Of a DNA stretch of 64,000 bases, positions 1-64,000 are shown in pieces; positions within the stretch are counted from its first letter, which is position 1, and every line of letters begins with the position of its first letter. Source of the DNA: Promineifilum sp. (GTDB taxonomy: Bacteria > Chloroflexota > Anaerolineae > Promineifilales > Promineifilaceae); NCBI GenBank assembly GCA_020634335.1, contig JACKBY010000013.1, forward strand, positions 16,823-80,822. Reading direction: 5' to 3'. Both the position numbers and the translations under genes were made by a program. The notes beneath the pieces were generated by a model. That model saw only the letters and a list, made by a program, of their open reading frames with translations. It was not told where the DNA came from and did no database searches.

Positions 1-1
1 G

Positions 2-475
2 CGCTGGGAGGATGACGGCGAGGATATCATCGTGCCCGGCAATCAGGAGATGATGATTCATGAGGGGCTGGGCGGCCGAATTCCGGAGATCAAGCCGTTG
101 CCCTGGCCGGGTTTTCCGCCCGACTTGATGAGCATCGCTGTTGTGCTGGGAACCCAGGCGGCCGGATCCATCCTACTCCATGACTGGATGTACGAAAGCC
201 GGTTCTTTTTTGTCGATCATCTGACATTTATGGGCGCGCGCGTGGTGTTGTGTGATCCGCATCGCGTGCTGGTGCAGGGGCCATGCAAGCTATTCGCCAA
301 CCCGGCTGGTGTGCCCAGCCCCGATATCCGGGCTGGTATGGCAATGGTATTGGCCGCTCTTTGCGCGCGGGGCACCAGCACCATTCATAACATCCAACAG
401 ATCGATCGCGGCTATGAGCAGATCGAAAATAAGTTGCGCGGATTGGGTGCCAGCATTGTCCGCGAAGCCGATTAG
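2..475 (+). CDS. murA: UDP-N-acetylglucosamine 1-carboxyvinyltransferase, 3' part (runs off left edge)
   Basis: PWPGFPPDLM, SPDIRAGMAMVLAAL and IDRGYEQIENKLRGLGASI match the MurA C-terminal half; frame is open back to position 2. Confidence 0.93.
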   Translation, partial: RWEDDGEDIIVPGNQEMMIHEGLGGRIPEIKPLPWPGFPPDLMSIAVVLGTQAAGSILLHDWMYESRFFFVDHLTFMGARVVLCDPHRVLVQGPCKLFANPAGVPSPDIRAGMAMVLAALCARGTSTIHNIQQIDRGYEQIENKLRGLGASIVREAD

Positions 476-548
476 GGACTGTCTCTGATGAGAACTTTGC
501 GATAACTGCCCACAAATTGACCAATCGGCCGAAATCGCGGTGGCCGAT

Positions 549-578
549 TTGACCTTCAGACTAAAATTACGCTATAAT
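549..578 (+). promoter_or_regulatory. sigma70-type promoter of the rpmH operon
   Basis: TTGACC-N18-TATAAT about 100 nt upstream of the rpmH ATG. Confidence 0.7.
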
Positions 579-644
579 GTAGCATTGCTTCCCTGGCATT
601 CCGGCGAAGCATCCGGACAGGTTTCAATCAGTTAGCTTGAGATG

Positions 645-669
645 ACAGGGCGTATCGCCCTGTTTTTTT
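645..669 (+). terminator. intrinsic terminator-like hairpin inside the rpmH leader
   Basis: ACAGGGCG-TAT-CGCCCTGT followed by a T run, ending 12 nt before the ATG. Confidence 0.6.
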
Positions 670-681
670 GGAGAGAATAAG

Positions 682-906
682 ATGACCAAGCGTACCTATC
701 AACCAAAGATTCGTCGGCGCATGCGCGTTCACGGGTTCCGCTCGCGCATGGGGACCAAGGGGGGCCAAAAGGTCCTCAAGCGGCGTCGCGCCCGCGGCCG
801 TCGTGTGCTGTCGGTCAGCATGAACAGCCACGTTAAGCGTGTAAACTGGAATGGCACCTCGGCCACGGCCTATCGTTCAGTCAAGCGCTATGGCGGTGGA
901 AAATAA
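682..906 (+). CDS. rpmH: 50S ribosomal protein L34 with C-terminal extension
   Basis: [23 protein letters not shown]...RRARGRRVL; followed by rnpA-yidD. Confidence 0.96.
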
Positions 907-939
907 CCGTCTTAGCGTAGCGTTGGCCTGGCATGACGT

Positions 940-1326
940 ATGTTGCCGTCTCATTCTCGCTTGCGTCGATCGGCCGACATCGGTCTGGTTCGGCAGCAGG
1001 GGCAACGCTGGCGGCATCCGTTACTTGTGCTGTTCGTTTATACGCAACCGCCGGACACGGCGTCGGCCAGCCGATTTGCTGTCGCCGTCGGCCGCCACAT
1101 CGGTAAGGCCACTCGGCGCAATCGCATCAAACGCAAAGTGCGCGAGATATTGCGCCTGCGGCTGAGCCGGTTGAGGCCGGGGTATGATTGCCTTATCGTC
1201 GTCCGATCCGGCGCGGTGGAAGCGAGCTACGAGGAGCTGGAAGCTGCATTGCACCAACTTCTATCTCGTAGCGGGATGATAAATGGCGACTCGAATGGTG
1301 CCGAGGGTGTAGAATCTCTATTGTGA
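940..1326 (+). CDS. rnpA: ribonuclease P protein component
   Basis: [33 protein letters not shown] (RNR motif); canonical synteny. Confidence 0.95.
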
Positions 1327-1532
1327 AACAAGTCGCGTTACTACTCATTAAGCTATACCAGAAGACGATCTCGCGGGTACTTCCGCCAAGTTGCCGGTTT
1401 ACGCCGTCGTGCTCTGTTTATGGATATCAGGCGATTGAGAAATATGGGTTTATCAAAGGGGGCTGGATGGCTGTCAAACGAATCAGCCGTTGCCACCCCT
1501 TTAACCCCGGCGGCTATGATCCGGTTCCGTGA
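1323..1532 (+). CDS. yidD: membrane protein insertion efficiency factor YidD
   Basis: [11 protein letters not shown]...[17 protein letters not shown]. Confidence 0.96.
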
Positions 1533-1544
1533 CGGAGGTGTTCC

Positions 1545-2699
1545 TTGCAACGAATGAGTTGGTCGCTACGGCGGCCTGCGTTTTGGCTGCTTATGGTGGC
1601 AGTCGGGGTCTTGTCATTGAGCGCCTGTGGAGGGCGCATTGCCAATACGAACTGGGCCGGCTTATCGACTGACGGTAGTTGGGTCTATCTGGCATTTGGC
1701 CCTCGCGTGCTGGCCTATAATCCCGACACCCAGGCCCAGAGCTGGATTTTCCCCGCCGAGAATGGCGCAGTTCAATTTTATTCCGCCCCCTCGGCCGAGG
1801 GGGATCAGGTTGTATTCGGTGATTACGGCCGCGCGGGCGGATTCTTTACGCCCCGCGTTACGGTTTCGGTCTATGCGGTCGAGAACGTCGAGTCCGGCTC
1901 GCCGCGCGAGTTGTGGACCAACTCGGAAAGCGCGACGGACAAAATCGTTGCCCCACCTCTTCAGGTCGGCGACCAGCTCTTCGTTGGTACGTCGGACAAT
2001 CACGTGTTGGCCCTGAACGCGACCGACGGCAGCGAGCAATGGGATTACGAGACCGGGCATGCCATCTGGGGCCAACCCGCCTTTCGCGACGGCAGGCTCT
2101 ATGTCAACTCGATGGATCGTTCGGTCTACGCGCTGAACGCCACGACGGGCGAACTCATCTGGCAAACTCCCTTGGGTGGCGCGCTGCCCAGCGGGCCGAT
2201 ACTGGGGGACGACCTGATCTACGTCTCCAGCTTTGACGGCAACGTCCACGCGCTGGATATGGAATCGGGTGAGGAGCGGTGGTCGGCACCGGCCGCCGAT
2301 TGGGTATGGGGCGCTCCTGCCCTGGAGAATGGCGCCATCTACTACAGCGATATCCAGGGTAATGTATACGCTGCTGACGCCGAAACCGGCGAACAGATGT
2401 GGACCCAATCCACCGGCGTGCGCGTTCAGTCGACGCCGGTGGTGGTGGGCGATATGCTCTATATCGCTTCGCAGACAGACGGGGAAACCCCGGCCGGCTC
2501 GCTGACTGCCTATTCGCTGACGGACGGCACGATGAAATGGACACAACCCACCGCCGTCCCGCTATTGGCGACGCCGGTTGTGGTGGGCGACGATACTATT
2601 GTGGTGGGGTTGCAGAACGCGGATGCCCTGCTTATCGGATTCGACCTGGCGACGGGCCAGGAACTCTGGCGCTATTCGCTGCCTGAGACTGCTAATTGA
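1545..2699 (+). CDS. PQQ-like beta-propeller repeat lipoprotein (BamB-like fold)
   Basis: GGAGG SD before TTG; signal peptide with lipobox LSAC; repeated ALxAxxGxxxW blades. Confidence 0.85.
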   Translation: MQRMSWSLRRPAFWLLMVAVGVLSLSACGGRIANTNWAGLSTDGSWVYLAFGPRVLAYNPDTQAQSWIFPAENGAVQFYSAPSAEGDQVVFGDYGRAGGFFTPRVTVSVYAVENVESGSPRELWTNSESATDKIVAPPLQVGDQLFVGTSDNHVLALNATDGSEQWDYETGHAIWGQPAFRDGRLYVNSMDRSVYALNATTGELIWQTPLGGALPSGPILGDDLIYVSSFDGNVHALDMESGEERWSAPAADWVWGAPALENGAIYYSDIQGNVYAADAETGEQMWTQSTGVRVQSTPVVVGDMLYIASQTDGETPAGSLTAYSLTDGTMKWTQPTAVPLLATPVVVGDDTIVVGLQNADALLIGFDLATGQELWRYSLPETAN

Positions 2700-2717
2700 T
2701 CGCGAGGGAAAGCCGCC

Positions 2718-3617
2718 ATGTGGGACACCCTTATTGTTAACCCCATGATCAACGCCCTGCTTTTCTTTTATGATTTGCTGGGCAACAACTTCATCCTGGC
2801 GATTGCCGTTTTCACGCTCGTGATCCGGCTGATTACGCTGCCGCTCAACATGCGCCAACAACGGTCGATGATGCGGACTCAGGAGATTCAGCCCCAGATT
2901 CAGGCAATCCAGAAGAAGTATAAAGATAATCCTCAAAAAATGCAGGAGGAGTTCCGCAGGATCGGATACAACCCGGCCGACACTCTGACGGGTTGTTTGC
3001 CGACGCTTATACAATTTCCCATCCTGATTGGACTGTATCGGGCTATTATCATCGTGTTGGGATCGACCCCCCAGTCGCTGTTTGAGTTGGTGCCGCGCGT
3101 TTATCCGGCCATCAACCTGACCTCATTGATCCCGGTGGAGAACAAGTTTCTTTGGCTGAATCTTAGCCAGCCGGACCAATTCTTCGTGCTGCCGCTGGCT
3201 GTTTTCGCCAGTATGTTCATCCAGCAGAAGCTGCTGGCCCCCGCCGCACCCAAGACGCAAGGTAAGGATGAGAACCCGGCCGCGGCCATGACCCAGTCGA
3301 TGCAGTACACGATGCCGCTTATGTTCGGGTTTTTCTCGCTACAGTTTCCGGCAGGTTTGTCGATCTACTTCGTATTGGCCAATATTATTGGCATTGTTCA
3401 GGGGCTCTATATGCGGCGGATTACTGATAGAGAAAGGGCTGAGCGTGCCGCGAACGGCAATGCTGCGCCTTACGTGATTGAGGCCGACGACGCCAAACCG
3501 GCTAAAGCAATACCGGCAAAAACGAAGCAGTCCGCCAACGGATCGGGCAGTACCAAGAGCAAATCGTCGGGGAGCCAATCGGCTTCCAAGCGCAAGAAAC
3601 GATCTGCAAAACGGTGA
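2718..3617 (+). CDS. yidC: membrane protein insertase YidC/Oxa1 (short form, basic C-tail)
   Basis: FTLVIRLITLPL, IQPQIQAIQKKYKD, GCLPTLIQFPILIGLY, FPAGLSIY; synteny. Confidence 0.95.
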   Translation: MWDTLIVNPMINALLFFYDLLGNNFILAIAVFTLVIRLITLPLNMRQQRSMMRTQEIQPQIQAIQKKYKDNPQKMQEEFRRIGYNPADTLTGCLPTLIQFPILIGLYRAIIIVLGSTPQSLFELVPRVYPAINLTSLIPVENKFLWLNLSQPDQFFVLPLAVFASMFIQQKLLAPAAPKTQGKDENPAAAMTQSMQYTMPLMFGFFSLQFPAGLSIYFVLANIIGIVQGLYMRRITDRERAERAANGNAAPYVIEADDAKPAKAIPAKTKQSANGSGSTKSKSSGSQSASKRKKRSAKR

Positions 3618-4462
3618 TAAGTATGGCTTTATCTTCTAAAAACGAAATTGAATCACGCGGGGCGACTGTTGACGCGGCCGTGGCTGCCGGGTTGCAACGC
3701 CTGGGCGTCGGCCGCGATCAGGTCACGATTATCGTCATCGACGAAGGTAGCCGAGGCCTGTTGGGTATTGGCAGTCGCGAGGCTATCGTGCGGTTGATGG
3801 TCAAATCTGAACCGCCCGCGCCCGCCGTGCCGCCCGCGCCGGCTGTCAAGCCGGTTTCCCCTGCGCCACCCGCGCCAAAACCGGTTCCGCCGGCCCCCAG
3901 GGCAGAGAGCAAACCAAGGAAACCCATGGCTCCTGCCGCCAGGGATAACGACGAGGAAGAATCCGACTCTATCGGCTCATCCGAAAACCTTGATGAGGAG
4001 CGTGCGGTCGCGGTTGAAATCATCTCCGAGTTGCTGGAAAAAATGAGTGTGAAGGGGCAGGTTGAGGGCTATCTGACAGAACCCGATGATCTGACCGGGC
4101 AGCGCGTGAACATCATCGACGTCAGCGGCGATGACCTGGGCGTGCTGATTGGCCCTCGCGGCGAGACGCTGGACTCATTGCAGTTTCTTAGCCGTCTTAT
4201 GGCCGCCCACCGCCTCCATCGCCGGGCCAACTTTGTAGTGGACGTGGAAGGATTCCGCAAACGACGGGAGCAGGCGCTGACCCGGCTGGCCGAGCGTATG
4301 GCCGATAAAGTGCGGCAGCGCGGCGAGCCTATTGGACTGGAACCGATGTCGCCCTATGAACGGCGCATCATCCACATGACCCTGCGCGATGCCGAGGATG
4401 TCTATACCGAGAGCGCGGGCGAAGGCAAGCAGCGGCGCGTCCGTATTATTCCCAAGGCATAA
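3614..4462 (+). CDS. jag: Jag/EloR/KhpB RNA-binding protein (Jag_N, KH, R3H); alternative start 3623
   Basis: IDEGSRGLLGIG, LIGPRGETLDSLQ, LEPMSPYERRIIH; Pro-rich linker. Confidence 0.93.
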   Translation: MISMALSSKNEIESRGATVDAAVAAGLQRLGVGRDQVTIIVIDEGSRGLLGIGSREAIVRLMVKSEPPAPAVPPAPAVKPVSPAPPAPKPVPPAPRAESKPRKPMAPAARDNDEEESDSIGSSENLDEERAVAVEIISELLEKMSVKGQVEGYLTEPDDLTGQRVNIIDVSGDDLGVLIGPRGETLDSLQFLSRLMAAHRLHRRANFVVDVEGFRKRREQALTRLAERMADKVRQRGEPIGLEPMSPYERRIIHMTLRDAEDVYTESAGEGKQRRVRIIPKA

Positions 4463-4478
4463 CGGCTTTTCGTCTCAG

Positions 4479-4528
4479 ATCAAAAAGGGTCGGGCGCGTC
4501 AATAGTGACGTGCCCGACCCTTTTTGAT
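4479..4528. terminator. bidirectional intrinsic terminator between convergent jag and serA
   Basis: ATCAAAAAGGGTCGGGCGCGTC-AATAGT-GACGTGCCCGACCCTTTTTGAT. Confidence 0.9.
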
Positions 4529-4551
4529 TATGTCATGTTATGAGGATGACT

Positions 4552-6141
4552 CTATAGTCTGACAACCTTGGCTTTCGTGACCGCGCTAATGTTGATCAAA
4601 TCCTGGAGAGCCTGCTCGCTTGGCTCGCTATCCAGATTGATAAAAGACAGGGCCTGACCGCCGGGTTGTACGCGTCCTAAGCGCCATTCGCCGATGTTAA
4701 CGCCGTGGTCGGCCAGCAATGTTCCTACCTGGCCGATGACGCCGGGAACATCCTGGTTTTGCATGACCAGCACGATGCCCTCCGGGTTTGCTTCCAACCG
4801 GTATTCATCGATCTGGACAATACGTGACTCACTGCCGCCGAACAGTACGCCGGCCAGGAGTCGCTTGCCGCCCGGCCAAACAGCGCGACAGGCGACCAGG
4901 TTAGGGTAATCCAGATTATTGAGGCCGACCGTTTGAGTGGTTGTAATGCCTCTTTCATTGGCTAGCGTGGGCGCGTTGATATAGTTGACGGGGACATCGC
5001 CGCCCGGCCCCAGTACACCCTTCAGGATGCCCGCGCCGATGGCCCGCACCAGATTGCCGACGACATCGCCATGGGCTTCGATCTCGATTCGCTGGATGGA
5101 TCCGTCGGCCAGTCCCGCTTGCAGCCGGCCCAACGTCTCGGCCAGTTCGAGGTAGGGCTTGATGGCCGAAAAATCTCCTTCCACTTCAAACGGCATATTC
5201 ACAGTATAGGAGAAATCCGTCCCTCGCAGGGCGGCAACGACCTGATTGACGATCTGGATGCCGACTTCACGCTCGGCCTCGCGGGTGCTGGCTCCCAGGT
5301 GAGGCAGATGAACGACGTTGGGAAGACCAATCAGCGGATTGGCGGCCGTGGGCGGTTCGGAGGAATAGACATCGACAGCCGCTGCAGCCAATTTGCCGCT
5401 CTTCAGTGCCTGGGCCAGCGCCTCTTCATCGACCAGCTTGCCGCGAGCGGCATTGATCAGGATGGCTCCGTCTTTCATTTGCCCGATAGTTGTGGCGTTG
5501 ATCAACCGGACTGTGGCTGGAACGAGTGCGGTGTGGAGCGTGACGTAATCGGAGTCGGCCAGTAGATCATCCAGCTCGACCAGTAAGACGCCCAGTTCGC
5601 GCGCGGTCTCTTCCATGATGGCCGGATCATAGGCGAGGACCTCCATGCCGAATGCCTTGGCCCGTTCGGCCACCAGTTTACCGACCCGGCCGAACCCAAT
5701 AACGCCCAACGTTTTGCGATAAAGCTGGCGGCCGACGAATTCGCTGCGCCGCCACTCTCCGGCCTTCAGCGACTCGTGTGCCTGGGGGATATGGCGGCTG
5801 GCAGCCAGCATTAGCGAAAATGCCAATTCGGCCGTAGCCATGCTGTTGGCGCCGGGGGTATTCATCACGACAATGCCGTACATGGAGGCGGCTTTGACGT
5901 CGATATTGTCGACGCCGACGCCGGCACGGCCAACCACGCGCAATTTTCCGGCCGCCGCCAACATGTCGGCCGTCACTTGGGTGCCGCTGCGCACGATCAG
6001 GCCGTCATATTCGGAAATGATTGCCAACAACTCTTCGCGGCCGAGGCCCGGTCTCACGTCAGCCGTGACGTCGGGAAACTCCTTTAATTTTTCCAGCGCC
6101 GCCGCGCCCAATTTATCGGATACCAGAATGCGATACGTCAT
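4552..6141 (-). CDS. serA: D-3-phosphoglycerate dehydrogenase (with ASB and ACT domains)
   Basis: GRAGVGVDNID, GVIGFGRVG, INAARG, PHLGAST, C-terminal NQDVPGVIG ACT. Confidence 0.96.
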   Translation of the reverse strand: MTYRILVSDKLGAAALEKLKEFPDVTADVRPGLGREELLAIISEYDGLIVRSGTQVTADMLAAAGKLRVVGRAGVGVDNIDVKAASMYGIVVMNTPGANSMATAELAFSLMLAASRHIPQAHESLKAGEWRRSEFVGRQLYRKTLGVIGFGRVGKLVAERAKAFGMEVLAYDPAIMEETARELGVLLVELDDLLADSDYVTLHTALVPATVRLINATTIGQMKDGAILINAARGKLVDEEALAQALKSGKLAAAAVDVYSSEPPTAANPLIGLPNVVHLPHLGASTREAEREVGIQIVNQVVAALRGTDFSYTVNMPFEVEGDFSAIKPYLELAETLGRLQAGLADGSIQRIEIEAHGDVVGNLVRAIGAGILKGVLGPGGDVPVNYINAPTLANERGITTTQTVGLNNLDYPNLVACRAVWPGGKRLLAGVLFGGSESRIVQIDEYRLEANPEGIVLVMQNQDVPGVIGQVGTLLADHGVNIGEWRLGRVQPGGQALSFINLDSEPSEQALQDLINISAVTKAKVVRL

Positions 6142-6252
6142 GTCGTGCTCATTTGACTGGACTTCTGCCTTCCAGAGATAGAGTACCTGGAGGTGTCATA
6201 CTCTTCTGGTTTTCGCATCTGTTTAAATCCGCGTCATTTGTGGGCGTGGCTC

Positions 6253-7380
6253 TCATGAGGCAAAGAAGCCGTCCATCGCGGCGAAGAGCTGTTCCAGTTC
6301 GTGCATTTGAGTATCGCCCATGTGGGCGATGCGGAACGTCTTGCCCTTCAAATCGCCGTACCCGTTGGATATGATCATTCCATGGCCGCGTAAGTACTTG
6401 TTCAGCGCCGAGATGTCGATCTCCAGAGTGTTGGAGGCGCACGTTACCGTCGGAGATTCATAGCCCGCATCAGCGAATATTTCGAAACCCTTGTTCTGCA
6501 CCCAGGTGAGTGTCCGGTCGCGCATCGCCAGATGGCGCGTGAATCGATTCTCCATGCCCTCAGCCATCATGTCGTCCAGTTGGCGATCGAGCGCGAAGAG
6601 CAAGGAGACGGCCGGTGTGGCCGGGGTCTGGTTCTTGGCTATTGATTTAGCCAGACTGATGAAGTCGAAATAATAGCCGCGAGCGGGAATTGTTTTGGCT
6701 TTGGCCATCGCCCGATCGGAGACGGCGCAAAAGGCCAAGCCGGGCGGCAGCGCGAAGGCCTTTTGGCTGGAGGCCAGTACGACGTCGAGATCCCAGGCAT
6801 CCATCTCGATCCTGGCTCCGGCCAAGCCGCTGACTGAATCGACCAGGATCATAATGTCCTGGCCGCCGGGCATGGCGCGAATGGCCTGGGCTATCTCCCG
6901 GATGGGGCTGGTGACGCCGGTGCTCGTCTCGTTGTGGACGACTGTCACGGCATCGAAGTCACCGGACGACAAGCGCTCGACGACCTGTTCGGGCAAGATG
7001 GGTTGGCCCCAGGGTACGGAAAGCACTTCCATGTCTTTGCCATTTAGCCCGACGACATCGCTGAAGCGCGACGCGAAGGCTCCATTGACGCAGGTCAGGG
7101 CCTTTTTGCCGACGCAATTGCGCACGGCCGCTTCCCACAGTCCCGTGCCGGAAGAGGCGGTGATCAGCACCGTTTGTTCGGTGAAGAATACCTGTGACAG
7201 CTTGGGGAGAATGCTGCCGATCAGGTCGGCGCACTCCGGCATACGGTGTCCGATCATCCACTGGGCTTGGGCGTCAAGGATTTCCGGCCGTACTTCCGTG
7301 GGGCCGGGAATGAAAAGCTTGACGTGTTGATCACTGCGCGGCGAAGAATGCTCGCCTGAATTTTGATTCGAGGTGTTCAT
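6253..7380 (-). CDS. class V PLP aminotransferase (serine-pyruvate/alanine-glyoxylate family), probable phosphoserine aminotransferase by context
   Basis: LFIPGPTEV, VHNETSTGV, DSVSGL, SSQKAFALPPGL, FRIAHMG; lies between serB and serA. Confidence 0.88.
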   Translation of the reverse strand: MNTSNQNSGEHSSPRSDQHVKLFIPGPTEVRPEILDAQAQWMIGHRMPECADLIGSILPKLSQVFFTEQTVLITASSGTGLWEAAVRNCVGKKALTCVNGAFASRFSDVVGLNGKDMEVLSVPWGQPILPEQVVERLSSGDFDAVTVVHNETSTGVTSPIREIAQAIRAMPGGQDIMILVDSVSGLAGARIEMDAWDLDVVLASSQKAFALPPGLAFCAVSDRAMAKAKTIPARGYYFDFISLAKSIAKNQTPATPAVSLLFALDRQLDDMMAEGMENRFTRHLAMRDRTLTWVQNKGFEIFADAGYESPTVTCASNTLEIDISALNKYLRGHGMIISNGYGDLKGKTFRIAHMGDTQMHELEQLFAAMDGFFAS

Positions 7381-8167
7381 CGTTAAATGTCACGACTCCT
7401 TTTTGGATCAGATATTGAGCTTTTAGACTTAATGATTGATATGACATTGACCACGTGCCGAGAATGCGCAGCTCGGCCGGGCCGCCGGCTAAACCGAGAA
7501 GGGGGGCCAGACTGGGGCTTTCGATGAAAGCGGGCGCTTCAGCCTTGACCTTGGGGCGAGCGACGACACCCCCATATCCGACGAACAGATCTACAGTGTG
7601 ACCGGCCAACAGATCGCTATTGCCGTCTCCTATCAACAGAGATCGGCCGAGTTGGTCGCCCAACAATTCGCGAACGATCTGAGCTTTGCCGTTGCTGACC
7701 GTCAGCGCACCCTCGGTGTGGTGTAGATAGCGCTTGTTATCCAGGTCGGATTTCTCCCACCACTGGCCCGATAACTCATTGTAGGCGAGTTCGACCGCCC
7801 GAATGCGCTCACGGGGGATACCCAGAGAGATGCCGAACTCCGCCACTGGTTCGGCCAGACCGCCACTGATGATGTAGACCTTGTGACCCAAGGCTTGGAG
7901 AGCGGCGACGACGCGGGCGGCATCCTCCACCATATTGCGCTTGTAGTCATGGCGCAGGTCGAGGACTTGTTGCCGGGTGGGTTTCAACGTTGTTAGCCGT
8001 TTCTTGTAGATGTCTTCCAGATCGATTGCGCCGTCCATGGCGGCCTGGGTGAGTATCTCCACGCGTCGCCGCTTGCCTACTTTTTCGGCCAGGATGTCGA
8101 TGCCCTCCACCGTCGTCAGCGTGGAATCACAATCGAAGAAGATGTGCTCAAACGGAGGCCATCGCAT
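7331..8167 (-). CDS. serB: HAD-superfamily phosphoserine phosphatase (alternative TTG start 8215)
   Basis: FDCDSTL (DxDST), ISGGL, IGDGNSDL motifs; serine-pathway context. Confidence 0.85.
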   Translation of the reverse strand: MRWPPFEHIFFDCDSTLTTVEGIDILAEKVGKRRRVEILTQAAMDGAIDLEDIYKKRLTTLKPTRQQVLDLRHDYKRNMVEDAARVVAALQALGHKVYIISGGLAEPVAEFGISLGIPRERIRAVELAYNELSGQWWEKSDLDNKRYLHHTEGALTVSNGKAQIVRELLGDQLGRSLLIGDGNSDLLAGHTVDLFVGYGGVVARPKVKAEAPAFIESPSLAPLLGLAGGPAELRILGTWSMSYQSLSLKAQYLIQKGVVTFNDEHLESKFRRAFFAAQ

Positions 8168-8242
8168 AGTCAATAAGTTCAAGCCATTGGGCGAGAGGTG
8201 GGTGGGGTTAGTCAATCAGCGGAAGCCCAGCGCCAACGAGCT

Positions 8243-8271
8243 ATTTTAGTAGCGAAAGGGATTTTTGCCAA
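8243..8271 (-). promoter_or_regulatory. sigma70-type promoter for the serB-aminotransferase-serA genes
   Basis: minus strand TTGGCA-N17-TAAAAT. Confidence 0.55.
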
Positions 8272-8294
8272 TGAGTAGCGAGAGACGATGGTTT

Positions 8295-9197
8295 TTACGA
8301 TTCGACGCCGGCGACTAAGCGTGCAATTCCCTCGGCCAACGGGATGGCGGCCCGCCAGCCGATCAGTTCGGCCGTTTTGCCGGCGTCGGCTACCTGGCGG
8401 GGCTCTTCGCCCGGCCGGCCGGGCAAAGCGCCGGGGAGGGGGCGGCCACCGCGACCGGCGACACGGTAAACCTCCTGCACGACCGACAAGACGCTATGAG
8501 TCTTGCCGGAACCCAACTCGACTGTCGTTCCGGGAGGCAACTCGGCCTCCAGAAGCGACTGAAAACCTTTTACGATGTCATCGATGTGCACCCAGTCTTT
8601 TTCTTGTTGGCCGGCGGTCATCGGAAAATCTTCTCCCGCGAGGGCAGCCTGGAGGGCGGCGGGCAGGAGCAGGTGGGGCGGCTGGTGGCCCCCATAGGCC
8701 TGGAATATCATCACGCCATCAATGGGCCAGCCGGCGGTGCGCGCGTACATGCGGCAGAAGGCCCAAGCGGCCGCCTTGCTGGCGGCGTAGGCGTTCATAG
8801 CCGTTCGCTCGCCGGGTGTGCGGGCCACAATAAGTTGTTGCACGTGATGATCGTTTTCGAAGCAGGCGCGCAACAGATTGAGCGTGCCGGTGAGATTGTG
8901 GGCGACGGCCGTGTTGACCGGCAGGAATGGGTCGCTGACTCCCACTGCGGCCAGGTGGATAACCTTGTCGGGCCGCGCCTGCCTGACAGCGCGGGCCGTA
9001 AGCTGGTAGTTGCGCAAATCGGCGTAGACCATATCCACGACCGGTCGCGTTTTGTTCAGCGGGGGCGGCAGCGAGAGGCCACTGCCGAACTCTTCCAGCA
9101 CCAGCAATGTGAGATCGGCCTGGCTCAGAAGTGCGGGAACGAGGGAGCGGGCAATGAAGCCGGTGGCCCCGGTGATGAGAATGCGCGGCCGGTTCAT
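8295..9197 (-). CDS. NAD-dependent epimerase/dehydratase (extended SDR)
   Basis: ITGATGFIA, HLAA, YAASK (YxxxK). Confidence 0.88.
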   Translation of the reverse strand: MNRPRILITGATGFIARSLVPALLSQADLTLLVLEEFGSGLSLPPPLNKTRPVVDMVYADLRNYQLTARAVRQARPDKVIHLAAVGVSDPFLPVNTAVAHNLTGTLNLLRACFENDHHVQQLIVARTPGERTAMNAYAASKAAAWAFCRMYARTAGWPIDGVMIFQAYGGHQPPHLLLPAALQAALAGEDFPMTAGQQEKDWVHIDDIVKGFQSLLEAELPPGTTVELGSGKTHSVLSVVQEVYRVAGRGGRPLPGALPGRPGEEPRQVADAGKTAELIGWRAAIPLAEGIARLVAGVES

Positions 9198-10186
9198 GCG
9201 TTCAGATAGGCCTCATACCAGGCCATGGTTTCCTTCAGCCCACCGGCCAAGGTATATTGCGGCCGCCAGCCGATGGCTCCTTTGGCCTTGTCTGGGCTTA
9301 GAAACTCATCGAGGATTTCGTTCTTGACTTCGTTGAGAATGACCGGCTTTAGCTCGGGATTGCCGGAAAGGGCCACGATGGTGCGCACAACTTCCAGCGC
9401 GGAAACGGCGCATCCGGATCCCAGATTGAACGGCTGACCGCGCACGCCGGCCTCAGTAAGGTTCTCAGCCAGCATCAGATAGCCACGCACGGCGTCGGCC
9501 ACGTACAGGTAATCACGCCGGAAGGAGCCGTCGGAACGGATGACAGGCGATTCACCGCTCAGCACACTGCGGATAGTTCCCGGTATTAACCGGTTCCAGC
9601 TGAGATCGCCACCGCCGAACAGATTGGAACAGCGGGTCACGGCGATAGCCAGACCGTATGTGTGGGCGAATGATTGGGCGATAAGGTCGGCGCAACTCTT
9701 GGATACCTCATAGGGGTGGCGACCTTGCAGCGGATAGTCCTCCAGGTAAGGGAGAGTGGTCTGTTCGCCATAGGCTTTTTCGCTGCTGGCGACGACGACA
9801 CCGCGCACGGTGGGCGTTTGCCGCACCGCCTCCAGCAATAACCAGGTGCCGCGAATGTTCGTCTCGAAGGTGGTAGACGGGTCGCGGTTGGCGATGCCAA
9901 CGATGGTTTGCCCAGCCAGGTGGAAGACGGTATCGATTTGTTTATCGACCAACGTTCTGTGCAGGAGATCGTAATCGAGAAGATGGCCCTGAACTTGATC
10001 GACACGGCCGATAAGCCCGGTTCGAACCAATTGTGAGTCCGGCTCGCGCATGCGAATGAGACCAACGACGGCCGCGCCGCGTTCGAGCAGCGCGGCCGTC
10101 AGCCAGGATCCGAGAAAGCCGGTGCAGCCGGTGATGAACACCCGCCGACCACGCCAAAAGTTGTCTTGTTCTCTTTCCCGGCTCAA
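9194..10186 (-). CDS. NDP-sugar dehydratase, CDP-glucose 4,6-dehydratase-like SDR
   Basis: FWRGRRVFITGCTGFLGSWL, HLAGQTIV, SSEKAY, YEVSK. Confidence 0.85.
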   Translation of the reverse strand: MSREREQDNFWRGRRVFITGCTGFLGSWLTAALLERGAAVVGLIRMREPDSQLVRTGLIGRVDQVQGHLLDYDLLHRTLVDKQIDTVFHLAGQTIVGIANRDPSTTFETNIRGTWLLLEAVRQTPTVRGVVVASSEKAYGEQTTLPYLEDYPLQGRHPYEVSKSCADLIAQSFAHTYGLAIAVTRCSNLFGGGDLSWNRLIPGTIRSVLSGESPVIRSDGSFRRDYLYVADAVRGYLMLAENLTEAGVRGQPFNLGSGCAVSALEVVRTIVALSGNPELKPVILNEVKNEILDEFLSPDKAKGAIGWRPQYTLAGGLKETMAWYEAYLNA

Positions 10187-10214
10187 AAGACTTCTCCCAC
10201 AGCCTTACAACCGC

Positions 10215-11105
10215 CTAACGATCACGTTTGGCTAATTCTATCTCGGCCGCGCGCAACGTGTTCTTCATCAACATGGTGATTGTCATTGGCCCCACACCGC
10301 CGGGGACGGGCGTTATGGCGCCGGCGACTTCCTTGGCCGATTCAAAGTCCACGTCGCCCACCAGGCGGTAACCCCTCTTGGCGGTGGGATCGGGTTTCTG
10401 GTTGATACCGACGTCGATGACCGCCGCGCCCGGTTTGAGCATGTCCCCGGTAATCATCTCCGTCCGGCCGATGGCGGCGATGACGATGTCGGCGCGCCGG
10501 ATGTGCTCGGCCAGATCGCGTGTCCGGCTATGGCAGATGGTGACGGTGGCGTCACGCTTTTGCAGCAACATGGCTACGGGCAGCCCGACGATGTTAGAGC
10601 GGCCGACGACGACCGCCTCGGCCCCGCGAATGGGGATACCGCTTTCTTCCAGCAAGACGATGCAGCCATAGGGCGTGCAGGGGATAAAGAGTGGGTCGCG
10701 GCCTTTCATTGCCAGGCGGCCGATGTTGACGGGGTGAAACCCATCGACATCCTTTTCGAGGCTGATGGAATTGAGTACCGCTTCTTCGTTGAGGTGTTTC
10801 GGCAACGGCAGTTGGACAAGAATGCCGTTGACATTGGGATCGGCGTTTAACGACGCCACGAGCTGCTCGACCTGGGTCTGGGTGGCCGTGGCGGGCAATT
10901 CGTGGCCGATTGACCGGATGCCCAGCTCTTCACACGTTTTCCGCTTGCTGCGAACGTAAGTGGATGAGGCCGGGTCTTCACCGACCAACACCGTAGCCAG
11001 ACCGGGCGTATAGCCGTAGTCTTCTTTCATCTGAACGACCGCCTGGCGAACTTGTTCGCGAACGGTTCCGGCAATGGCTTTGCCGTCGATAATCGATGCA
11101 GTCAT
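10215..11105 (-). CDS. folD: bifunctional methylene-THF dehydrogenase/cyclohydrolase
   Basis: IIDGKAIA, GILVQLPLP, KDVDGFHPVN, PCTPYG, TPVPGGVGPMT; AGGAAGG SD before ATG 11105. Confidence 0.97.
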   Translation of the reverse strand: MTASIIDGKAIAGTVREQVRQAVVQMKEDYGYTPGLATVLVGEDPASSTYVRSKRKTCEELGIRSIGHELPATATQTQVEQLVASLNADPNVNGILVQLPLPKHLNEEAVLNSISLEKDVDGFHPVNIGRLAMKGRDPLFIPCTPYGCIVLLEESGIPIRGAEAVVVGRSNIVGLPVAMLLQKRDATVTICHSRTRDLAEHIRRADIVIAAIGRTEMITGDMLKPGAAVIDVGINQKPDPTAKRGYRLVGDVDFESAKEVAGAITPVPGGVGPMTITMLMKNTLRAAEIELAKRDR

Positions 11106-11130
11106 ATTAGTTACCTTCCTGTTGTAAAAC

Positions 11131-11160
11131 AAAAAAGCCTCTACCTTGGTTGAGAGGCTT
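11131..11160 (-). terminator. intrinsic terminator after the small membrane-protein gene, upstream of folD
   Basis: minus strand AAGCCTCT-CAACCAAGGT-AGAGGCTT-TTTT. Confidence 0.65.
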
Positions 11161-11193
11161 GAATATTAATCCGCGGTGGGGGAAAAGAGGCTC

Positions 11194-11391
11194 CTACTTG
11201 GGGAGGATATTGGTGCCCATGAACTTGTCGAGCCAGATACCCAAGGCGACGGCCAGTGATAGAGTGGTGAAGATCATGTAGATAGCACCATACTCTGCCG
11301 GCGTTGTGCCGATTAGCATGGTGATCAATATGGTTAGTCCGAAACCAACGGCTATGGAAATGGCGGCCAGAATGAGCCTTTTCACCAACAT
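11194..11391 (-). CDS. small two-helix membrane protein, hypothetical
   Basis: 65 aa, two hydrophobic segments, GGAGG SD, TGcTACAAT upstream, terminator downstream. Confidence 0.7.
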   Translation of the reverse strand: MLVKRLILAAISIAVGFGLTILITMLIGTTPAEYGAIYMIFTTLSLAVALGIWLDKFMGTNILPK

Positions 11392-11503
11392 GAATACTTG
11401 CCTCCAGTTGTGTGTTCTGTCACAAACTAGACTAATTGTAGCAGATTGCTATCCCTCCGCAAGCTTGTTGGCCGGGTGTGCAGGGCTTTTCTGTTGTCGA
11501 GCT

Positions 11504-11574
11504 GTAGTGCCGGATTCTTATCCGGTGGCCGGGAACGAGCTGGGCTGCGGAGCGGGTTAAGAAACCGGTGCTAC
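11504..11574. repeat. GTAG-family REP doublet (REPIN-like), copy 1
   Basis: GTAGTGCCGGATTCTTATCCGG...GCGGGTTAAGAAACCGGTGCTAC; related copies at 18610 and 54426. Confidence 0.8.
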
Positions 11575-11709
11575 GGGGAGCGATTACTGAAAAACCCTGG
11601 CCGGGTGTAGGCAACCGATAAATCAACCAATAGCGGGTGGGCCGGTCTCGCCGGCATTGATGCCTGTTCGTCTCCATCAAACGGGTATAAGCGATTGAAC
11701 GTGAAGATG

Positions 11710-11750
11710 TTAGATAATTACCTAATTTGAAACGGATAATATGCTATAAT
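11710..11750 (+). promoter_or_regulatory. extended -10 promoter with upstream palindromic operator for the ABC exporter
   Basis: TGcTATAAT at 11742-11750; imperfect palindrome TTAGATAATTACCTAA at 11710-11725. Confidence 0.5.
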
Positions 11751-11846
11751 TGACCCCGTAGTATTTGAACCTAATCCTTCCAACCGATCACAAAGCATTA
11801 GCAGCCCATCCAATCGGTTCCGTCCATTCCAGATGGAGGTAGACGT

Positions 11847-13652
11847 GTGACGAATGAGCAAAACGATGCCCCACGCAGGGCATCCTCAACTGTGCGACTT
11901 TTGGGATATCTAGGACCTTACAAGCGCTATGTGGGTCTGGCCTACGTGGCTATGTTATTGGGTACAGGCCTCAATCTGCTGGTTCCCCAGATCATCGCCT
12001 GGGCCATCGACTATGGCGTTTCGCAGGGGCAAGCTTCGACATTGATCGCTGCCGGGGCGCTCATCATGGGTATTGCGCTGGTACGCGGGGTGCTCGGTTT
12101 TGTGCAGCGTTACTACGGTGAGTGGTTGACCAACCGTGTAGCATATGATCTGCGTAATGAGTTCTATAATGCTGTGCAATATCAGCCTTTTGCCTTTCAC
12201 GACCAGAGCCATACCGGCGATCTCATGAGCCGGGCAACCAGTGACATCAGCGAGTCCGAGCGATTTGCCGGAATCGGGCTGATGGACCTGACGGCCACCC
12301 TTCTTCTCATGGTTGGCGTTATCGTCGCCATGATGCTGGAGTCGGTGCCGCTGGCGCTGCTGGCGATGATTCCCTTGCCCATTCTCCTTTTCACGACAGT
12401 GCGATTCGGCATCACGATTGAGCCGATGTTCAAGCGCATTCAGGAGCAGATGGGAACGCTGTCGAACGTTATGCAAGAGAGCCTGACAGGTATACACGTC
12501 GTCAAGGCTTTCGCTCGCGAGCCTCACGAACTGGACAAGTTCGATCGCGAGAACAACGAATGGTTCAGCCGCCGTCAGGGTCTCATCCGAAAATGGGCTA
12601 ACAATTGGCCGTTCATGACGTTTCTGATCATGCTGAGTATCTTCTTTCTGCTCTGGTTTGCCGGGCCATCGGCTTTGCGGGGAGATATTACCGTCGGCTC
12701 GCTGTTTGCGCTGATCTCCTACGTGTTGATGCTGAATTCACCGGTGCAACGTCTGGGCTTCCTGGTGAATCTGGCGGCCACGGCCGGAGCCAGCGCCACG
12801 CGCGTGTTCGAGATCATCGACTTGCCTCAGGAAGTTGTGGACCGAGCGGATGCTCTGGCTTTGACCGCGCCCAGAGGCGACGTCAAGTTTGAGCACGTAT
12901 CGTTTTCCTATCGGGATGGCCTCCATGTGCTGGCCGATGTAGATTTCCATGCCAAACCGGGTGACAAGATCGCTCTGATCGGGCCGACCGGTTCCGGCAA
13001 GACCACCATTACAAACCTTTTGCCTCGTTTCTACGATGCCACGAGCGGCCAAATCCTTGTGGACGATCATGATGTTCGTGAGTTGCAGCTCAAAAGCCTG
13101 CGCGGCCACATCGGGATCGTCTTGCAAGAGCCGTTTTTGTTTAGCCAGACTGTGCGGGAGAACATCGCCTACGGTCGCACCGATGCAAGCATGGAAGACA
13201 TTGTGGCCGCGGCCAAAGTCGCTCGCGCCCACGAATTTATTCTGGAACTGGAGGAGGGCTACGATACGCGCGTGGGCGAGCGAGGGGTTACGCTGAGCGG
13301 TGGCCAAAAGCAACGCATCGCCATTGCCCGCGCGCTATTGGCCGACCCGCGCATTCTCATTCTCGACGACTCCACCAGCAGCGTGGATACGGAGACCGAG
13401 CATCTCATTCAGGAAGCCCTGGGCGAATTGATGATGGGGCGAACGACGTTCATCATCGCCCAACGGCTGTTGACGCTGAAACATGCGGACTGCATTTTAG
13501 TCGTGCAGGACGGCCGCATTGCGGAGCGTGGAACCCACGAGGAATTATTGGCAAATGATGGTCTGTACCGGCAGATCTACGATTTGCAACTGAAAGATCA
13601 GGAAGAATTTGTGGCTCTGCAGAGCCAAATGGCCGCGAGCGCCGGAGGCTAG
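11847..13652 (+). CDS. ABC exporter half-transporter (TMD+NBD), degenerate-site subunit
   Basis: GPTGSGKTT, LSGGQKQR, Walker B ILDDSTS, switch IAQRL. Confidence 0.93.
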   Translation: MTNEQNDAPRRASSTVRLLGYLGPYKRYVGLAYVAMLLGTGLNLLVPQIIAWAIDYGVSQGQASTLIAAGALIMGIALVRGVLGFVQRYYGEWLTNRVAYDLRNEFYNAVQYQPFAFHDQSHTGDLMSRATSDISESERFAGIGLMDLTATLLLMVGVIVAMMLESVPLALLAMIPLPILLFTTVRFGITIEPMFKRIQEQMGTLSNVMQESLTGIHVVKAFAREPHELDKFDRENNEWFSRRQGLIRKWANNWPFMTFLIMLSIFFLLWFAGPSALRGDITVGSLFALISYVLMLNSPVQRLGFLVNLAATAGASATRVFEIIDLPQEVVDRADALALTAPRGDVKFEHVSFSYRDGLHVLADVDFHAKPGDKIALIGPTGSGKTTITNLLPRFYDATSGQILVDDHDVRELQLKSLRGHIGIVLQEPFLFSQTVRENIAYGRTDASMEDIVAAAKVARAHEFILELEEGYDTRVGERGVTLSGGQKQRIAIARALLADPRILILDDSTSSVDTETEHLIQEALGELMMGRTTFIIAQRLLTLKHADCILVVQDGRIAERGTHEELLANDGLYRQIYDLQLKDQEEFVALQSQMAASAGG

Positions 13653-13662
13653 AGAATTGACT

Positions 13663-15555
13663 ATGACCACAAACGAACGAACGCATTTGAATGCGGATGA
13701 GCGCTCCACTGTGGAGGCGACGCAAGCCGCTCGCGAAGCCCGCGAGGCAAAAATTCGCCAACTCCTTCGCGATGACGACGAGTTGCTGGGCAAGGCATAT
13801 GACGGCCGTCTGGTTCGGCGGCTGGGTGGCTATATGTCTCCCTATAGGTCGAGCCTTATCATCGCCATTATCCTGATGACGATCAGCTCTCTGCTCGGCG
13901 TGGCCGGCCCGGCCATCATTGGCTTCGCCATCGACCGGGGCATCCGCGCCGGTTCGTTAGATAGCTTGCGGTTCTGGACGCTGGTATTTCTCGTCACGAT
14001 CGTGGGTGAATGGCTAACGAACCGCGCGCGAGTGCGCATTATGGCTTTCGTGGGCACCAAAATTGTGGCCGATGTGCGCAGCGAATTGTTCCGCCATCTC
14101 CATCACTTGACACTGAATTTCTATAACAACTTTAGCGTTGGCCGTCTCATGAGTCGTCTCATCGGTGATGTTGGTGTCCTTCTGGACTTCGTCACCTGGT
14201 CAATCACTGGTCTATTCCGGTCAGTGTTCAACCTGTTTGGTATCGTGGCTGCCATGCTCCTGCTCAACTGGCAATTGGCGCTGGTGGCCTTCGCGGTGAT
14301 GCCGCTGATGGTCATATTGACAAATTACTGGCGAGAGCGCGTTCGCCAAGCCTATCGGGCCACGCGCCAGCGTCTGGCCTTGATCAATGGCTATCTCAAC
14401 GAATCTATTTCCGGCATACGGGTTACCAAGAGCTTTACGCGCGAAGAACGTAATTTCCAGCACTTTGATGACCTGAACCTGTCGTTTTTTGATGCCAATA
14501 TACAGGCGACTCGTCTATCGGCTATTTTCTTTCCTGGCGTAGACTTCATCGGCTCGTTGGCCACGGCGCTGGTCATCGGTGTCGGGGGCTGGCTGGTCTT
14601 GGGCGATGCCCTGACGGCGGGCACGCTGGTGGCCGTCGTCCTCTATGTCGAGCGTTTCTTCGATCCCATTCGCGAACTGGCTCAGCGTTACAATACCTTC
14701 CAGGCCACGATGGCCGCGTCGGAACGGCTGTTTGAGCTGCTGGATTTGGCTCCTGATATCGTAGACGCGCCGGGGGCCCACCCTCTGCCGCGTATCCACG
14801 GCGAGGTGGAGTTCAAGGACGTCTCTTTTGCCTATCGTCAGGACGGCCGGCAGGTGTTGCACGACATTAATCTGGTGGCGAAACCCGGCGAGCGGATCGC
14901 TCTGGTGGGTGAAACGGGTGCGGGCAAGAGTACCATCATCCGCCTTGTGTCCCGATTTTACGACGTCACAGAGGGAGTGTTGACTATCGACGGACACGAC
15001 ATTCGCCAGGTCACTAGCGAGAGTCTGCGACAGCAATTGGGCATTGTCTTGCAGGATACTTTCCTGTTCACCGGCTCTGTGGCCGACAATATTCGCTACG
15101 GCCGGCTGAATGCCACGGATGAGGAAGTGCTGGCCGCGTCGAAGGCCGTTGGTGCGGATGACTTCATCAGGCGCATGCCCGACGGCTATGATTCCGAAGT
15201 GGGCGAGAACGGCAGCAATTTGAGTGTAGGCCAGCGCCAATTGATCTCTTTCGCGCGCGCGTTGCTGGCCGATCCTCGTATTCTTATCCTCGACGAGGCC
15301 ACCAGCAGCGTCGACACGGCCACCGAGCGCATCATCCAGCGCGCGCTGGATACGCTAATGGAGGGACGCACGAGCTTTGTGATTGCCCACCGGCTGAGTA
15401 CGATCATCAATGCCGACCAGATTCTGGTGCTTGATCACGGCCGCATCGTGGAACGGGGAACGCACCAGGAACTGTTGGCCCGGCGGGGGCGCTACTTCAA
15501 TCTGTACACCATGCAGTGGGCCCAGCAGCGCCAGCCCACCTTTAGTGTCAATTGA
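13663..15555 (+). CDS. ABC exporter half-transporter (TMD+NBD), consensus-Walker-B subunit
   Basis: [28 protein letters not shown]; ATG 13663 lies 10 nt after the upstream stop. Confidence 0.93.
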   Translation: MTTNERTHLNADERSTVEATQAAREAREAKIRQLLRDDDELLGKAYDGRLVRRLGGYMSPYRSSLIIAIILMTISSLLGVAGPAIIGFAIDRGIRAGSLDSLRFWTLVFLVTIVGEWLTNRARVRIMAFVGTKIVADVRSELFRHLHHLTLNFYNNFSVGRLMSRLIGDVGVLLDFVTWSITGLFRSVFNLFGIVAAMLLLNWQLALVAFAVMPLMVILTNYWRERVRQAYRATRQRLALINGYLNESISGIRVTKSFTREERNFQHFDDLNLSFFDANIQATRLSAIFFPGVDFIGSLATALVIGVGGWLVLGDALTAGTLVAVVLYVERFFDPIRELAQRYNTFQATMAASERLFELLDLAPDIVDAPGAHPLPRIHGEVEFKDVSFAYRQDGRQVLHDINLVAKPGERIALVGETGAGKSTIIRLVSRFYDVTEGVLTIDGHDIRQVTSESLRQQLGIVLQDTFLFTGSVADNIRYGRLNATDEEVLAASKAVGADDFIRRMPDGYDSEVGENGSNLSVGQRQLISFARALLADPRILILDEATSSVDTATERIIQRALDTLMEGRTSFVIAHRLSTIINADQILVLDHGRIVERGTHQELLARRGRYFNLYTMQWAQQRQPTFSVN

Positions 15556-15621
15556 CGACTTGTTGCTATCTGGTTTGAGGCGCGCAGCAGAAGGCCAAGA
15601 CCCCTGCTGCGCGCCTCTTGG

Positions 15622-18390
15622 TTATAGCTTGGCGGCCAACTCCTCGATGGCTTGGGCGGCCGTCGTGCCGACTTCAAACGAGATAACGCGCCGGTGATTG
15701 TCTCGCAGCGCTTGAGCATCTCCCAGCGCCTGTGCTTTTTTCAGGACGTTGAACGTCATGCTGGTCGCAGCGTCCCCCGCCTCGTCGGGGATAGCCACGT
15801 CTTCGGCCGTATCGGATACGAACTGAATGAACAAGCCGTTGCCCCGATCACCCTTGTGGAGTTGACCGGTGGAGTGGAGGAATCGCGGCCCGATGCCCAC
15901 CGTCGTCGCCAGGCCGGTTCGCAGATGGATGGCCTGGCGCAGGGCTTGCAGCGCAGCGTTGACTTCGGGAGTGGCCTGCACGTAGGCCTGGAGCGACACA
16001 TAGTCGCCGGGTCGGGCCTGCGCCAGAAAATCGCTCAGCGCCTGGGGTGACAATTTCGCGAACTCCCCGGCCGGCAGCGCCCCCTCGTCGCTATAGGCGG
16101 CAACAATGGCGCGGGCTTTGATCTTGGCTTCTTCGACGTTGGGCTGATCAAACGGGTTGATGCCCATGAAGTGCCCAGCGATAGCCGTCGCCATTTCCCA
16201 CAGGAAGAATTGACCGCCAATGTCGTAGATATCTCTCAGATGCAGGGTGATGGCCGGATGCCCCACTGCGGCCAGGTGGGCGACGAAGTCGTCGTGTTGC
16301 GCGTCACCTTTCAGCCGCAGATGGACGAATAATCGGTCCGGCTGGTAGGTATCGACCGGCGCGAACGGTTCGCCGACGATTGGCAGGATACCCTTGCCCT
16401 CTTTGCCCAGACTCTCAGCGATCAACTGTTCGACCCAATCACCGAAGCTGGCTAGCGGAGTGGATGTGATAAAGGTTATCTTGTCGCGTCCCGACTGGGC
16501 CAGGACGCCCATTGCCGTTCCCACGCGGGCGGCTAAATTGTCGCTGATCGCCTCGCAATGACAGACCGATGCGTTGGCCGCGGCAATGGAGGCGCGCTCC
16601 AGCAACTCGGCCACATCCGCGCCGACCAGCGCCGCCGGCACCAGGCCAAAATAAGATAGCGCGGAATAGCGCCCGCCAATATCGGGATCGTTCAGGAAAA
16701 GATCGCGGAAGTGGTAGCGTTCAGCCATGGTGACGATCTTGCTGCCGGGATCGGTAATGCCGATGAAGTGATGGCCCACCTGGTCGCCACCCACCTGGGC
16801 CAGAAGTCGATTGTAGAAGTATTTAAAGGCCGAAAGTGTCTCGACTGTGCCGCCCGATTTGGTGCTGACAATGAACAGGGTTTTTGTCAGATCGACGGCC
16901 GCTTCGGCGGCCTTGATGCCGTCGGCATCGGTTGTATCCACGACGATCAATTCCAGCGAAGGCTCGGGCGCGTTGGCCGGCCGCGAGGCGCGGCCGAACG
17001 TCTTCTGGAACAGTTCTGGCCCCAGGCTTGACCCACCCATGCCCAGCAGCATGGCATGGGTATAGCCCTCGTCTGCCACCTGCCGGGTGAAGGTCGAAAG
17101 CCGTCCTACTTGTTCCGCCATCGCGTCCATGACATGGAGCCAACCGAGTCGATTGGTAATCTCCGTTGGCCTGGGTTTCCATACGGTGTGATCGTGGGCC
17201 CAGATGCGGCAGATGATTTGTTGCCCGCACAGGTCTTGCAACCCACGCTCGGCTGTTTCTTCGGCCGCTCCCAACTGCAGCGAGCAGGCACGCCATTCCT
17301 TATCCATCTCGGTTCGCTTGTCGATCACGGCGTTAATCAGCGCCTGGAAGCGTTGCGCCGAAGCGGCCAGATGGTCTCTTTGCAATTCCGTTGAAATGGC
17401 GTCCAGGTTGATTCCCAACGCGGCCAGCTCCGCCAGATGCGCTTGCGCAGCGTCAAGCCCGGTCGTCAACGTTTCCGTAGCCTGACCCTGTTGCCGGAAA
17501 GCGTTGAGTGTCAAGGGCGAGAAAGTTATGACGGTATCGGGGCCGATGAGTTGATTGATATAGTGGCCGGGCGGATAGCGGAAATCACGAGGGGTGAGGC
17601 GCGTCCATTTCGGCCGCATTGGCCGCGCGCCCTTGTCGGCCAGATTGGCCCAGTCCGGGCTGTTGAGCATGTCGTGGTAGCGTGCATAGAGTATTTTGGC
17701 CTGCGCGACGGCCGCCTGTCCGGCGAGATCGGCGCGGCCAGACGCTCCCAATTGCGGATCGACGGCCGCGTCGATTGGGCTGAGAGAGAAAGAGGCGACG
17801 GCGGTGGGGGTGGTGCGCCACACGCTGTGGCTGCGAATATATTCCGCCAGCCCCTCCACATACGCCCTGGCGACTCGTTCGAACTTATCCGGCGAAAAAA
17901 GATGAGTCGCGTTGATCGACACCCCATCGGCGATCAGGGCGCGAATCGTCTCGATACCCACGTCGGTGGCCGGAATCTCCACCATCACGTTGTAGCGGTC
18001 GATGAGATGAGAAACGTGGCGAATCTCGGCCACGGCGGTTGTCACGTCACGGAAAATAGCCGGGTCGACTTCGTAGCTCACGAAGCCATCATAATGGTCG
18101 CTTTTCTCAAAAACAGGATGCAAGATGTCGGCCGCACGCTGGATGTCATCGGCCATCAATAAGTGATGGACCTGTCGCGCGGGCTTGCCTTCGGCCATGG
18201 CCCGGCGAATCCCGGCGTCATAGTCGCTGCTGCCCGCAATGGCCCGTTCATACACAAGGGCGTTGGCTGTCACGCCCTGGATTCCGTTGCTTATTTGTTC
18301 GGCAAGCTCGCCCGAGCGAATGAAGCTATTGCGCAGGTAATTCAGCCAAGTCGATTGGCCCAGTTGGTGAAGATCTGTGAGGCTGGTCAT
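15622..18390 (-). CDS. transaldolase/glucose-6-phosphate isomerase fusion (transaldolase half probably inactive)
   Basis: N-terminal transaldolase-like LGQSTWLNYL, VSYEVDP, EIPAT; PGI motifs GMGGSSLG, STKSGGTVET, IGGRYSALS, NPFDQPNVEEAK, GPRFLHSTGQLHKG. Confidence 0.9.
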   Translation of the reverse strand: MTSLTDLHQLGQSTWLNYLRNSFIRSGELAEQISNGIQGVTANALVYERAIAGSSDYDAGIRRAMAEGKPARQVHHLLMADDIQRAADILHPVFEKSDHYDGFVSYEVDPAIFRDVTTAVAEIRHVSHLIDRYNVMVEIPATDVGIETIRALIADGVSINATHLFSPDKFERVARAYVEGLAEYIRSHSVWRTTPTAVASFSLSPIDAAVDPQLGASGRADLAGQAAVAQAKILYARYHDMLNSPDWANLADKGARPMRPKWTRLTPRDFRYPPGHYINQLIGPDTVITFSPLTLNAFRQQGQATETLTTGLDAAQAHLAELAALGINLDAISTELQRDHLAASAQRFQALINAVIDKRTEMDKEWRACSLQLGAAEETAERGLQDLCGQQIICRIWAHDHTVWKPRPTEITNRLGWLHVMDAMAEQVGRLSTFTRQVADEGYTHAMLLGMGGSSLGPELFQKTFGRASRPANAPEPSLELIVVDTTDADGIKAAEAAVDLTKTLFIVSTKSGGTVETLSAFKYFYNRLLAQVGGDQVGHHFIGITDPGSKIVTMAERYHFRDLFLNDPDIGGRYSALSYFGLVPAALVGADVAELLERASIAAANASVCHCEAISDNLAARVGTAMGVLAQSGRDKITFITSTPLASFGDWVEQLIAESLGKEGKGILPIVGEPFAPVDTYQPDRLFVHLRLKGDAQHDDFVAHLAAVGHPAITLHLRDIYDIGGQFFLWEMATAIAGHFMGINPFDQPNVEEAKIKARAIVAAYSDEGALPAGEFAKLSPQALSDFLAQARPGDYVSLQAYVQATPEVNAALQALRQAIHLRTGLATTVGIGPRFLHSTGQLHKGDRGNGLFIQFVSDTAEDVAIPDEAGDAATSMTFNVLKKAQALGDAQALRDNHRRVISFEVGTTAAQAIEELAAKL

Positions 18391-18609
18391 GTTAGCTCCT
18401 GATTAAGCGGCAGTTAGAAACGGGTGCTTTCCAAGCGTATCGCGAGAGGGTGGCCGGTACTCCATTCGACTCCGTGGAAATAGCCCTACACCTGAAGGCC
18501 GATGAGGTACGATTGTGGCCGCGTCGGCAAACAAATTTGAAGTTAGCATAACTCACACCGTGCTAAATTCCAAGGTGTGGATGAAATAGGATATTTCAGT
18601 TGTCGAGGT

Positions 18610-18698
18610 GAAGCGCCGGACTCTTATCCGGCGGCCGAGAACGAGATGTGTCGAAAAGGTGAGCTGAGCTGCGGAGCCGGTTAAGAACCCGGCACCAC
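18610..18698. repeat. GTAG-family REP doublet, copy 2 (degenerate ends)
   Basis: GAAGCGCCGGACTCTTATCCGGCGG...GCCGGTTAAGAACCCGGCACCAC. Confidence 0.75.
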
Positions 18699-18821
18699 GG
18701 AGAGCGATCGGTTAATGGAAAACTGTGGTGGATGAGAGAAATGAACAATCTTATTTTCACAATTGGAACTAAGGGACATTATTGCCTAGCAGGGACGTTT
18801 GTTTTTGCGAATTCAACGCCC

Positions 18822-18848
18822 TGTCACAAAATGAAGCGTTGCGGTGTT
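18822..18848 (+). promoter_or_regulatory. putative ECF-sigma autoregulatory promoter
   Basis: TGTCACA-N16-TGTT ending 13 nt upstream of the ECF ATG; resembles TGTCACA-n16-CGTC ECF promoters. Confidence 0.45.
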
Positions 18849-18861
18849 TAGCAGGTAGAGA

Positions 18862-19452
18862 ATGATCATCTCGTCACAGGATAATGAATTGGCGGCTTTA
18901 AGTGACTATTCGTTACTCGCGCGGGTGGCCCACGGTGATACAAGTGCCTTTGACGCCTTGTTCCACCGTCACTACGACCGGGTGTATGGTGTGCTGTTTC
19001 GCCTGGTGGGCGAGCGGGCGGAGGCTGAAGATCTGGCGCAAGAAGCCTTCCTGAAACTTTACAAGCGCGTTGATCGTGGGCGCCCCTTGGCGATGGATGA
19101 GAACGTCGGCGGTTGGCTCTATCGGGTGGCGATGAATCTGGGATACAACGCCTTGCGCGGCCGCCGGCGCATGGACGAACGCAATGTGCATTTGGTTCCC
19201 GGCGACGAAGCCGGCGTGGAACAAGAAGTGGGCCGGCGCGAAGAGCAAATCGCCGTTCGCCGGGCACTGGTTCGCTTACCCGAGCGACAGGCATTGTTGC
19301 TTATCCTGCGCCAGATGGATTTTAGCTATGCGGAGTGTGCGGCCATTTGCGAAGTCGCGCCGTCATCGGTGGGCACACTGTTGGCGCGCGCGGCCGAGGC
19401 ATTCCGGCGTGAATATCAAAGCGTGACCGGAAAGGGAGGAGACGAGCAGTGA
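18862..19452 (+). CDS. ECF-type sigma-70 factor
   Basis: AEDLAQEAFLKL, GWLYRVAMN (region 2), SYAECAAICEVAPSSVGTLLARA (region 4). Confidence 0.93.
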   Translation: MIISSQDNELAALSDYSLLARVAHGDTSAFDALFHRHYDRVYGVLFRLVGERAEAEDLAQEAFLKLYKRVDRGRPLAMDENVGGWLYRVAMNLGYNALRGRRRMDERNVHLVPGDEAGVEQEVGRREEQIAVRRALVRLPERQALLLILRQMDFSYAECAAICEVAPSSVGTLLARAAEAFRREYQSVTGKGGDEQ

Positions 19453-20438
19453 GTGAGTCCGAAGAAATTCAAGAAATACTGGAGCAACTGTCGGTGTTAG
19501 CGCCCCTTTCGAGCGATGAGCTTCCCTCGGCTTCGGCCGCTGCCTTAGCGCGTTTTAAAGGACGTGTGACGCCCCAGATGGCTGCTGATACAAGAGAACT
19601 CAGGAGTAGAAACATTATGTCTAACAAAAGATCGATTGCTGCGGGATTAACGTTTGTCGTGGCTATTGCGCTGCTGGTGGCGTTTCCGTCCGTGCGCGCG
19701 GCCGCCGGGGAGTTTCTGGGCCTTTTCCGCGTGCAGAAATTCGCTCCCATTTCCGTGTCCCCCCAGCAAATGGCCTTGTTGGGGCAGTTGCAAGAACAAG
19801 GATTGGCGCCTGGCGAGTTGGTGATGGTATCCGAATCGGGAGAGCCGACGGCCGTTGACACGCTGGAAACCGCGGCCCAGCTGACGGGCTATCAGTTGCG
19901 ACAGTTAGCGGATCGCGACCTGCCGGAGATTTACCTGATGGGGGACGCGAGCGGCTATCTGGACATCGATCTGGCCGGGGCCAGGGCGATAGTGGAAGCG
20001 GCCGGTGCCGACCCACTCCTGCTGCCCGATAGCCTGGACGGGGCGCGCGTCACCGTGCAGACTTATGACAGTGTGCAGCAACTGTATGCGGATGGTTTGA
20101 TGGTCATGCAGACGGCCGTGCCCGATGTGACCTACCCGCCCGACGTGGACCCCACAGTTCTGGGTGAAGCGCTCTTGCAGGTGCTGGGCGTGGAACCGGC
20201 CGCCGCCCACCAGCTTGCCCAAAGCATCGATTGGACAAGCACGATGTTGCTGCCGATTCCCCAAGACCTGGGAACCTACCGCGAGGTCACGGTGGATGGA
20301 ATGACGGGGGTAGCTGTTGAACCGTTCGACTCCGGCAGCGATCCGGCCATTGTCTGGCAAAAAGACGGCATGGTTTACATGATGACCGGGCCTGTTCCGG
20401 TTGATGAGTTGATCAATCAGGCAAACGCGCTACAGTAA
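19449..20438 (+). CDS. membrane-anchored anti-sigma factor with extracytoplasmic domain
   Basis: GTGA overlap with ECF stop; one TM helix (IAAGLTFVVAIALLVAF), EFLGLFRVQK, C-terminal IVWQKDGMVYMMTG. Confidence 0.75.
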   Translation: MSESEEIQEILEQLSVLAPLSSDELPSASAAALARFKGRVTPQMAADTRELRSRNIMSNKRSIAAGLTFVVAIALLVAFPSVRAAAGEFLGLFRVQKFAPISVSPQQMALLGQLQEQGLAPGELVMVSESGEPTAVDTLETAAQLTGYQLRQLADRDLPEIYLMGDASGYLDIDLAGARAIVEAAGADPLLLPDSLDGARVTVQTYDSVQQLYADGLMVMQTAVPDVTYPPDVDPTVLGEALLQVLGVEPAAAHQLAQSIDWTSTMLLPIPQDLGTYREVTVDGMTGVAVEPFDSGSDPAIVWQKDGMVYMMTGPVPVDELINQANALQ

Positions 20439-20481
20439 AAAAGGAGGGGGAAGCGGTGAAAGACGTTTCCCCCCATCTTTT

Positions 20482-21405
20482 ATGTCTGACCTCTTGATTG
20501 ATGCCCAGGGGCTGCGCAAAGAGTTTGGCCCCAAGGTTGCCGTGTCCGACCTGACCCTCAGCGTGCAGCGGGGCGAAGTCTTCGGCTTTTTGGGGCCCAA
20601 CGGCGCGGGCAAAACGACGTCGATCAAGATGTTGTTGTCGCTAACCGCACCGACGGCCGGCACCGCTTTCCTGCTTGGGCAACCGCTGGGTCACATCGCT
20701 TCGCGGGCCAAGGTTGGCTATCTCCCCGAACATTTCCGTTTTCATGAATGGCTGCGGGCCGACGAATTCCTTGATCTGCACGGCCGCTTGTATGGGATGG
20801 ACCAGCGCGCCAGGATTGAGGCAATCGCGCGGTTGCTTAAACTGGTTGGATTAGAGGAGCGCGCCGCCACCAAACTTGGCGCATTCTCCAAAGGCATGTT
20901 GCAGCGTATCGGCTTGGCCCAGGCATTGCTGAATGATCCCGAACTCGTCTTTCTGGATGAACCGACTTCCGGCCTTGATCCCGTTGGCCGTCGCCTGGTC
21001 CGCGATATCATTACCGAGTTGCGTGGACGCGGCACGGCTGTATTCCTCAATTCACACCTGTTGAGCGAAGTCGAAAAGACGTGTGATCGCGTGGCGTTTA
21101 TTCGCGGCGGCCGCATCTTGCAGATCGCCTCCCTGTCCGAATTTGAAGCGGAAGCGATCCAGGTCATTGTTCGTGTGGACCGGCCCACGCCCGAATTGCT
21201 CGCCGGGCTGGCTTTGTTTGGTCGGGACGTAAAATCAGGCCCCAGTGACGGCCGCATACTGCTTACCATGAGCGATCCGGCCCTGTTGCCGGCTGTCGCC
21301 CGGCACATCATCGATAACGGGTACGCGCTGTACGAACTGTCCCCCGAGCGCTTGTCCCTGGAGGACCGCTTTCTCCAGGTCGTCGGTGAGGTATCTGACG
21401 AGTAG
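20482..21405 (+). CDS. ABC-2 type transporter ATP-binding protein
   Basis: GPNGAGKTT, FSKGMLQR, FLDEPTSGLDP, NSHLL. Confidence 0.94.
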   Translation: MSDLLIDAQGLRKEFGPKVAVSDLTLSVQRGEVFGFLGPNGAGKTTSIKMLLSLTAPTAGTAFLLGQPLGHIASRAKVGYLPEHFRFHEWLRADEFLDLHGRLYGMDQRARIEAIARLLKLVGLEERAATKLGAFSKGMLQRIGLAQALLNDPELVFLDEPTSGLDPVGRRLVRDIITELRGRGTAVFLNSHLLSEVEKTCDRVAFIRGGRILQIASLSEFEAEAIQVIVRVDRPTPELLAGLALFGRDVKSGPSDGRILLTMSDPALLPAVARHIIDNGYALYELSPERLSLEDRFLQVVGEVSDE

Positions 21406-21421
21406 TCAAACGGATGCACCC

Positions 21422-22255
21422 ATGTCTATTCTGATCATCAGTCGCTTGACCATTCGGGAAGCCCAACGCCGTCGATTGTTGCTGGTTGCCCTGATCATGG
21501 GAATACTGTTTTTGACCGTCTTTGGCGTCGGATTCCATTATATCCGGCGCGATATGCTGCTTTTCCCACCGGGTGAGCAACAAGAAAACTTCATCTACGG
21601 CTTCCTGTTGACGGCCGGATTGTATGCGACGAACTTGCTGGTGACTATTGTGGCTGTTCTCATCTCTGTGACAACCCTTTCCGGAGAAGTCGAATCGCAC
21701 ATTATCGATGCCATTGTCACCAAGCCCATCCATCGGTGGGAGGTGGTGCTGGGTAAATGGCTGGCCTTCGCGTTGATGGTTCTGGTGTACTTGCTGCTGC
21801 TCACGGTCGGACTGATGCTCATTGTCTATTGGCAATCCGGGTTCCGGTTTGAGAACATCGCTTATGGCTTGGTGATGATGACACTCGGAGCCTTACTGGT
21901 ACTCTCGCTCAGCATCGCCGGCGGCACGCGCCTTTCGACCCTGGCGAATGGCGTCCTCTCTTTCATGCTTTTTGCCGTGGCTTTTCTCGGTGGCCTTGTG
22001 GAGCAGATTGGCGGGTTTATTCGTAATGAAGCGGCCGTCAATATCGGCATCGTGACCAGCCTCATCCTGCCCGCCGATGCTCTCTGGAAGAAAGCTCTCT
22101 CCGCCTTTCAACCTCGCTCGTTCAGCAGTCCGATGATGGCTGGCCCCTTTGCTGCTACTACGGAACCCAGCACCTTGATGATCGTCTACTCCGTCGTCTA
22201 TCTCGTCGCCCTCGTGCTGTTTGCCATGTGGAGCTTCACCCGACGCGATCTGTGA
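21422..22255 (+). CDS. ABC-2 type transporter permease
   Basis: six hydrophobic helices; TKPIHRWEVVLGKW; C-terminal FTRRDL. Confidence 0.9.
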   Translation: MSILIISRLTIREAQRRRLLLVALIMGILFLTVFGVGFHYIRRDMLLFPPGEQQENFIYGFLLTAGLYATNLLVTIVAVLISVTTLSGEVESHIIDAIVTKPIHRWEVVLGKWLAFALMVLVYLLLLTVGLMLIVYWQSGFRFENIAYGLVMMTLGALLVLSLSIAGGTRLSTLANGVLSFMLFAVAFLGGLVEQIGGFIRNEAAVNIGIVTSLILPADALWKKALSAFQPRSFSSPMMAGPFAATTEPSTLMIVYSVVYLVALVLFAMWSFTRRDL

Positions 22256-22273
22256 AGATCGCGTAGAAACCCC

Positions 22274-22302
22274 TTCAAATTTTCCCGGCGATCCCTTACA
22301 AT
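22274..22302 (+). promoter_or_regulatory. sigma70-type promoter
   Basis: TTCAAA-N17-TACAAT upstream of the ORF at 22360. Confidence 0.5.
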
Positions 22303-22359
22303 AATTGTGTCTAATTGATTCATGTTCAATGGGAGGCGCTCGCGCAGATTGGAGGTAGC

Positions 22360-22935
22360 ATGTCGGACAAGCCCCACATCGTTCGTGTCGTGGCTGATGA
22401 GGCCCGGAGAATGTATTTTCGACGCCGCCGCGAGCGCGAAGCTCTGCCCCGTCCTCGGATTCGGCATCAGGAAATAGGCGTGGAGTTCGTCGACCAGGAA
22501 TTTATCCCCTATGCCGACCTGGGCTACAACAGTGACATCGGCTTTTTTCGCCTGTCGCAAACCTTCGACGTTCCGAACGAAGCTGCGCCTTTTGCCGCAG
22601 CAGGACGGTTGATCGATCCCGGCGGCATCGTCGTCACGACCGGGGCTTCCCACCGTTTGACCAACGACGAAATCGGCGGTTTGCTTGAGCGTCACGTCGC
22701 TGGTGATTATGGAGAATTCGGCCAGTTCTACAACCTGGATGTGGACGACGCCATGCTCACCGCTGAATCGCTTGAACCGGCTGATCGGGGGACAGCCAAC
22801 AAGGTCCACACGCTAACCGGCCTGGATACGATTGTCTCGGCCTACACCGTGCGCGAGCATTGCATCTGGGTGATTACTGAGGCGGGGGAGAACCGGACGA
22901 CCCTGCTTCTGTTTGCCGGGCCTGCCCGGGGCTGA
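22360..22935 (+). CDS. hypothetical protein with an RHxxGD(W/Y)G...WVITE domain resembling mobile-element hypothetical proteins
   Basis: GGAGG SD; GIVVTTGA, LERHVAGDYG, IVSAY, IWVITEAGENRTTLLL. Confidence 0.7.
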   Translation: MSDKPHIVRVVADEARRMYFRRRREREALPRPRIRHQEIGVEFVDQEFIPYADLGYNSDIGFFRLSQTFDVPNEAAPFAAAGRLIDPGGIVVTTGASHRLTNDEIGGLLERHVAGDYGEFGQFYNLDVDDAMLTAESLEPADRGTANKVHTLTGLDTIVSAYTVREHCIWVITEAGENRTTLLLFAGPARG

Positions 22936-23797
22936 AAGCCCACTCCAGAAAGACGGGCAAGACCCGCGCCCACGTTTCGAAGTCGTGCCGGCCGCCGGGA
23001 ACCTCGACGTAGGTAATCTGGTCCGGTTCACAGCCAATGCTCGATAGCTCTGCGATCAGGTCCAACGTATCCTGAATGGCATCGATCACGCCGTCGCCAT
23101 CCCGGTCACTCACCTCGTCGCGCGTGCCGGCCTGGAAGAAAAGACGAAAGGGCGGGGGTTTGGCGGCATTTCGGGCCAGTGAATGAGCGATGCGCCGGCC
23201 GGCGTCGATGCGTTCCTCCTTGTCGGCCGCGCGCCACCAAAAACTGCCGGACAAGATGCCTACCACCGCGAATCGCTCTGGATAGTTCCAGGCGATGTCG
23301 AACGCGGAAAGGCCCCCCAGCGAGACGCCCAACAAGCTCGGCCGGCCTTTGGTTCGAAAGGTACGGTCGATCAGCGGGATCAGCTCCTCCATGAGGAAAT
23401 GGGTGTAGGCCGGCGCGAGCAAGCCCAACCCCAGCGTGTTGAGGGCCACGGCCGTGCCGTATTCGTGCAGGCGATTGTCATTGGTTGGCACGGCGACGAC
23501 GATGATCGGCCTGATTCGGCCCGCGTCGATCAGGCGGGCTAATGACTCGTGTAGGCCAATCGCTTCATGTTCCTGGCCATCATTAATGTACAAAACCTCA
23601 AATTGTTCGCTTTCGTGTTTTCGATAGCGCGGCGGCAAGTAGACCCGGATATCCCGCTTGTTGCCCAGCCTGGAGGCTGTGACGTCCGGCAGGATGATCA
23701 CTTCAATCGTATTGAGCAGGCGTTGCCGCCGACGTTTGCCCCACCGCGCCCATGCGGCCAGCAAGCCGCCCAGCACGGCCGCGAATAGTCCCACCAT
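22874..23797 (-). CDS. alpha/beta-hydrolase esterase (Fes/putative-esterase family) with N-terminal membrane anchor
   Basis: RVYLPP, LYINDGQ, GVSLGG nucleophile elbow, GGRHD. Confidence 0.88.
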   Translation of the reverse strand: MVGLFAAVLGGLLAAWARWGKRRRQRLLNTIEVIILPDVTASRLGNKRDIRVYLPPRYRKHESEQFEVLYINDGQEHEAIGLHESLARLIDAGRIRPIIVVAVPTNDNRLHEYGTAVALNTLGLGLLAPAYTHFLMEELIPLIDRTFRTKGRPSLLGVSLGGLSAFDIAWNYPERFAVVGILSGSFWWRAADKEERIDAGRRIAHSLARNAAKPPPFRLFFQAGTRDEVSDRDGDGVIDAIQDTLDLIAELSSIGCEPDQITYVEVPGGRHDFETWARVLPVFLEWAFSPGQARQTEAGSSGSPPPQ

Positions 23798-23802
23798 CAG
23801 GA

Positions 23803-25176
23803 TTATTCAGCCTGGCTCAGCAGACCCAGGTAACGGATGCTGGTGACAATACCGGCGTCGAAATTGGGCAGATAGAAGCGTTCATTGGGGGAATGGATCC
23901 GGTCGCCCGGCAGGCCAAACCCCATGAGAACCGTCGGCAAACCCAAGTCAGATTCAAACCTGTTGACTACCGGGATCGAGCCACCTTCGCGCATGAAGAC
24001 GGCTGGATGATGAAACGTGGCCTCGTAGGCCGCCGCGGCCGCACGCATGGGCGGCGTATCGCGCTCGATTAGGGCGGCTCTTGATCCTCCGGCGCCATGG
24101 ATATCGATTTTCACGCTGGGGGGCATCACGGAGTGGGCGAACTGTCGAAAAAGCTCAATGATCTCGTTTGGGTCCTGATCAGGCACCAAACGCATGGAAA
24201 TCTTGGCGTGGGCACGCGCGGGCAAGACGGTTTTGGCTCCCTGGCCGATATAGCCACCATACATGCCGGTTATGTCCAGCGTGGGACGGGCGCTCAGGCG
24301 TTCGACGAGCGTATATTCCGGCTCGCCCCAGGCAGTTGGAGCGCCTGTTTCGCGTAGCCAATCACTCTCGTCCAATGGAAACCGGGCCAACAACTCGCGC
24401 TCTTCCGCGGATAGTGGACGTACCCGATCATAGAAGCCGGGAATGAGGATATGACCTTGCTCATCCTTCAGGCGCGCGATGAGGTGGGCCAGGGCGTTGA
24501 TCGGGTTGTTGATGCCGCCACCGTAGGAGCCGGAGTGCAGGTCGCGGCCAGGGCCGGTGACGTCGACCATCACGTGGCAGTTGCCCCGCAAGCCGTACAC
24601 CAGCGCCGGTTTGCCGATGCCCAAAATAGAGGAATCGGAGATCAGCGCGGAGTCGGCCGCCAGTCGCGTTTGATTGTGCGAGATAAATTCGTGCAAGTTT
24701 TGGCTGCCGATCTCTTCTTCGCCTTCGATGATGAATTTGACGTTGAGCGGCAGGCGACCGTCGGTGCGCAGGTAGGACTCGACGGCCTTCACATGGACGT
24801 ACAATTGCCCCTTGTCGTCGGCCGCGCCGCGGGCGTAGATGTAGTTATCTCGAATGGTGGGTTCAAACGGCGGAGTTTCCCACAGGTCAAGCGGTTCGGC
24901 CGGTTGAACGTCGTAGTGGCCGTAAACGAGAACCGTGGGAGCATGGCTGCCGGCGTGGAGCCAATCGCCGTAGACAATGGGATGTCGCTTGGTCTCTATG
25001 ACCTCGACGTGTTCCAGACCGGCACTGGTCATGGCCCGGGCCACCCAGTGTGCCGCTTCCAGCGTGTCGGCGTCCCGCGCTGCCTGCGTGCTGACGCTGG
25101 GAATGCGCAGAAAATCGATGAGTTCGGTCAGAAATGTGTCGCGATTATTGTGGGCGTATTCTAATGGGGTCGGCAT
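23803..25176 (-). CDS. M20 family dipeptidase
   Basis: VYGHYDVQP, RGAADDKGQ, EGEEEIGS, DLHSG, IHSPNE. Confidence 0.93.
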   Translation of the reverse strand: MPTPLEYAHNNRDTFLTELIDFLRIPSVSTQAARDADTLEAAHWVARAMTSAGLEHVEVIETKRHPIVYGDWLHAGSHAPTVLVYGHYDVQPAEPLDLWETPPFEPTIRDNYIYARGAADDKGQLYVHVKAVESYLRTDGRLPLNVKFIIEGEEEIGSQNLHEFISHNQTRLAADSALISDSSILGIGKPALVYGLRGNCHVMVDVTGPGRDLHSGSYGGGINNPINALAHLIARLKDEQGHILIPGFYDRVRPLSAEERELLARFPLDESDWLRETGAPTAWGEPEYTLVERLSARPTLDITGMYGGYIGQGAKTVLPARAHAKISMRLVPDQDPNEIIELFRQFAHSVMPPSVKIDIHGAGGSRAALIERDTPPMRAAAAAYEATFHHPAVFMREGGSIPVVNRFESDLGLPTVLMGFGLPGDRIHSPNERFYLPNFDAGIVTSIRYLGLLSQAE

Positions 25177-25279
25177 GATTCATTTCATTCGGAGCAGGAT
25201 GTGTTATTATCGGTATGATATCTCTTTGGCAGCAGATTGTCCCGTTTGGTCATGAGAGCGGCCGCTTATTCGAGAGTCA

Positions 25280-25825
25280 ATGACTATAACCGATTTATCT
25301 CCGTCAAAGGAAGTGGTAACGACGGCTTCGCCCATCATGTTGCTGGAGAGCTTGCTGTTTGTGGCGAGTGGGCCAGTTTCGCCTTCGCGGCTGGCCGCCG
25401 CGCTGGATGTGACGCCGGCAACCGTTCAGGAGCTTTTGCGCGAGCTGGAAGCCGATTACAGCCGGCGCGGCTTGCGTTTGCAGTGGAGTGGCGGCGCGGT
25501 GCAGTTGACGACCGCGGCCGAGGCCGGCGCGGCGGTCGAACGCTTTCTGGGTCTGGAGTTGACAACCCGCCTTAGCCAGGCGGCGCTGGAAGTATTGGCT
25601 ATTGTGGCCTATCTGCAACCGGCCACTCGGCCACAAATCGACCAGCTACGTGGCGTTAATTCGGATGGCGCGCTCCGCTCTTTACTGAGCAAGGGATTGA
25701 TTGAGGAGGTGGGCCGGCTCGAAAAACCGGGCCGTCCGATCCTCTATGGCACGACGCCCGATTTCCTGCAATCCTTCGGATTGGGCGCGCTGACGGAGAT
25801 GCCGCCGTTGGATGAGGAAGAGTAG
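25280..25825 (+). CDS. scpB: SMC-Scp complex subunit ScpB
   Basis: LESLLFVA, LSQAALEVLAIVAYLQP, LRGVNSD, PGRPILYGTT. Confidence 0.95.
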   Translation: MTITDLSPSKEVVTTASPIMLLESLLFVASGPVSPSRLAAALDVTPATVQELLRELEADYSRRGLRLQWSGGAVQLTTAAEAGAAVERFLGLELTTRLSQAALEVLAIVAYLQPATRPQIDQLRGVNSDGALRSLLSKGLIEEVGRLEKPGRPILYGTTPDFLQSFGLGALTEMPPLDEEE

Positions 25826-25883
25826 AGCCGGGATGACTGGCCGAACAGTTGTCCCGGCGTCGGTCATTGAGAGAGAGTTTTTA

Positions 25884-26705
25884 GTGGAAGAAAGATTGCA
25901 AAAGATCATGGCGCGGGCTAGTTACGGCTCGCGCCGTTCGTGTGAGACGATCATCAGCGAAGGGCGTGTGACCGTCAATGGCCGCGTTGCCAAGCTGGGT
26001 GATAAGGCTGATCCGGCGACCGATCACATCGAGGTTGACGGTCAGTCTCTTGGCGGACAGACGCAGGCCGGCCCGGACAATGGCTTCATTTATATTGCCC
26101 TCAACAAGCCGCGCGGGGTCATCTCTTCGCTGGAAGATGAGCTGGAGGCGGGACGGACTACCGTGCGCGACCTGGTCGATGTCGACAGTTCGCACCATAT
26201 CTATCCGGTCGGCCGCCTCGACAAGCCGAGCGAAGGCCTTGTTCTCATGACCAACGACGGCGCGCTGGCGCACCGGTTGACCCACCCTCGTTATGGGCAC
26301 GAGAAAGTATATGACGTCACTGTGGAGGGCAACATCTCCGACCGGGTCCTGGACCAGTGGCGGCGGGGCGTGATACTGGACGGCCGCATCACTGCGCCCG
26401 CGCCTATCGAATTAATCGAGCGCGGAGCGGATAGCAGCCGATTGCGCATTATCCTGCGTGAGGGGCGCAAGAGGCAGATTCGCCGCATTGCCGCCGGATT
26501 AGGTCATCCCGTGCGGCAATTGATACGTGAGCGAATCGGGCCGTTGACCTTGGGCGATTTGCAACCAGGTCAATGGCGCTCGCTGACCAGCGGGGAAGTC
26601 GCAGAGCTTAAACAAAGCGTGACCGATGATCCGGCTTCACGCGACCCATTGCCAAACCACCCGAACAGGAAAAAGGATTCTCGTGCAGCCCGATCTTCTA
26701 CCTGA
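25884..26705 (+). CDS. rluB: rRNA pseudouridine synthase, RsuA/RluB family
   Basis: EERLQKIMA S4 domain, YPVGRLD, LREGRKRQIRR; scpB-rluB-cmk synteny. Confidence 0.88.
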   Translation: MEERLQKIMARASYGSRRSCETIISEGRVTVNGRVAKLGDKADPATDHIEVDGQSLGGQTQAGPDNGFIYIALNKPRGVISSLEDELEAGRTTVRDLVDVDSSHHIYPVGRLDKPSEGLVLMTNDGALAHRLTHPRYGHEKVYDVTVEGNISDRVLDQWRRGVILDGRITAPAPIELIERGADSSRLRIILREGRKRQIRRIAAGLGHPVRQLIRERIGPLTLGDLQPGQWRSLTSGEVAELKQSVTDDPASRDPLPNHPNRKKDSRAARSST

Positions 26706-27399
26706 CGTGATCGCTATCGACGGGCCGGCTGCTTCCGGCAAGTCGACAATTGGTTTGATGCTTGCCCAGCGCTTGGGCTATCTCTGCCTGGATACCGGTT
26801 CCATGTATCGTGCGCTGACCCTGGCCGCCATTCTGAAGGGGATTTCGCCCGACAATGAGAACGACATCACGCGGCTGGCTTCGGATTGCGACCTGGCCAT
26901 CATCCCCTTGTCGGGGGAGACGGACGGCCGCCATTACACCGTGATGCTCAACGGCGTCGACGTCACCTGGGATTTGCGTTCGCCGCAGGTGGATGCCGCC
27001 GTCTCGCAGGTATCGACGTACCCGGGCGTCCGTTCCCGGATGGTGGAGCGCCAACGTGCCGTGGGGCGGCGCGGCCGAGTTGTCATGATCGGTCGCGACA
27101 TCGGTACGGTGGTGATGCCCGACGCGGGTCTTAAGCTGTATATCACCGCTTCCCCGGAGGAACGTGCTCGCCGCCGGCTAATTGACCGTGTACGCCAGGG
27201 CAACGATGATGAGTATCAATCGATCCTGGCCGACGTAGTGCGCCGCGATCAAATGGACGGCAGCCGGGTTCTTTCGCCGATGCGGCCCGCGGTCGATGCT
27301 ATAACCATTGACACGACCGGCCGCAGCGCCGAGGTGGTGATCGAGGAAATCATGTCGATTCTCAATCTCAATCACTTTCAACCGGAAGGACGCGCCTAA
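26683..27399 (+). CDS. cmk: cytidylate kinase
   Basis: IAIDGPAASGKST, LDTGSMYRA, GRDIGTVV. Confidence 0.96.
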   Translation: MQPDLLPDVIAIDGPAASGKSTIGLMLAQRLGYLCLDTGSMYRALTLAAILKGISPDNENDITRLASDCDLAIIPLSGETDGRHYTVMLNGVDVTWDLRSPQVDAAVSQVSTYPGVRSRMVERQRAVGRRGRVVMIGRDIGTVVMPDAGLKLYITASPEERARRRLIDRVRQGNDDEYQSILADVVRRDQMDGSRVLSPMRPAVDAITIDTTGRSAEVVIEEIMSILNLNHFQPEGRA

Positions 27400-28847
27400 T
27401 GGCCTTGTTCCAGGAAATTGACCCGTTGACCTTTGCCGGCGGTCGAATCGTCGGCATCGAGCCGCACAGCGTGGCCGCCGAGCTTGATCTGCGGCCGGGT
27501 GACGAGTTGTTGGCAATTAACGATCAGGCCGTCGAAGATACTATCGACGTGCAATTTTATGCCGCCGAGGAGGAGCTTGAACTGCTCGTTCGTCGCGACG
27601 GCGAAATATTGCTCTTCGAGGCCGAGCGTGATTACGACCAAGCGCTGGGATTAGAGTTTGCCCATCCGACCTTCGACGTCGACATTCGCCGGTGCAATAA
27701 CCTGTGCGAATTTTGTTTTGTCCTTCAGATGGGCCCGCAATTTCGGCGCACGTTGTACATCAAGGACGATGACTATCGCTACTCTTTTCTCTTTGGCCAT
27801 TACGTGACGCTGACGAACCTGAACGAGCACGACTGGTGGCGCATCGAGAATATGCGGTTATCGCCTTTGTACGTGTCGGTTCACGTGACGGACACGGAGC
27901 TGCGCCGGCGCTTTTTGCGCAATTCCCATGCCGGGGACATCATGGAACAGTTACGGCGGCTGGCCGAATGGAATATCGAAGTCCATGCCCAGCTGGTCAT
28001 CGTTCCCGGCTTCAACGACGGCGAATGGCTGGCCCGTTCTGTGCGCGAGTTGGCTACGTTGTGGCCGGAAGAGGGCGCCGGCGGGGTGGTCTCGGTCAGT
28101 GTTGTCCCAGTCGGCCTCACGAAGCATCACAAGTACGGGATGCGGCCACACACGAGGGCGGAGGCCGCGGCCACACTGGACTACGTCGAAACTCTGCAAC
28201 GCGAATTCATCGATCGCTTTGGTATTCGCTTTATTTATCCGACCGATGAATGGTATCTGGTGACCGACCGCGAAGTGCCGCCGCTGGATAATTATGACGG
28301 CCATGAATTGCACGAGAACGGCTTGGGCATGGTGCGCGCATTCCTGGACGACTGGGCGGTAATTCGGCGGGAGATCGCTGTGGCGCGCACCATGCCCGCT
28401 CCACGCGCCGTGACGCTGGCGACCGCGGCCCTGTTTGCGCCTACGCTGCGCCAAAAAGCATCTGAATTCGCGTCGCTGACCGGCTGCGACGTTCAGGTCG
28501 TGGAAATCCGCAATGAGCGCCTGGGGGAAACTATCACCGTTGCCGGCTTGCTCAACGGCAGTGATGTTCTGCAGCAATTGCGCGACGCCGGAGTCGGTGA
28601 GCTGGTGGTCCTGCCGCGGGTCATGTTCGATCACCCTGATACTATCTCGCTCGATAATATTTCTCCCCAGGACCTGGCTAATCTGCTGGATCGCCCGGTG
28701 GCTCTGGCCGATGCATTGGGCGACGTCTGGGACGCCTTGCGCGGTGAATCAAAATTAATGTACCGGCCGGGGGTGGCCCCGGCCGGTACGATTGACTTAA
28801 AAGTGTTGGGAAACGGCGCCAACGGATCGGCTGCCCACCTTTCCTAA
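27399..28847 (+). CDS. PDZ plus DUF512 radical-SAM-like Fe-S protein
   Basis: N-terminal PDZ-like segment, CNNLCEFC (CxxxCxxC), KDDDYRYSFL, HENGLG, TVAGLL. Confidence 0.88.
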   Translation: MALFQEIDPLTFAGGRIVGIEPHSVAAELDLRPGDELLAINDQAVEDTIDVQFYAAEEELELLVRRDGEILLFEAERDYDQALGLEFAHPTFDVDIRRCNNLCEFCFVLQMGPQFRRTLYIKDDDYRYSFLFGHYVTLTNLNEHDWWRIENMRLSPLYVSVHVTDTELRRRFLRNSHAGDIMEQLRRLAEWNIEVHAQLVIVPGFNDGEWLARSVRELATLWPEEGAGGVVSVSVVPVGLTKHHKYGMRPHTRAEAAATLDYVETLQREFIDRFGIRFIYPTDEWYLVTDREVPPLDNYDGHELHENGLGMVRAFLDDWAVIRREIAVARTMPAPRAVTLATAALFAPTLRQKASEFASLTGCDVQVVEIRNERLGETITVAGLLNGSDVLQQLRDAGVGELVVLPRVMFDHPDTISLDNISPQDLANLLDRPVALADALGDVWDALRGESKLMYRPGVAPAGTIDLKVLGNGANGSAAHLS

Positions 28848-28883
28848 GTATGGTCACGCGAGTGGTTCGACGGCCGCCGGCAC

Positions 28884-31800
28884 TTAATTGCGCAAGATGG
28901 TCGGCAACAGAATTCTCTGCTGGCCGTCCGTCGGCCCCTTGATCTTCAGATTGACGGTCGCCACATTCGAAAGCTGACCGTTGCCGGCCTGATATGTGAA
29001 GCTATCCACACCTGCATAGCCTTCGTCGGGAACGTAGGTGAACGCCCCATCGGCATTTAGTGTTACTTCCCCGTGACTGGGCTTCGCGCCTATCTTGGCC
29101 GTCATGACCCCCGACAGGGGATCGACGTCATTGGCAAGCACGCCCGGCGCGGGAATCGTCAGTGTCTCGTCGACGTTCAGTTCGTAGGCATCGTCCACGG
29201 CGACCGGCGGTCCGTTGGGATCAAGAATGGTGATCACGACCGTGGCCGTGTTCGATGACAATCCGTTGCTGGCCTGATATGTAAAGCTGTCCTGCGCCGA
29301 ATAATCGAAGGAGGACGTATAGCTGAATGAGCCATTGGCATTGAGCGTTACAACTCCTTCGATCGGTTCGCCAATCAGGATCGCCTCCAACGGCAGTTGG
29401 CCGGGACTTTTATCATTGCCCAGGATGCCCGGAGCCGGAACGATCAAGGTCTCGCCAATGGCGACTGTGTAGCTGTCATCCACGGCCGTCGGCGGCACCA
29501 GGGTCACGTCAATGGTTACGCGCGCCACGTTCGACGCCAGGCCGTTGTCGGCTTTGTAGGTAAACTCATCGATACCCACAAATTCATTATCCGGCGTGTA
29601 GGTGAAGCCCCCGTTTGCCTGTAGCGTGACTTTGCCGTGGGCAGGTGATTCGACCAGGACTGCCGTCAGCGGATTGGAAGACGGATTATCGTCGTTGCCC
29701 AGTACGCCAGGCAGGTTAACCTTTAATGGGGTATTGATCGACGTGCTGAAGTAATCCGGTTTGGCCAGCGGCATGCCGGAAAAACGGTAATCGTCGGCAT
29801 GGAGAGAGGCGGGCGCGACGTTCTTAAGCAGGATCGAATCTCCGCCCGGCAGACTGATCAATGTGTCGCCTTCCTGAGCCTGAACGGTCAGGTCGCCGGG
29901 TTTCAGGGTGCTGCGGGCGCTAAAGTCGAGTACATCATCGCTCTCGGGGCCGGGCGTGAAATCCGTGATGATGTCATCGCCGCTTCCAGTCCGGAAATAG
30001 AAGGTGTCATTTCCCCGCCGGCCGGTGAAAGTATCGTCTCCCCCGGCCCCCTCCAGCCAATTATTCAGGGAATCACCTACTAGCGTATCGGCCAATGGTG
30101 AGCCAATGACTCGCTCGATAGAGCGCAATGAATCGCCTGTGGCGTTGCCGCCGGTGGCGACGCCGGTGAACAAGTTGATGCTCACCGCGCCGGGCGATCC
30201 CGCATAGGAGGCGGTATCTTGGCCGGTTCCGCCGAGTAAACGGTCGGCATCCATCCCGCCGATGAGGACGTCGTTGCCGGCTCCGCCCTTTAGCACGTCT
30301 TGCCCGGCGCCGGCGTCGACCTGATCATTTCCCCGATGTGCCAGCATCACGTCATCTCCCGAAGTGCCGGTGAGTGAGTCGACATTTGGTGTTCCCGGGT
30401 GTGTCACCGGCAGACTGATGCCAAGCGTAGGCCCACCCTGGATCAGATAGGTGTAACCTGTGTCATTGTTCACACCCGGGCCGGCGTTCGGCGCGCCGAT
30501 GAGAAATTCGTCATAGCCGTCGCCGTTCATGTCGCCGGCCGAACTGATGGTTTGTCCGGTTTGATCGCCGGCCACGGCGCCATCCAATCGGAATCCTCCG
30601 TCACCCAGGGTGTCGAGCGATAGAGAAGCATCAAAAGTGGTACGGCCTAGTACGACGTAGGTTTTTCCGGAGAATCGCATGCTGCCCGTGCCGGCGGTTG
30701 ATGCGCCGATAATGAGGTCTTCCAATCCATCGCCATTCACGTCGGCCGCGCCGACGGCCGTGCCCGCCTCGCCGTTTGCCTCATTGCCGACGAGGCGAAA
30801 ACCGTTTGAACCGTTCAAGCTGGATAAATTAAACGTAGTCGAGTATGAAGATTGTCCAAACACGACGTAGGCCTCGCCCATGTGGGCGGCGGCATAGGGC
30901 GCGCCGATCACCAGATCGAAGCGACCGTCACCGTTCACGTCGCCCGCCGAGGCGATTGACCGGCCGGCGTTGTCGCCTTTGGCAATCCCCTCAATTTTGA
31001 AACCGTTACTGCCGTTGATCGCCGACAGGTTAAATTTGGCTGTGAAGTTCGGTTGGCCGAAGATGATATAGATGGTTCCAGTGTCCAAAGAACGGCCGGT
31101 CAGATAGCTGCCGGCAACAACGGCGATGTCATCGTAGCCGTCCTGGTTCAGATCGCCGGCCGATCTGAGAATCTTGCCGGTCGAGCTTTCGGCTGCCACG
31201 CCGTTGATCAGAAAGCCGTCCGAACCGTTCAGTGTGTTCAGGTCGATTACCGGCGGGAATGAATGACGGCCCATCACGGCAAATGCCTGGCCCACCCACT
31301 CTTTCCCGCCGACTGTAGCCTCCGGCGCGCCGATGAGCATGTCATCGTAGCCGTCGCCATTGATATCCCCGGCCTGTGCCACGCCGGCCCCCGTCCGTGC
31401 ATCGATCACGATCCCATCGATTCGAAAGCCGTTAGTCCCGTTCAATGTCTCCAGATTGAGTTGAGCCGGAAATGTGGCTCGGCCGAAAATGACATAGGCT
31501 GCACCGGCATCTTCGATGTCGTCGTCGGCCTCAACCCCAGGCGCGCCGATGATCAAATCGTCATAGCCGTCTTTGTTGACGTCGCCGGCTCCACTAACTG
31601 CGTATCCGACTTCATCGTTGAAGGCGAGGCCACTTACGCGAAAGCCGTTGCTGCCGTCCAGATCGTTAAGAGAGAGAGAGCTTGGGTTGGCTGCCCGACC
31701 CAATATAACGTAGGCCTCGCCCGCGCTCTGCGTGCCGTTGGGAGAAGCCGACGGCGCACCGATGATGAAGTCATCTAACCCGTCACCATTGATATCGCCG

Positions 31801-32075
31801 GCGTTTCGCAACGATCGTCCCGCCTGATCGCCGTCGCTCCGCCCCGTGATACGGAAGCCGTTCGGGCCGTTCAATGAGCCCAAACCGATCACGACGTCGG
31901 CGGTTTGATCCTTGTTATATCCACTTCCAAGCGCATTTCCGGTCGTCAACAAACAAATAAACAGGGAGGCGAGGCTCATATAATAGATACGCCTCGACAG
32001 GCTGAAATCGCTGCTACGGCCGCTGCGCTCGCGCATGGCGAACGTGCTGAAATGGATCAATTGAGTGATTTTCAT
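28884..32075 (-). CDS. large secreted adhesin-like protein: FG-GAP/integrin-alpha propeller, RTX-like Ca-binding repeats, three cadherin-like/Ig repeats
   Basis: repeated AGDxNGDGxDDxIIGAP; GGAGNDVLIGG-type repeats; three PxAxxDxY...GVLxND...GxFTYxP...DxFTY units. Confidence 0.9.
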   Translation of the reverse strand: MKITQLIHFSTFAMRERSGRSSDFSLSRRIYYMSLASLFICLLTTGNALGSGYNKDQTADVVIGLGSLNGPNGFRITGRSDGDQAGRSLRNAGDINGDGLDDFIIGAPSASPNGTQSAGEAYVILGRAANPSSLSLNDLDGSNGFRVSGLAFNDEVGYAVSGAGDVNKDGYDDLIIGAPGVEADDDIEDAGAAYVIFGRATFPAQLNLETLNGTNGFRIDGIVIDARTGAGVAQAGDINGDGYDDMLIGAPEATVGGKEWVGQAFAVMGRHSFPPVIDLNTLNGSDGFLINGVAAESSTGKILRSAGDLNQDGYDDIAVVAGSYLTGRSLDTGTIYIIFGQPNFTAKFNLSAINGSNGFKIEGIAKGDNAGRSIASAGDVNGDGRFDLVIGAPYAAAHMGEAYVVFGQSSYSTTFNLSSLNGSNGFRLVGNEANGEAGTAVGAADVNGDGLEDLIIGASTAGTGSMRFSGKTYVVLGRTTFDASLSLDTLGDGGFRLDGAVAGDQTGQTISSAGDMNGDGYDEFLIGAPNAGPGVNNDTGYTYLIQGGPTLGISLPVTHPGTPNVDSLTGTSGDDVMLAHRGNDQVDAGAGQDVLKGGAGNDVLIGGMDADRLLGGTGQDTASYAGSPGAVSINLFTGVATGGNATGDSLRSIERVIGSPLADTLVGDSLNNWLEGAGGDDTFTGRRGNDTFYFRTGSGDDIITDFTPGPESDDVLDFSARSTLKPGDLTVQAQEGDTLISLPGGDSILLKNVAPASLHADDYRFSGMPLAKPDYFSTSINTPLKVNLPGVLGNDDNPSSNPLTAVLVESPAHGKVTLQANGGFTYTPDNEFVGIDEFTYKADNGLASNVARVTIDVTLVPPTAVDDSYTVAIGETLIVPAPGILGNDKSPGQLPLEAILIGEPIEGVVTLNANGSFSYTSSFDYSAQDSFTYQASNGLSSNTATVVITILDPNGPPVAVDDAYELNVDETLTIPAPGVLANDVDPLSGVMTAKIGAKPSHGEVTLNADGAFTYVPDEGYAGVDSFTYQAGNGQLSNVATVNLKIKGPTDGQQRILLPTILRN

Positions 32076-32295
32076 TTGGTACTACCTTTTGTGATTTATC
32101 TTGGCTATAACCGCCGGGATTGGCTCAGCCACCACATCGGCCTCCAGGCCGATACCGGCAATGGTATCAAAAAAACGCGGGGAACCAATTGTACAGCCGG
32201 AATTCATTCTTGTGACCCACGTGCCGGTTGTGAGATAATTCGCTATCTTCTATGGAGTATGGTTTGTCAGCAGACAAGGAATTGGAACTAAGTAT

Positions 32296-34059
32296 ATGGG
32301 CGAATTTGCAATCGATGGACTGGAGCCCAACAAGCACCGCTCGGCAATCAGATGGATTCTCTCCCATTTGCGGCGGCAGTGGCAATTGTTTATCGTCATG
32401 TTCTTCGGTGCTTTTGGTAATGCTGCATTGGCCGCGGTCATGCCTATCCTGATCGGTATCGCCTTCGATGCTGCGCTGGCCTCGCCGCCTAACCTCAATA
32501 CTATCGGTATGGCTGCTCTGGGTATCATCGCCAGCCAAACTTTGCGCGCCATCTTGCAACTGGGGCGGAACTTTGCCAGTTCGGTCATCGGTGAGCGCCT
32601 GGAACGGGATACCCGACACGAGCTTTACGTCAGCCTGTTGGGCAAGAGTATGACCTTTCATGACCTCCAGCCGGTCGGTGATACCATGGCCAGGGCCACC
32701 AATGACGTGCGCGAGCTCAATTTGATGATGTATCCTGGCATTAATCTGGTCGTCGGCTCGGCCAACTTCATGATTATGCCTCTCTTGGTGGCCCCTCGCT
32801 ACCACTGGCAACTGATGCTGGCGCCACTTTTCTTCATCGTGACCTACGTGCTGGCTCTGAGCCAGTATATGAACGTGCTCGCCCGCATTGCCGACCGGGT
32901 GAGGTTGACCTTCGGCGTGTTGAACGCGCGACTGGCCGAGGCAATTGATGGCATCGAGATGGTGAAATCTACGGCGCAGGAGGGGGCTGAAGTCGAACGA
33001 TTCGCACACAATGCCCATGCCTTTCGCGATGCGACTGTGGCTCAGGGGCGAGAAGAGGCCAAATTCCTGCCCCTCTTACTGTTGGGCATCACCGAGGGTA
33101 TTGGTTTTGCCCATGCCCTATTGCTCCTTCAGGCCGGGCAGCTTCAGGTGGGCGACGTCGTCGCCTACATGGGTCTTTTGTCACTCTTTGGTTTTCCCAC
33201 CAACATTTCCCTGATGGCCTACTCGCGCGTGTCTCTGGGCATGGCCGGGGCCCGACGCATCCTGGAATTGATCAACTCCGAGACTGATCTGCACGAAAAT
33301 CCTGACGGGTATTCTGAACCCATCGAGGGGGAAATACGATTTGAGAACGTGACGTTCGGCTACGTGTCGGACGTAGATGTACTGAGTGACGTTTCCTTCT
33401 CCGTGCGGCCGGGGCAAACGGTTGCCGTCGTGGGCCAGACCGGCGCGGGCAAGAGCACCCTGACCAAGCTGATCAACCGGACTTATGATGTCAATGAGGG
33501 CCGCGTATTGGTCGATGGCGTGGATGTGCGGGACTGGAGTCTGGCCGCATTGCGTCGCCAAATTTCGATTATCGAGCAGGACATCTTCCTGTTCTCCCGC
33601 ACGGTTGCCCAGAATATCGCCTTTGGCGCGCCGGAAGCGACCCGGGAAGCGATTGAGGCGGCCGCACGCGCGGCTCAGGCCCACGAATTTATTCTGGGCT
33701 TCGAAGACGGCTATGAGACCGTTGTCGGTGAGCGTGGTGTTACCTTGTCCGGTGGGCAACGCCAGCGTATTGCCCTGGCGCGGGCTTTTCTGACCCACCC
33801 GCGTATCCTTATCCTTGATGATTCGACCAGCGCTGTCGATAGCGAGACGGAGGATCAGATACAGCGCGCCATCCGCCACGCTTCCGAGAATCGCACCACT
33901 TTTCTCATCACTCATCGCTTGTCGCAGATACGATGGGCTGACCTGGTATTGGTGTTACGCAAGGGGCGGCTGGAGGCGGCGGGCGATCACCTGACGTTGA
34001 TGGAAACATCGCCGGCCTATCGACTCATTTTCGACCAATACGAGCTTTCTAACAGCTAG
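32296..34059 (+). CDS. ABC exporter half-transporter (TMD+NBD), degenerate Walker B
   Basis: [24 protein letters not shown]; paralog of 11847. Confidence 0.92.
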
Positions 34060-34066
34060 GGGAAAT

Positions 34067-34291
34067 ATGGCACCGCTCGTGTACTATTGCCGTTGGCGAG
34101 GAGCCCGGCTTCAATTACAAGGTCGCGATGGACACCAGGTATGGGGTTGGCTGGCGCTTTCGCAGCAAGAGGGCGGCCGTATTCCTTTCCGCTTCAACAC
34201 GAACACCTGGGAGCTGACTCTGGGCGCGGGCGAGCACGTCGAGCAGTGGCAATTGGACGAAATGGGCGTTGTCGTTCCGGCCGACTCCTGA
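34067..34291 (+). CDS. small hypothetical protein
   Basis: 74 aa ORF with GGGGA SD filling the gap between the ABC gene and the convergent RSH gene. Confidence 0.5.
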   Translation: MAPLVYYCRWRGARLQLQGRDGHQVWGWLALSQQEGGRIPFRFNTNTWELTLGAGEHVEQWQLDEMGVVVPADS

Positions 34292-34298
34292 TCGTCGC

Positions 34299-36617
34299 TT
34301 ATGACCAGTGTCGTCGCTCTACCTTGATCACCTTGTGCAAATTCCCGAGTTTGGTCATGAGCCAGTTAAGCTGATTGATATCGGCCACTTCGGCGATCAG
34401 GTAAACGGTCATCAGGTTATCCGAGGTTACCAGCTTGGTCTTGGGCACGTTGATCTGCTGCCCGCGCAAGGTGGAGACCAGATCTTCTATGAGCGTGCCG
34501 CGCCGGTAGGCGGTAACGACAATCGGGATGGGATACCGTTCATCTTCCGTTCCCCACTCGACCTCGATGAACCGCTCCGTGTCGCGGATGTTTTGCAATT
34601 GAGGACAGTTCCGCGAGTGGATACTCACGCCTTGTCCACGCGTGATGTAGCCGACGATGGGATCGGGTGGCAGTGGATTGCAGCAGCCGGCAAAGCGGGT
34701 GTATAAGCCTTCGACGCCGCGAACCGTCAGGCCTTTGCGCTTAGGGGAAGGGGGCTTGAACAGGGGCAGCAGTTCTTCGTCCTCGGCGCGCAAGGACTGC
34801 TGCATCAGGGCGATGGCACCTGTAATTTTGACGGCGTGAATATCCCCGAAGCCGACCTTGGACAGGAATTCGTCCAGGTCGTCGAATTTGAGAGCCCGGC
34901 CAATGTCTTCCACGGTAAACACGTCAGTTAAGCCCAGCCTTTTCAGCTCGCGCTGGACGACTTCGCGTCCCTGCTCGATATTTTTTGCGCGCTCCTGTTG
35001 CCGGAACCATTGGCGGATTTTGCTGCGGGTGCGGGAGCTGCCAGTGTAGCCCAGGCTGGGGCTCATCCAGTCGCGACTTGGCCCGCCTCGCTTGCCCTCG
35101 ATGATCTCGACCTTGTCGCCGGACTGTAGCTGGTAATCGATCCCGACTGGTTTGCCGTTGACACGCGCCCCACGACAACGGTGGCCCAGTTTGGTATGGA
35201 TGTGATAGGCAAAATCGATCGGCGTCGATCCGGCCGGAAGATCGAGCACTTGTCCGGTAGGGGTATAGACGTGGATTCTTTCGTCCGGTTTATCGACTTC
35301 GATAAAGTTTTCGCCGTCTTCCTCGTCTTCCTGAAGGTTGACCAGCAAGTCTCGAAGGTTTTGTATTTGTCTTTGGGCGGCCGAACTAACGGCGTTTTGT
35401 TCCTTATAGGCCCAGTGAGCGGCGATGCCGCGCTCGGCTTCCTCGTGCATGCGCAACGTGCGGATTTGCACTTCCAAAACCTGTCCCGTTTCGGAATTGA
35501 TGACGGCCGTGTGCAGCGACTTGTAACCGTTGGGCTTGGGCGAGGCGATGTAGTCGTCGAATTCGCCTTGAATTGGTTTCCACAAACTGTGAACAGCGCC
35601 CAGTACCTGATAGCACAGATCGCGCTCCAGGTCGTCCCGCTCCTTTTTGGTTCGGGTGATCTGTCGCTTATCCCCAGGCGTTTGCTGATTGCCTTTTTCG
35701 TCCTGAGCTGTCGTCGTTTCCTGGGGCTCGATAATGACACGGATAGCTTCGATATCGTATATCTTGCTGACGTCCTTTACCCCCAGACCCTTGCGCTGCA
35801 TCTTGCGGTAGATCGAATAGATATGTTTGGGCCTCCCGGTGACCGTGGTCTTCAGCCCCATGTTTTTTAACCGCTTTTGCAGGCGATTGGCCGCCCGTTC
35901 GACCTTCATCCCGCGCGACGCTTTGTCTTTGTCCACGTGGCGGGCGATAGCCAGATACTGGTCCGGCTCCAGGTAGCTGAACGCATTGTCTTCCAGTTGG
36001 GATTTCAAATGCCAGATACCCAGCCGATTGGCCAGGGGCGCATAGATTTTCATGGCTTCAAAGGCCACTTCACGCTTCATGGCCGGGGGCATTCTGTCTG
36101 CGCGCCGCAAGTCTTGCAGACAATCGATCATTCGAATGACGATGATACGAATATCGCCGTCGATGATCGTCAGCAACGCCTTGCGGATGGCTTCCAATCC
36201 GTCCTGGTTGGGGCCGGCGCCACCTGTGGCTTCGTTTTCCAACCACTTGCGACCGGCATCCTTCGAATGGTTGTCTAATGTATTGATGCCTTTAATAAGG
36301 CTGGTGACTTCGTGGCCGAACCGGTTCGCTACTTCTTTCTCCGAAACGTTCGTGAAGGGCTGGAGGACATCGTGCAGTAAGGCCGCGATAATGGTGTCCG
36401 CGTCCTCGATGCCCAACTCTGCCAAGGAGGCGGCCACTTGTTGCCCGTGCTCCAGGTAGGTTTCCCCGGATGCCCGCTTTTCGTCGCCAAAGGCCTTGGT
36501 GGCGAACTGCAACGCGTTGTGAATTCGTTCTCGTTCTGTGTCATTAGCCTGACGCGGAAAGAGCTTTTTTGGCAGTCCTTCCGCGACAAGTTCCGCGACC
36601 TGTATCATGAGGCACAT
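34299..36617 (-). CDS. relA: long RelA/SpoT homolog (HD-SYNTH-TGS-ZFD-ACT); start uncertain 36608-36620
   Basis: IYAPLANRLGIW, GRPKHIYSIYRKM, EFDDYIASPKPNGYKSLHT, EVQIRT, TPIDFAYHIHT, AGCCNPLP. Confidence 0.93.
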   Translation of the reverse strand: MCLMIQVAELVAEGLPKKLFPRQANDTERERIHNALQFATKAFGDEKRASGETYLEHGQQVAASLAELGIEDADTIIAALLHDVLQPFTNVSEKEVANRFGHEVTSLIKGINTLDNHSKDAGRKWLENEATGGAGPNQDGLEAIRKALLTIIDGDIRIIVIRMIDCLQDLRRADRMPPAMKREVAFEAMKIYAPLANRLGIWHLKSQLEDNAFSYLEPDQYLAIARHVDKDKASRGMKVERAANRLQKRLKNMGLKTTVTGRPKHIYSIYRKMQRKGLGVKDVSKIYDIEAIRVIIEPQETTTAQDEKGNQQTPGDKRQITRTKKERDDLERDLCYQVLGAVHSLWKPIQGEFDDYIASPKPNGYKSLHTAVINSETGQVLEVQIRTLRMHEEAERGIAAHWAYKEQNAVSSAAQRQIQNLRDLLVNLQEDEEDGENFIEVDKPDERIHVYTPTGQVLDLPAGSTPIDFAYHIHTKLGHRCRGARVNGKPVGIDYQLQSGDKVEIIEGKRGGPSRDWMSPSLGYTGSSRTRSKIRQWFRQQERAKNIEQGREVVQRELKRLGLTDVFTVEDIGRALKFDDLDEFLSKVGFGDIHAVKITGAIALMQQSLRAEDEELLPLFKPPSPKRKGLTVRGVEGLYTRFAGCCNPLPPDPIVGYITRGQGVSIHSRNCPQLQNIRDTERFIEVEWGTEDERYPIPIVVTAYRRGTLIEDLVSTLRGQQINVPKTKLVTSDNLMTVYLIAEVADINQLNWLMTKLGNLHKVIKVERRHWS

Positions 36618-36807
36618 CAATGCCCGACGGCCGTCGTTTGGGCCGTCGAGCCAATCTATTCATGCTGTGTAATTCGTTAATAGAGACCGCTCTAACCGGA
36701 TCGGCAGTCTACAGTTCAGGAGCAACGCGGCTGGATGCGAAGCGATGTTGTCCCCGGGTGATGAGATCGTTACCGAGCGCGGGGAGGGTGCGCCCGACGA
36801 CAGACGC

Positions 36808-37173
36808 TCAGGCGGAAGCCGAAGCGTCGGCTATGTCGGCATTCAAATCGTCGACGGCCTGTTCTACTTGTTCCTTGGCCTGCCCCGCTTGGTCCTTGCC
36901 GGCATCCAGGACGATACGCACCTGGTCCTGGACTTGTTCGGTAAGGTTCTGCGCGCGGCTACGGGTGTCTGAAAAGATGGCATTTGCCTTGTCGCGGTAT
37001 TCTCTCGTATAGCTGTCGGCCGAGTGGCGTAACTCATCGCTGGTCGAGATGATTTGGTGTCTCGTTGACTCGCCGGATTGCGGTGCCAGGATGAGCGCCG
37101 TCGCCGCGCCAACCAGCGCGCCGATGACAAAACCGGCCAGGAATGAGCCGAGTTCGCTTTCATTATTTTCCAT
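36808..37173 (-). CDS. YtxH-domain protein
   Basis: FLAGFVIGALVGAATALILAPQSGESTR; AGGAG SD. Confidence 0.88.
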   Translation of the reverse strand: MENNESELGSFLAGFVIGALVGAATALILAPQSGESTRHQIISTSDELRHSADSYTREYRDKANAIFSDTRSRAQNLTEQVQDQVRIVLDAGKDQAGQAKEQVEQAVDDLNADIADASASA

Positions 37174-37193
37174 TTCAATTCTCCTAAAATCGA

Positions 37194-37658
37194 CTACTTA
37201 CCCAGATTGCGCCGTGGATCGCCGAATAGTGTCAACACGCCACGCCGCAAACCGGCCATATAGCTGCTGGCTTTGGTAACCGGCCCCATCACATTTTCGC
37301 TCATGAAAACAGTGGTGCCGCGGATTGTGCCCAGTGTATCGTTCGTCTTCAGCAGGATCGGTTTTAACTCAAACTCGAGCATGTTGATCAGGCGAATGAT
37401 GCTTATCAATAACAAGATAAGGACGATGCCCGACAAGCAAGACATGATCCCCAGGGTGATAATGAATATATCGCGTACGACGATGATCGTATCGGCATAG
37501 TTCAGCGCCAGATAGACCAACAAGGCGACAAACAAGGTCGCTACGATCAGGCTGACGACAACGCCGACAACAATATACTTGACTGGAACAAGCGGTTCAC
37601 GCGGGACGATCTCTTCAGTTACTGCGGGTGAGACCGGATAGGGTGCTTCATTCATCAT
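37194..37658 (-). CDS. membrane protein, YtxG/DUF948-like by position
   Basis: two to three TM helices then ELKPILLKTNDTLGTIRGTT; directly upstream of the ytxH-like gene. Confidence 0.7.
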   Translation of the reverse strand: MMNEAPYPVSPAVTEEIVPREPLVPVKYIVVGVVVSLIVATLFVALLVYLALNYADTIIVVRDIFIITLGIMSCLSGIVLILLLISIIRLINMLEFELKPILLKTNDTLGTIRGTTVFMSENVMGPVTKASSYMAGLRRGVLTLFGDPRRNLGK

Positions 37659-37710
37659 ATAATCCCCAAACAACTAGTATAGCAGGAATATATGCCCGCC
37701 CCAATTGTCC

Positions 37711-37986
37711 TCATGAATCCTGCCCTACCAGCCACCAGACGGCCAGCAGCGCCAGCCATGCCCCCACACTGGCGCTAACCAGGTGAATCTTGCCCAATTT
37801 CAATAACTCGAAGTTCAGAAAATCGCCTATAAATTGGCCGATGAAAAAGCCAATCCACGCGGCCATCAGATAGGCAATGATTCGCCGTATCGGCCCGCCA
37901 AAGACGAAATGGAAGGCCGCCCCATAGATGCTGGCTAACAGTAATCCCAATACCAACCCTGAGGCCGAGCCTGGTATGGATATCAT
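37711..37986 (-). CDS. small membrane protein, hypothetical
   Basis: 91 aa, three Gly-rich hydrophobic helices; ATG overlaps the mnmA stop. Confidence 0.7.
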   Translation of the reverse strand: MISIPGSASGLVLGLLLASIYGAAFHFVFGGPIRRIIAYLMAAWIGFFIGQFIGDFLNFELLKLGKIHLVSASVGAWLALLAVWWLVGQDS

Positions 37987-39149
37987 TTGTTTGTCACGCT
38001 CCCGGCTGTGGGTGTTTTCCGGCGTGCGTTGATGGGTTGAACAGTGTCGCGAATGAGGCCACCGCCCAGGCACGTGTCGCCCTCATAGAAAACCGCAGCC
38101 TGGCCTGGCGTTACTCCGGGCACGAGCGTGCTAAAGGCGACGTGGGCCTGATTACCGTCGAGTGGCGTGACCACTGACTGAATCGGCGTGGCCTTGTAGC
38201 GGATCTTGACCTCCGCGCGGGTGGGGCCAGCCGGCGGCCGGCCGCTAATCCAGTTGACGTCGCGCGCGACGAGTTCGCCCGCGCCCAGCGCTTCGCGCGG
38301 GCCGACGATGAGCGCATTGCGAGCCGTATCCTTGCCGAGGACAAACAACGGCTCGGCCGCGGCAATGCCCAAGCCTTTCCGCTGACCAATAGTGTAAAAG
38401 GGCAAGCCCTCGTGACGTCCCAACTCGCGCTCGTTCAGGTCAAGGATGGGGCCGGTGGGGTGGTCTTGGGTGCTGTGGTCGTGAATAAATCGCCGGTAAT
38501 TGCCGTCGTTCAGAAAACAGAGGTCCTGGCTCTCCTGCTTCGACGCGACCGGTAAACCGTGATCGCGCGCCAAATGACGTACTTCGTCCTTGGTGTACTC
38601 GCCAACAGGAAACAGCACGTGGGCTAGCTGGCTCTGCCGGAAGGTGTGGAGGACGTAGGATTGATCCTTGTGGCTGTCCTTGCCCTGTTTCAGAAGATAG
38701 GCTCCGTCTTCTTGCACGACTCGCGCGTAATGGCCGGTCGCCAGAAAATCGGCGTCCAGCGCCAGCGCCCGATCGAGCAGGTAACCGAAGCGTATTTGCC
38801 GGTTACATTCGACACAGGGGTTAGGCGTGCGGCCGGCGTCGTGTTCATCCAGAAAAAACTGGACGATGGTTTGTCGGAAATGCTGTTGCACGTCCGCGAC
38901 GTAAAAGGGGATGCCCAGCTGGTCGGCCACGCGGCGCGCGTCGGCCATTTGGTCGGGGGTGCAGCAGCGGTTGGCGGGCGCGGCCGGGCCGCTACCCGGT
39001 TCGCTCCACAACCGCATCATCATGCCGATGACTTCGTACCCTTGCTCGAGGAGCAAGGCGGCCGCAACTGAACTGTCGACGCCGCCGCTCATGGCGACGA
39101 CCACGCGCTGCCGATTATTGTCGCGTGGATTAATAGATAATTCGTTCAT
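37983..39149 (-). CDS. mnmA: tRNA 2-thiouridine(34) synthase
   Basis: VAMSGGVDSSV, GRTPNPCVECN, ATGHYA, KDQSYVL, ESQDLCF, TPGQAAVFY. Confidence 0.97.
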   Translation of the reverse strand: MNELSINPRDNNRQRVVVAMSGGVDSSVAAALLLEQGYEVIGMMMRLWSEPGSGPAAPANRCCTPDQMADARRVADQLGIPFYVADVQQHFRQTIVQFFLDEHDAGRTPNPCVECNRQIRFGYLLDRALALDADFLATGHYARVVQEDGAYLLKQGKDSHKDQSYVLHTFRQSQLAHVLFPVGEYTKDEVRHLARDHGLPVASKQESQDLCFLNDGNYRRFIHDHSTQDHPTGPILDLNERELGRHEGLPFYTIGQRKGLGIAAAEPLFVLGKDTARNALIVGPREALGAGELVARDVNWISGRPPAGPTRAEVKIRYKATPIQSVVTPLDGNQAHVAFSTLVPGVTPGQAAVFYEGDTCLGGGLIRDTVQPINARRKTPTAGSVTNK

Positions 39150-39153
39150 TAGT

Positions 39154-40356
39154 TCAGGCAACCACTTGATAGCCCGCCTCTAGCGCGGATAATTTCAGAA
39201 CGATTTCGACTATTTTGCCGAGGGTATAATCGATTTCGGCGTCCGTGTTCTGCGCGCCCACCGTCAGGCGTAGGCCACCCGTCGTCCACTCCGGCGACAG
39301 TCCCAGCGCTTGCAAGACAGCCGAGGGCTTGGGGTCGCCGCTGCTACAGGCCGACCCGCTGCCGGCAGCGATCCCGGCCACGTCGAGGTGGATTAACAAA
39401 TCATTGCCGCTAAGGTTGCGGAAGGCGAAGCTCGCGTGGTGGGGCAATCGCTCGGTCGGATGACCTGTTACGATACATTGATCGGGCAAAGCGGCGGGCA
39501 GTTCGGCCAACAGCCTGTCGCGTAATGGAAGAACGTGGGCCAGCCGTTCTTCCCGCTCGGCTGCGGCCAGCCTAAGGGCCTCGGCCGCGCCGATGATTAG
39601 GGGAACATTGAGCGTTCCGGCACGCCGGCCGTTTTCCTGGCTGCCGCCCGTCTGGGACGAAACCAGGTCTACTCCGGAGCGAACCACGAGGATGCCGACG
39701 CCCTTAGGCCCATAGAATTTGTGCGGGGCTATGGTCATCAGATCGACCGGCTCGGCGTTCAGTTGCCATTGACGCGCGGCAACGAGTTGCACGGCGTCGG
39801 TATGGAACAGAACACCGCGCGAGCGCGCCAGCGCGCCGATCTCTGCCCAAGGTTGGACAGAACCGACCTCGTTGTTGGCGGCCATCACACTGATCAGCGC
39901 CGTCTCGGGGCGAATCGCTGCTTCCACATCGCTTATGCGCACGCGGCCGAACCGATCCACCGGCAGGATGGTCAGTTCGTAACCAAAATAATCTCGTAGT
40001 TGGCGGGCAGTCTCCAGCACGGCACTGTGCTCGATGGCGGAGACAATGAGATGCTCGCCGCGTCCGGCGGCCTTCGAGGCGGTCATCGCCCCGCGCAGAG
40101 CAAGATTGTTGCTTTCGGACCCACAACCCGTAAACACAATGGTCTCCGGGTCAGTACCCAGAACCTCGGCCACCGTCCGGCGGGCCTTTTCCACGGCGCG
40201 AGCGGCCTGATAACCGATGCGATGATGCGATGATGGATTGCCGAACTGCTCGGCCCAGAAGGGAGCCATGGCTGCCACGACAGCCGGATGAACTGGCGTT
40301 GTAGCGCTATGATCGAGATAGATAGCATTTTGTCGCATGTTGTTGTCCGCGGTCAT
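39154..40356 (-). CDS. iscS: cysteine desulfurase (IscS/NifS)
   Basis: YLDHSATTP, HTDAVQ, HKFYGPKGVG, GSACSSG; adjacent to mnmA. Confidence 0.93.
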   Translation of the reverse strand: MTADNNMRQNAIYLDHSATTPVHPAVVAAMAPFWAEQFGNPSSHHRIGYQAARAVEKARRTVAEVLGTDPETIVFTGCGSESNNLALRGAMTASKAAGRGEHLIVSAIEHSAVLETARQLRDYFGYELTILPVDRFGRVRISDVEAAIRPETALISVMAANNEVGSVQPWAEIGALARSRGVLFHTDAVQLVAARQWQLNAEPVDLMTIAPHKFYGPKGVGILVVRSGVDLVSSQTGGSQENGRRAGTLNVPLIIGAAEALRLAAAEREERLAHVLPLRDRLLAELPAALPDQCIVTGHPTERLPHHASFAFRNLSGNDLLIHLDVAGIAAGSGSACSSGDPKPSAVLQALGLSPEWTTGGLRLTVGAQNTDAEIDYTLGKIVEIVLKLSALEAGYQVVA

Positions 40357-42482
40357 AGTTGGGCGACCGGAAGGTGAATCGTAAACGTTGAGCCTTTTCC
40401 CAGGGTGCTTTGGACCGCGATGTGTCCATTATAGTTCTTGAGATTCTCTTTTACCATATAGAGGCCGAGGCCGGTTCCGGCTATGCCGCGCTCGACGGCC
40501 GATTGGGCGCGGTAAAAGCGTTTGAACAAATTGTTCATGGCTTCCGGAGGAATGCCGATGCCCTCGTCCGTCACCTCGATGATAACCGTCCCGTTATCCT
40601 GCCAGGCCGCCAACTGGATGCTGCCGGATGGCGTGAACTTGATGGCGTTATCGAGCAAATTTTTCAGGGTCATGTCATAGACCTCGCTATTGCCCATGAC
40701 TGGCGGCAGATCCGTCTCGATTCGTTGCCGGAAGAGCAGCCCCTTCTGGACGGCGCGGTCCACCAGAGGGGGTAATGCTTCGTCGAAAACCGGATTCAGC
40801 CACACGGGTTCCGGGCTACGGCGCATCTCTCGCGCTTCCAGCTTGGCCAGGTCCAGCATTTGCCGGATCATGCGTTGCAGGCGGTCGCTTTCGCGCTCGA
40901 TCACGCCCAGAAAGCGCTCTGACTTTTCCGGATCGCGGGCCTTACCTTCGCGCAGCAGACGGGAATACATTAATATCGTCGCCAGCGGTGTGCGCAGTTC
41001 GTGGACAATGCCCTGGAACAAGTCGTCGCGCATTCGTTCGACTTCGCGAATTTGAGTCAGATCGCTAAATACCAGGATGGCCTCGTTTGCCGCCCTATGC
41101 TCGTTGTCGACCGGCGCGCCGCTGATCAGAATCGGCAATGAGCGCCCCTCCGGCTGCGAAATATCTGCCGCGAGATGGACGTTGGCTTCTGTAGAATCGA
41201 GGATGCGGCCGATGAGGGAATCGATCACTCCCTTTTCGAGGCGCACAAGCTCGCGCAGCGGCGCGCCCACGATCTTGTCAAATTGCCCTGCCATTAGAGT
41301 CGAAAACGCACTATTTGCTTTGGTGATGATGCCCTCACGGTTGACCGTCACCAGGCCTTCGGACATGCTGGAGAAAAGCGTTTCGATGCGCCGTTTTTCG
41401 GCCAGTACGTCGGCATGAAGGTTGGCATTTTCGATGGCGGCTGCCAATGGCCCACCCAGGCCCTGCATCAATTCCAGGTCGTGATTGGTGAACTTGCCGA
41501 ACTGGCGGTTGATGGCCTGGAGCACACCGATAGTGCGATCATCCACTTTCAAGGGAATACATATCATCGATGACGTGCGGAAACCTGAACGCCGGTCGAC
41601 GCCGGAGAAAAAGCGCTGATCCGAATAGGTATTGTTGATGATGACCGGTTCTTGGTGTTCGGCCACCCAGCCCGCGATGCCCTGGCCGCGTGAGAGGCGA
41701 ATGGGTGGCAGGCGTTCGAACTCCGGGCCGAATAATGTACCGACAAAGATGATGTCACCCGTGATAGGCTCGACCAGGCCGATGGAGAGTGTTTCCACAT
41801 TCAGGGTTTGCCGCACGGGGCCCGTGAGCAGTTGGTAAATTTGCTCCACGTTTAGAGTGGAGCTTAGGGCGCGGCTGACGTCGGAAATGACGGCAAACTC
41901 GATGGTGCGACGGTCAACCTCTTGTCGCAAGGCTGCCCTATCCAAAAAGACGAACATCAGATCGACGATCTGTTGAAGAGTGTGGGGCTGCACCGGACGG
42001 GACTCCGATGGATCGATGAGGGCCAGGATAACTGGAGGAAAGGTGTTGTTGGCGCGCGCTGCTTGCGTCAACCCCACGACCATGAGCCGGTTTTTTGTCT
42101 CCAGCCATAGACGGCTGGAGATCACCTCGATAGCTGGCCGCTCCAGCTTGTCGAGGTAAACCGGGTGGGTGTAATCCATAAGGACATCGAAGCCGGCCTC
42201 GTCCTGTGTCCAGCGATGCTGAAATGTGTGGCCGTTTGGATTCGCCAGCCACAAGTCATAGCATTTCGACTCCGTATCGGCTACGGCTATAAGGGTACGG
42301 GCGGCCGTGTAGCGGGCGATGTGGTGTGAAAAGCGAGCGCAGACGAAATGAACATCGAAAACGTCTCGCAAATCATTTACCACATCTTGCCATAGGCCTT
42401 GTATATCGTGGCTTTGTTGTGGCTGCACGTCCACGATCATACCGGCATTTATACTGATCGGCCACCAGGCCGGCAAGGGCAT
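40353..42482 (-). CDS. cytoplasmic GAF-PAS sensor histidine kinase
   Basis: GAF (GQGIAGWVAEH), PAS, HELRTPL, NLLDNAIKFT, DEGIGI, GTGLGL; no TM helix seen. Confidence 0.93.
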   Translation of the reverse strand: MPLPAWWPISINAGMIVDVQPQQSHDIQGLWQDVVNDLRDVFDVHFVCARFSHHIARYTAARTLIAVADTESKCYDLWLANPNGHTFQHRWTQDEAGFDVLMDYTHPVYLDKLERPAIEVISSRLWLETKNRLMVVGLTQAARANNTFPPVILALIDPSESRPVQPHTLQQIVDLMFVFLDRAALRQEVDRRTIEFAVISDVSRALSSTLNVEQIYQLLTGPVRQTLNVETLSIGLVEPITGDIIFVGTLFGPEFERLPPIRLSRGQGIAGWVAEHQEPVIINNTYSDQRFFSGVDRRSGFRTSSMICIPLKVDDRTIGVLQAINRQFGKFTNHDLELMQGLGGPLAAAIENANLHADVLAEKRRIETLFSSMSEGLVTVNREGIITKANSAFSTLMAGQFDKIVGAPLRELVRLEKGVIDSLIGRILDSTEANVHLAADISQPEGRSLPILISGAPVDNEHRAANEAILVFSDLTQIREVERMRDDLFQGIVHELRTPLATILMYSRLLREGKARDPEKSERFLGVIERESDRLQRMIRQMLDLAKLEAREMRRSPEPVWLNPVFDEALPPLVDRAVQKGLLFRQRIETDLPPVMGNSEVYDMTLKNLLDNAIKFTPSGSIQLAAWQDNGTVIIEVTDEGIGIPPEAMNNLFKRFYRAQSAVERGIAGTGLGLYMVKENLKNYNGHIAVQSTLGKGSTFTIHLPVAQL

Positions 42483-42522
42483 CGTTCTCCTCTAATTCAG
42501 TCATGAGTGAGGGCCTGCAAGG

Positions 42523-42551
42523 TTGCGAGAAACAGTCTGATTTTGTATAGT
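42523..42551 (+). promoter_or_regulatory. sigma70-type promoter of eno
   Basis: TTGCGA-N17-TATAGT. Confidence 0.6.
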
Positions 42552-42584
42552 CAGGAGTGCCGCAAACGTATTTCAGCTTTTTAA

Positions 42585-43889
<1,305 letters not shown>

Positions 43890-44003
43890 ATTTGCCCATC
43901 CGACGGGCGCGCCCTAGCCGCATGGGGGATGCGCGCCACCGCCGGTTTTCTTATAATCAATCCGCAAAGGGCCTCTATCTTGGCTCTGAGGAGAATGGAC
44001 GGT

Positions 44004-44663
44004 ATGAGAAATATGACGGAGTTCAGTCCTTTCATGGACGATGATGACGACGACGACTTTCCGGAGGTCGAGCCGATACCGCAGCCGAATGGCAATGAAC
44101 CGGACAAGGACAAGAAAGAAGGGCCGGGGTCAATGGAAGAGCGGCTTCTGAAGAACCGCACCATTCTGATCTACGGCCAGATTGACATGGACGTGGCGAT
44201 GGACGTGACCCGACGTCTTTTGGTCATGGATGCCGAATCACAAGACGAAATCCGCATCTTTATCAATTCACCAGGCGGTCATGTGGAATCGGGCGACACC
44301 ATCTTTGACATGATCCGCTTCGTTAAATCGCCGGTAAAAGTGATTGGCACCGGCTGGGTTGCCAGCGCCGGCGCGCTCATCTACGCAGCGGCCGACGTTG
44401 ATAACCGTTACAGCTTGCCGAACACGCGTTTCCTGTTGCACCAGCCGGCCGGTGGCGCCACTGGTCAGGCGTCGGACATCGCCATCGAGGCCCAGGAGAT
44501 CATCAAGATGCGCCGCCGTCTCAATGAGATTTTTGCCCGCCAGACGGGGCAATCGATTGAGAAGGTCGAGGAAGATACCGACCGCAATTTCTGGATGTCG
44601 GCTTCGCAGGCGAAGGATTATGGCCTCGTGGGCCATATCATCGAATCGACCGCTGAGCTATAG
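44004..44663 (+). CDS. clpP: ATP-dependent Clp protease proteolytic subunit (start 43995/44004/44013 uncertain)
   Basis: FINSPGG, GWVASAGA, LLHQP, TDRNFWMSA. Confidence 0.93.
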   Translation: MRNMTEFSPFMDDDDDDDFPEVEPIPQPNGNEPDKDKKEGPGSMEERLLKNRTILIYGQIDMDVAMDVTRRLLVMDAESQDEIRIFINSPGGHVESGDTIFDMIRFVKSPVKVIGTGWVASAGALIYAAADVDNRYSLPNTRFLLHQPAGGATGQASDIAIEAQEIIKMRRRLNEIFARQTGQSIEKVEEDTDRNFWMSASQAKDYGLVGHIIESTAEL

Positions 44664-44697
44664 ACGGAGCGATTTGATCCTCGGGTAGAATGCAATT

Positions 44698-44724
44698 AAG
44701 GGGCACGCTTCAAGTGCCCCTTTT
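44698..44724 (+). terminator. intrinsic terminator after clpP
   Basis: AAGGGGCAC-GCTTCAA-GTGCCCCTT-TT. Confidence 0.75.
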
Positions 44725-44762
44725 GCTATTGCTCATCGCATGGAATTTCGAATGAGGTCGGG

Positions 44763-45251
44763 ATGAAGCGATTGTTGCTGCTGCGCCATGCCAAGTCGAG
44801 TTGGGGCCAGACGAATTTGTCGGACTACGACCGGCCGCTGAACGACCGTGGCCGACGTGATGCCCCTCGCATCGGGCGGTTGCTCCGGGAGGAAGGGCTT
44901 GTCCCCAATCTGATTGTCGCCTCGTCCGCCAGGCGCGCCACGACAACGGCCGAGCTGGTCGCTGAGGCGGCGTCCTTCGAGGGCGAGTTACGTTACACCG
45001 ATAAACTTTACCTGGCCGAACCGGGAGCTTACATCGCGCTGGCGCGCCGGGTTGACGAAGCAGTCAACACGCTCATGCTGGTCGGACACAATCCTGGTAT
45101 CCAGGAACTTGTCGCCCTTCTAACCGGCCGGGACGAGCGGATGGCGACTGCAACCCTGGCTTGTGTGGCGCTGCCGATCAAGTTGTGGTCGAAGCTGGCC
45201 GCTGATGGTAAGTACGAGTTACAAAACATATGGTGGCCGCGAGAGTTGTAG
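44763..45251 (+). CDS. sixA: SixA-family phosphohistidine phosphatase
   Basis: LLRHAKSSW, DYDRPLNDRG, LVGHNPG. Confidence 0.9.
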   Translation: MKRLLLLRHAKSSWGQTNLSDYDRPLNDRGRRDAPRIGRLLREEGLVPNLIVASSARRATTTAELVAEAASFEGELRYTDKLYLAEPGAYIALARRVDEAVNTLMLVGHNPGIQELVALLTGRDERMATATLACVALPIKLWSKLAADGKYELQNIWWPREL

Positions 45252-45336
45252 CGCTTATTGAGCGAGTATGTCCAGATGGAAAAGGGTTTTGAGCGCGGCC
45301 TGGAGAGTTGGTGGTCTTTTCTAAGTCCTTTATCTG

Positions 45337-48300
45337 TCAACTCTCAAGATGAATGTGCAACTTGCTCAAACTTTTATTTTGGGCCACCCATTGGCCGACC
45401 AGGCCGATCCGCAATTCGTAGAGGGATTTACCCTCCACAGTCACTTCATGCATCACGTCCCGCTCGACTAACAAATTGAGGGCTTGGGTCGCGTCGGCCG
45501 GGTTCAATTCAATGCTGTAGGTCCGCAGATAGTCGATAATTTCCTCCGGATGGAGCGGCTCATTGCGATCCATGAGGTGGGCCGCCGCGGCGAGCACAGC
45601 GCGCTCGGCCAAATTCGACCGTTGCCACAGATAGGCGAAATGGACTTCTCCCAAACGCAGCATCTCATCGAGGGCAACGTTGACGTCGGAGATGGTCACG
45701 TAGCCGGTTTTTTGCAAATTGGCCTGCTTGACCAAGGTATAACAGACCAGTTGCAGGAAATAGGGATGTCCGGCAGTGACGCGCAATATCTTGTCTAGCG
45801 CTAGATCGTCGTAGATCAGGTTAGGCGCGACCGGCTCGCATATGAGTCGTTCGGCCGCCTGGGGGCTGAGAAAGTCGATCTTGCGGTATAGGGCGATATT
45901 GAACAGAACCGACCAGTAGTCGGCACTCATTTCCTCCAGGCGCCGCGTGCCGACGAATACGAATCCCAGACCGCTGCTGTGCTGCATCAGATGCCGCATG
46001 TAGGGGAAAAACGTTCGTGGGAGGATGTCGTCGGCCACCATCGATTCGAACGCCTCGAATTCGTCGAACACCATCAGTAACGTGGCCTCGGGTGGCAGGA
46101 GGCGTCGAGCGGCCGGCAGGAATTCGCGCTGGAAAATGCGCGCCGGATCGGTATTCCAGACATCGATAGGCGGCACCGCCAACTTCAGCCCCCGCGCGCC
46201 TAACGAGTCGGCGATGTGCCAGGCGAATTCCTGAAGCAAGGCCGGCATCCCGGGCGACACGCCCAGAGATTGGCAATCAATGTAAATCGGTATCAGATGC
46301 GGCGGTAGATAGTCCTCGAGACGAAGCAGGAGGGAGGTCTTGCCCGTCCGCCGCTGGCCCACCAGCATGAAGACGTTGCGTTGGCTGTGCGTGCCGGCAT
46401 GTTCGGCGATGAAGTCAAACAGCTCCTCACGACCGTAGAACAGGGGATTATCTTTTCGCAGCGGCGTGCCGGGCAGGTAGGGATTGACGATCGGCGCAAA
46501 CTCCCTAACCGGCGGCAGCAGATGAACCATATCGCCGAACGCCGCGGTTTTGTCCCGCCGATTGCGATCATCGTACGTGAGCGCGAGGCTGATCCTGAAC
46601 CGGTCCTCGGCTTGGGGTTCGATCAGAAATTGTACCTGTCGCGAGTGGCCGGACGGCAAGAACGGTATGACCTGGGGTTCGCTGTGCACCTGGTAAGCGG
46701 GGTTGTCGCTGAGAGCGGCGATGATGTTTTCGGCCGCGGCCCGGCCGGTGTTGCGGATTTCCATCGCCACGTGGGTCTGGCGGCCGTTGGGAGCCAGCCG
46801 CTTGGTTTTCAAGGAGACATCCAACTCGGCACGACCCCGCTGCTCTTCGATTTCGGCCGTCAGCAAACCCGACCAGCGCCGGCCGATGGCCCGCACCAGC
46901 GTCCGCTCGACGCTGGGCGAAAATTCAAACAGCTGATCCTGAATCTGCCTGAGACGGACGGCCGCCTGATTCAGATAGACAAGCCTGTCATCAGCCGCTT
47001 CCACCCGATCGCTATCGCGCATATTGGTCAGCACAGGCAATAGCATGTCCAGAGCGGGGGACCATTCCTTTCGTTCTTCCAAAACCGCCAGCATCTTCAC
47101 GTATTGCGGGCGCACAAGGCCGAGTTCGATGATAGAGGGGGCTTCAAGCATCGTCTGGCACGTGCGATAAATCAGGCGGCGCTGCGACAGATTGCGCCAC
47201 ACGTTTTCGGATGCGGCCAGATCATCCAGCGTGCGAGTGATGATGGGCAGTCCCGCCTGCGGCCTGTTCGCCAGCAAGAATAACCCATCGGAGAGATTCG
47301 CCAGAGCCGGATTGCCGGCGCGGCGAGCTTGATTAGCCAACTGCAGGAGGAAGTCGGGCGAGCCGCCCATCTGCGCATACTGTTGTTCGAGCATGGGTAG
47401 GGTGTTGGCCGGGTCCTGGGTCAGGCGCTTGTAGAATCGACCGGCCTGGGCGGCCGGCGTTTGCGCCTGTCGCCAATAAGCCATGAGGGCGGCGAGGCCC
47501 AGAAAGCCGAGCGAGCCGGCCAGAACCGGCAGCGTCACGTTTCCGGCCACTGGTGTGGCGACTGTTGGGCCCAGGGGAGGAGTCACGTACCCGCGATAAA
47601 AGCCGTCGCTAAACCGCAGGCGATAGTTGATCCGCGTCGTCCCTGCCGGCATGGTGACGCCCGGCCAAAAAAGTTGGCCGTTGCCCGAGACGAGCTGTTG
47701 CTCGGATACTGGCCGCCAGGCGTCAATGACCTGATCATGTACCTCTAGCTGGACGGCGACCGTATCGTTTTCCACATCATTGACCTGGATGCCCACGGAG
47801 AACTGTCCCTGGTCCACCTCGATGACAGGATGGGTAAGCAAAGGCGGGCGATTTTCTTCTTCACGAAAGAGCCGAATCAATCCATTCTGTGTGATGGCCA
47901 ACAGATCAGGCGATTGGCGGGAAGTGCGCTTGAGAAGCGCCAGGTCAAAGATGCTGCTGGCTAGGGGCAACTGTAGTACCAGACGAGGGTCGCGTGTCTG
48001 GAGCTGCTCATACAACCAAACGTCGCCTTCGCGGGTGCCGAATGCGCCGGTGTCCGGACGACCATCCTTGTCGAGATCGTCCCAACTCATGGCCTGCACG
48101 TCTCCCAAGTCATCCAACGACCACGTGACGGCCGGCTGGTTATCGGTGACCACGATCTGTTTAAGCTGAGCATCGGTGGTGGCTAATAAAAAGGCGGTCG
48201 CGTTTTCCTGGAACGCCTCAACCGCGCCCACGTCAGATGGTTCCACTACCACCGGCTGCTCGCCCACTGGATACGGCCACGTCCATTGGGACATTTCGAT

Positions 48301-50310
48301 GCCGCGGTGGTTGAAACCGTGCATCTGGCCGTCATCAGTAAAGACTACCAGGCGGACCGACAGTTCCTGGCTGCCGGGCTGCTGCACGGGATATACGGCG
48401 GAGATGGGCGCTTCCAGTGTTGCCAAGATGGAGTAGAACACGTCACCGGTACTCGGCGACAGGCGCACGATAGAGTTTTCGCCCACGGCGAGAACGGCAT
48501 CCGGATCGCCCGGCGTATGGTTAAACGCAATGAGGTCCCTGACGGCGCCGATTTGCTCGCCTATAGAAACCTCCCAAATCTGGTTACCGTCCAGGTTAAA
48601 AGCCATGACATCGCCGGATTGGGTACCCAGCAGGATAGTAGACTCGCCCGTGCTGATCTGATCGTCGACCAGGAGGGATGTAACCTGGTCGGGGATGATT
48701 GTCTCCCAGAGGCGCTCGCCGGTTGACTCGCGAAGCTCCAGCCAGCTAATGAGCATCTGCCCTTCTAGCGTTTCGTCGGCCGGCGGTCGCTGGCGACGCA
48801 CCACGGCAATACGGGGTGACTTCCCAAGTTCGTAACGCACGCGCCCCAGGTGGGAGATGATTTCCCCGGGGGCGTGGAGCCAGCGAATGGTGCGATCGAC
48901 GGCCAGCGTGTGGAGGCGGCCGTCGCGCGTGCCAACGATCACTTCATCTTCGCCATCCTCGTCCAGGTCTTGAATCAGCATTGTCGTTGGCTCAGCGTCG
49001 AGGATGTATTCCCATTCCTGGATGTATTCGCTGTTGCCCACGCCCAAGCCGATCAGTTGCAATGTGGCGAACCGGGCCAGCAAGAGTTCGTAATGATTGT
49101 CGTTGTTGACATCTACCAGGCGAGTCAGGCCGGGTAAATCTGTGTCATTGAGTTTGGCCAACGTCTGGCCGTTGTTGCCCAGAAGCAGAACGTCGGCCAG
49201 TTCGCTGGCCGTTGCCAGCGGCTCCAGAATGGCCGCCAGGGGGGTTTGGCCGGGCGCGGTGCGGCCGCCCGCCGGCAGCAAGGCCAGCACGCGCCGGTTG
49301 GCGTCGCGGGCCAGGTTGTTGGTCCATAGCCGCCGTCCCTGCTCGGAATAGGCCGTGACACTGCCCGCGGCCGTGCCGATGGCCAGCGCCGGTTCGTCGG
49401 GCAACTCCACAGCCGCCAGCGCGGTAATCGGCCGGTTCAACGTCCGGTACCAGAGCAACTCCCCGGATGGGGCATAGATATCTACTTGCCCAAAATTGGT
49501 GCCGACGGCAATGGCTGTGCCTGTCGGGCCAAATGGAACTCTGGCCAGGCTGGTGATGCGCCGGGAGATAGCTTGCTGCCAGGCGATGGACCCATCGTCC
49601 AGATAGATTAATTGGCTGAACCGGCGCGATGTAAAGATGCCGACCACGATCTCTTTTTGTCCATCGTTGTCAAAGTCATCGACGATGAGTTGCGGATTCA
49701 CGCCACCACCCGCGTCCTCGACGCCAAATTGCCAGACCGGATCGCCATTGATGTCGAGCGCCATTAATTCGCCGGATGCCAGAAGCAGCAGAATGTCCTG
49801 AATGCCGTCGGCCCCATAGTCGAACGATTCGATAGTGACGGGGGCGCTGGCGACGGTGATCGGGACGCGCCATTGTTCTTCACCGTCTTTGTCGAGCATC
49901 GTGACGTAGTCTGCGCCGGCCAGAACGATCTCCTTGATTGACAATTGTTGCTCGATGCTGTCGACCGTGCCGATGGCTGTGACCGGCTCCTGACTGACGT
50001 ATGTCCACTCTTGCTTGCCGTCGGCCGCCAGGAGCGTTAGATGTCCGTTACGGTCGAGAACGATGAATTCGTCGACACCGTCGCCGTTGACGTCAGTGGT
50101 GACGATATTTTCGATGCGTCCGGACGCGGCGAATTGCCAATAGCTTTGGGGGCGAGCGGCTCCTTGGGCGGCGACGAGGGTAGAAGTGCTTGCCAGCACG
50201 GCGACGGGTATCAACAACACTATCCACCCCCATCCGGCACTTTGTCCGAAGTGATGGATGAATCGAGTGATAAGTCCGCGTAACCGTGGAGCGAGATGTA
50301 GCGCGTTCAA
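45337..50310 (-). CDS. membrane receptor-like STAND ATPase: signal peptide, extracellular FG-GAP/PQQ-like beta-propellers, TM helix, helical plus Ig-like region, C-terminal STAND/AAA ATPase
   Basis: DVNGDGVDE/DFDNDGQKE/DLDEDGEDE/DLDKDGRPD motifs; TM LPVLAGSLGFLGLAALMAYW; NPYLPG..FYGREE, GQRRTGKTS, VFDEFE, TAGHPYFLQ. Confidence 0.85.
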   Translation of the reverse strand: MNALHLAPRLRGLITRFIHHFGQSAGWGWIVLLIPVAVLASTSTLVAAQGAARPQSYWQFAASGRIENIVTTDVNGDGVDEFIVLDRNGHLTLLAADGKQEWTYVSQEPVTAIGTVDSIEQQLSIKEIVLAGADYVTMLDKDGEEQWRVPITVASAPVTIESFDYGADGIQDILLLLASGELMALDINGDPVWQFGVEDAGGGVNPQLIVDDFDNDGQKEIVVGIFTSRRFSQLIYLDDGSIAWQQAISRRITSLARVPFGPTGTAIAVGTNFGQVDIYAPSGELLWYRTLNRPITALAAVELPDEPALAIGTAAGSVTAYSEQGRRLWTNNLARDANRRVLALLPAGGRTAPGQTPLAAILEPLATASELADVLLLGNNGQTLAKLNDTDLPGLTRLVDVNNDNHYELLLARFATLQLIGLGVGNSEYIQEWEYILDAEPTTMLIQDLDEDGEDEVIVGTRDGRLHTLAVDRTIRWLHAPGEIISHLGRVRYELGKSPRIAVVRRQRPPADETLEGQMLISWLELRESTGERLWETIIPDQVTSLLVDDQISTGESTILLGTQSGDVMAFNLDGNQIWEVSIGEQIGAVRDLIAFNHTPGDPDAVLAVGENSIVRLSPSTGDVFYSILATLEAPISAVYPVQQPGSQELSVRLVVFTDDGQMHGFNHRGIEMSQWTWPYPVGEQPVVVEPSDVGAVEAFQENATAFLLATTDAQLKQIVVTDNQPAVTWSLDDLGDVQAMSWDDLDKDGRPDTGAFGTREGDVWLYEQLQTRDPRLVLQLPLASSIFDLALLKRTSRQSPDLLAITQNGLIRLFREEENRPPLLTHPVIEVDQGQFSVGIQVNDVENDTVAVQLEVHDQVIDAWRPVSEQQLVSGNGQLFWPGVTMPAGTTRINYRLRFSDGFYRGYVTPPLGPTVATPVAGNVTLPVLAGSLGFLGLAALMAYWRQAQTPAAQAGRFYKRLTQDPANTLPMLEQQYAQMGGSPDFLLQLANQARRAGNPALANLSDGLFLLANRPQAGLPIITRTLDDLAASENVWRNLSQRRLIYRTCQTMLEAPSIIELGLVRPQYVKMLAVLEERKEWSPALDMLLPVLTNMRDSDRVEAADDRLVYLNQAAVRLRQIQDQLFEFSPSVERTLVRAIGRRWSGLLTAEIEEQRGRAELDVSLKTKRLAPNGRQTHVAMEIRNTGRAAAENIIAALSDNPAYQVHSEPQVIPFLPSGHSRQVQFLIEPQAEDRFRISLALTYDDRNRRDKTAAFGDMVHLLPPVREFAPIVNPYLPGTPLRKDNPLFYGREELFDFIAEHAGTHSQRNVFMLVGQRRTGKTSLLLRLEDYLPPHLIPIYIDCQSLGVSPGMPALLQEFAWHIADSLGARGLKLAVPPIDVWNTDPARIFQREFLPAARRLLPPEATLLMVFDEFEAFESMVADDILPRTFFPYMRHLMQHSSGLGFVFVGTRRLEEMSADYWSVLFNIALYRKIDFLSPQAAERLICEPVAPNLIYDDLALDKILRVTAGHPYFLQLVCYTLVKQANLQKTGYVTISDVNVALDEMLRLGEVHFAYLWQRSNLAERAVLAAAAHLMDRNEPLHPEEIIDYLRTYSIELNPADATQALNLLVERDVMHEVTVEGKSLYELRIGLVGQWVAQNKSLSKLHIHLES

Positions 50311-50336
50311 TTTAGTGGCGGCGGCGAACGGCCGAC

Positions 50337-51668
50337 CTATTCTTCGGGGGGGCGCAGGGCATAGCCCACGCCGCGCTCGCTAATGATCCAGTTTCCAAAC
50401 GGATCGACAGCCCGTCGCAGGCGTTTGATCAGCGTTTTTAGCCGGTCCGGATCATCGACCAGTACGTCACCCCAAACCGCCATTTCCAGGTCTTCACCGC
50501 GGACGACCTGACCGACGTGCCGGCACAGTCGCACCAGAATACTGAATTGCGACGTAGTCAGACTCAGTTCCCGGCTGTTACCCCATACCTGATGCCGCTG
50601 TTCGTCGATCACGAAGGGACCGGCCTGTATCAGGCCGGGAACATCCTGACGGCGCACGAAGCGTCGTAGAATTTCGCTGCTGTACAGATAGGTATTATCC
50701 ACTCTTTGCAGCAGGCATTGTTGCTCCAATTGCCGTAGACTCTCTGTCGGCCCGTCGGCAATTGCCAGTACGTGTTGATCCTCCGGCGACAAATTCTGCC
50801 AGAGATAGCCCAAATGGGACTCCGCCTCGACCTCGATTGGACCGTCCAAAACCTGGAAATCGGCTTCCGTAACTTGGTTTAGGGATACATCAATTTCGCC
50901 GGAATTGATGGCCTGAATGGCGTGATAGCCGGCGATGTGGAGGAAGAAAGGGTGCAGCCCGACAAGCTCAATAAGATAAGCGATCAATTCTGGCGGCAGG
51001 ATCTGTCCCGTTCGTTCCAGCCGCTGGCGAAAAAGCTCATGGGCCTCGGCTTCCGTGAAAAGGCCCAGCGGCATGGTGACGAAAATATTGAAAAATGGGG
51101 AACTGAGTACAGTCTCTTCTGCGGTAATGGCGAATAGAGGCCTCTGGCTGGCCGTTAGATAGGCTAATCCATACTTGGTCGTGAGACCGCGCAGGCGCGC
51201 GAAGAAATAGGGCGTCAGGTGCTGATTGGCAGCCAGCAACTCAAACTCATCCAAAAGCACTACGACGCTTGACCCCTGCTGGTAGATTTGCTGCAAGGCG
51301 CGGTCAAGGGCGCGATACGTCCCCGGCTGCTCGGCCGTGTCGACGGTGAGGTCTGCCTGAGCCGCGGCGTCCAAAAGTCCATCGAGCAGCAACTCGTAGA
51401 CCTCTTCCGGCGGCGAGCCGGCCAGCTCCTGGCAATCGAGCAAAACGAATAGGCTATGGGGCGGATCCAGTTGAAACGGGGCGCGAACCGACGCATTGCC
51501 AATATGCAGGAGCAGAGAACTTTTACCGATGCGGCGTGGGCCGATCAGTGAGATGCTCTGGCCGTTGCGCAGCAAGCCCAACATTTGAGTTAGCTCCGCT
51601 TCGCGGCCGACAAAGTCTTCGACGTGGCGAATCGCGCCACGATGGAAAAAAGGATTATCTACACCCAT
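50337..51668 (-). CDS. STAND/AAA ATPase fused to C-terminal OmpR/PhoB-type winged-helix DNA-binding domain
   Basis: NPFFHRG..FVGREAE, GPRRIGKSS, LLDEFE, GLHPFFL; LTTSQFSIL..VWGD..LKTLIKRLRRAV..ERGVGY. Confidence 0.88.
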   Translation of the reverse strand: MGVDNPFFHRGAIRHVEDFVGREAELTQMLGLLRNGQSISLIGPRRIGKSSLLLHIGNASVRAPFQLDPPHSLFVLLDCQELAGSPPEEVYELLLDGLLDAAAQADLTVDTAEQPGTYRALDRALQQIYQQGSSVVVLLDEFELLAANQHLTPYFFARLRGLTTKYGLAYLTASQRPLFAITAEETVLSSPFFNIFVTMPLGLFTEAEAHELFRQRLERTGQILPPELIAYLIELVGLHPFFLHIAGYHAIQAINSGEIDVSLNQVTEADFQVLDGPIEVEAESHLGYLWQNLSPEDQHVLAIADGPTESLRQLEQQCLLQRVDNTYLYSSEILRRFVRRQDVPGLIQAGPFVIDEQRHQVWGNSRELSLTTSQFSILVRLCRHVGQVVRGEDLEMAVWGDVLVDDPDRLKTLIKRLRRAVDPFGNWIISERGVGYALRPPEE

Positions 51669-51756
51669 AGTACACTCTATTGTAATGCTGAATGAGTTTA
51701 AAAGGTAATAGCCTTCTCGCCCGCTCAGCCCGCCATCATTCGCGCCGTGCAGTGAC

Positions 51757-51785
51757 TTGCCGCCGGTCGGTCAAGTACGTAAAAT
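51757..51785 (+). promoter_or_regulatory. sigma70-type promoter giving a probably leaderless mRNA for the YprB-like gene
   Basis: TTGCCG-N17-TAAAAT, 7 nt before in-frame GTG 51793; no SD. Confidence 0.55.
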
Positions 51786-51792
51786 CGAACAT

Positions 51793-53088
51793 GTGAACGA
51801 TGAAATTGGTTCCCTCTTGCGACAATTGGGGGTCACCAAAGGCGCGCGGCATCTACGCTCGGCTCCTGCCCCGCGCGAGGTCGAAGAAAGACCTGCTCGT
51901 GACGATGGCACGCCACCGCCGCTGGAGTTACTGTTGCCAGGCGGCCGGCTGATGGAGGCCGCGGACGGAGCCTGCTTCGTCGTGGAGCGCGTCTATCCCA
52001 CTCACTATAGACACGGGAACGACACCCTGGCCGATCTGTTGGCCATCGAGCCGGGTGAGGGTGCCAGGTATGCGCTGGATCAACGTCTGTCCGGGCAGAC
52101 GTTTCGCGATTTTCTGTTTCTTGATACGGAAACAACCGGCCTGGCCGGCGCCGGCGCGCTGGCTTTCATGGTAGGCGTGGCTTTTTTTGAGCCCCATGTG
52201 GCTGTCGTCGAGGGGCGGGTTGTCGAACTGGATGTCCTCGTCGTTCGCCAATACTTTCTGCGCGACCATGGTGACGAACCCGTCATGTTGCGCCTGCTGG
52301 ACGAACTGCTCACCAACAGGGCAGGTCTCATCAGCTTCAATGGTCGCTCGTTCGACGTGCCTTTGCTGGACAACCGCTATTTGATGAATCGATTGCGTGG
52401 CCGCCTGCTCGACGTGCCCCACATCGATCTATTGCCGCCGGCGCGGCGGCTCTACAGGGCGCGCCTGGGGTCGTGCGCCCTCGGCTCGCTGGAGCAGAAC
52501 CTGCTCGGACTGCATCGCACGCAGGATGACGTTCCCGGCTGGCTCATTCCTTCGCTCTACTATAACTACTTGCGCACCGGAGATGCCCGTGAATTGACCC
52601 GGGTCTTTTATCACAATGAAATGGACATGCTGTCAATGGTGACGCTGGCGGCGCGAATCTTCAGACAGTTGTCGACTTCAGTATGTGATGATGCGATCGA
52701 TCTGGTGAGTCTTGGGCGTTGGCAGGCGGATTTGGGCCTTCACGCCGAGGCGGAGCGCACGCTTAGATCCGCCCTGGATAGCGATTTACCTCTGGAAGCC
52801 TACCAACTGGCGTTGTACCACTTAAGCAATTTGTATAAGCGCACCAATCGCCGTCCTGAGGCGGTCATCGCCTGGCAACAACTGGCGGCTGTCAGCACCA
52901 GCGACGTCGCGGCCTATGTGGAATTGGCCAAACATTACGAGTGGCACGCCGGCGACGTTCCCGCGGCCGTTGAATGGACAGAGCACGCCCTGGCGCTGCT
53001 CGACCGGCTGCCGCTTACCCCGAACACGCGCTTGACACGCTCGGAGTTAACCCACCGGTTGCGCCGTCTGGAGAAGAAGCTCGGTTAG
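51793..53088 (+). CDS. YprB/MrfB-like RNase H-fold exonuclease with C-terminal TPR-like helices
   Basis: LFLDTETTGL, SFNGRSFD, HIDLL, YHNEMDMLS (DEDD), ELAKHYEW. Confidence 0.88.
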   Translation: MNDEIGSLLRQLGVTKGARHLRSAPAPREVEERPARDDGTPPPLELLLPGGRLMEAADGACFVVERVYPTHYRHGNDTLADLLAIEPGEGARYALDQRLSGQTFRDFLFLDTETTGLAGAGALAFMVGVAFFEPHVAVVEGRVVELDVLVVRQYFLRDHGDEPVMLRLLDELLTNRAGLISFNGRSFDVPLLDNRYLMNRLRGRLLDVPHIDLLPPARRLYRARLGSCALGSLEQNLLGLHRTQDDVPGWLIPSLYYNYLRTGDARELTRVFYHNEMDMLSMVTLAARIFRQLSTSVCDDAIDLVSLGRWQADLGLHAEAERTLRSALDSDLPLEAYQLALYHLSNLYKRTNRRPEAVIAWQQLAAVSTSDVAAYVELAKHYEWHAGDVPAAVEWTEHALALLDRLPLTPNTRLTRSELTHRLRRLEKKLG

Positions 53089-53096
53089 CGAGATGG

Positions 53097-54302
53097 TTAT
53101 TCGCTCATCATCGCCAGGACAGTGTCCAGGTCTTTATCGCCGCGGCCGCTCAGATTGATTAGCAGAATCTGGTCCGGGCGCATAGTGGGCGCGCGCTTCA
53201 GCGCTTCCGCCACGGCGTGGGCCGACTCCAGGGCGGGAATGATCCCCTCTGTTTGCGACAATTCGTGGAAGGCGACCAACGCCTCATCGTCCGTGGCGTA
53301 GGTGTAGAAGGCGCGTTCCTGGTCGCGCAGCCAGGCATGCTCCGGCCCCACACTGGGATAATCCAGCCCGGCGCTGATGCTGTGGGTGTCCCGGATCTGG
53401 CCGTCAGTTGTTTGCATTACGTAGCTTTTCGTGCCGTGCAGCACGCCGATTCGGGCCACGTCCGGGTCGGCAAATCGCGCGGCATGACGGCCGCTATCGA
53501 TCCCTTCACCGCCCGCCTCGACACCGATGAGGTCTACCCCGTCATCATCCCGAAAAGCATGGAAGATGCCCATGGCATTGCTGCCGCCGCCGACGCAGGC
53601 CACTATCGCATCCGGCAACCGGCCGCATTGTTCCAGCATCTGCTCACGTGCTTCGCGGCCGATGACGCTCTGAAAGTCACGCACCATGGCCGGATAGGGA
53701 TGTGGCCCGAGGACGGAGCCGAGCAGATAGTGGGTCGTCGTCACGTTGGTCACCCAGTCGCGGATCGCCTGATTGATGGCATCCTTCAGCGTGCGGCTGC
53801 CGGAACTGACGGGCCGCACCTCGGCACCCAACAAGCGCATACGCTGGACGTTAGGCTGCTGCCGGGCGATGTCGACATCGCCCATGTAAATGACGCCTTC
53901 CAGACCGAGCAGGGCACAGACGGTGGCCGTGGCGACGCCGTGTTGCCCCGCGCCGGTCTCGGCCACCACGCGCTGCTTGCCCATGCGCCGGACGAGCAGA
54001 GCCTGGCCCAGGGCATTATTGATCTTGTGCGCGCCGGTGTGGTTGAGGTCTTCGCGTTTGAAGTAAATTTGCGCGCCGCCGAGCTTTTCCGACAGGCGGC
54101 GGGCATGGGTGAGGGGCGAGGGGCGGCCGACGTAGCTGCGCAGCAGGCCCTCGAACTCGGCCATGAAGGAGGGATCGCGGCGTGCGTCATCGTAGGCAGC
54201 GGCAAGCTCTTCAACGGCGGGCATCAGCGTCTCGGGCACGAACTGGCCGCCAAACGGCCCAAATTTACCTTTTGCATCGGGGAGCGAAATTGTTGGGTCC
54301 AT
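53097..54302 (-). CDS. trpB: tryptophan synthase beta chain
   Basis: [48 protein letters not shown]. Confidence 0.97.
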
Positions 54303-54425
54303 AGGTGAACTATACCGGAATTCCTGAATTTATCGGATTATAGCAATATTGGTCACTCAGCAGTGCGCGATCCGGCAAGTCTGGTATAAGTGAGATCAAG
54401 ACTTAATTATGAACAGGTCAAGATC

Positions 54426-54515
54426 GTCGTGCCGGATTCTTATCCGGCGGCCGAGGCCCGGTTGCGCCGTTCATGAAGATGTGGGCTGCGCAGCCGGTTA
54501 AGAAACCGGCGCTAC
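54426..54515. repeat. GTAG-family REP doublet, copy 3
   Basis: GTCGTGCCGGATTCTTATCCGGCGG...GCCGGTTAAGAAACCGGCGCTAC. Confidence 0.8.
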
Positions 54516-54564
54516 AGTGTTATCGAAACCGGCTGGAGCGGCTACCTGTGATAGAATAGAGCTT

Positions 54565-55938
54565 ATGATAAAGGAATTAATCGTTGTGGGTGGCGGACTG
54601 GCGGGCAGTGAGGCGGCCTGGCAGGCGGCCGAGGCGGGCATCGAAGTGCGCTTGTACGAGATGCGACCTGATCAAACGACCCCCGCCCACGAAACCGCGT
54701 GGCTGGCGGAACTGGTATGCAGCAATTCGCTTGGCTCCGACTTGCCCCACAAGGCACCGGGGTTGCTAAAGGCGGAGTTACGCGGTCTGGGGTCGCTTAT
54801 ATTAGAGTGCGCCACGTCGACGGCCGTGCCCGCCGGCTCTTCGCTGGCCGTCGATCGCGAGGGGTTTGCCCGCTTGGTGACCGAGCGAATCGCCGCTCAC
54901 CCGCGCATTGCCCTGATGGCCGAGGAGATGCCGGCCATCCCCGACAGGCCGACGATCATCGCCAGCGGCCCGCTCACTTCGCCGTCGCTGACGCAGAGCA
55001 TCGGCGCGCTGACGACACGAGACCACCTCTACTTTTACGATGCCGTCTCGCCCATCGTCCAGGCGGAGACGATCGATATGTCCATCGCCTTCCGGCAATC
55101 CCGCTATGACAAGGGCGAACAGGAAGAAGGCGATTACATCAATTGCCCCATGAACCGCGAGGAGTATGAGGCCTTTGTCGAGGCGCTCCTATCGGCCGAG
55201 ACAATTACCCTCAAACAGTTTGAACGGGAAGACCCCCATTTCTTCGAGGGTTGTATGCCCATCGAGGCTTTAGCTGCGCGTGGGCGCGACGCGCTGGCTT
55301 TTGGCCCGATGCGGCCAGTGGGGCTGATCGACCCCCGCACGGGGCGGCGACCCCATGCCGTCGTTCAGTTGCGACAGGACAATCTGATCGGCTCGCTGTT
55401 CAACATCGTCGGTTTTCAAACCAACCTGAAGTGGGGCGATCAGAAGCGGGTCTTGCGCCTCATTCCCGGCTTGGCCGGGGCGGAGTTTGCGCGCTTCGGC
55501 ATGATGCATCGCAACACATATATCAACGCGCCGGCAATGCTCCAGCCGACGATGCAGTACCGCAACCGGGCCGATCTGTTCTTCGCCGGACAGATCGTCG
55601 GCGTCGAAGGGTATGTCGGCAATGCCGGAACAGGGTTGCTGGCCGGCATCAATGCCGCGCGCTTGCTGCAAGGCGCTCATCCGGTCATCTTGCCGCCGGC
55701 CACCATGCTGGGGGCGTTGTGCCACTACGTCACCCACAGCGCCGTCAAGGACTTTCAGCCGATGAAGGCTAACTTCGGCATATTACCCAGCCTGCCGCCC
55801 CGGCCCGGCAAGGAGGAACGCGGCCGATATTACGCGGAACGCGCCCTGACGACCTTGCGCCGTTTTGCACGCGAGCACGGGCTGCGTTACGATCCCGCTG
55901 TCGCTGCAATGTCACCCGCTTCGCCGGCCCGCGAGTAA
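54565..55938 (+). CDS. trmFO: folate/FAD-dependent tRNA (uracil-54)-methyltransferase
   Basis: [52 protein letters not shown]. Confidence 0.96.
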
Positions 55939-55966
55939 AAGCTTGGCAGTTCACGAAAAGGAGACT

Positions 55967-57565
55967 ATGGAAATCCCGGTTGAAACAACAGTCGCCAACG
56001 TCGTCGTCTATCCTGACCGCGCGCGGGTCACCAGTCATGGCCGGTGCGACCTGGCCGAGGGATCGCATCAACTTGTTGTGGGCGAATTGCCCCTGGCCCT
56101 GGAGCCTGATTCGGTGCGCGCGTCCGGCGCCGGGTCGGCCCGCGTCCGTCTGCGCAGCGTGGACGTGCAGCGCCGTCACTACGCTGTCGCCCCGTCGGCC
56201 GAAGTCGCCGGCCTGGAACGGAAGATCGAGGAGTTGCAACTTTCATTAAGAACATTGGCCGACCGCCAGGCCGTCAAACAGGCCTCGATCAATCATTTGA
56301 ACGGGATGCGCGAGGCGACCAGCGAGTATGCTCGTGGTCTGGCCCGTGGACGTAGCACGATAGATGAGCAGACCAGTCTCATCCGTTTCTTCGAGGAAGA
56401 GGAGATTCGCCTGCGGGCCGATCTGCGTCAGGTGGATGAAGAGCAGCGCGGTCTGAAAGATCAGCTGGTGAAAGTGCAGGCCGACCTCGACCAGATTCGG
56501 TCGGCCCGGCCGCGCCAGCGCTATGAGGTCCGGCTGGAGATCGAGGCGCTCTCGGCGGGTGACTTTGGCGTGGAGATCACCTATGTAGTCGGCCGGGCGG
56601 GATGGCGGCCGTTGTACGACATGCGGCTGCGCGAGACGAACGGCTCAGCAGTCGTCGCCGTTTCCAGTCTGGCAGAGATCACCCAAGATACCGGGCAAGA
56701 CTGGACGGCCGTCAAACTGTCGGTTTCCACGGCTCGCCCGGCATTGAACCAGCGGATGCCGGAACTCAAGCCGTGGTTTGTCGACGTGCTCCAGCCGCAA
56801 CCGCGTCTGTACAAAGCACAAATGGCCGCCAAGAGCGTGCGAATGGATGCCCTGGAGATGGTTGCGGCCGACGAAGCGCCGCCCATGGCCGCGATGGCTC
56901 CAGCGCCCGTGGTCGCCGAGGTCGAGATGGCCCAGGCTGAGGAAAGCGGCACGGCTGTGACCTTTCGCGTTTCCGGCGACGTGGATATTCCCGGCGACGG
57001 CACGCCAAAAAAGACCGCCCTCGGTCACTATGATCTGACGCCGGTGCTCGATTTTCTGGCGGTTCCCCGACACACCGATGCCGTCTATCGTCGGGCCAAG
57101 CTGAACAATGCCACCGGCGCGCCGCTGCTGCCGGGAGTAATTAACCTTTACGTGGGCGAGGAGTTCATCGGCCAGAACCGGATCGGGTACACGCCAAGCG
57201 GCGGCGACGTGGAATTGATCCTGGGCGTCGAGGAACGCATCACGGTCAAGCGAGAGTTGATCCGCCGCGAGGTGGACAAGCGCCTGCTGCGCGATCAGCG
57301 CCAGGTGGTTTATGGGTACGAGATCAAGCTGGAAAATCTGCTGACTTCGGCCGCAAATGTGACTGTGCAGGATCAGTACCCCGTCTCACGCCACGACCAG
57401 ATCAAGGTTCGCCTGGATCGAGCCGTGCCGGAGCCGGTGGAGCATACTGATATGCACATCCTGAAGTGGCAGTTGGCCTTGGCGTCGGGCGAGAAGAAGA
57501 CGATTCAATTTGAATACCAGGTCGAACACCCGCGAGCGTTGCCCATAGCCGGGCTGGCCGATTAG
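55967..57565 (+). CDS. DUF4140/DUF4139 (MuiA-like) protein
   Basis: VVVYPDRARV, coiled coil, WRPLYD, QDTGQDW, LSVSTARP; AAGGAG SD. Confidence 0.88.
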   Translation: MEIPVETTVANVVVYPDRARVTSHGRCDLAEGSHQLVVGELPLALEPDSVRASGAGSARVRLRSVDVQRRHYAVAPSAEVAGLERKIEELQLSLRTLADRQAVKQASINHLNGMREATSEYARGLARGRSTIDEQTSLIRFFEEEEIRLRADLRQVDEEQRGLKDQLVKVQADLDQIRSARPRQRYEVRLEIEALSAGDFGVEITYVVGRAGWRPLYDMRLRETNGSAVVAVSSLAEITQDTGQDWTAVKLSVSTARPALNQRMPELKPWFVDVLQPQPRLYKAQMAAKSVRMDALEMVAADEAPPMAAMAPAPVVAEVEMAQAEESGTAVTFRVSGDVDIPGDGTPKKTALGHYDLTPVLDFLAVPRHTDAVYRRAKLNNATGAPLLPGVINLYVGEEFIGQNRIGYTPSGGDVELILGVEERITVKRELIRREVDKRLLRDQRQVVYGYEIKLENLLTSAANVTVQDQYPVSRHDQIKVRLDRAVPEPVEHTDMHILKWQLALASGEKKTIQFEYQVEHPRALPIAGLAD

Positions 57566-57578
57566 GGAGGAGGACACC

Positions 57579-58895
57579 ATTACGTCAAATAATAAAGGAT
57601 ATGATACCGCGCCCCCACGCGAACAAGCGTTTCTCGTGGGGGTGGAACTACGAGACGACCCTGCTCTGTTGCCGGTGGAAGACAGTCTCGACGAGCTAAC
57701 CCGGTTGGCCGATACGGCCGGTATTGATGTCGTTGGTCAAGCGATTCAGCGCATTGACAAGCCCAACAGCGCCACCTATATTGGCTCCGGCAAGGTCGAG
57801 GAAGTCAAACTGCTCGTTGACGAGCTTCAGGCCGACGTGGTCATCTTCGATGACGAGCTTTCGCCGCGCCACCAACGCGAGCTGGAAGAGGCGTTTGGTG
57901 AAGAGGTGAAGGTTGTCGACCGCACGGCCCTCATCCTCGACATCTTCGGGCAACACGCCCAAACGCGCGAAGGACAGCTTCAGGTGGAGCTGGCGCAATT
58001 GGAATATCGATTACCCCGCCTGACGCGCATGTGGACGCATCTGGCCCGGCAGGCCGGCGGCCGCGCGGGCGGAGCCACCGGCGGCGTCGGCTTGCGCGGC
58101 CCCGGGGAAACTCAGTTGGAGACCGACCGCCGTGAGATCAACCGGCGCATCGCACAGATCAAGGACGAACTCGACGCCGTGCGCGCCCACCGTGAGCGGC
58201 ATCGCGCCAAGCGCCAGCAAACGGAACTTCAGGTCGTCGCTATTGTCGGCTACACTAACGCCGGCAAGTCGACGCTCCTTAACAAGTTGAGTGGGGCCGA
58301 CGTGCTGACGGCCGACATGCTATTTGCTACGCTGGACCCGACCACGCGCAAGGTCAATATGCCCGGCGGCCGTGAAGTTTTGTTCACCGACACGGTCGGC
58401 TTTATTCAGAAGTTGCCGACACAGATCGTCGCTGCTTTCCGCGCCACACTGGAAGAAATCGGCGATGCTGACATTCTCTTGCACGTTGTTGACGTCACGC
58501 ATCCCAACGCGGCCGAACAAATCGAAGCCGTCGAGGATACGCTGGCCGAGCTGGAAGTCGATCACCTGCCCCTGGTCATCGCTCTCAATAAGGCCGATCA
58601 ACTGATCGACCGCGAGGCGACCGTTCGCGATCTTGACTTGTCGGCCTCGGCGGCGCTGGTATCGGCCAAAACCGGCCAGGGGATTGATGAATTGTTGATC
58701 CTGATCGAGGCGGCGATGGTGCAACTCTTGCAGCCCATCGAGATCTTGTTGCCCTATGAGCGCGGCGATTTGCTGTCGCTCTTCTATGAGCGAGGCCAGG
58801 TGGACGAGGAAAAGCATACTGGTGATGGCGTCCACTTGTTTGGCCGTGTTCCCAAGCGTCTTATCCCTGTGTTTGAGGCTTATCGACCTGCATGA
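57579..58895 (+). CDS. hflX: ribosome-splitting GTPase HflX (probable ATT start; first canonical start GTG 57636)
   Basis: ELTRLADTAG, GPGETQLETDRR, GYTNAGKSTLLN, DTVGF, NKAD. Confidence 0.96.
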   Translation: MTSNNKGYDTAPPREQAFLVGVELRDDPALLPVEDSLDELTRLADTAGIDVVGQAIQRIDKPNSATYIGSGKVEEVKLLVDELQADVVIFDDELSPRHQRELEEAFGEEVKVVDRTALILDIFGQHAQTREGQLQVELAQLEYRLPRLTRMWTHLARQAGGRAGGATGGVGLRGPGETQLETDRREINRRIAQIKDELDAVRAHRERHRAKRQQTELQVVAIVGYTNAGKSTLLNKLSGADVLTADMLFATLDPTTRKVNMPGGREVLFTDTVGFIQKLPTQIVAAFRATLEEIGDADILLHVVDVTHPNAAEQIEAVEDTLAELEVDHLPLVIALNKADQLIDREATVRDLDLSASAALVSAKTGQGIDELLILIEAAMVQLLQPIEILLPYERGDLLSLFYERGQVDEEKHTGDGVHLFGRVPKRLIPVFEAYRPA

Positions 58896-60064
58896 GATCC
58901 ATCAACGACCTTTTCCAACGGCCGGCTGTCAGAGCAGCCTTGGCCGCATTCCACGAGCGCCGGGAGACCATCCTGTCGCAAATCATCGCCATCCAGCAAA
59001 TTCCCGCGCCGACTTTCGAGGAGGCGCGCCGAGCCGCTTTCATCGAAGAGCGATTTCAGGCGCTGGGACTGGCTGACGTAAGCCGCGACGCGCTGAACAA
59101 CGTCTACGGCAAGCTGGCCGGCGCTTCGCCCGGCCGGCCGCCGGTCGTCATATCCGCGCACCTGGACACTGTTTTTCCAATAGAGACAAACCTGGCCGTC
59201 CGTCATGACGGGCGGGTCGTCTATGGGCCGGGATTGGGCGACAACTCGACCGGTGTCGGCGGGTTGTTGCAGGTGGCCGAGATGATTCGGGAGCGCGTTT
59301 TGCCCCACGAGAGCGACATCTACTTCGTCGCCAACGTTGGCGAAGAAGGGTTGGGCGATCTGTGCGGTATGCGCGCCGTTGTCGACAAGTTTGGCGGCGA
59401 GGCGACCTACATCGTCGTAGAGGGCGGCCTTTTCGGCAAGTTGATCCATCAGGCGGTGGGTGTGCGCCGCTACCATATCGAAGTGACGGCTCCCGGCGGC
59501 CACTCCTGGGGCGGTTTCGGTGCGGCCAGCGCCATCCACGTACTGGGACACTTGATCGTCGATATCGACGGTTTGAGTGTACCCACTATCCCGAAAACGA
59601 CTTACAACGTCGGCATCATCCAGGGTGGGACATCGATCAACACCATCGCCAACTCGGCTCACCTGTGGCTCGATCTGCGCTCGGAAGGGCCGGCGGCGCT
59701 GGAGCAATTGGTTAAATCCACCGAGGAAATCCTGCGCCTCAGAAGCCGGAAGTATGTTTTGGAGGGCCACGGAGTCGAAATTAAAATGGAGCAGGTCGGC
59801 AATCGCCCGGCCGGCGGCATCGACCGACAGTCGCCCGTTGTGGCCCTGGCCGACGCGGCCCTGCGCGCCGTGGGCCGCGAAGATGTAGACTACATCGTCA
59901 GCAGCACTGACGCTAACGTGCCCCTCAGCCGGGGCTATCAGGCGGTGTGCCTGGGTCTGACCCACTCCGGCAACTCCCACCGGCCCGACGAATTCATCGA
60001 CACGACGCATCTGCCGGCGGGCTTGGGCCAATTGATGTTGGTGGCGTTGGCAGCCGCGGGTTAA
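58892..60064 (+). CDS. M20/M25/M40 family metallo-hydrolase
   Basis: SAHLDTVF, GPGLGDNSTG, GEEGLGDL, GGHSWG, STDAN. Confidence 0.9.
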   Translation: MRSINDLFQRPAVRAALAAFHERRETILSQIIAIQQIPAPTFEEARRAAFIEERFQALGLADVSRDALNNVYGKLAGASPGRPPVVISAHLDTVFPIETNLAVRHDGRVVYGPGLGDNSTGVGGLLQVAEMIRERVLPHESDIYFVANVGEEGLGDLCGMRAVVDKFGGEATYIVVEGGLFGKLIHQAVGVRRYHIEVTAPGGHSWGGFGAASAIHVLGHLIVDIDGLSVPTIPKTTYNVGIIQGGTSINTIANSAHLWLDLRSEGPAALEQLVKSTEEILRLRSRKYVLEGHGVEIKMEQVGNRPAGGIDRQSPVVALADAALRAVGREDVDYIVSSTDANVPLSRGYQAVCLGLTHSGNSHRPDEFIDTTHLPAGLGQLMLVALAAAG

Positions 60065-60155
60065 ATGACGATGATGGGGGCTTAGAAGGGGGAGGAAACG
60101 GATACCGGCCGTCACACACGATCCAATCCTGTTATCGACGATAAGAGAAATATTC

Positions 60156-61298
60156 ATGGAATTTGAACTGTCTGATGAACAACGCGCCTTGAAGGAAGTC
60201 GTCCACGATTTTGTGGCTCGCGAAGTGCGCCCGCGCGCCCGTCATACGGATGAGGCGAGCGAATTCAACTGGCCGGCCGTGCGCCTGATGGGCCCGCTGG
60301 GTCTCTTGGGGCTGGAAGTGCCGGAAGAATATGGCGGCTCGGCGCTGGACGCGATTAGTGTCGCCCTTGTCATCGAGGAGTTGGGGTGGGGGTGTGGTTC
60401 CACGGCGCTGGCGATTGCCGCGCACAACGGGCTGGGCCTTGGCCCGCTCGTGGCCTACGGCAGCGAGGAGCAAAAACAGCAGTGGTTGCCGCATCTGACC
60501 AGCGGCCAGGGCAAACTGGCCTGCCTCAGCCTCACTGAGCCGGGGGCAGGATCGGACCTGAAGGACGGTGTGCGGACGCGGGCCGTGCCGGAGGGCGACT
60601 CATGGATCATCGATGGAGCCAAGATGTGGATGACCAACGCCTCCATCTCCGACCTGATGGTCGTCCTCTGCCGGACGGGCGGCCAAGGCAGCCATGCCCT
60701 CAGCCACATCCTGGTGCCATCTGATACGCCTGGCATTGTCATTGGCCCACCGGAAAAGAAGATGGGGCTGCACGGTTCGCCTACCCACGCCGTCACCTTC
60801 GACGAGGTTCGCGTCCCGCGCGAAAATTTGCTGGGTGTCGAGGGGCGAGGACTCCAGCAGACGATGAGCACGCTGGACAGCGGCCGTATCGGCATCGGGG
60901 CGTTGGCCCTGGGGCTGGCACAAGCCGCCTATGAAGAGGCGCTGAAGTATTCCAAACAGCGAGAGGCCTTTGGGCAGCCCATCGCCAACTTCCAGGCCAT
61001 CCAGTGGATGCTGGCCGACGCGGCCACGGAGATCGAGGCCGCGCGCCTGATGGTCCACAAAGCGGCCTGGCTGAAGGGGCAAAAGCGGCCGTATACGCAG
61101 ATGGCCTCGATGGCCAAGCTGTTTGCCACAGAGGTCAGCGAGCGAGTGTGCCGCAATGCCATCCAGATCCACGGGGGGTATGGTTACAGCTCGGAGTTCG
61201 AAGTCGAGCGTATGTATCGCGATACGCGGTTGATGACCATCGGCGAAGGGACGAGCGAGATTCAACGACTCGTTATCGCCCGGCACATCCTCCAATAA
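60156..61298 (+). CDS. acyl-CoA dehydrogenase
   Basis: LTEPGAGSD, GAKMWMTN, REAFGQPI, QIHGGYGY, IGEGTSEIQR. Confidence 0.95.
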   Translation: MEFELSDEQRALKEVVHDFVAREVRPRARHTDEASEFNWPAVRLMGPLGLLGLEVPEEYGGSALDAISVALVIEELGWGCGSTALAIAAHNGLGLGPLVAYGSEEQKQQWLPHLTSGQGKLACLSLTEPGAGSDLKDGVRTRAVPEGDSWIIDGAKMWMTNASISDLMVVLCRTGGQGSHALSHILVPSDTPGIVIGPPEKKMGLHGSPTHAVTFDEVRVPRENLLGVEGRGLQQTMSTLDSGRIGIGALALGLAQAAYEEALKYSKQREAFGQPIANFQAIQWMLADAATEIEAARLMVHKAAWLKGQKRPYTQMASMAKLFATEVSERVCRNAIQIHGGYGYSSEFEVERMYRDTRLMTIGEGTSEIQRLVIARHILQ

Positions 61299-61377
61299 GG
61301 GAGCGGACACGGCTACAGGCCGGATACCGTTTGGTCTGTTGTCGTGCTTTAGTGGATAAGTCCTGCTCGCCCACCGA

Positions 61378-62751
61378 CTAGGGCATCGTGCGCGGCCGGG
61401 GGAACGGCGTTGGCATCGTCAGCGGATCAACGCCTAATAGCGTCGGCGGGTTGGGGCGGAATAGCTCGGCGTCGATGCGGCCGGTTCCCGGATCGATGAT
61501 GAAGTAATGGCTGCGGGCGTAATCGCGCATCGGCAAAATCAACTGTTGCGCTTTTTGGGCGATGCCGCCGAATTGGCCCCCCAGATACCAGACGGCCGCA
61601 CCTTTCACCTGCGGATAGGCCGCGTAGAGCCACGAGGCCCAGGCCATGTCCTCCACAGCCGGGATCGGCTGGGGCACGCTGTTATATTCCCAGCCCCACT
61701 CGGTGATCAGAATCGTCGGCCGAGGAATGCCGTGCCGGTCGCAGATGTCGAAAAGCGACTGGAATCGACCGACCAGGTAGGGGTAGATCGCGCCGATATG
61801 ATCGTTGGTCAGGCTGTACTCATGAATGGCAACAGCCACCTCGTCCGGATGCTCGCCGGCGAAGCGCAGGAAGTCGAGCATGGCCGGATGCTCCCAGTCT
61901 TCCGGTTCGGGCACGCCTGTTGACCAACTGAACGCTCCATAGCGATAGCCATCGGCCAGGGCCAGCTTAGCCGTCTCCAGCGAAAATCGTCCCAGGCGCT
62001 CGATCTGTAGCTGGCCGTTGTCACCATAGCGCCCCGGCTCATTGAGCGTCTCCAGCCAGATATATTCCCTCTCCAGTTTGGACGGCACGTTGTCGCGGTT
62101 CAGTTGCCAGCTCACGGCCGCGGCTTCTTCGGGGGACAGCGACAGATTGTAAAAAGGCGCTTCGAATCGCGGATCCGTCAGGCGAAATACCAGCGTGTGG
62201 GGAACGAACCGGCCGGCCGCCTCGTTGGCCTTCATGATATTCTGTGCTTCTAAAATCGGCCCGGCGTCGTCGGTGCTCTTCAGAAAGAACGGAATGCCGG
62301 CCGCGTTGAGGTCGGCCATCCACTGGCCCAATCCGGTGGCGTTCCCACCGGGGCCGGTGTGGAAGCCGATTTTGGTGAAGGCCAGGTCTAACCCTTGTGC
62401 CTGCGCTTTGGCGCGCGCGGCCTCTAAATCAATCGGTGGCAAGGCGACCACGACTGTCGGCGGCGGCAGGGGCGGGCCTACCGTCGGGAGCGGCGTGGGG
62501 CCGGGTGTCGGGTCGAGCGCGCTGCCCAGAATGGGTGCGATAAATGCTGATGGTTCGGCGGCCGCGGCTGGCGGCGTGGCGGCAAAGGCGAGCCATCCTT
62601 CGGCGCTCGATGCCGACGTTGGTGGCTCCACCGTGGCCGACGATAAGACCGCGCAGCCGGCAATCGCCGATACGAATGCCATGAGTAGCAGGCCGAGGAA
62701 TGGGGATGGCCCCCTGGACTCAATTTGGTATTTCTGGTTGGGAAGCGTCAA
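61378..62751 (-). CDS. exported (probable lipo)protein with Pro-rich linker and glycoside-hydrolase-like TIM barrel
   Basis: AGGAG SD before TTG 62751; IAGC lipobox-like; ETLNEP, IHEY, ITEWGW. Confidence 0.75.
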   Translation of the reverse strand: MTLPNQKYQIESRGPSPFLGLLLMAFVSAIAGCAVLSSATVEPPTSASSAEGWLAFAATPPAAAAEPSAFIAPILGSALDPTPGPTPLPTVGPPLPPPTVVVALPPIDLEAARAKAQAQGLDLAFTKIGFHTGPGGNATGLGQWMADLNAAGIPFFLKSTDDAGPILEAQNIMKANEAAGRFVPHTLVFRLTDPRFEAPFYNLSLSPEEAAAVSWQLNRDNVPSKLEREYIWLETLNEPGRYGDNGQLQIERLGRFSLETAKLALADGYRYGAFSWSTGVPEPEDWEHPAMLDFLRFAGEHPDEVAVAIHEYSLTNDHIGAIYPYLVGRFQSLFDICDRHGIPRPTILITEWGWEYNSVPQPIPAVEDMAWASWLYAAYPQVKGAAVWYLGGQFGGIAQKAQQLILPMRDYARSHYFIIDPGTGRIDAELFRPNPPTLLGVDPLTMPTPFPRPRTMP

Positions 62752-62770
62752 GGTACTTCTCCTGTGCTGT

Positions 62771-64000
62771 TCAGGGTGACGGCTTAAAGATGGCCGGGTC
62801 GACGCGCCCAAAACCGGGGTCGACGCCGAAGTAGTGGCTCAGGCTATAGTTTCTGACCGGATCAATCAACGCGGCCGTCTGATCTTCGATTGTGCCCGGC
62901 GTGTCGCCCAGGTACCAGATGGCCGCGCCCTTGACCTGTGGATAAGCGGCATAGAGGCGGGCCGCCCAGCGAATGTCAATCAGGGCTTGGGCCGGCGACG
63001 GCACGGTGTCGTACGTCCAGCCCCATTCGGTGATCAAAACGGTCGGCCGCATAATGCCGTTGCGGTCGCAGGCGTCGAAGAGAAACTGGAAACGACCGAT
63101 CAGATAGGGGTAAATTGCCCCCACGTCATCGACTTCGTAACTGTATTCGTGCAGGGCGACGGCCAATCGGTCCTGATTTTCCCCGGCCAGCCGCAGGAAT
63201 TTGAGCATCGACGGCGATTCCCAATCGGCTGGTTCCGGCTCGCCCGACGACCAGCCAAAGGCCGCCCAGCGAAAGCCGTCGCGTAGCGTCAATTGCGCCG
63301 TCTCATAGGCAAAATCGGCCAGCCACGCCGCCCGATTCTTGTCGACCTCGTTGACTGTTTCCACCCACACGTATGCGGGGTCCAGCTCCGGCGGGAAAAC
63401 GGCCTTGTGCTGCGCCCAATGGTAGGCGGCCGCGGCCTTGGGATCGGCATTGTAATTGGGCACGTTGTCTACGCCCGACACCCGGCGATAGACCAGCGTG
63501 TGGGGGACGCCGCTCTTTTTCATCAGCTCCTGGGCCATGTAGAGCGGTTGGGCATTATCGGTGCTCTTCAGGAAGAATGGGACGCCGGCCGCGTCCAGTT
63601 CGATCATCATGTCCACCAGATCGGCCCAGCGGCCGCGGTCACCGGCATGAAAGCCGATCTTGTTAAACGTTAGCTTTAACCCTTGCGCTTCCAACTCTAC
63701 TGCTTCGGCTGCGAAATCGATTGGCGGCTGGCCGGAGAACACTAGCGGCGGCGGCAGGGGCGGCGGCAAGGGCACTGTTGCGGCTCGAATCAGGGGGATA
63801 AAGGCGCGTGGGGGAAAGGTCAGGGTATCAGGGCGGGAACCGGGCCAAGAGGCTTGGCCGGCCATTCGCGATTGAGCAGCATTGTCCAAGGCGAAAAGGC
63901 CAGTAGCAGCTATGAGGCTACCCAACGCCAAGGCCGCGGCAGTGAACAAGATGATCGTGAGGACGGGCTTGCCCAGGACGCCGGGCAGTTCCTTGTCGTG
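62771..64000 (-). CDS. paralogous exported glycoside-hydrolase-like protein (frame open to right edge)
   Basis: KIGFH, PFFLKSTD, ETVNEV, LHEY, ITEWGW, AYPQVKGAAIWYLG shared with the downstream paralog. Confidence 0.75.
   Translation of the reverse strand, partial: HDKELPGVLGKPVLTIILFTAAALALGSLIAATGLFALDNAAQSRMAGQASWPGSRPDTLTFPPRAFIPLIRAATVPLPPPLPPPLVFSGQPPIDFAAEAVELEAQGLKLTFNKIGFHAGDRGRWADLVDMMIELDAAGVPFFLKSTDNAQPLYMAQELMKKSGVPHTLVYRRVSGVDNVPNYNADPKAAAAYHWAQHKAVFPPELDPAYVWVETVNEVDKNRAAWLADFAYETAQLTLRDGFRWAAFGWSSGEPEPADWESPSMLKFLRLAGENQDRLAVALHEYSYEVDDVGAIYPYLIGRFQFLFDACDRNGIMRPTVLITEWGWTYDTVPSPAQALIDIRWAARLYAAYPQVKGAAIWYLGDTPGTIEDQTAALIDPVRNYSLSHYFGVDPGFGRVDPAIFKPSP

Follow-up and report, generated by a model that had tools for sequence, protein, structure and literature searches.

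A membrane receptor and a winged-helix protein with paired STAND ATPases in Promineifilum as a candidate for transmembrane signaling by co-assembly

Routes of transmembrane signaling to DNA in bacteria are commonly grouped into one-component systems, His-Asp two-component systems, ECF sigma factors and Ser/Thr kinases. In the 64,000-nt stretch of Promineifilum sp. DNA that we analyzed (hereafter the window), a receptor gene (P0001) and a winged-helix gene (P0002) each encode a STAND ATPase, of type B and type A, respectively, and neither protein has a HisKA or receiver domain, as the initial annotation had noted, nor an HATPase domain (Pfam, E ≤ 0.1). How would a signal from outside reach the DNA through such a pair? 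We consider it reasonably likely that this Anaerolineae pair switches genes in response to an outside signal via the nucleotide-dependent, head-to-tail co-assembly of the receptor-STAND with the STAND-OmpR protein, and not via phosphotransfer.

The locus and its conservation

The two open reading frames lie co-oriented where the initial annotation had placed them, with P0002 upstream, P0001 downstream and a gap of 26 nt in between (Table 1); P0001 starts with a TTG codon. Of 79 orthologous loci, 78 carry the motif TA[CAG]AAT in the final 70 nt of the upstream region, mostly spaced 6–10 nt from the ATG; shuffles gave 6.35 such loci (maximum 12). Since the −10 hexamer of the window is only 10 nt ahead of the ATG, the P0002 transcript is probably leaderless. 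A strict sigma-70 consensus scanner missed this hexamer despite its conservation, and a terminator scan of the locus gave no hit on the minus strand. Three wastewater metatranscriptome runs from one study yielded only short contigs that partly cover the two genes, none of them across the P0002/P0001 junction; these contigs are no evidence on co-transcription or expression level. A TGTCAC-type repeat with 11-bp spacing, considered as an autoregulatory operator, is upstream in only 8 of 79 loci and missing from the window; therefore, we did not assign it to P0002.

The gene-neighborhood check suggested with the annotation supported the linkage: of 80 related Chloroflexota loci (GTDB), 72 have the A gene directly next to the B gene, 2 more end at a contig edge and 6 are unlinked, and the full receptor is kept elsewhere in five of the five unlinked genomes tested. 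The pairing is not a matter of chance, as it is found again in many genomes. It is present in 24/24 and 10/10 same-family genomes (overlapping samples) within stable neighborhoods, and looks vertically inherited. A plasmid search returned 3 records among 72,556, all from Acinetobacter ursingii.

The surroundings also bear on whether the signal is carried by a hidden third component, such as a SixA-like phosphatase or a histidine kinase encoded close by, with the STAND pair as a scaffold. A SixA-like gene lies convergently on the opposite strand in 49 of 80 loci, and a GAF-PAS histidine kinase gene is located ~2.9 kb from the 3’ end of P0001, but neither was found next to the pair in families f53, f12 and f26, and neither protein of the pair contains a phospho-acceptor domain (Pfam). 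We regard this explanation as extremely improbable.

Table 1 Features of the P0002–P0001 locus, in window coordinates
Feature	Residues	Position	Strand	Basis or remark
-35-like TTACCT		51703-51708	-	upstream of P0002
Sigma-70-type -10 hexamer TACAAT		51679..51684	-	10 nt 5' of P0002 ATG; kept in orthologous loci
Output gene P0002	443 aa	50337..51668	-	type-A STAND ATPase and OmpR/PhoB winged helix
Type-A STAND module	~5-345	50634..51656	-	Pfam nSTAND2 above cut-off; invariant columns
OmpR/PhoB-type winged-helix DNA-binding domain	~347-440	50349..50630	-	Trans_reg_C E 3e-13
Receptor gene P0001	1657 aa	45337..50310	-	predicted single-pass membrane protein, C-terminal type-B STAND
Predicted signal peptide	~1-48	50167..50310	-	hydropathy; hydrophobic stretch residues ~21-50
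Two tandem beta-propellers, predicted extracellular	~51-819	47854..50160	-	AlphaFold pLDDT 88.2
Juxtamembrane seven-strand Ig/FnIII-like sandwich	~824-909	47584..47841	-	model secondary structure
Single TM helix	925-946	47473..47538	-	hydropathy; basic residues on C-terminal side
Cytoplasmic alpha-helical bundle	~942-1158	46837..47487	-	structure model mede51f942ed6
Cytoplasmic Ig-like (CARDB-like) sandwich	~1163-1264	46519..46824	-	weak CARDB match E 0.043; model strands
Type-B STAND module with own C-terminal winged helix	1276-1657	45340..46485	-	motifs, Foldseek

Domain architecture of the receptor and the output protein

The receptor is predicted from sequence to be oriented N-out/C-in with the propellers outside, and its single TM helix maps to the annotated position. 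In 67 full-length receptor homologs, an N-terminal hydrophobic core (12-residue mean ≥2.0) is present in 65, the TM helix has a hydropathy of at least 1.5 in 66, and the positive charge is higher after than before the helix in all 67. The ectodomain model, with ~63 strands by our own count, is most simply read as two propellers of eight blades each. Its best Foldseek matches were tandem-WD proteins, and the second propeller, searched alone, aligned to WDR41 (Z 32.8, rmsd 2.2, 314 aligned) and also to the eight-bladed Tako8 and BamB; the ectodomain fold search returned generic propellers and no ligand clue. Among sequence profiles, P0001 matched PQQ-, FG-GAP- and BBS-type propellers and AAA_22 in Pfam, with nSTAND2 (15.6 bits) under the cut-off of 24, and BamB in NCBIfam at a sub-threshold level only. 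The Pfam matches to BBS2, BBS7 and PTHB1, which would suggest kinship with the BBSome, were put down to generic propeller similarity. In family f83 relatives, similar propellers occur in soluble proteins lacking a signal peptide. The ectodomain diverges faster than the STAND parts, with median identities across pairs of 37% versus 66% and 68%.

On the cytoplasmic side, the helical bundle, a putative transducer or autoinhibitory arm, is also found in B proteins carrying other inputs. The CARDB-like sandwich is located immediately N-terminal of STAND-B in the branch of P0001 and most of the top 150 profile matches extend over it. STAND-B contains the motifs NPYLPG, FYGREEL, Walker A GQRRTGKT (GQRRTGKTSLL), Walker B DEFE, AGHPYFL and YWSVLFNIA, and an invariant R1439 in RHLMQH. 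Its best Foldseek matches were Cdc6/Orc1 and the archaeal ATPases PAB2304 (2qen) and SSO1545 (2fna) (E ~1e-8 to 1e-6), and an AAA+ core, a helical lid and a winged helix near those of these proteins are present in the model of B, the STAND to which this comparison applies.

P0002 scored above the Pfam cut-offs for nSTAND2 (55.9 bits; cut-off 24) and for Trans_reg_C (50 bits; cut-off 26.2), the latter in agreement with the annotated OmpR/PhoB-type winged helix at its end, and just below that for AAA_35 (26.8 versus 27). Its STAND contains NPFFHRG, FVGREAE, Walker A GPRRIGKS (GPRRIGKSSLL), Walker B DEFE, GLHP/HPFFL and SPFFNIF, and an invariant R160 in LRGL, while R409, I414, R418, G433, G435 and Y436 of the winged helix are invariant in 20 sequences. 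NCBIfam response-regulator profiles matched the winged-helix part only, far under their cut-offs, and Pfam revealed neither sensor repeats nor a BTAD in P0002, the winged helix of which is C-terminal. The single STAND signature first assigned to both proteins held in part: the motifs occur in both, but the patterns F.GRE.E and G.HP[FY]FL match the soluble protein only.

The A and B STANDs as a putative coupling module

Judged by their sequences, the two ATPase domains are distinct homologs, with 25% identity over 320 aa and an hhalign probability of 99.75 over 298 columns. In an 86-row quick tree, from which 2 short or weak rows were left out and which has several long branches, A and B fell on opposite sides of a 98-supported branch; this split is partly circular because the A/B labels came from HMM scores, and neighboring genes share their descent in any case. 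In 73 of 73 A-B pairs, both partners have intact Walker A and B motifs. Some distant A proteins show altered nucleotide-site motifs. R160 of A and R1439 of B, each invariant, occupy equivalent positions in the hhalign alignment and are putative arginine fingers, and the R160 region lies within the modeled A-B interface.

The proposed STAND-STAND hetero-interaction was supported by a predicted complex, with an ipSAE of 0.68 for the 1:1 A-B model versus 0.00 for the best of three controls other than A-A, B-B or non-cognate STAND pairs. In calibration, 116 of the 157 solved pairs and 2 of the 215 mismatched ones attained the score mark, counts that apply only roughly because our own alignments were used and ligands were present in the runs. 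The model runs agree in at least 87% of contacts with a partner pLDDT of at least 85, and A is predicted to dock its LRGL helix and SPFFNIF on the Walker A/B face of B in the usual AAA+ arginine-finger geometry. Since solved Cdc6/Orc1 heterodimers resemble the STAND fold, the pass may mirror family likeness instead of specific pairing. Inter-protein covariation was computed on 130 A-B pairs (effective number 86). The best 25 contacts of the model averaged a z of +1.0, and among the 100 top-ranked couplings, 5 fell on both interface faces versus 1.1 expected, although the highest-ranking ones resemble phylogenetic signal and the data are in part those of the alignments given to the model.

If instead each STAND assembled with itself, the linkage would reflect only co-regulation or an old tandem duplication. 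The faces conserved in both proteins would also be needed by a homo-oligomer, and the genes are apart in one lineage; against this, the heterodimer model passes, both genes are retained in unlinked genomes, and A pairs with B across tandem, reversed and divergent gene arrangements and many domain fusions. We judge independent homo-oligomers very unlikely.

Favoring hetero-assembly, we found that the window pair is, at the sequence level, one case of a wider A/B module. An A gene is present in 18 of 20 B-seeded loci, 32 of the 34 metagenome loci that could be tested have one within 3 kb of B, and the B profile matches 3,680 cluster representatives at E ≤ 1e-30. The inputs fused N-terminal to B include dCache, HAMP, GAF, PAS, Reg_prop, multi-TM, NosD/beta-helix and RelA/SpoT. 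The outputs on A, in our own count of 120 matches, are Trans_reg_C in 77, cyclase in 28, protein kinase in 11 and none in 4; class III cyclase and Ser/Thr kinase are among the regulator-type outputs, and sister A proteins also carry CHAT protease or TIR; in locus L165, and also in L240, a dCache-HAMP-GAF-B gene is followed by an A-kinase gene. Since inputs are exchanged on B, and outputs on A, from one genome to another, the two-component logic without phosphotransfer is better supported than when it was first proposed.

In the mechanism that we envisage, a macromolecular ligand would bind the fast-evolving propellers, and the TM helix together with the helical/Ig arm would free B from autoinhibition and allow ATP loading. 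Active B would then recruit A into a possibly alternating A-B oligomer at the membrane, the clustering would bring the winged helices together, the role that receiver phosphorylation has in OmpR proteins, and ATP hydrolysis would reset the switch. The sign of the coupling could also be opposite: in the resting state, the receptor would retain the transcription factor at the membrane, and the signal would set it free. The predicted A-B interface is compatible with either direction, and MalT-MalK, in which a STAND regulator is sequestered at the membrane, is a precedent. Meanwhile, class III cyclases, Ser/Thr kinases, CHAT proteases and TIR domains are activated by dimerization or proximity. Because these are the other outputs of A, we favor clustering over release; moreover, locus L029 has one B gene in an array with several A outputs, which suits a recruiting platform. 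Sequestration and release thus appears rather unlikely to us.

Whether the co-assembly extends to a general prokaryotic class parallel to His-Asp two-component systems is, in our estimate, an even bet: a “transmitter” STAND-B would end sensors (dCache, HAMP, GAF, PAS, propeller or multi-pass membrane inputs), a “receiver” STAND-A would open outputs (OmpR winged helix, cyclase, Ser/Thr kinase or caspase-like protease), and ATP-dependent hetero-assembly with sensor/helper NLR logic would couple them, the window pair being a family-wide prototype in filamentous Chloroflexota. If true, this would add another signaling route, in which two ATPase modules act as transmitter and receiver with inputs and outputs of the kinase/response-regulator type, account for a large number of Chloroflexota genes now annotated as orphan “AAA ATPase” or “winged-helix”, and provide a bacterial, non-lethal model for sensor/helper NLR pairing. 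The predicted A-B interface points to residues for mutation, and with chimeras of a known sensor and the B module, the idea could be put to a direct test in a laboratory host.

Relation to known systems

The closest published system is the nSTAND2 (PF20702) two-gene operon, of which our pair is a variant, probably turned to signaling; the claim that no such system had been described holds for receptor/transcription-factor fusions but not for a two-gene, two-STAND operon (Kaur et al. 2021, eLife, PMC8195603, Fig. 6C). In that operon, each gene encodes an MNS-like STAND in the layout “??+STAND+wHTH -> nSTAND2+wHTH+effector”, and a toroidal hetero-multimer with arginine fingers in both partners is predicted. 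One of the two partners is inactive, HEPN or GT4 serves as the effector, and the system is mobile and defence-linked. Its supplementary table consists of Proteobacteria and a single Calditrichaeota row, and lists neither Chloroflexota nor a receptor or an OmpR domain (PMC8195603). Our pair is similar in having two adjacent STAND genes, with P0002 and most A proteins above the PF20702 cut-off, and a conserved arginine in both partners with a putative finger role. It differs as follows: First, both nucleotide sites are intact here, whereas the effector-bearing partner is eroded there. Second, an OmpR winged helix takes the output position in place of a HEPN RNase or GT4. Third, the partner is a membrane receptor. 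At last, the same-family genomes uniformly carry the pair in stable surroundings, in contrast to the mobile, patchy nSTAND2 operon. Our literature search found no receptor-STAND/STAND-OmpR pair, and the 589-clade STAND table of bioRxiv 2026.01.04.697583 may list these clades.

This kinship raises the possibility of an immune or conflict role, in which the propellers would sense phage, a predator or a non-self filament and A-B assembly would start a defence programme; the coupling would be alike and the role different. The nSTAND2 match of P0002 is above the cut-off, and nSTAND2 pairs were read as counter-invader systems by Kaur et al. 2021 (PMC8195603). The ectodomain is variable, and related pairs occur in conflict settings, as EAD7, TCAD9, TIR, NACHT and HEAT fusions, with CHAT or restriction-modification parts including a methylase-STAND adjoining a type I restriction subunit. 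Defense genes are usually patchy in distribution, whereas nearly each of the 24 same-family genomes has one orthologous copy at 61–95% identity, among the housekeeping neighbors eno, clpP, sixA, trpB and trmFO and with a conserved housekeeping-type −10. Nor does the pair carry a toxic effector, and, unlike the known anti-phage STAND systems (Avs, bNACHT), it matched 0 PADLOC families at E ≤ 0.001 (library of 2023). We hold the immune role to be unlikely and retain signaling by co-assembly.

Like histidine-kinase two-component systems, the A/B pairs combine a membrane sensor with an OmpR-type output, use dCache, HAMP, GAF, PAS and Reg_prop inputs and regulator-type outputs, and place these modular parts on two dedicated partners, but AAA+/STAND coupling modules take the place of the HisKA/HATPase transmitter and the Asp receiver. 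Paired NLRs (NAIP-NLRC4 and plant sensor/helper pairs) belong to the NACHT and NB-ARC clades, sense intracellularly by C-terminal repeats and lead to death or inflammation. By analogy, a sensor STAND may nucleate an output STAND here as well; the sensor of our pair is N-terminal and across the membrane, in another STAND clade. The Bacteroides hybrid sensor BT4663 has a double propeller, and no BT4663 entry was among the fold matches listed for the P0001 propellers. MalT and AfsR/SARP sense in cis by their own C-terminal repeats and form homo-oligomers. P0002 resembles them in joining a STAND and a DNA-binding domain in one protein, but is devoid of sensor repeats, TPR or BTAD, with the sensor on a second, membrane-bound STAND. 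Nucleotide-dependent multimerization of MalT-type STAND regulators is described in a passage of PMC6468293, and the Y_Y_Y domain and scissor-like signaling of BT4663 in a passage of PMC8534201.

MNS-type STAND features are present in both proteins as FVGREAE/FYGREEL, GK[ST], DEFE and GLHP/AGHP. According to Leipe et al. in 2004, MNS STANDs reportedly have an N-terminal hhGRExE-type motif, Walker A/B and a GxP-type motif in the helical domain. Our pair is also like MNS STANDs in its ATPase_2, AAA_35 and nSTAND-type profile matches, with AAA_35 not listed for P0001. Npun2340/2341 are adjacent gene pairs. Their family is named within the MNS-clade STANDs (PMC8195603). A separate AAA_35-type gene pair is located in the same genome as the window.

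Conservation of the gene pair

Re-reading of the sequence confirmed the two open reading frames of the initial annotation, their 26-nt gap and the TM helix (coordinates and lengths in the table). The ATPase motifs described as common to both proteins are present in each, but the receptor departs from the patterns by two small mismatches. By the names of its homologs, the host belongs to Anaerolineae, close to Ca. Promineifilum. In Pfam, the soluble protein matched nSTAND2 and Trans_reg_C, both over the cut-off, and the receptor matched propeller families and AAA_22; no HisKA, HATPase or receiver domain was found in either protein at E<=0.1, which bears out the claimed absence of HisKA and receiver domains.

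Every one of 24 relatives from the same family has both the soluble gene and the receptor. The proposed co-occurrence also held in a wider neighbourhood search, where the pair adjoins, with the receptor starting within 300 nt, in 72 of the best 80 GTDB loci (as one full ORF in 62 of the 72). The other loci comprise two at a contig edge and six where the adjacent receptor is missing; a full receptor lies elsewhere in the genome in 5/5 searched of these six unlinked genomes. Of 301 genomes sampled from the class, 35 gave a match at E<=1e-40. Outside the family, nine genomes from five families encode full STAND plus winged-helix orthologs, and one further ortholog is truncated. Family f53 pairs the ortholog with the same propeller receptor; f12, f26 and one f73 genome pair it with a multi-pass membrane protein that carries this Ig-STAND tail as well.

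A TACAAT-type -10 element immediately 5' of the soluble gene, the first of the pair, is found at 78 of 79 loci versus 6.35 in shuffles. TGTCAC-type direct repeats with 11-bp spacing, similar to a PhoB/OmpR-family operator, lie beside the -35 region upstream of the winged-helix gene at L058-L061, L064, L066, L068 and L114, and are absent upstream of that gene in the window. The SixA-like gene lies on the opposite strand in 49/80 related loci of several genera; synteny of the RNase_H_2 + TPR gene is chiefly within the genus.

Coordinates of the gene pair, other genes of the window and related loci
Feature	Location	Strand	Description
Surface protein	window 28884-32075	-	1063 aa; FG-GAP repeats, RTX calcium-binding repeats, Big_9/cadherin-like domains
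SixA-like histidine phosphatase gene	window 44763-45251	+	convergent with receptor gene
Receptor	window 45337-50310	-	1657 aa
TM helix of receptor	window 47473-47538	-	
Soluble gene	window 50337-51668	-	443 aa
RNase_H_2 + TPR gene	window 51757-53088	+	divergent, across the same 88-nt intergenic region as the soluble gene
Tandem paralogs	window 61378-63949	-	477 and 392 aa; N-terminal hydrophobic segments
L249, window's genome	G000:C17:5279-10159		RelA/SpoT-like (HD, TGS, ACT) fused to STAND-B, then degenerate A-OmpR winged helix
L247, window's genome	G000:C34:82829-86696		EAD7-STAND-A, then STAND-B-TM-Reg_prop; pair with the receptor inverted (N-in)
L250, window's genome	G000:C34:197049-201873		AAA_35-type tandem pair: STAND with N-terminal extension, then STAND-TM-WD40
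L029	G055:C3:148000-167500		single five-TM STAND-B and several STAND-A genes in a row
L159, Acinetobacter ursingii plasmid (NZ_MH220285.1)	L159:1062-8827		type I restriction subunit R, N6-methylase-STAND-B, weak STAND-A 'ATP-binding protein'

Predicted receptor topology and A-B contact

The AlphaFold model of receptor residues 51-922 (68 alignment rows, pLDDT 88.2) contains some 63 strands and then a sandwich of seven strands. We read it as a pair of eight-bladed propellers plus an Ig-like domain; the second of the propellers aligned to WDR41 (Z 32.8, rmsd 2.2, 314 residues) and also to Tako8 and BamB. In the model of residues 941-1657 (16 rows, pLDDT 80.4, pTM 0.43), a helical bundle leads into an Ig-like sandwich and then an AAA+/lid/winged-helix module, with Cdc6/Orc1 and the archaeal ATPases 2qen and 2fna as top structural matches. 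In a set of 67 full-length receptors, a signal-peptide-like core is present in 65 and a TM helix with hydropathy >=1.5 in 66, and in every one of the 67 the C-terminal side of this helix is the more basic; together these features predict the propellers outside and the ATPase inside, in line with the topology first proposed. Over 66 shared loci, the ectodomain has a median identity of 37% to its counterpart in the window; the values for Ig+STAND-B (the receptor subtype) and STAND-A (the winged-helix subtype) are 66% and 68%.

Walker A and B are intact on both sides in 73/73 pairs, and the helix FFARLRGL of A aligns with FFPYMRHL of B, with R160 and R1439 invariant. The hetero-interaction suggested earlier is favored by a single complex prediction (Ig+STAND-B with STAND-A, ATP and Mg included), which scored 0.68 against 0.00 for the best control; 116/157 solved and 2/215 mismatched pairs reach this mark, counts only roughly valid here. 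Its runs agreed on at least 87% of contacts, with partner pLDDT of at least 85. The LRGL helix and SPFFNIF of A are placed against the NPY, Walker A, DCQ and Walker B face of B, a predicted head-to-tail AAA+ geometry. Family likeness may contribute to the score, because the controls came from unrelated proteins instead of from other STANDs and the PDB contains ORC/Cdc6 heterodimers.

We favor, with fair confidence, activation through co-assembly, of which the A-B contact was modeled and the other steps are what we infer: a ligand would act at the propellers, the signal would pass via the TM helix and the helical/Ig arm, B would load ATP, A would be recruited and clustered, and winged helices brought side by side would bind DNA. 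Release from sequestration and an immune role of the same A-B coupling are unlikely, independent homo-oligomers very unlikely, and a hidden third component is extremely improbable.

A and B as a wider module

The subtypes carry distinct motifs (SPFFNIF in A, YWSVLFNIA in B), and a quick tree of 86 rows, with labels taken from HMM scores, separated them by a 98-supported branch into similar subtrees. The tree alone proves little, because its labels derive from those scores and linked genes co-descend; the heterotypic pairing of A with B is the stronger point. Loci chosen by B from a phylum sample contain an A gene in 18 of 20 cases, the exceptions being one at a contig end and one without A. 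In metagenomes, A lies within 3 kb in 48/80 loci, some of them orthologs of the window's pair, and in 32/34 having at least 1.5 kb of sequence on both sides. Arrangements include A-B, B-A, divergent genes and arrays; the STAND-A genes arrayed at L029 and L028 are stand-alone, CHAT, OmpR winged helix, class III cyclase and truncated types.

At E<=1e-30 the B profile matched 3,680 cluster representatives, and among the best 150 the module is almost always C-terminal. In 109 of these, all longer than 900 aa and beginning with M, hydrophobic segments number at least three in 59, one or two in 37 and none in 13. Inputs assigned by Pfam in 30 of the best 150 comprise dCache-HAMP-GAF, HAMP-GAF, kinase-AAA-GAF-PAS, Reg_prop, WD40, NosD/beta-helix, fn3, HEAT and FG-GAP. 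On the A side, 120 matches from a search biased by its query, an A domain that bears a cyclase, carried an OmpR winged helix in 77 cases, a class III cyclase in 28 and a protein kinase in 11, with 4 lacking an output family; at L165 and L240 a dCache-HAMP-GAF-B gene is followed directly by an A-kinase gene. The window's genome holds three further A/B pairs (L247, L249 and one in which a short B accompanies a long A), one AAA_35-type pair and one lone EAD7-A. The RelA/SpoT-like fusion, whose RelA part is degenerate in this genome, recurs at L140 and L158 and may be a stringent-response-type input to the same module. The A/B module is a histidine-kinase/response-regulator domain grammar with the phosphotransfer modules replaced; the paired-STAND feature is real, conserved and more general than the initial annotation supposed.

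Evidence against signaling by co-assembly includes sister pairs found in conflict settings (EAD7, TCAD9, TIR, and at L159 a methylase-B with A next to a type I restriction subunit) and, in family f83, soluble relatives of the propeller-B type that lack a signal peptide. The module therefore extends beyond transmembrane gene control. The f83 proteins (L121, L123-L125, L128, L129, L131-L133; FG-GAP propeller-(HEAT)-Ig-STAND-B, ~1600-1700 aa) are encoded divergently from ~465-aa STAND-A genes, with more than one copy in some genomes; the C-terminal part of these STAND-A proteins had no Pfam match. At L159, the module occurs outside Chloroflexota and in a restriction-modification context.

Relation to known paired-STAND systems

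The nSTAND2 operon described by Kaur et al. 2021 (PMC8195603) is a mobile two-gene system with a STAND in each gene, a predicted hetero-toroid and one inactive partner bearing HEPN or GT4. The window's pair shares the two STANDs and the arginine, but differs in the inactive partner, effector and mobility; it is akin to that operon, not a member as defined, and its core probably works alike. No comparable receptor-regulator pair was found in the available portions of Kaur 2020 (PMC7159879) and a BREX survey (PMC12839542), or in the main text, as far as accessible, of Lee et al. 2026 (bioRxiv 10.64898/2026.01.04.697583); comparison with the Bacteroides hybrid sensor BT4663 draws on PMC8534201. 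No description of the signaling grammar of the A/B module was found in the mostly open-access literature searched. The window's pair is a new form of paired-STAND systems, and chances are about even that the A/B module constitutes a distinct signal-transduction class.

Elsewhere in the window, the table lists a surface protein and two tandem paralogs, which share an 'ILITEWGW' region that, judged from sequence, appears glycoside-hydrolase-like.
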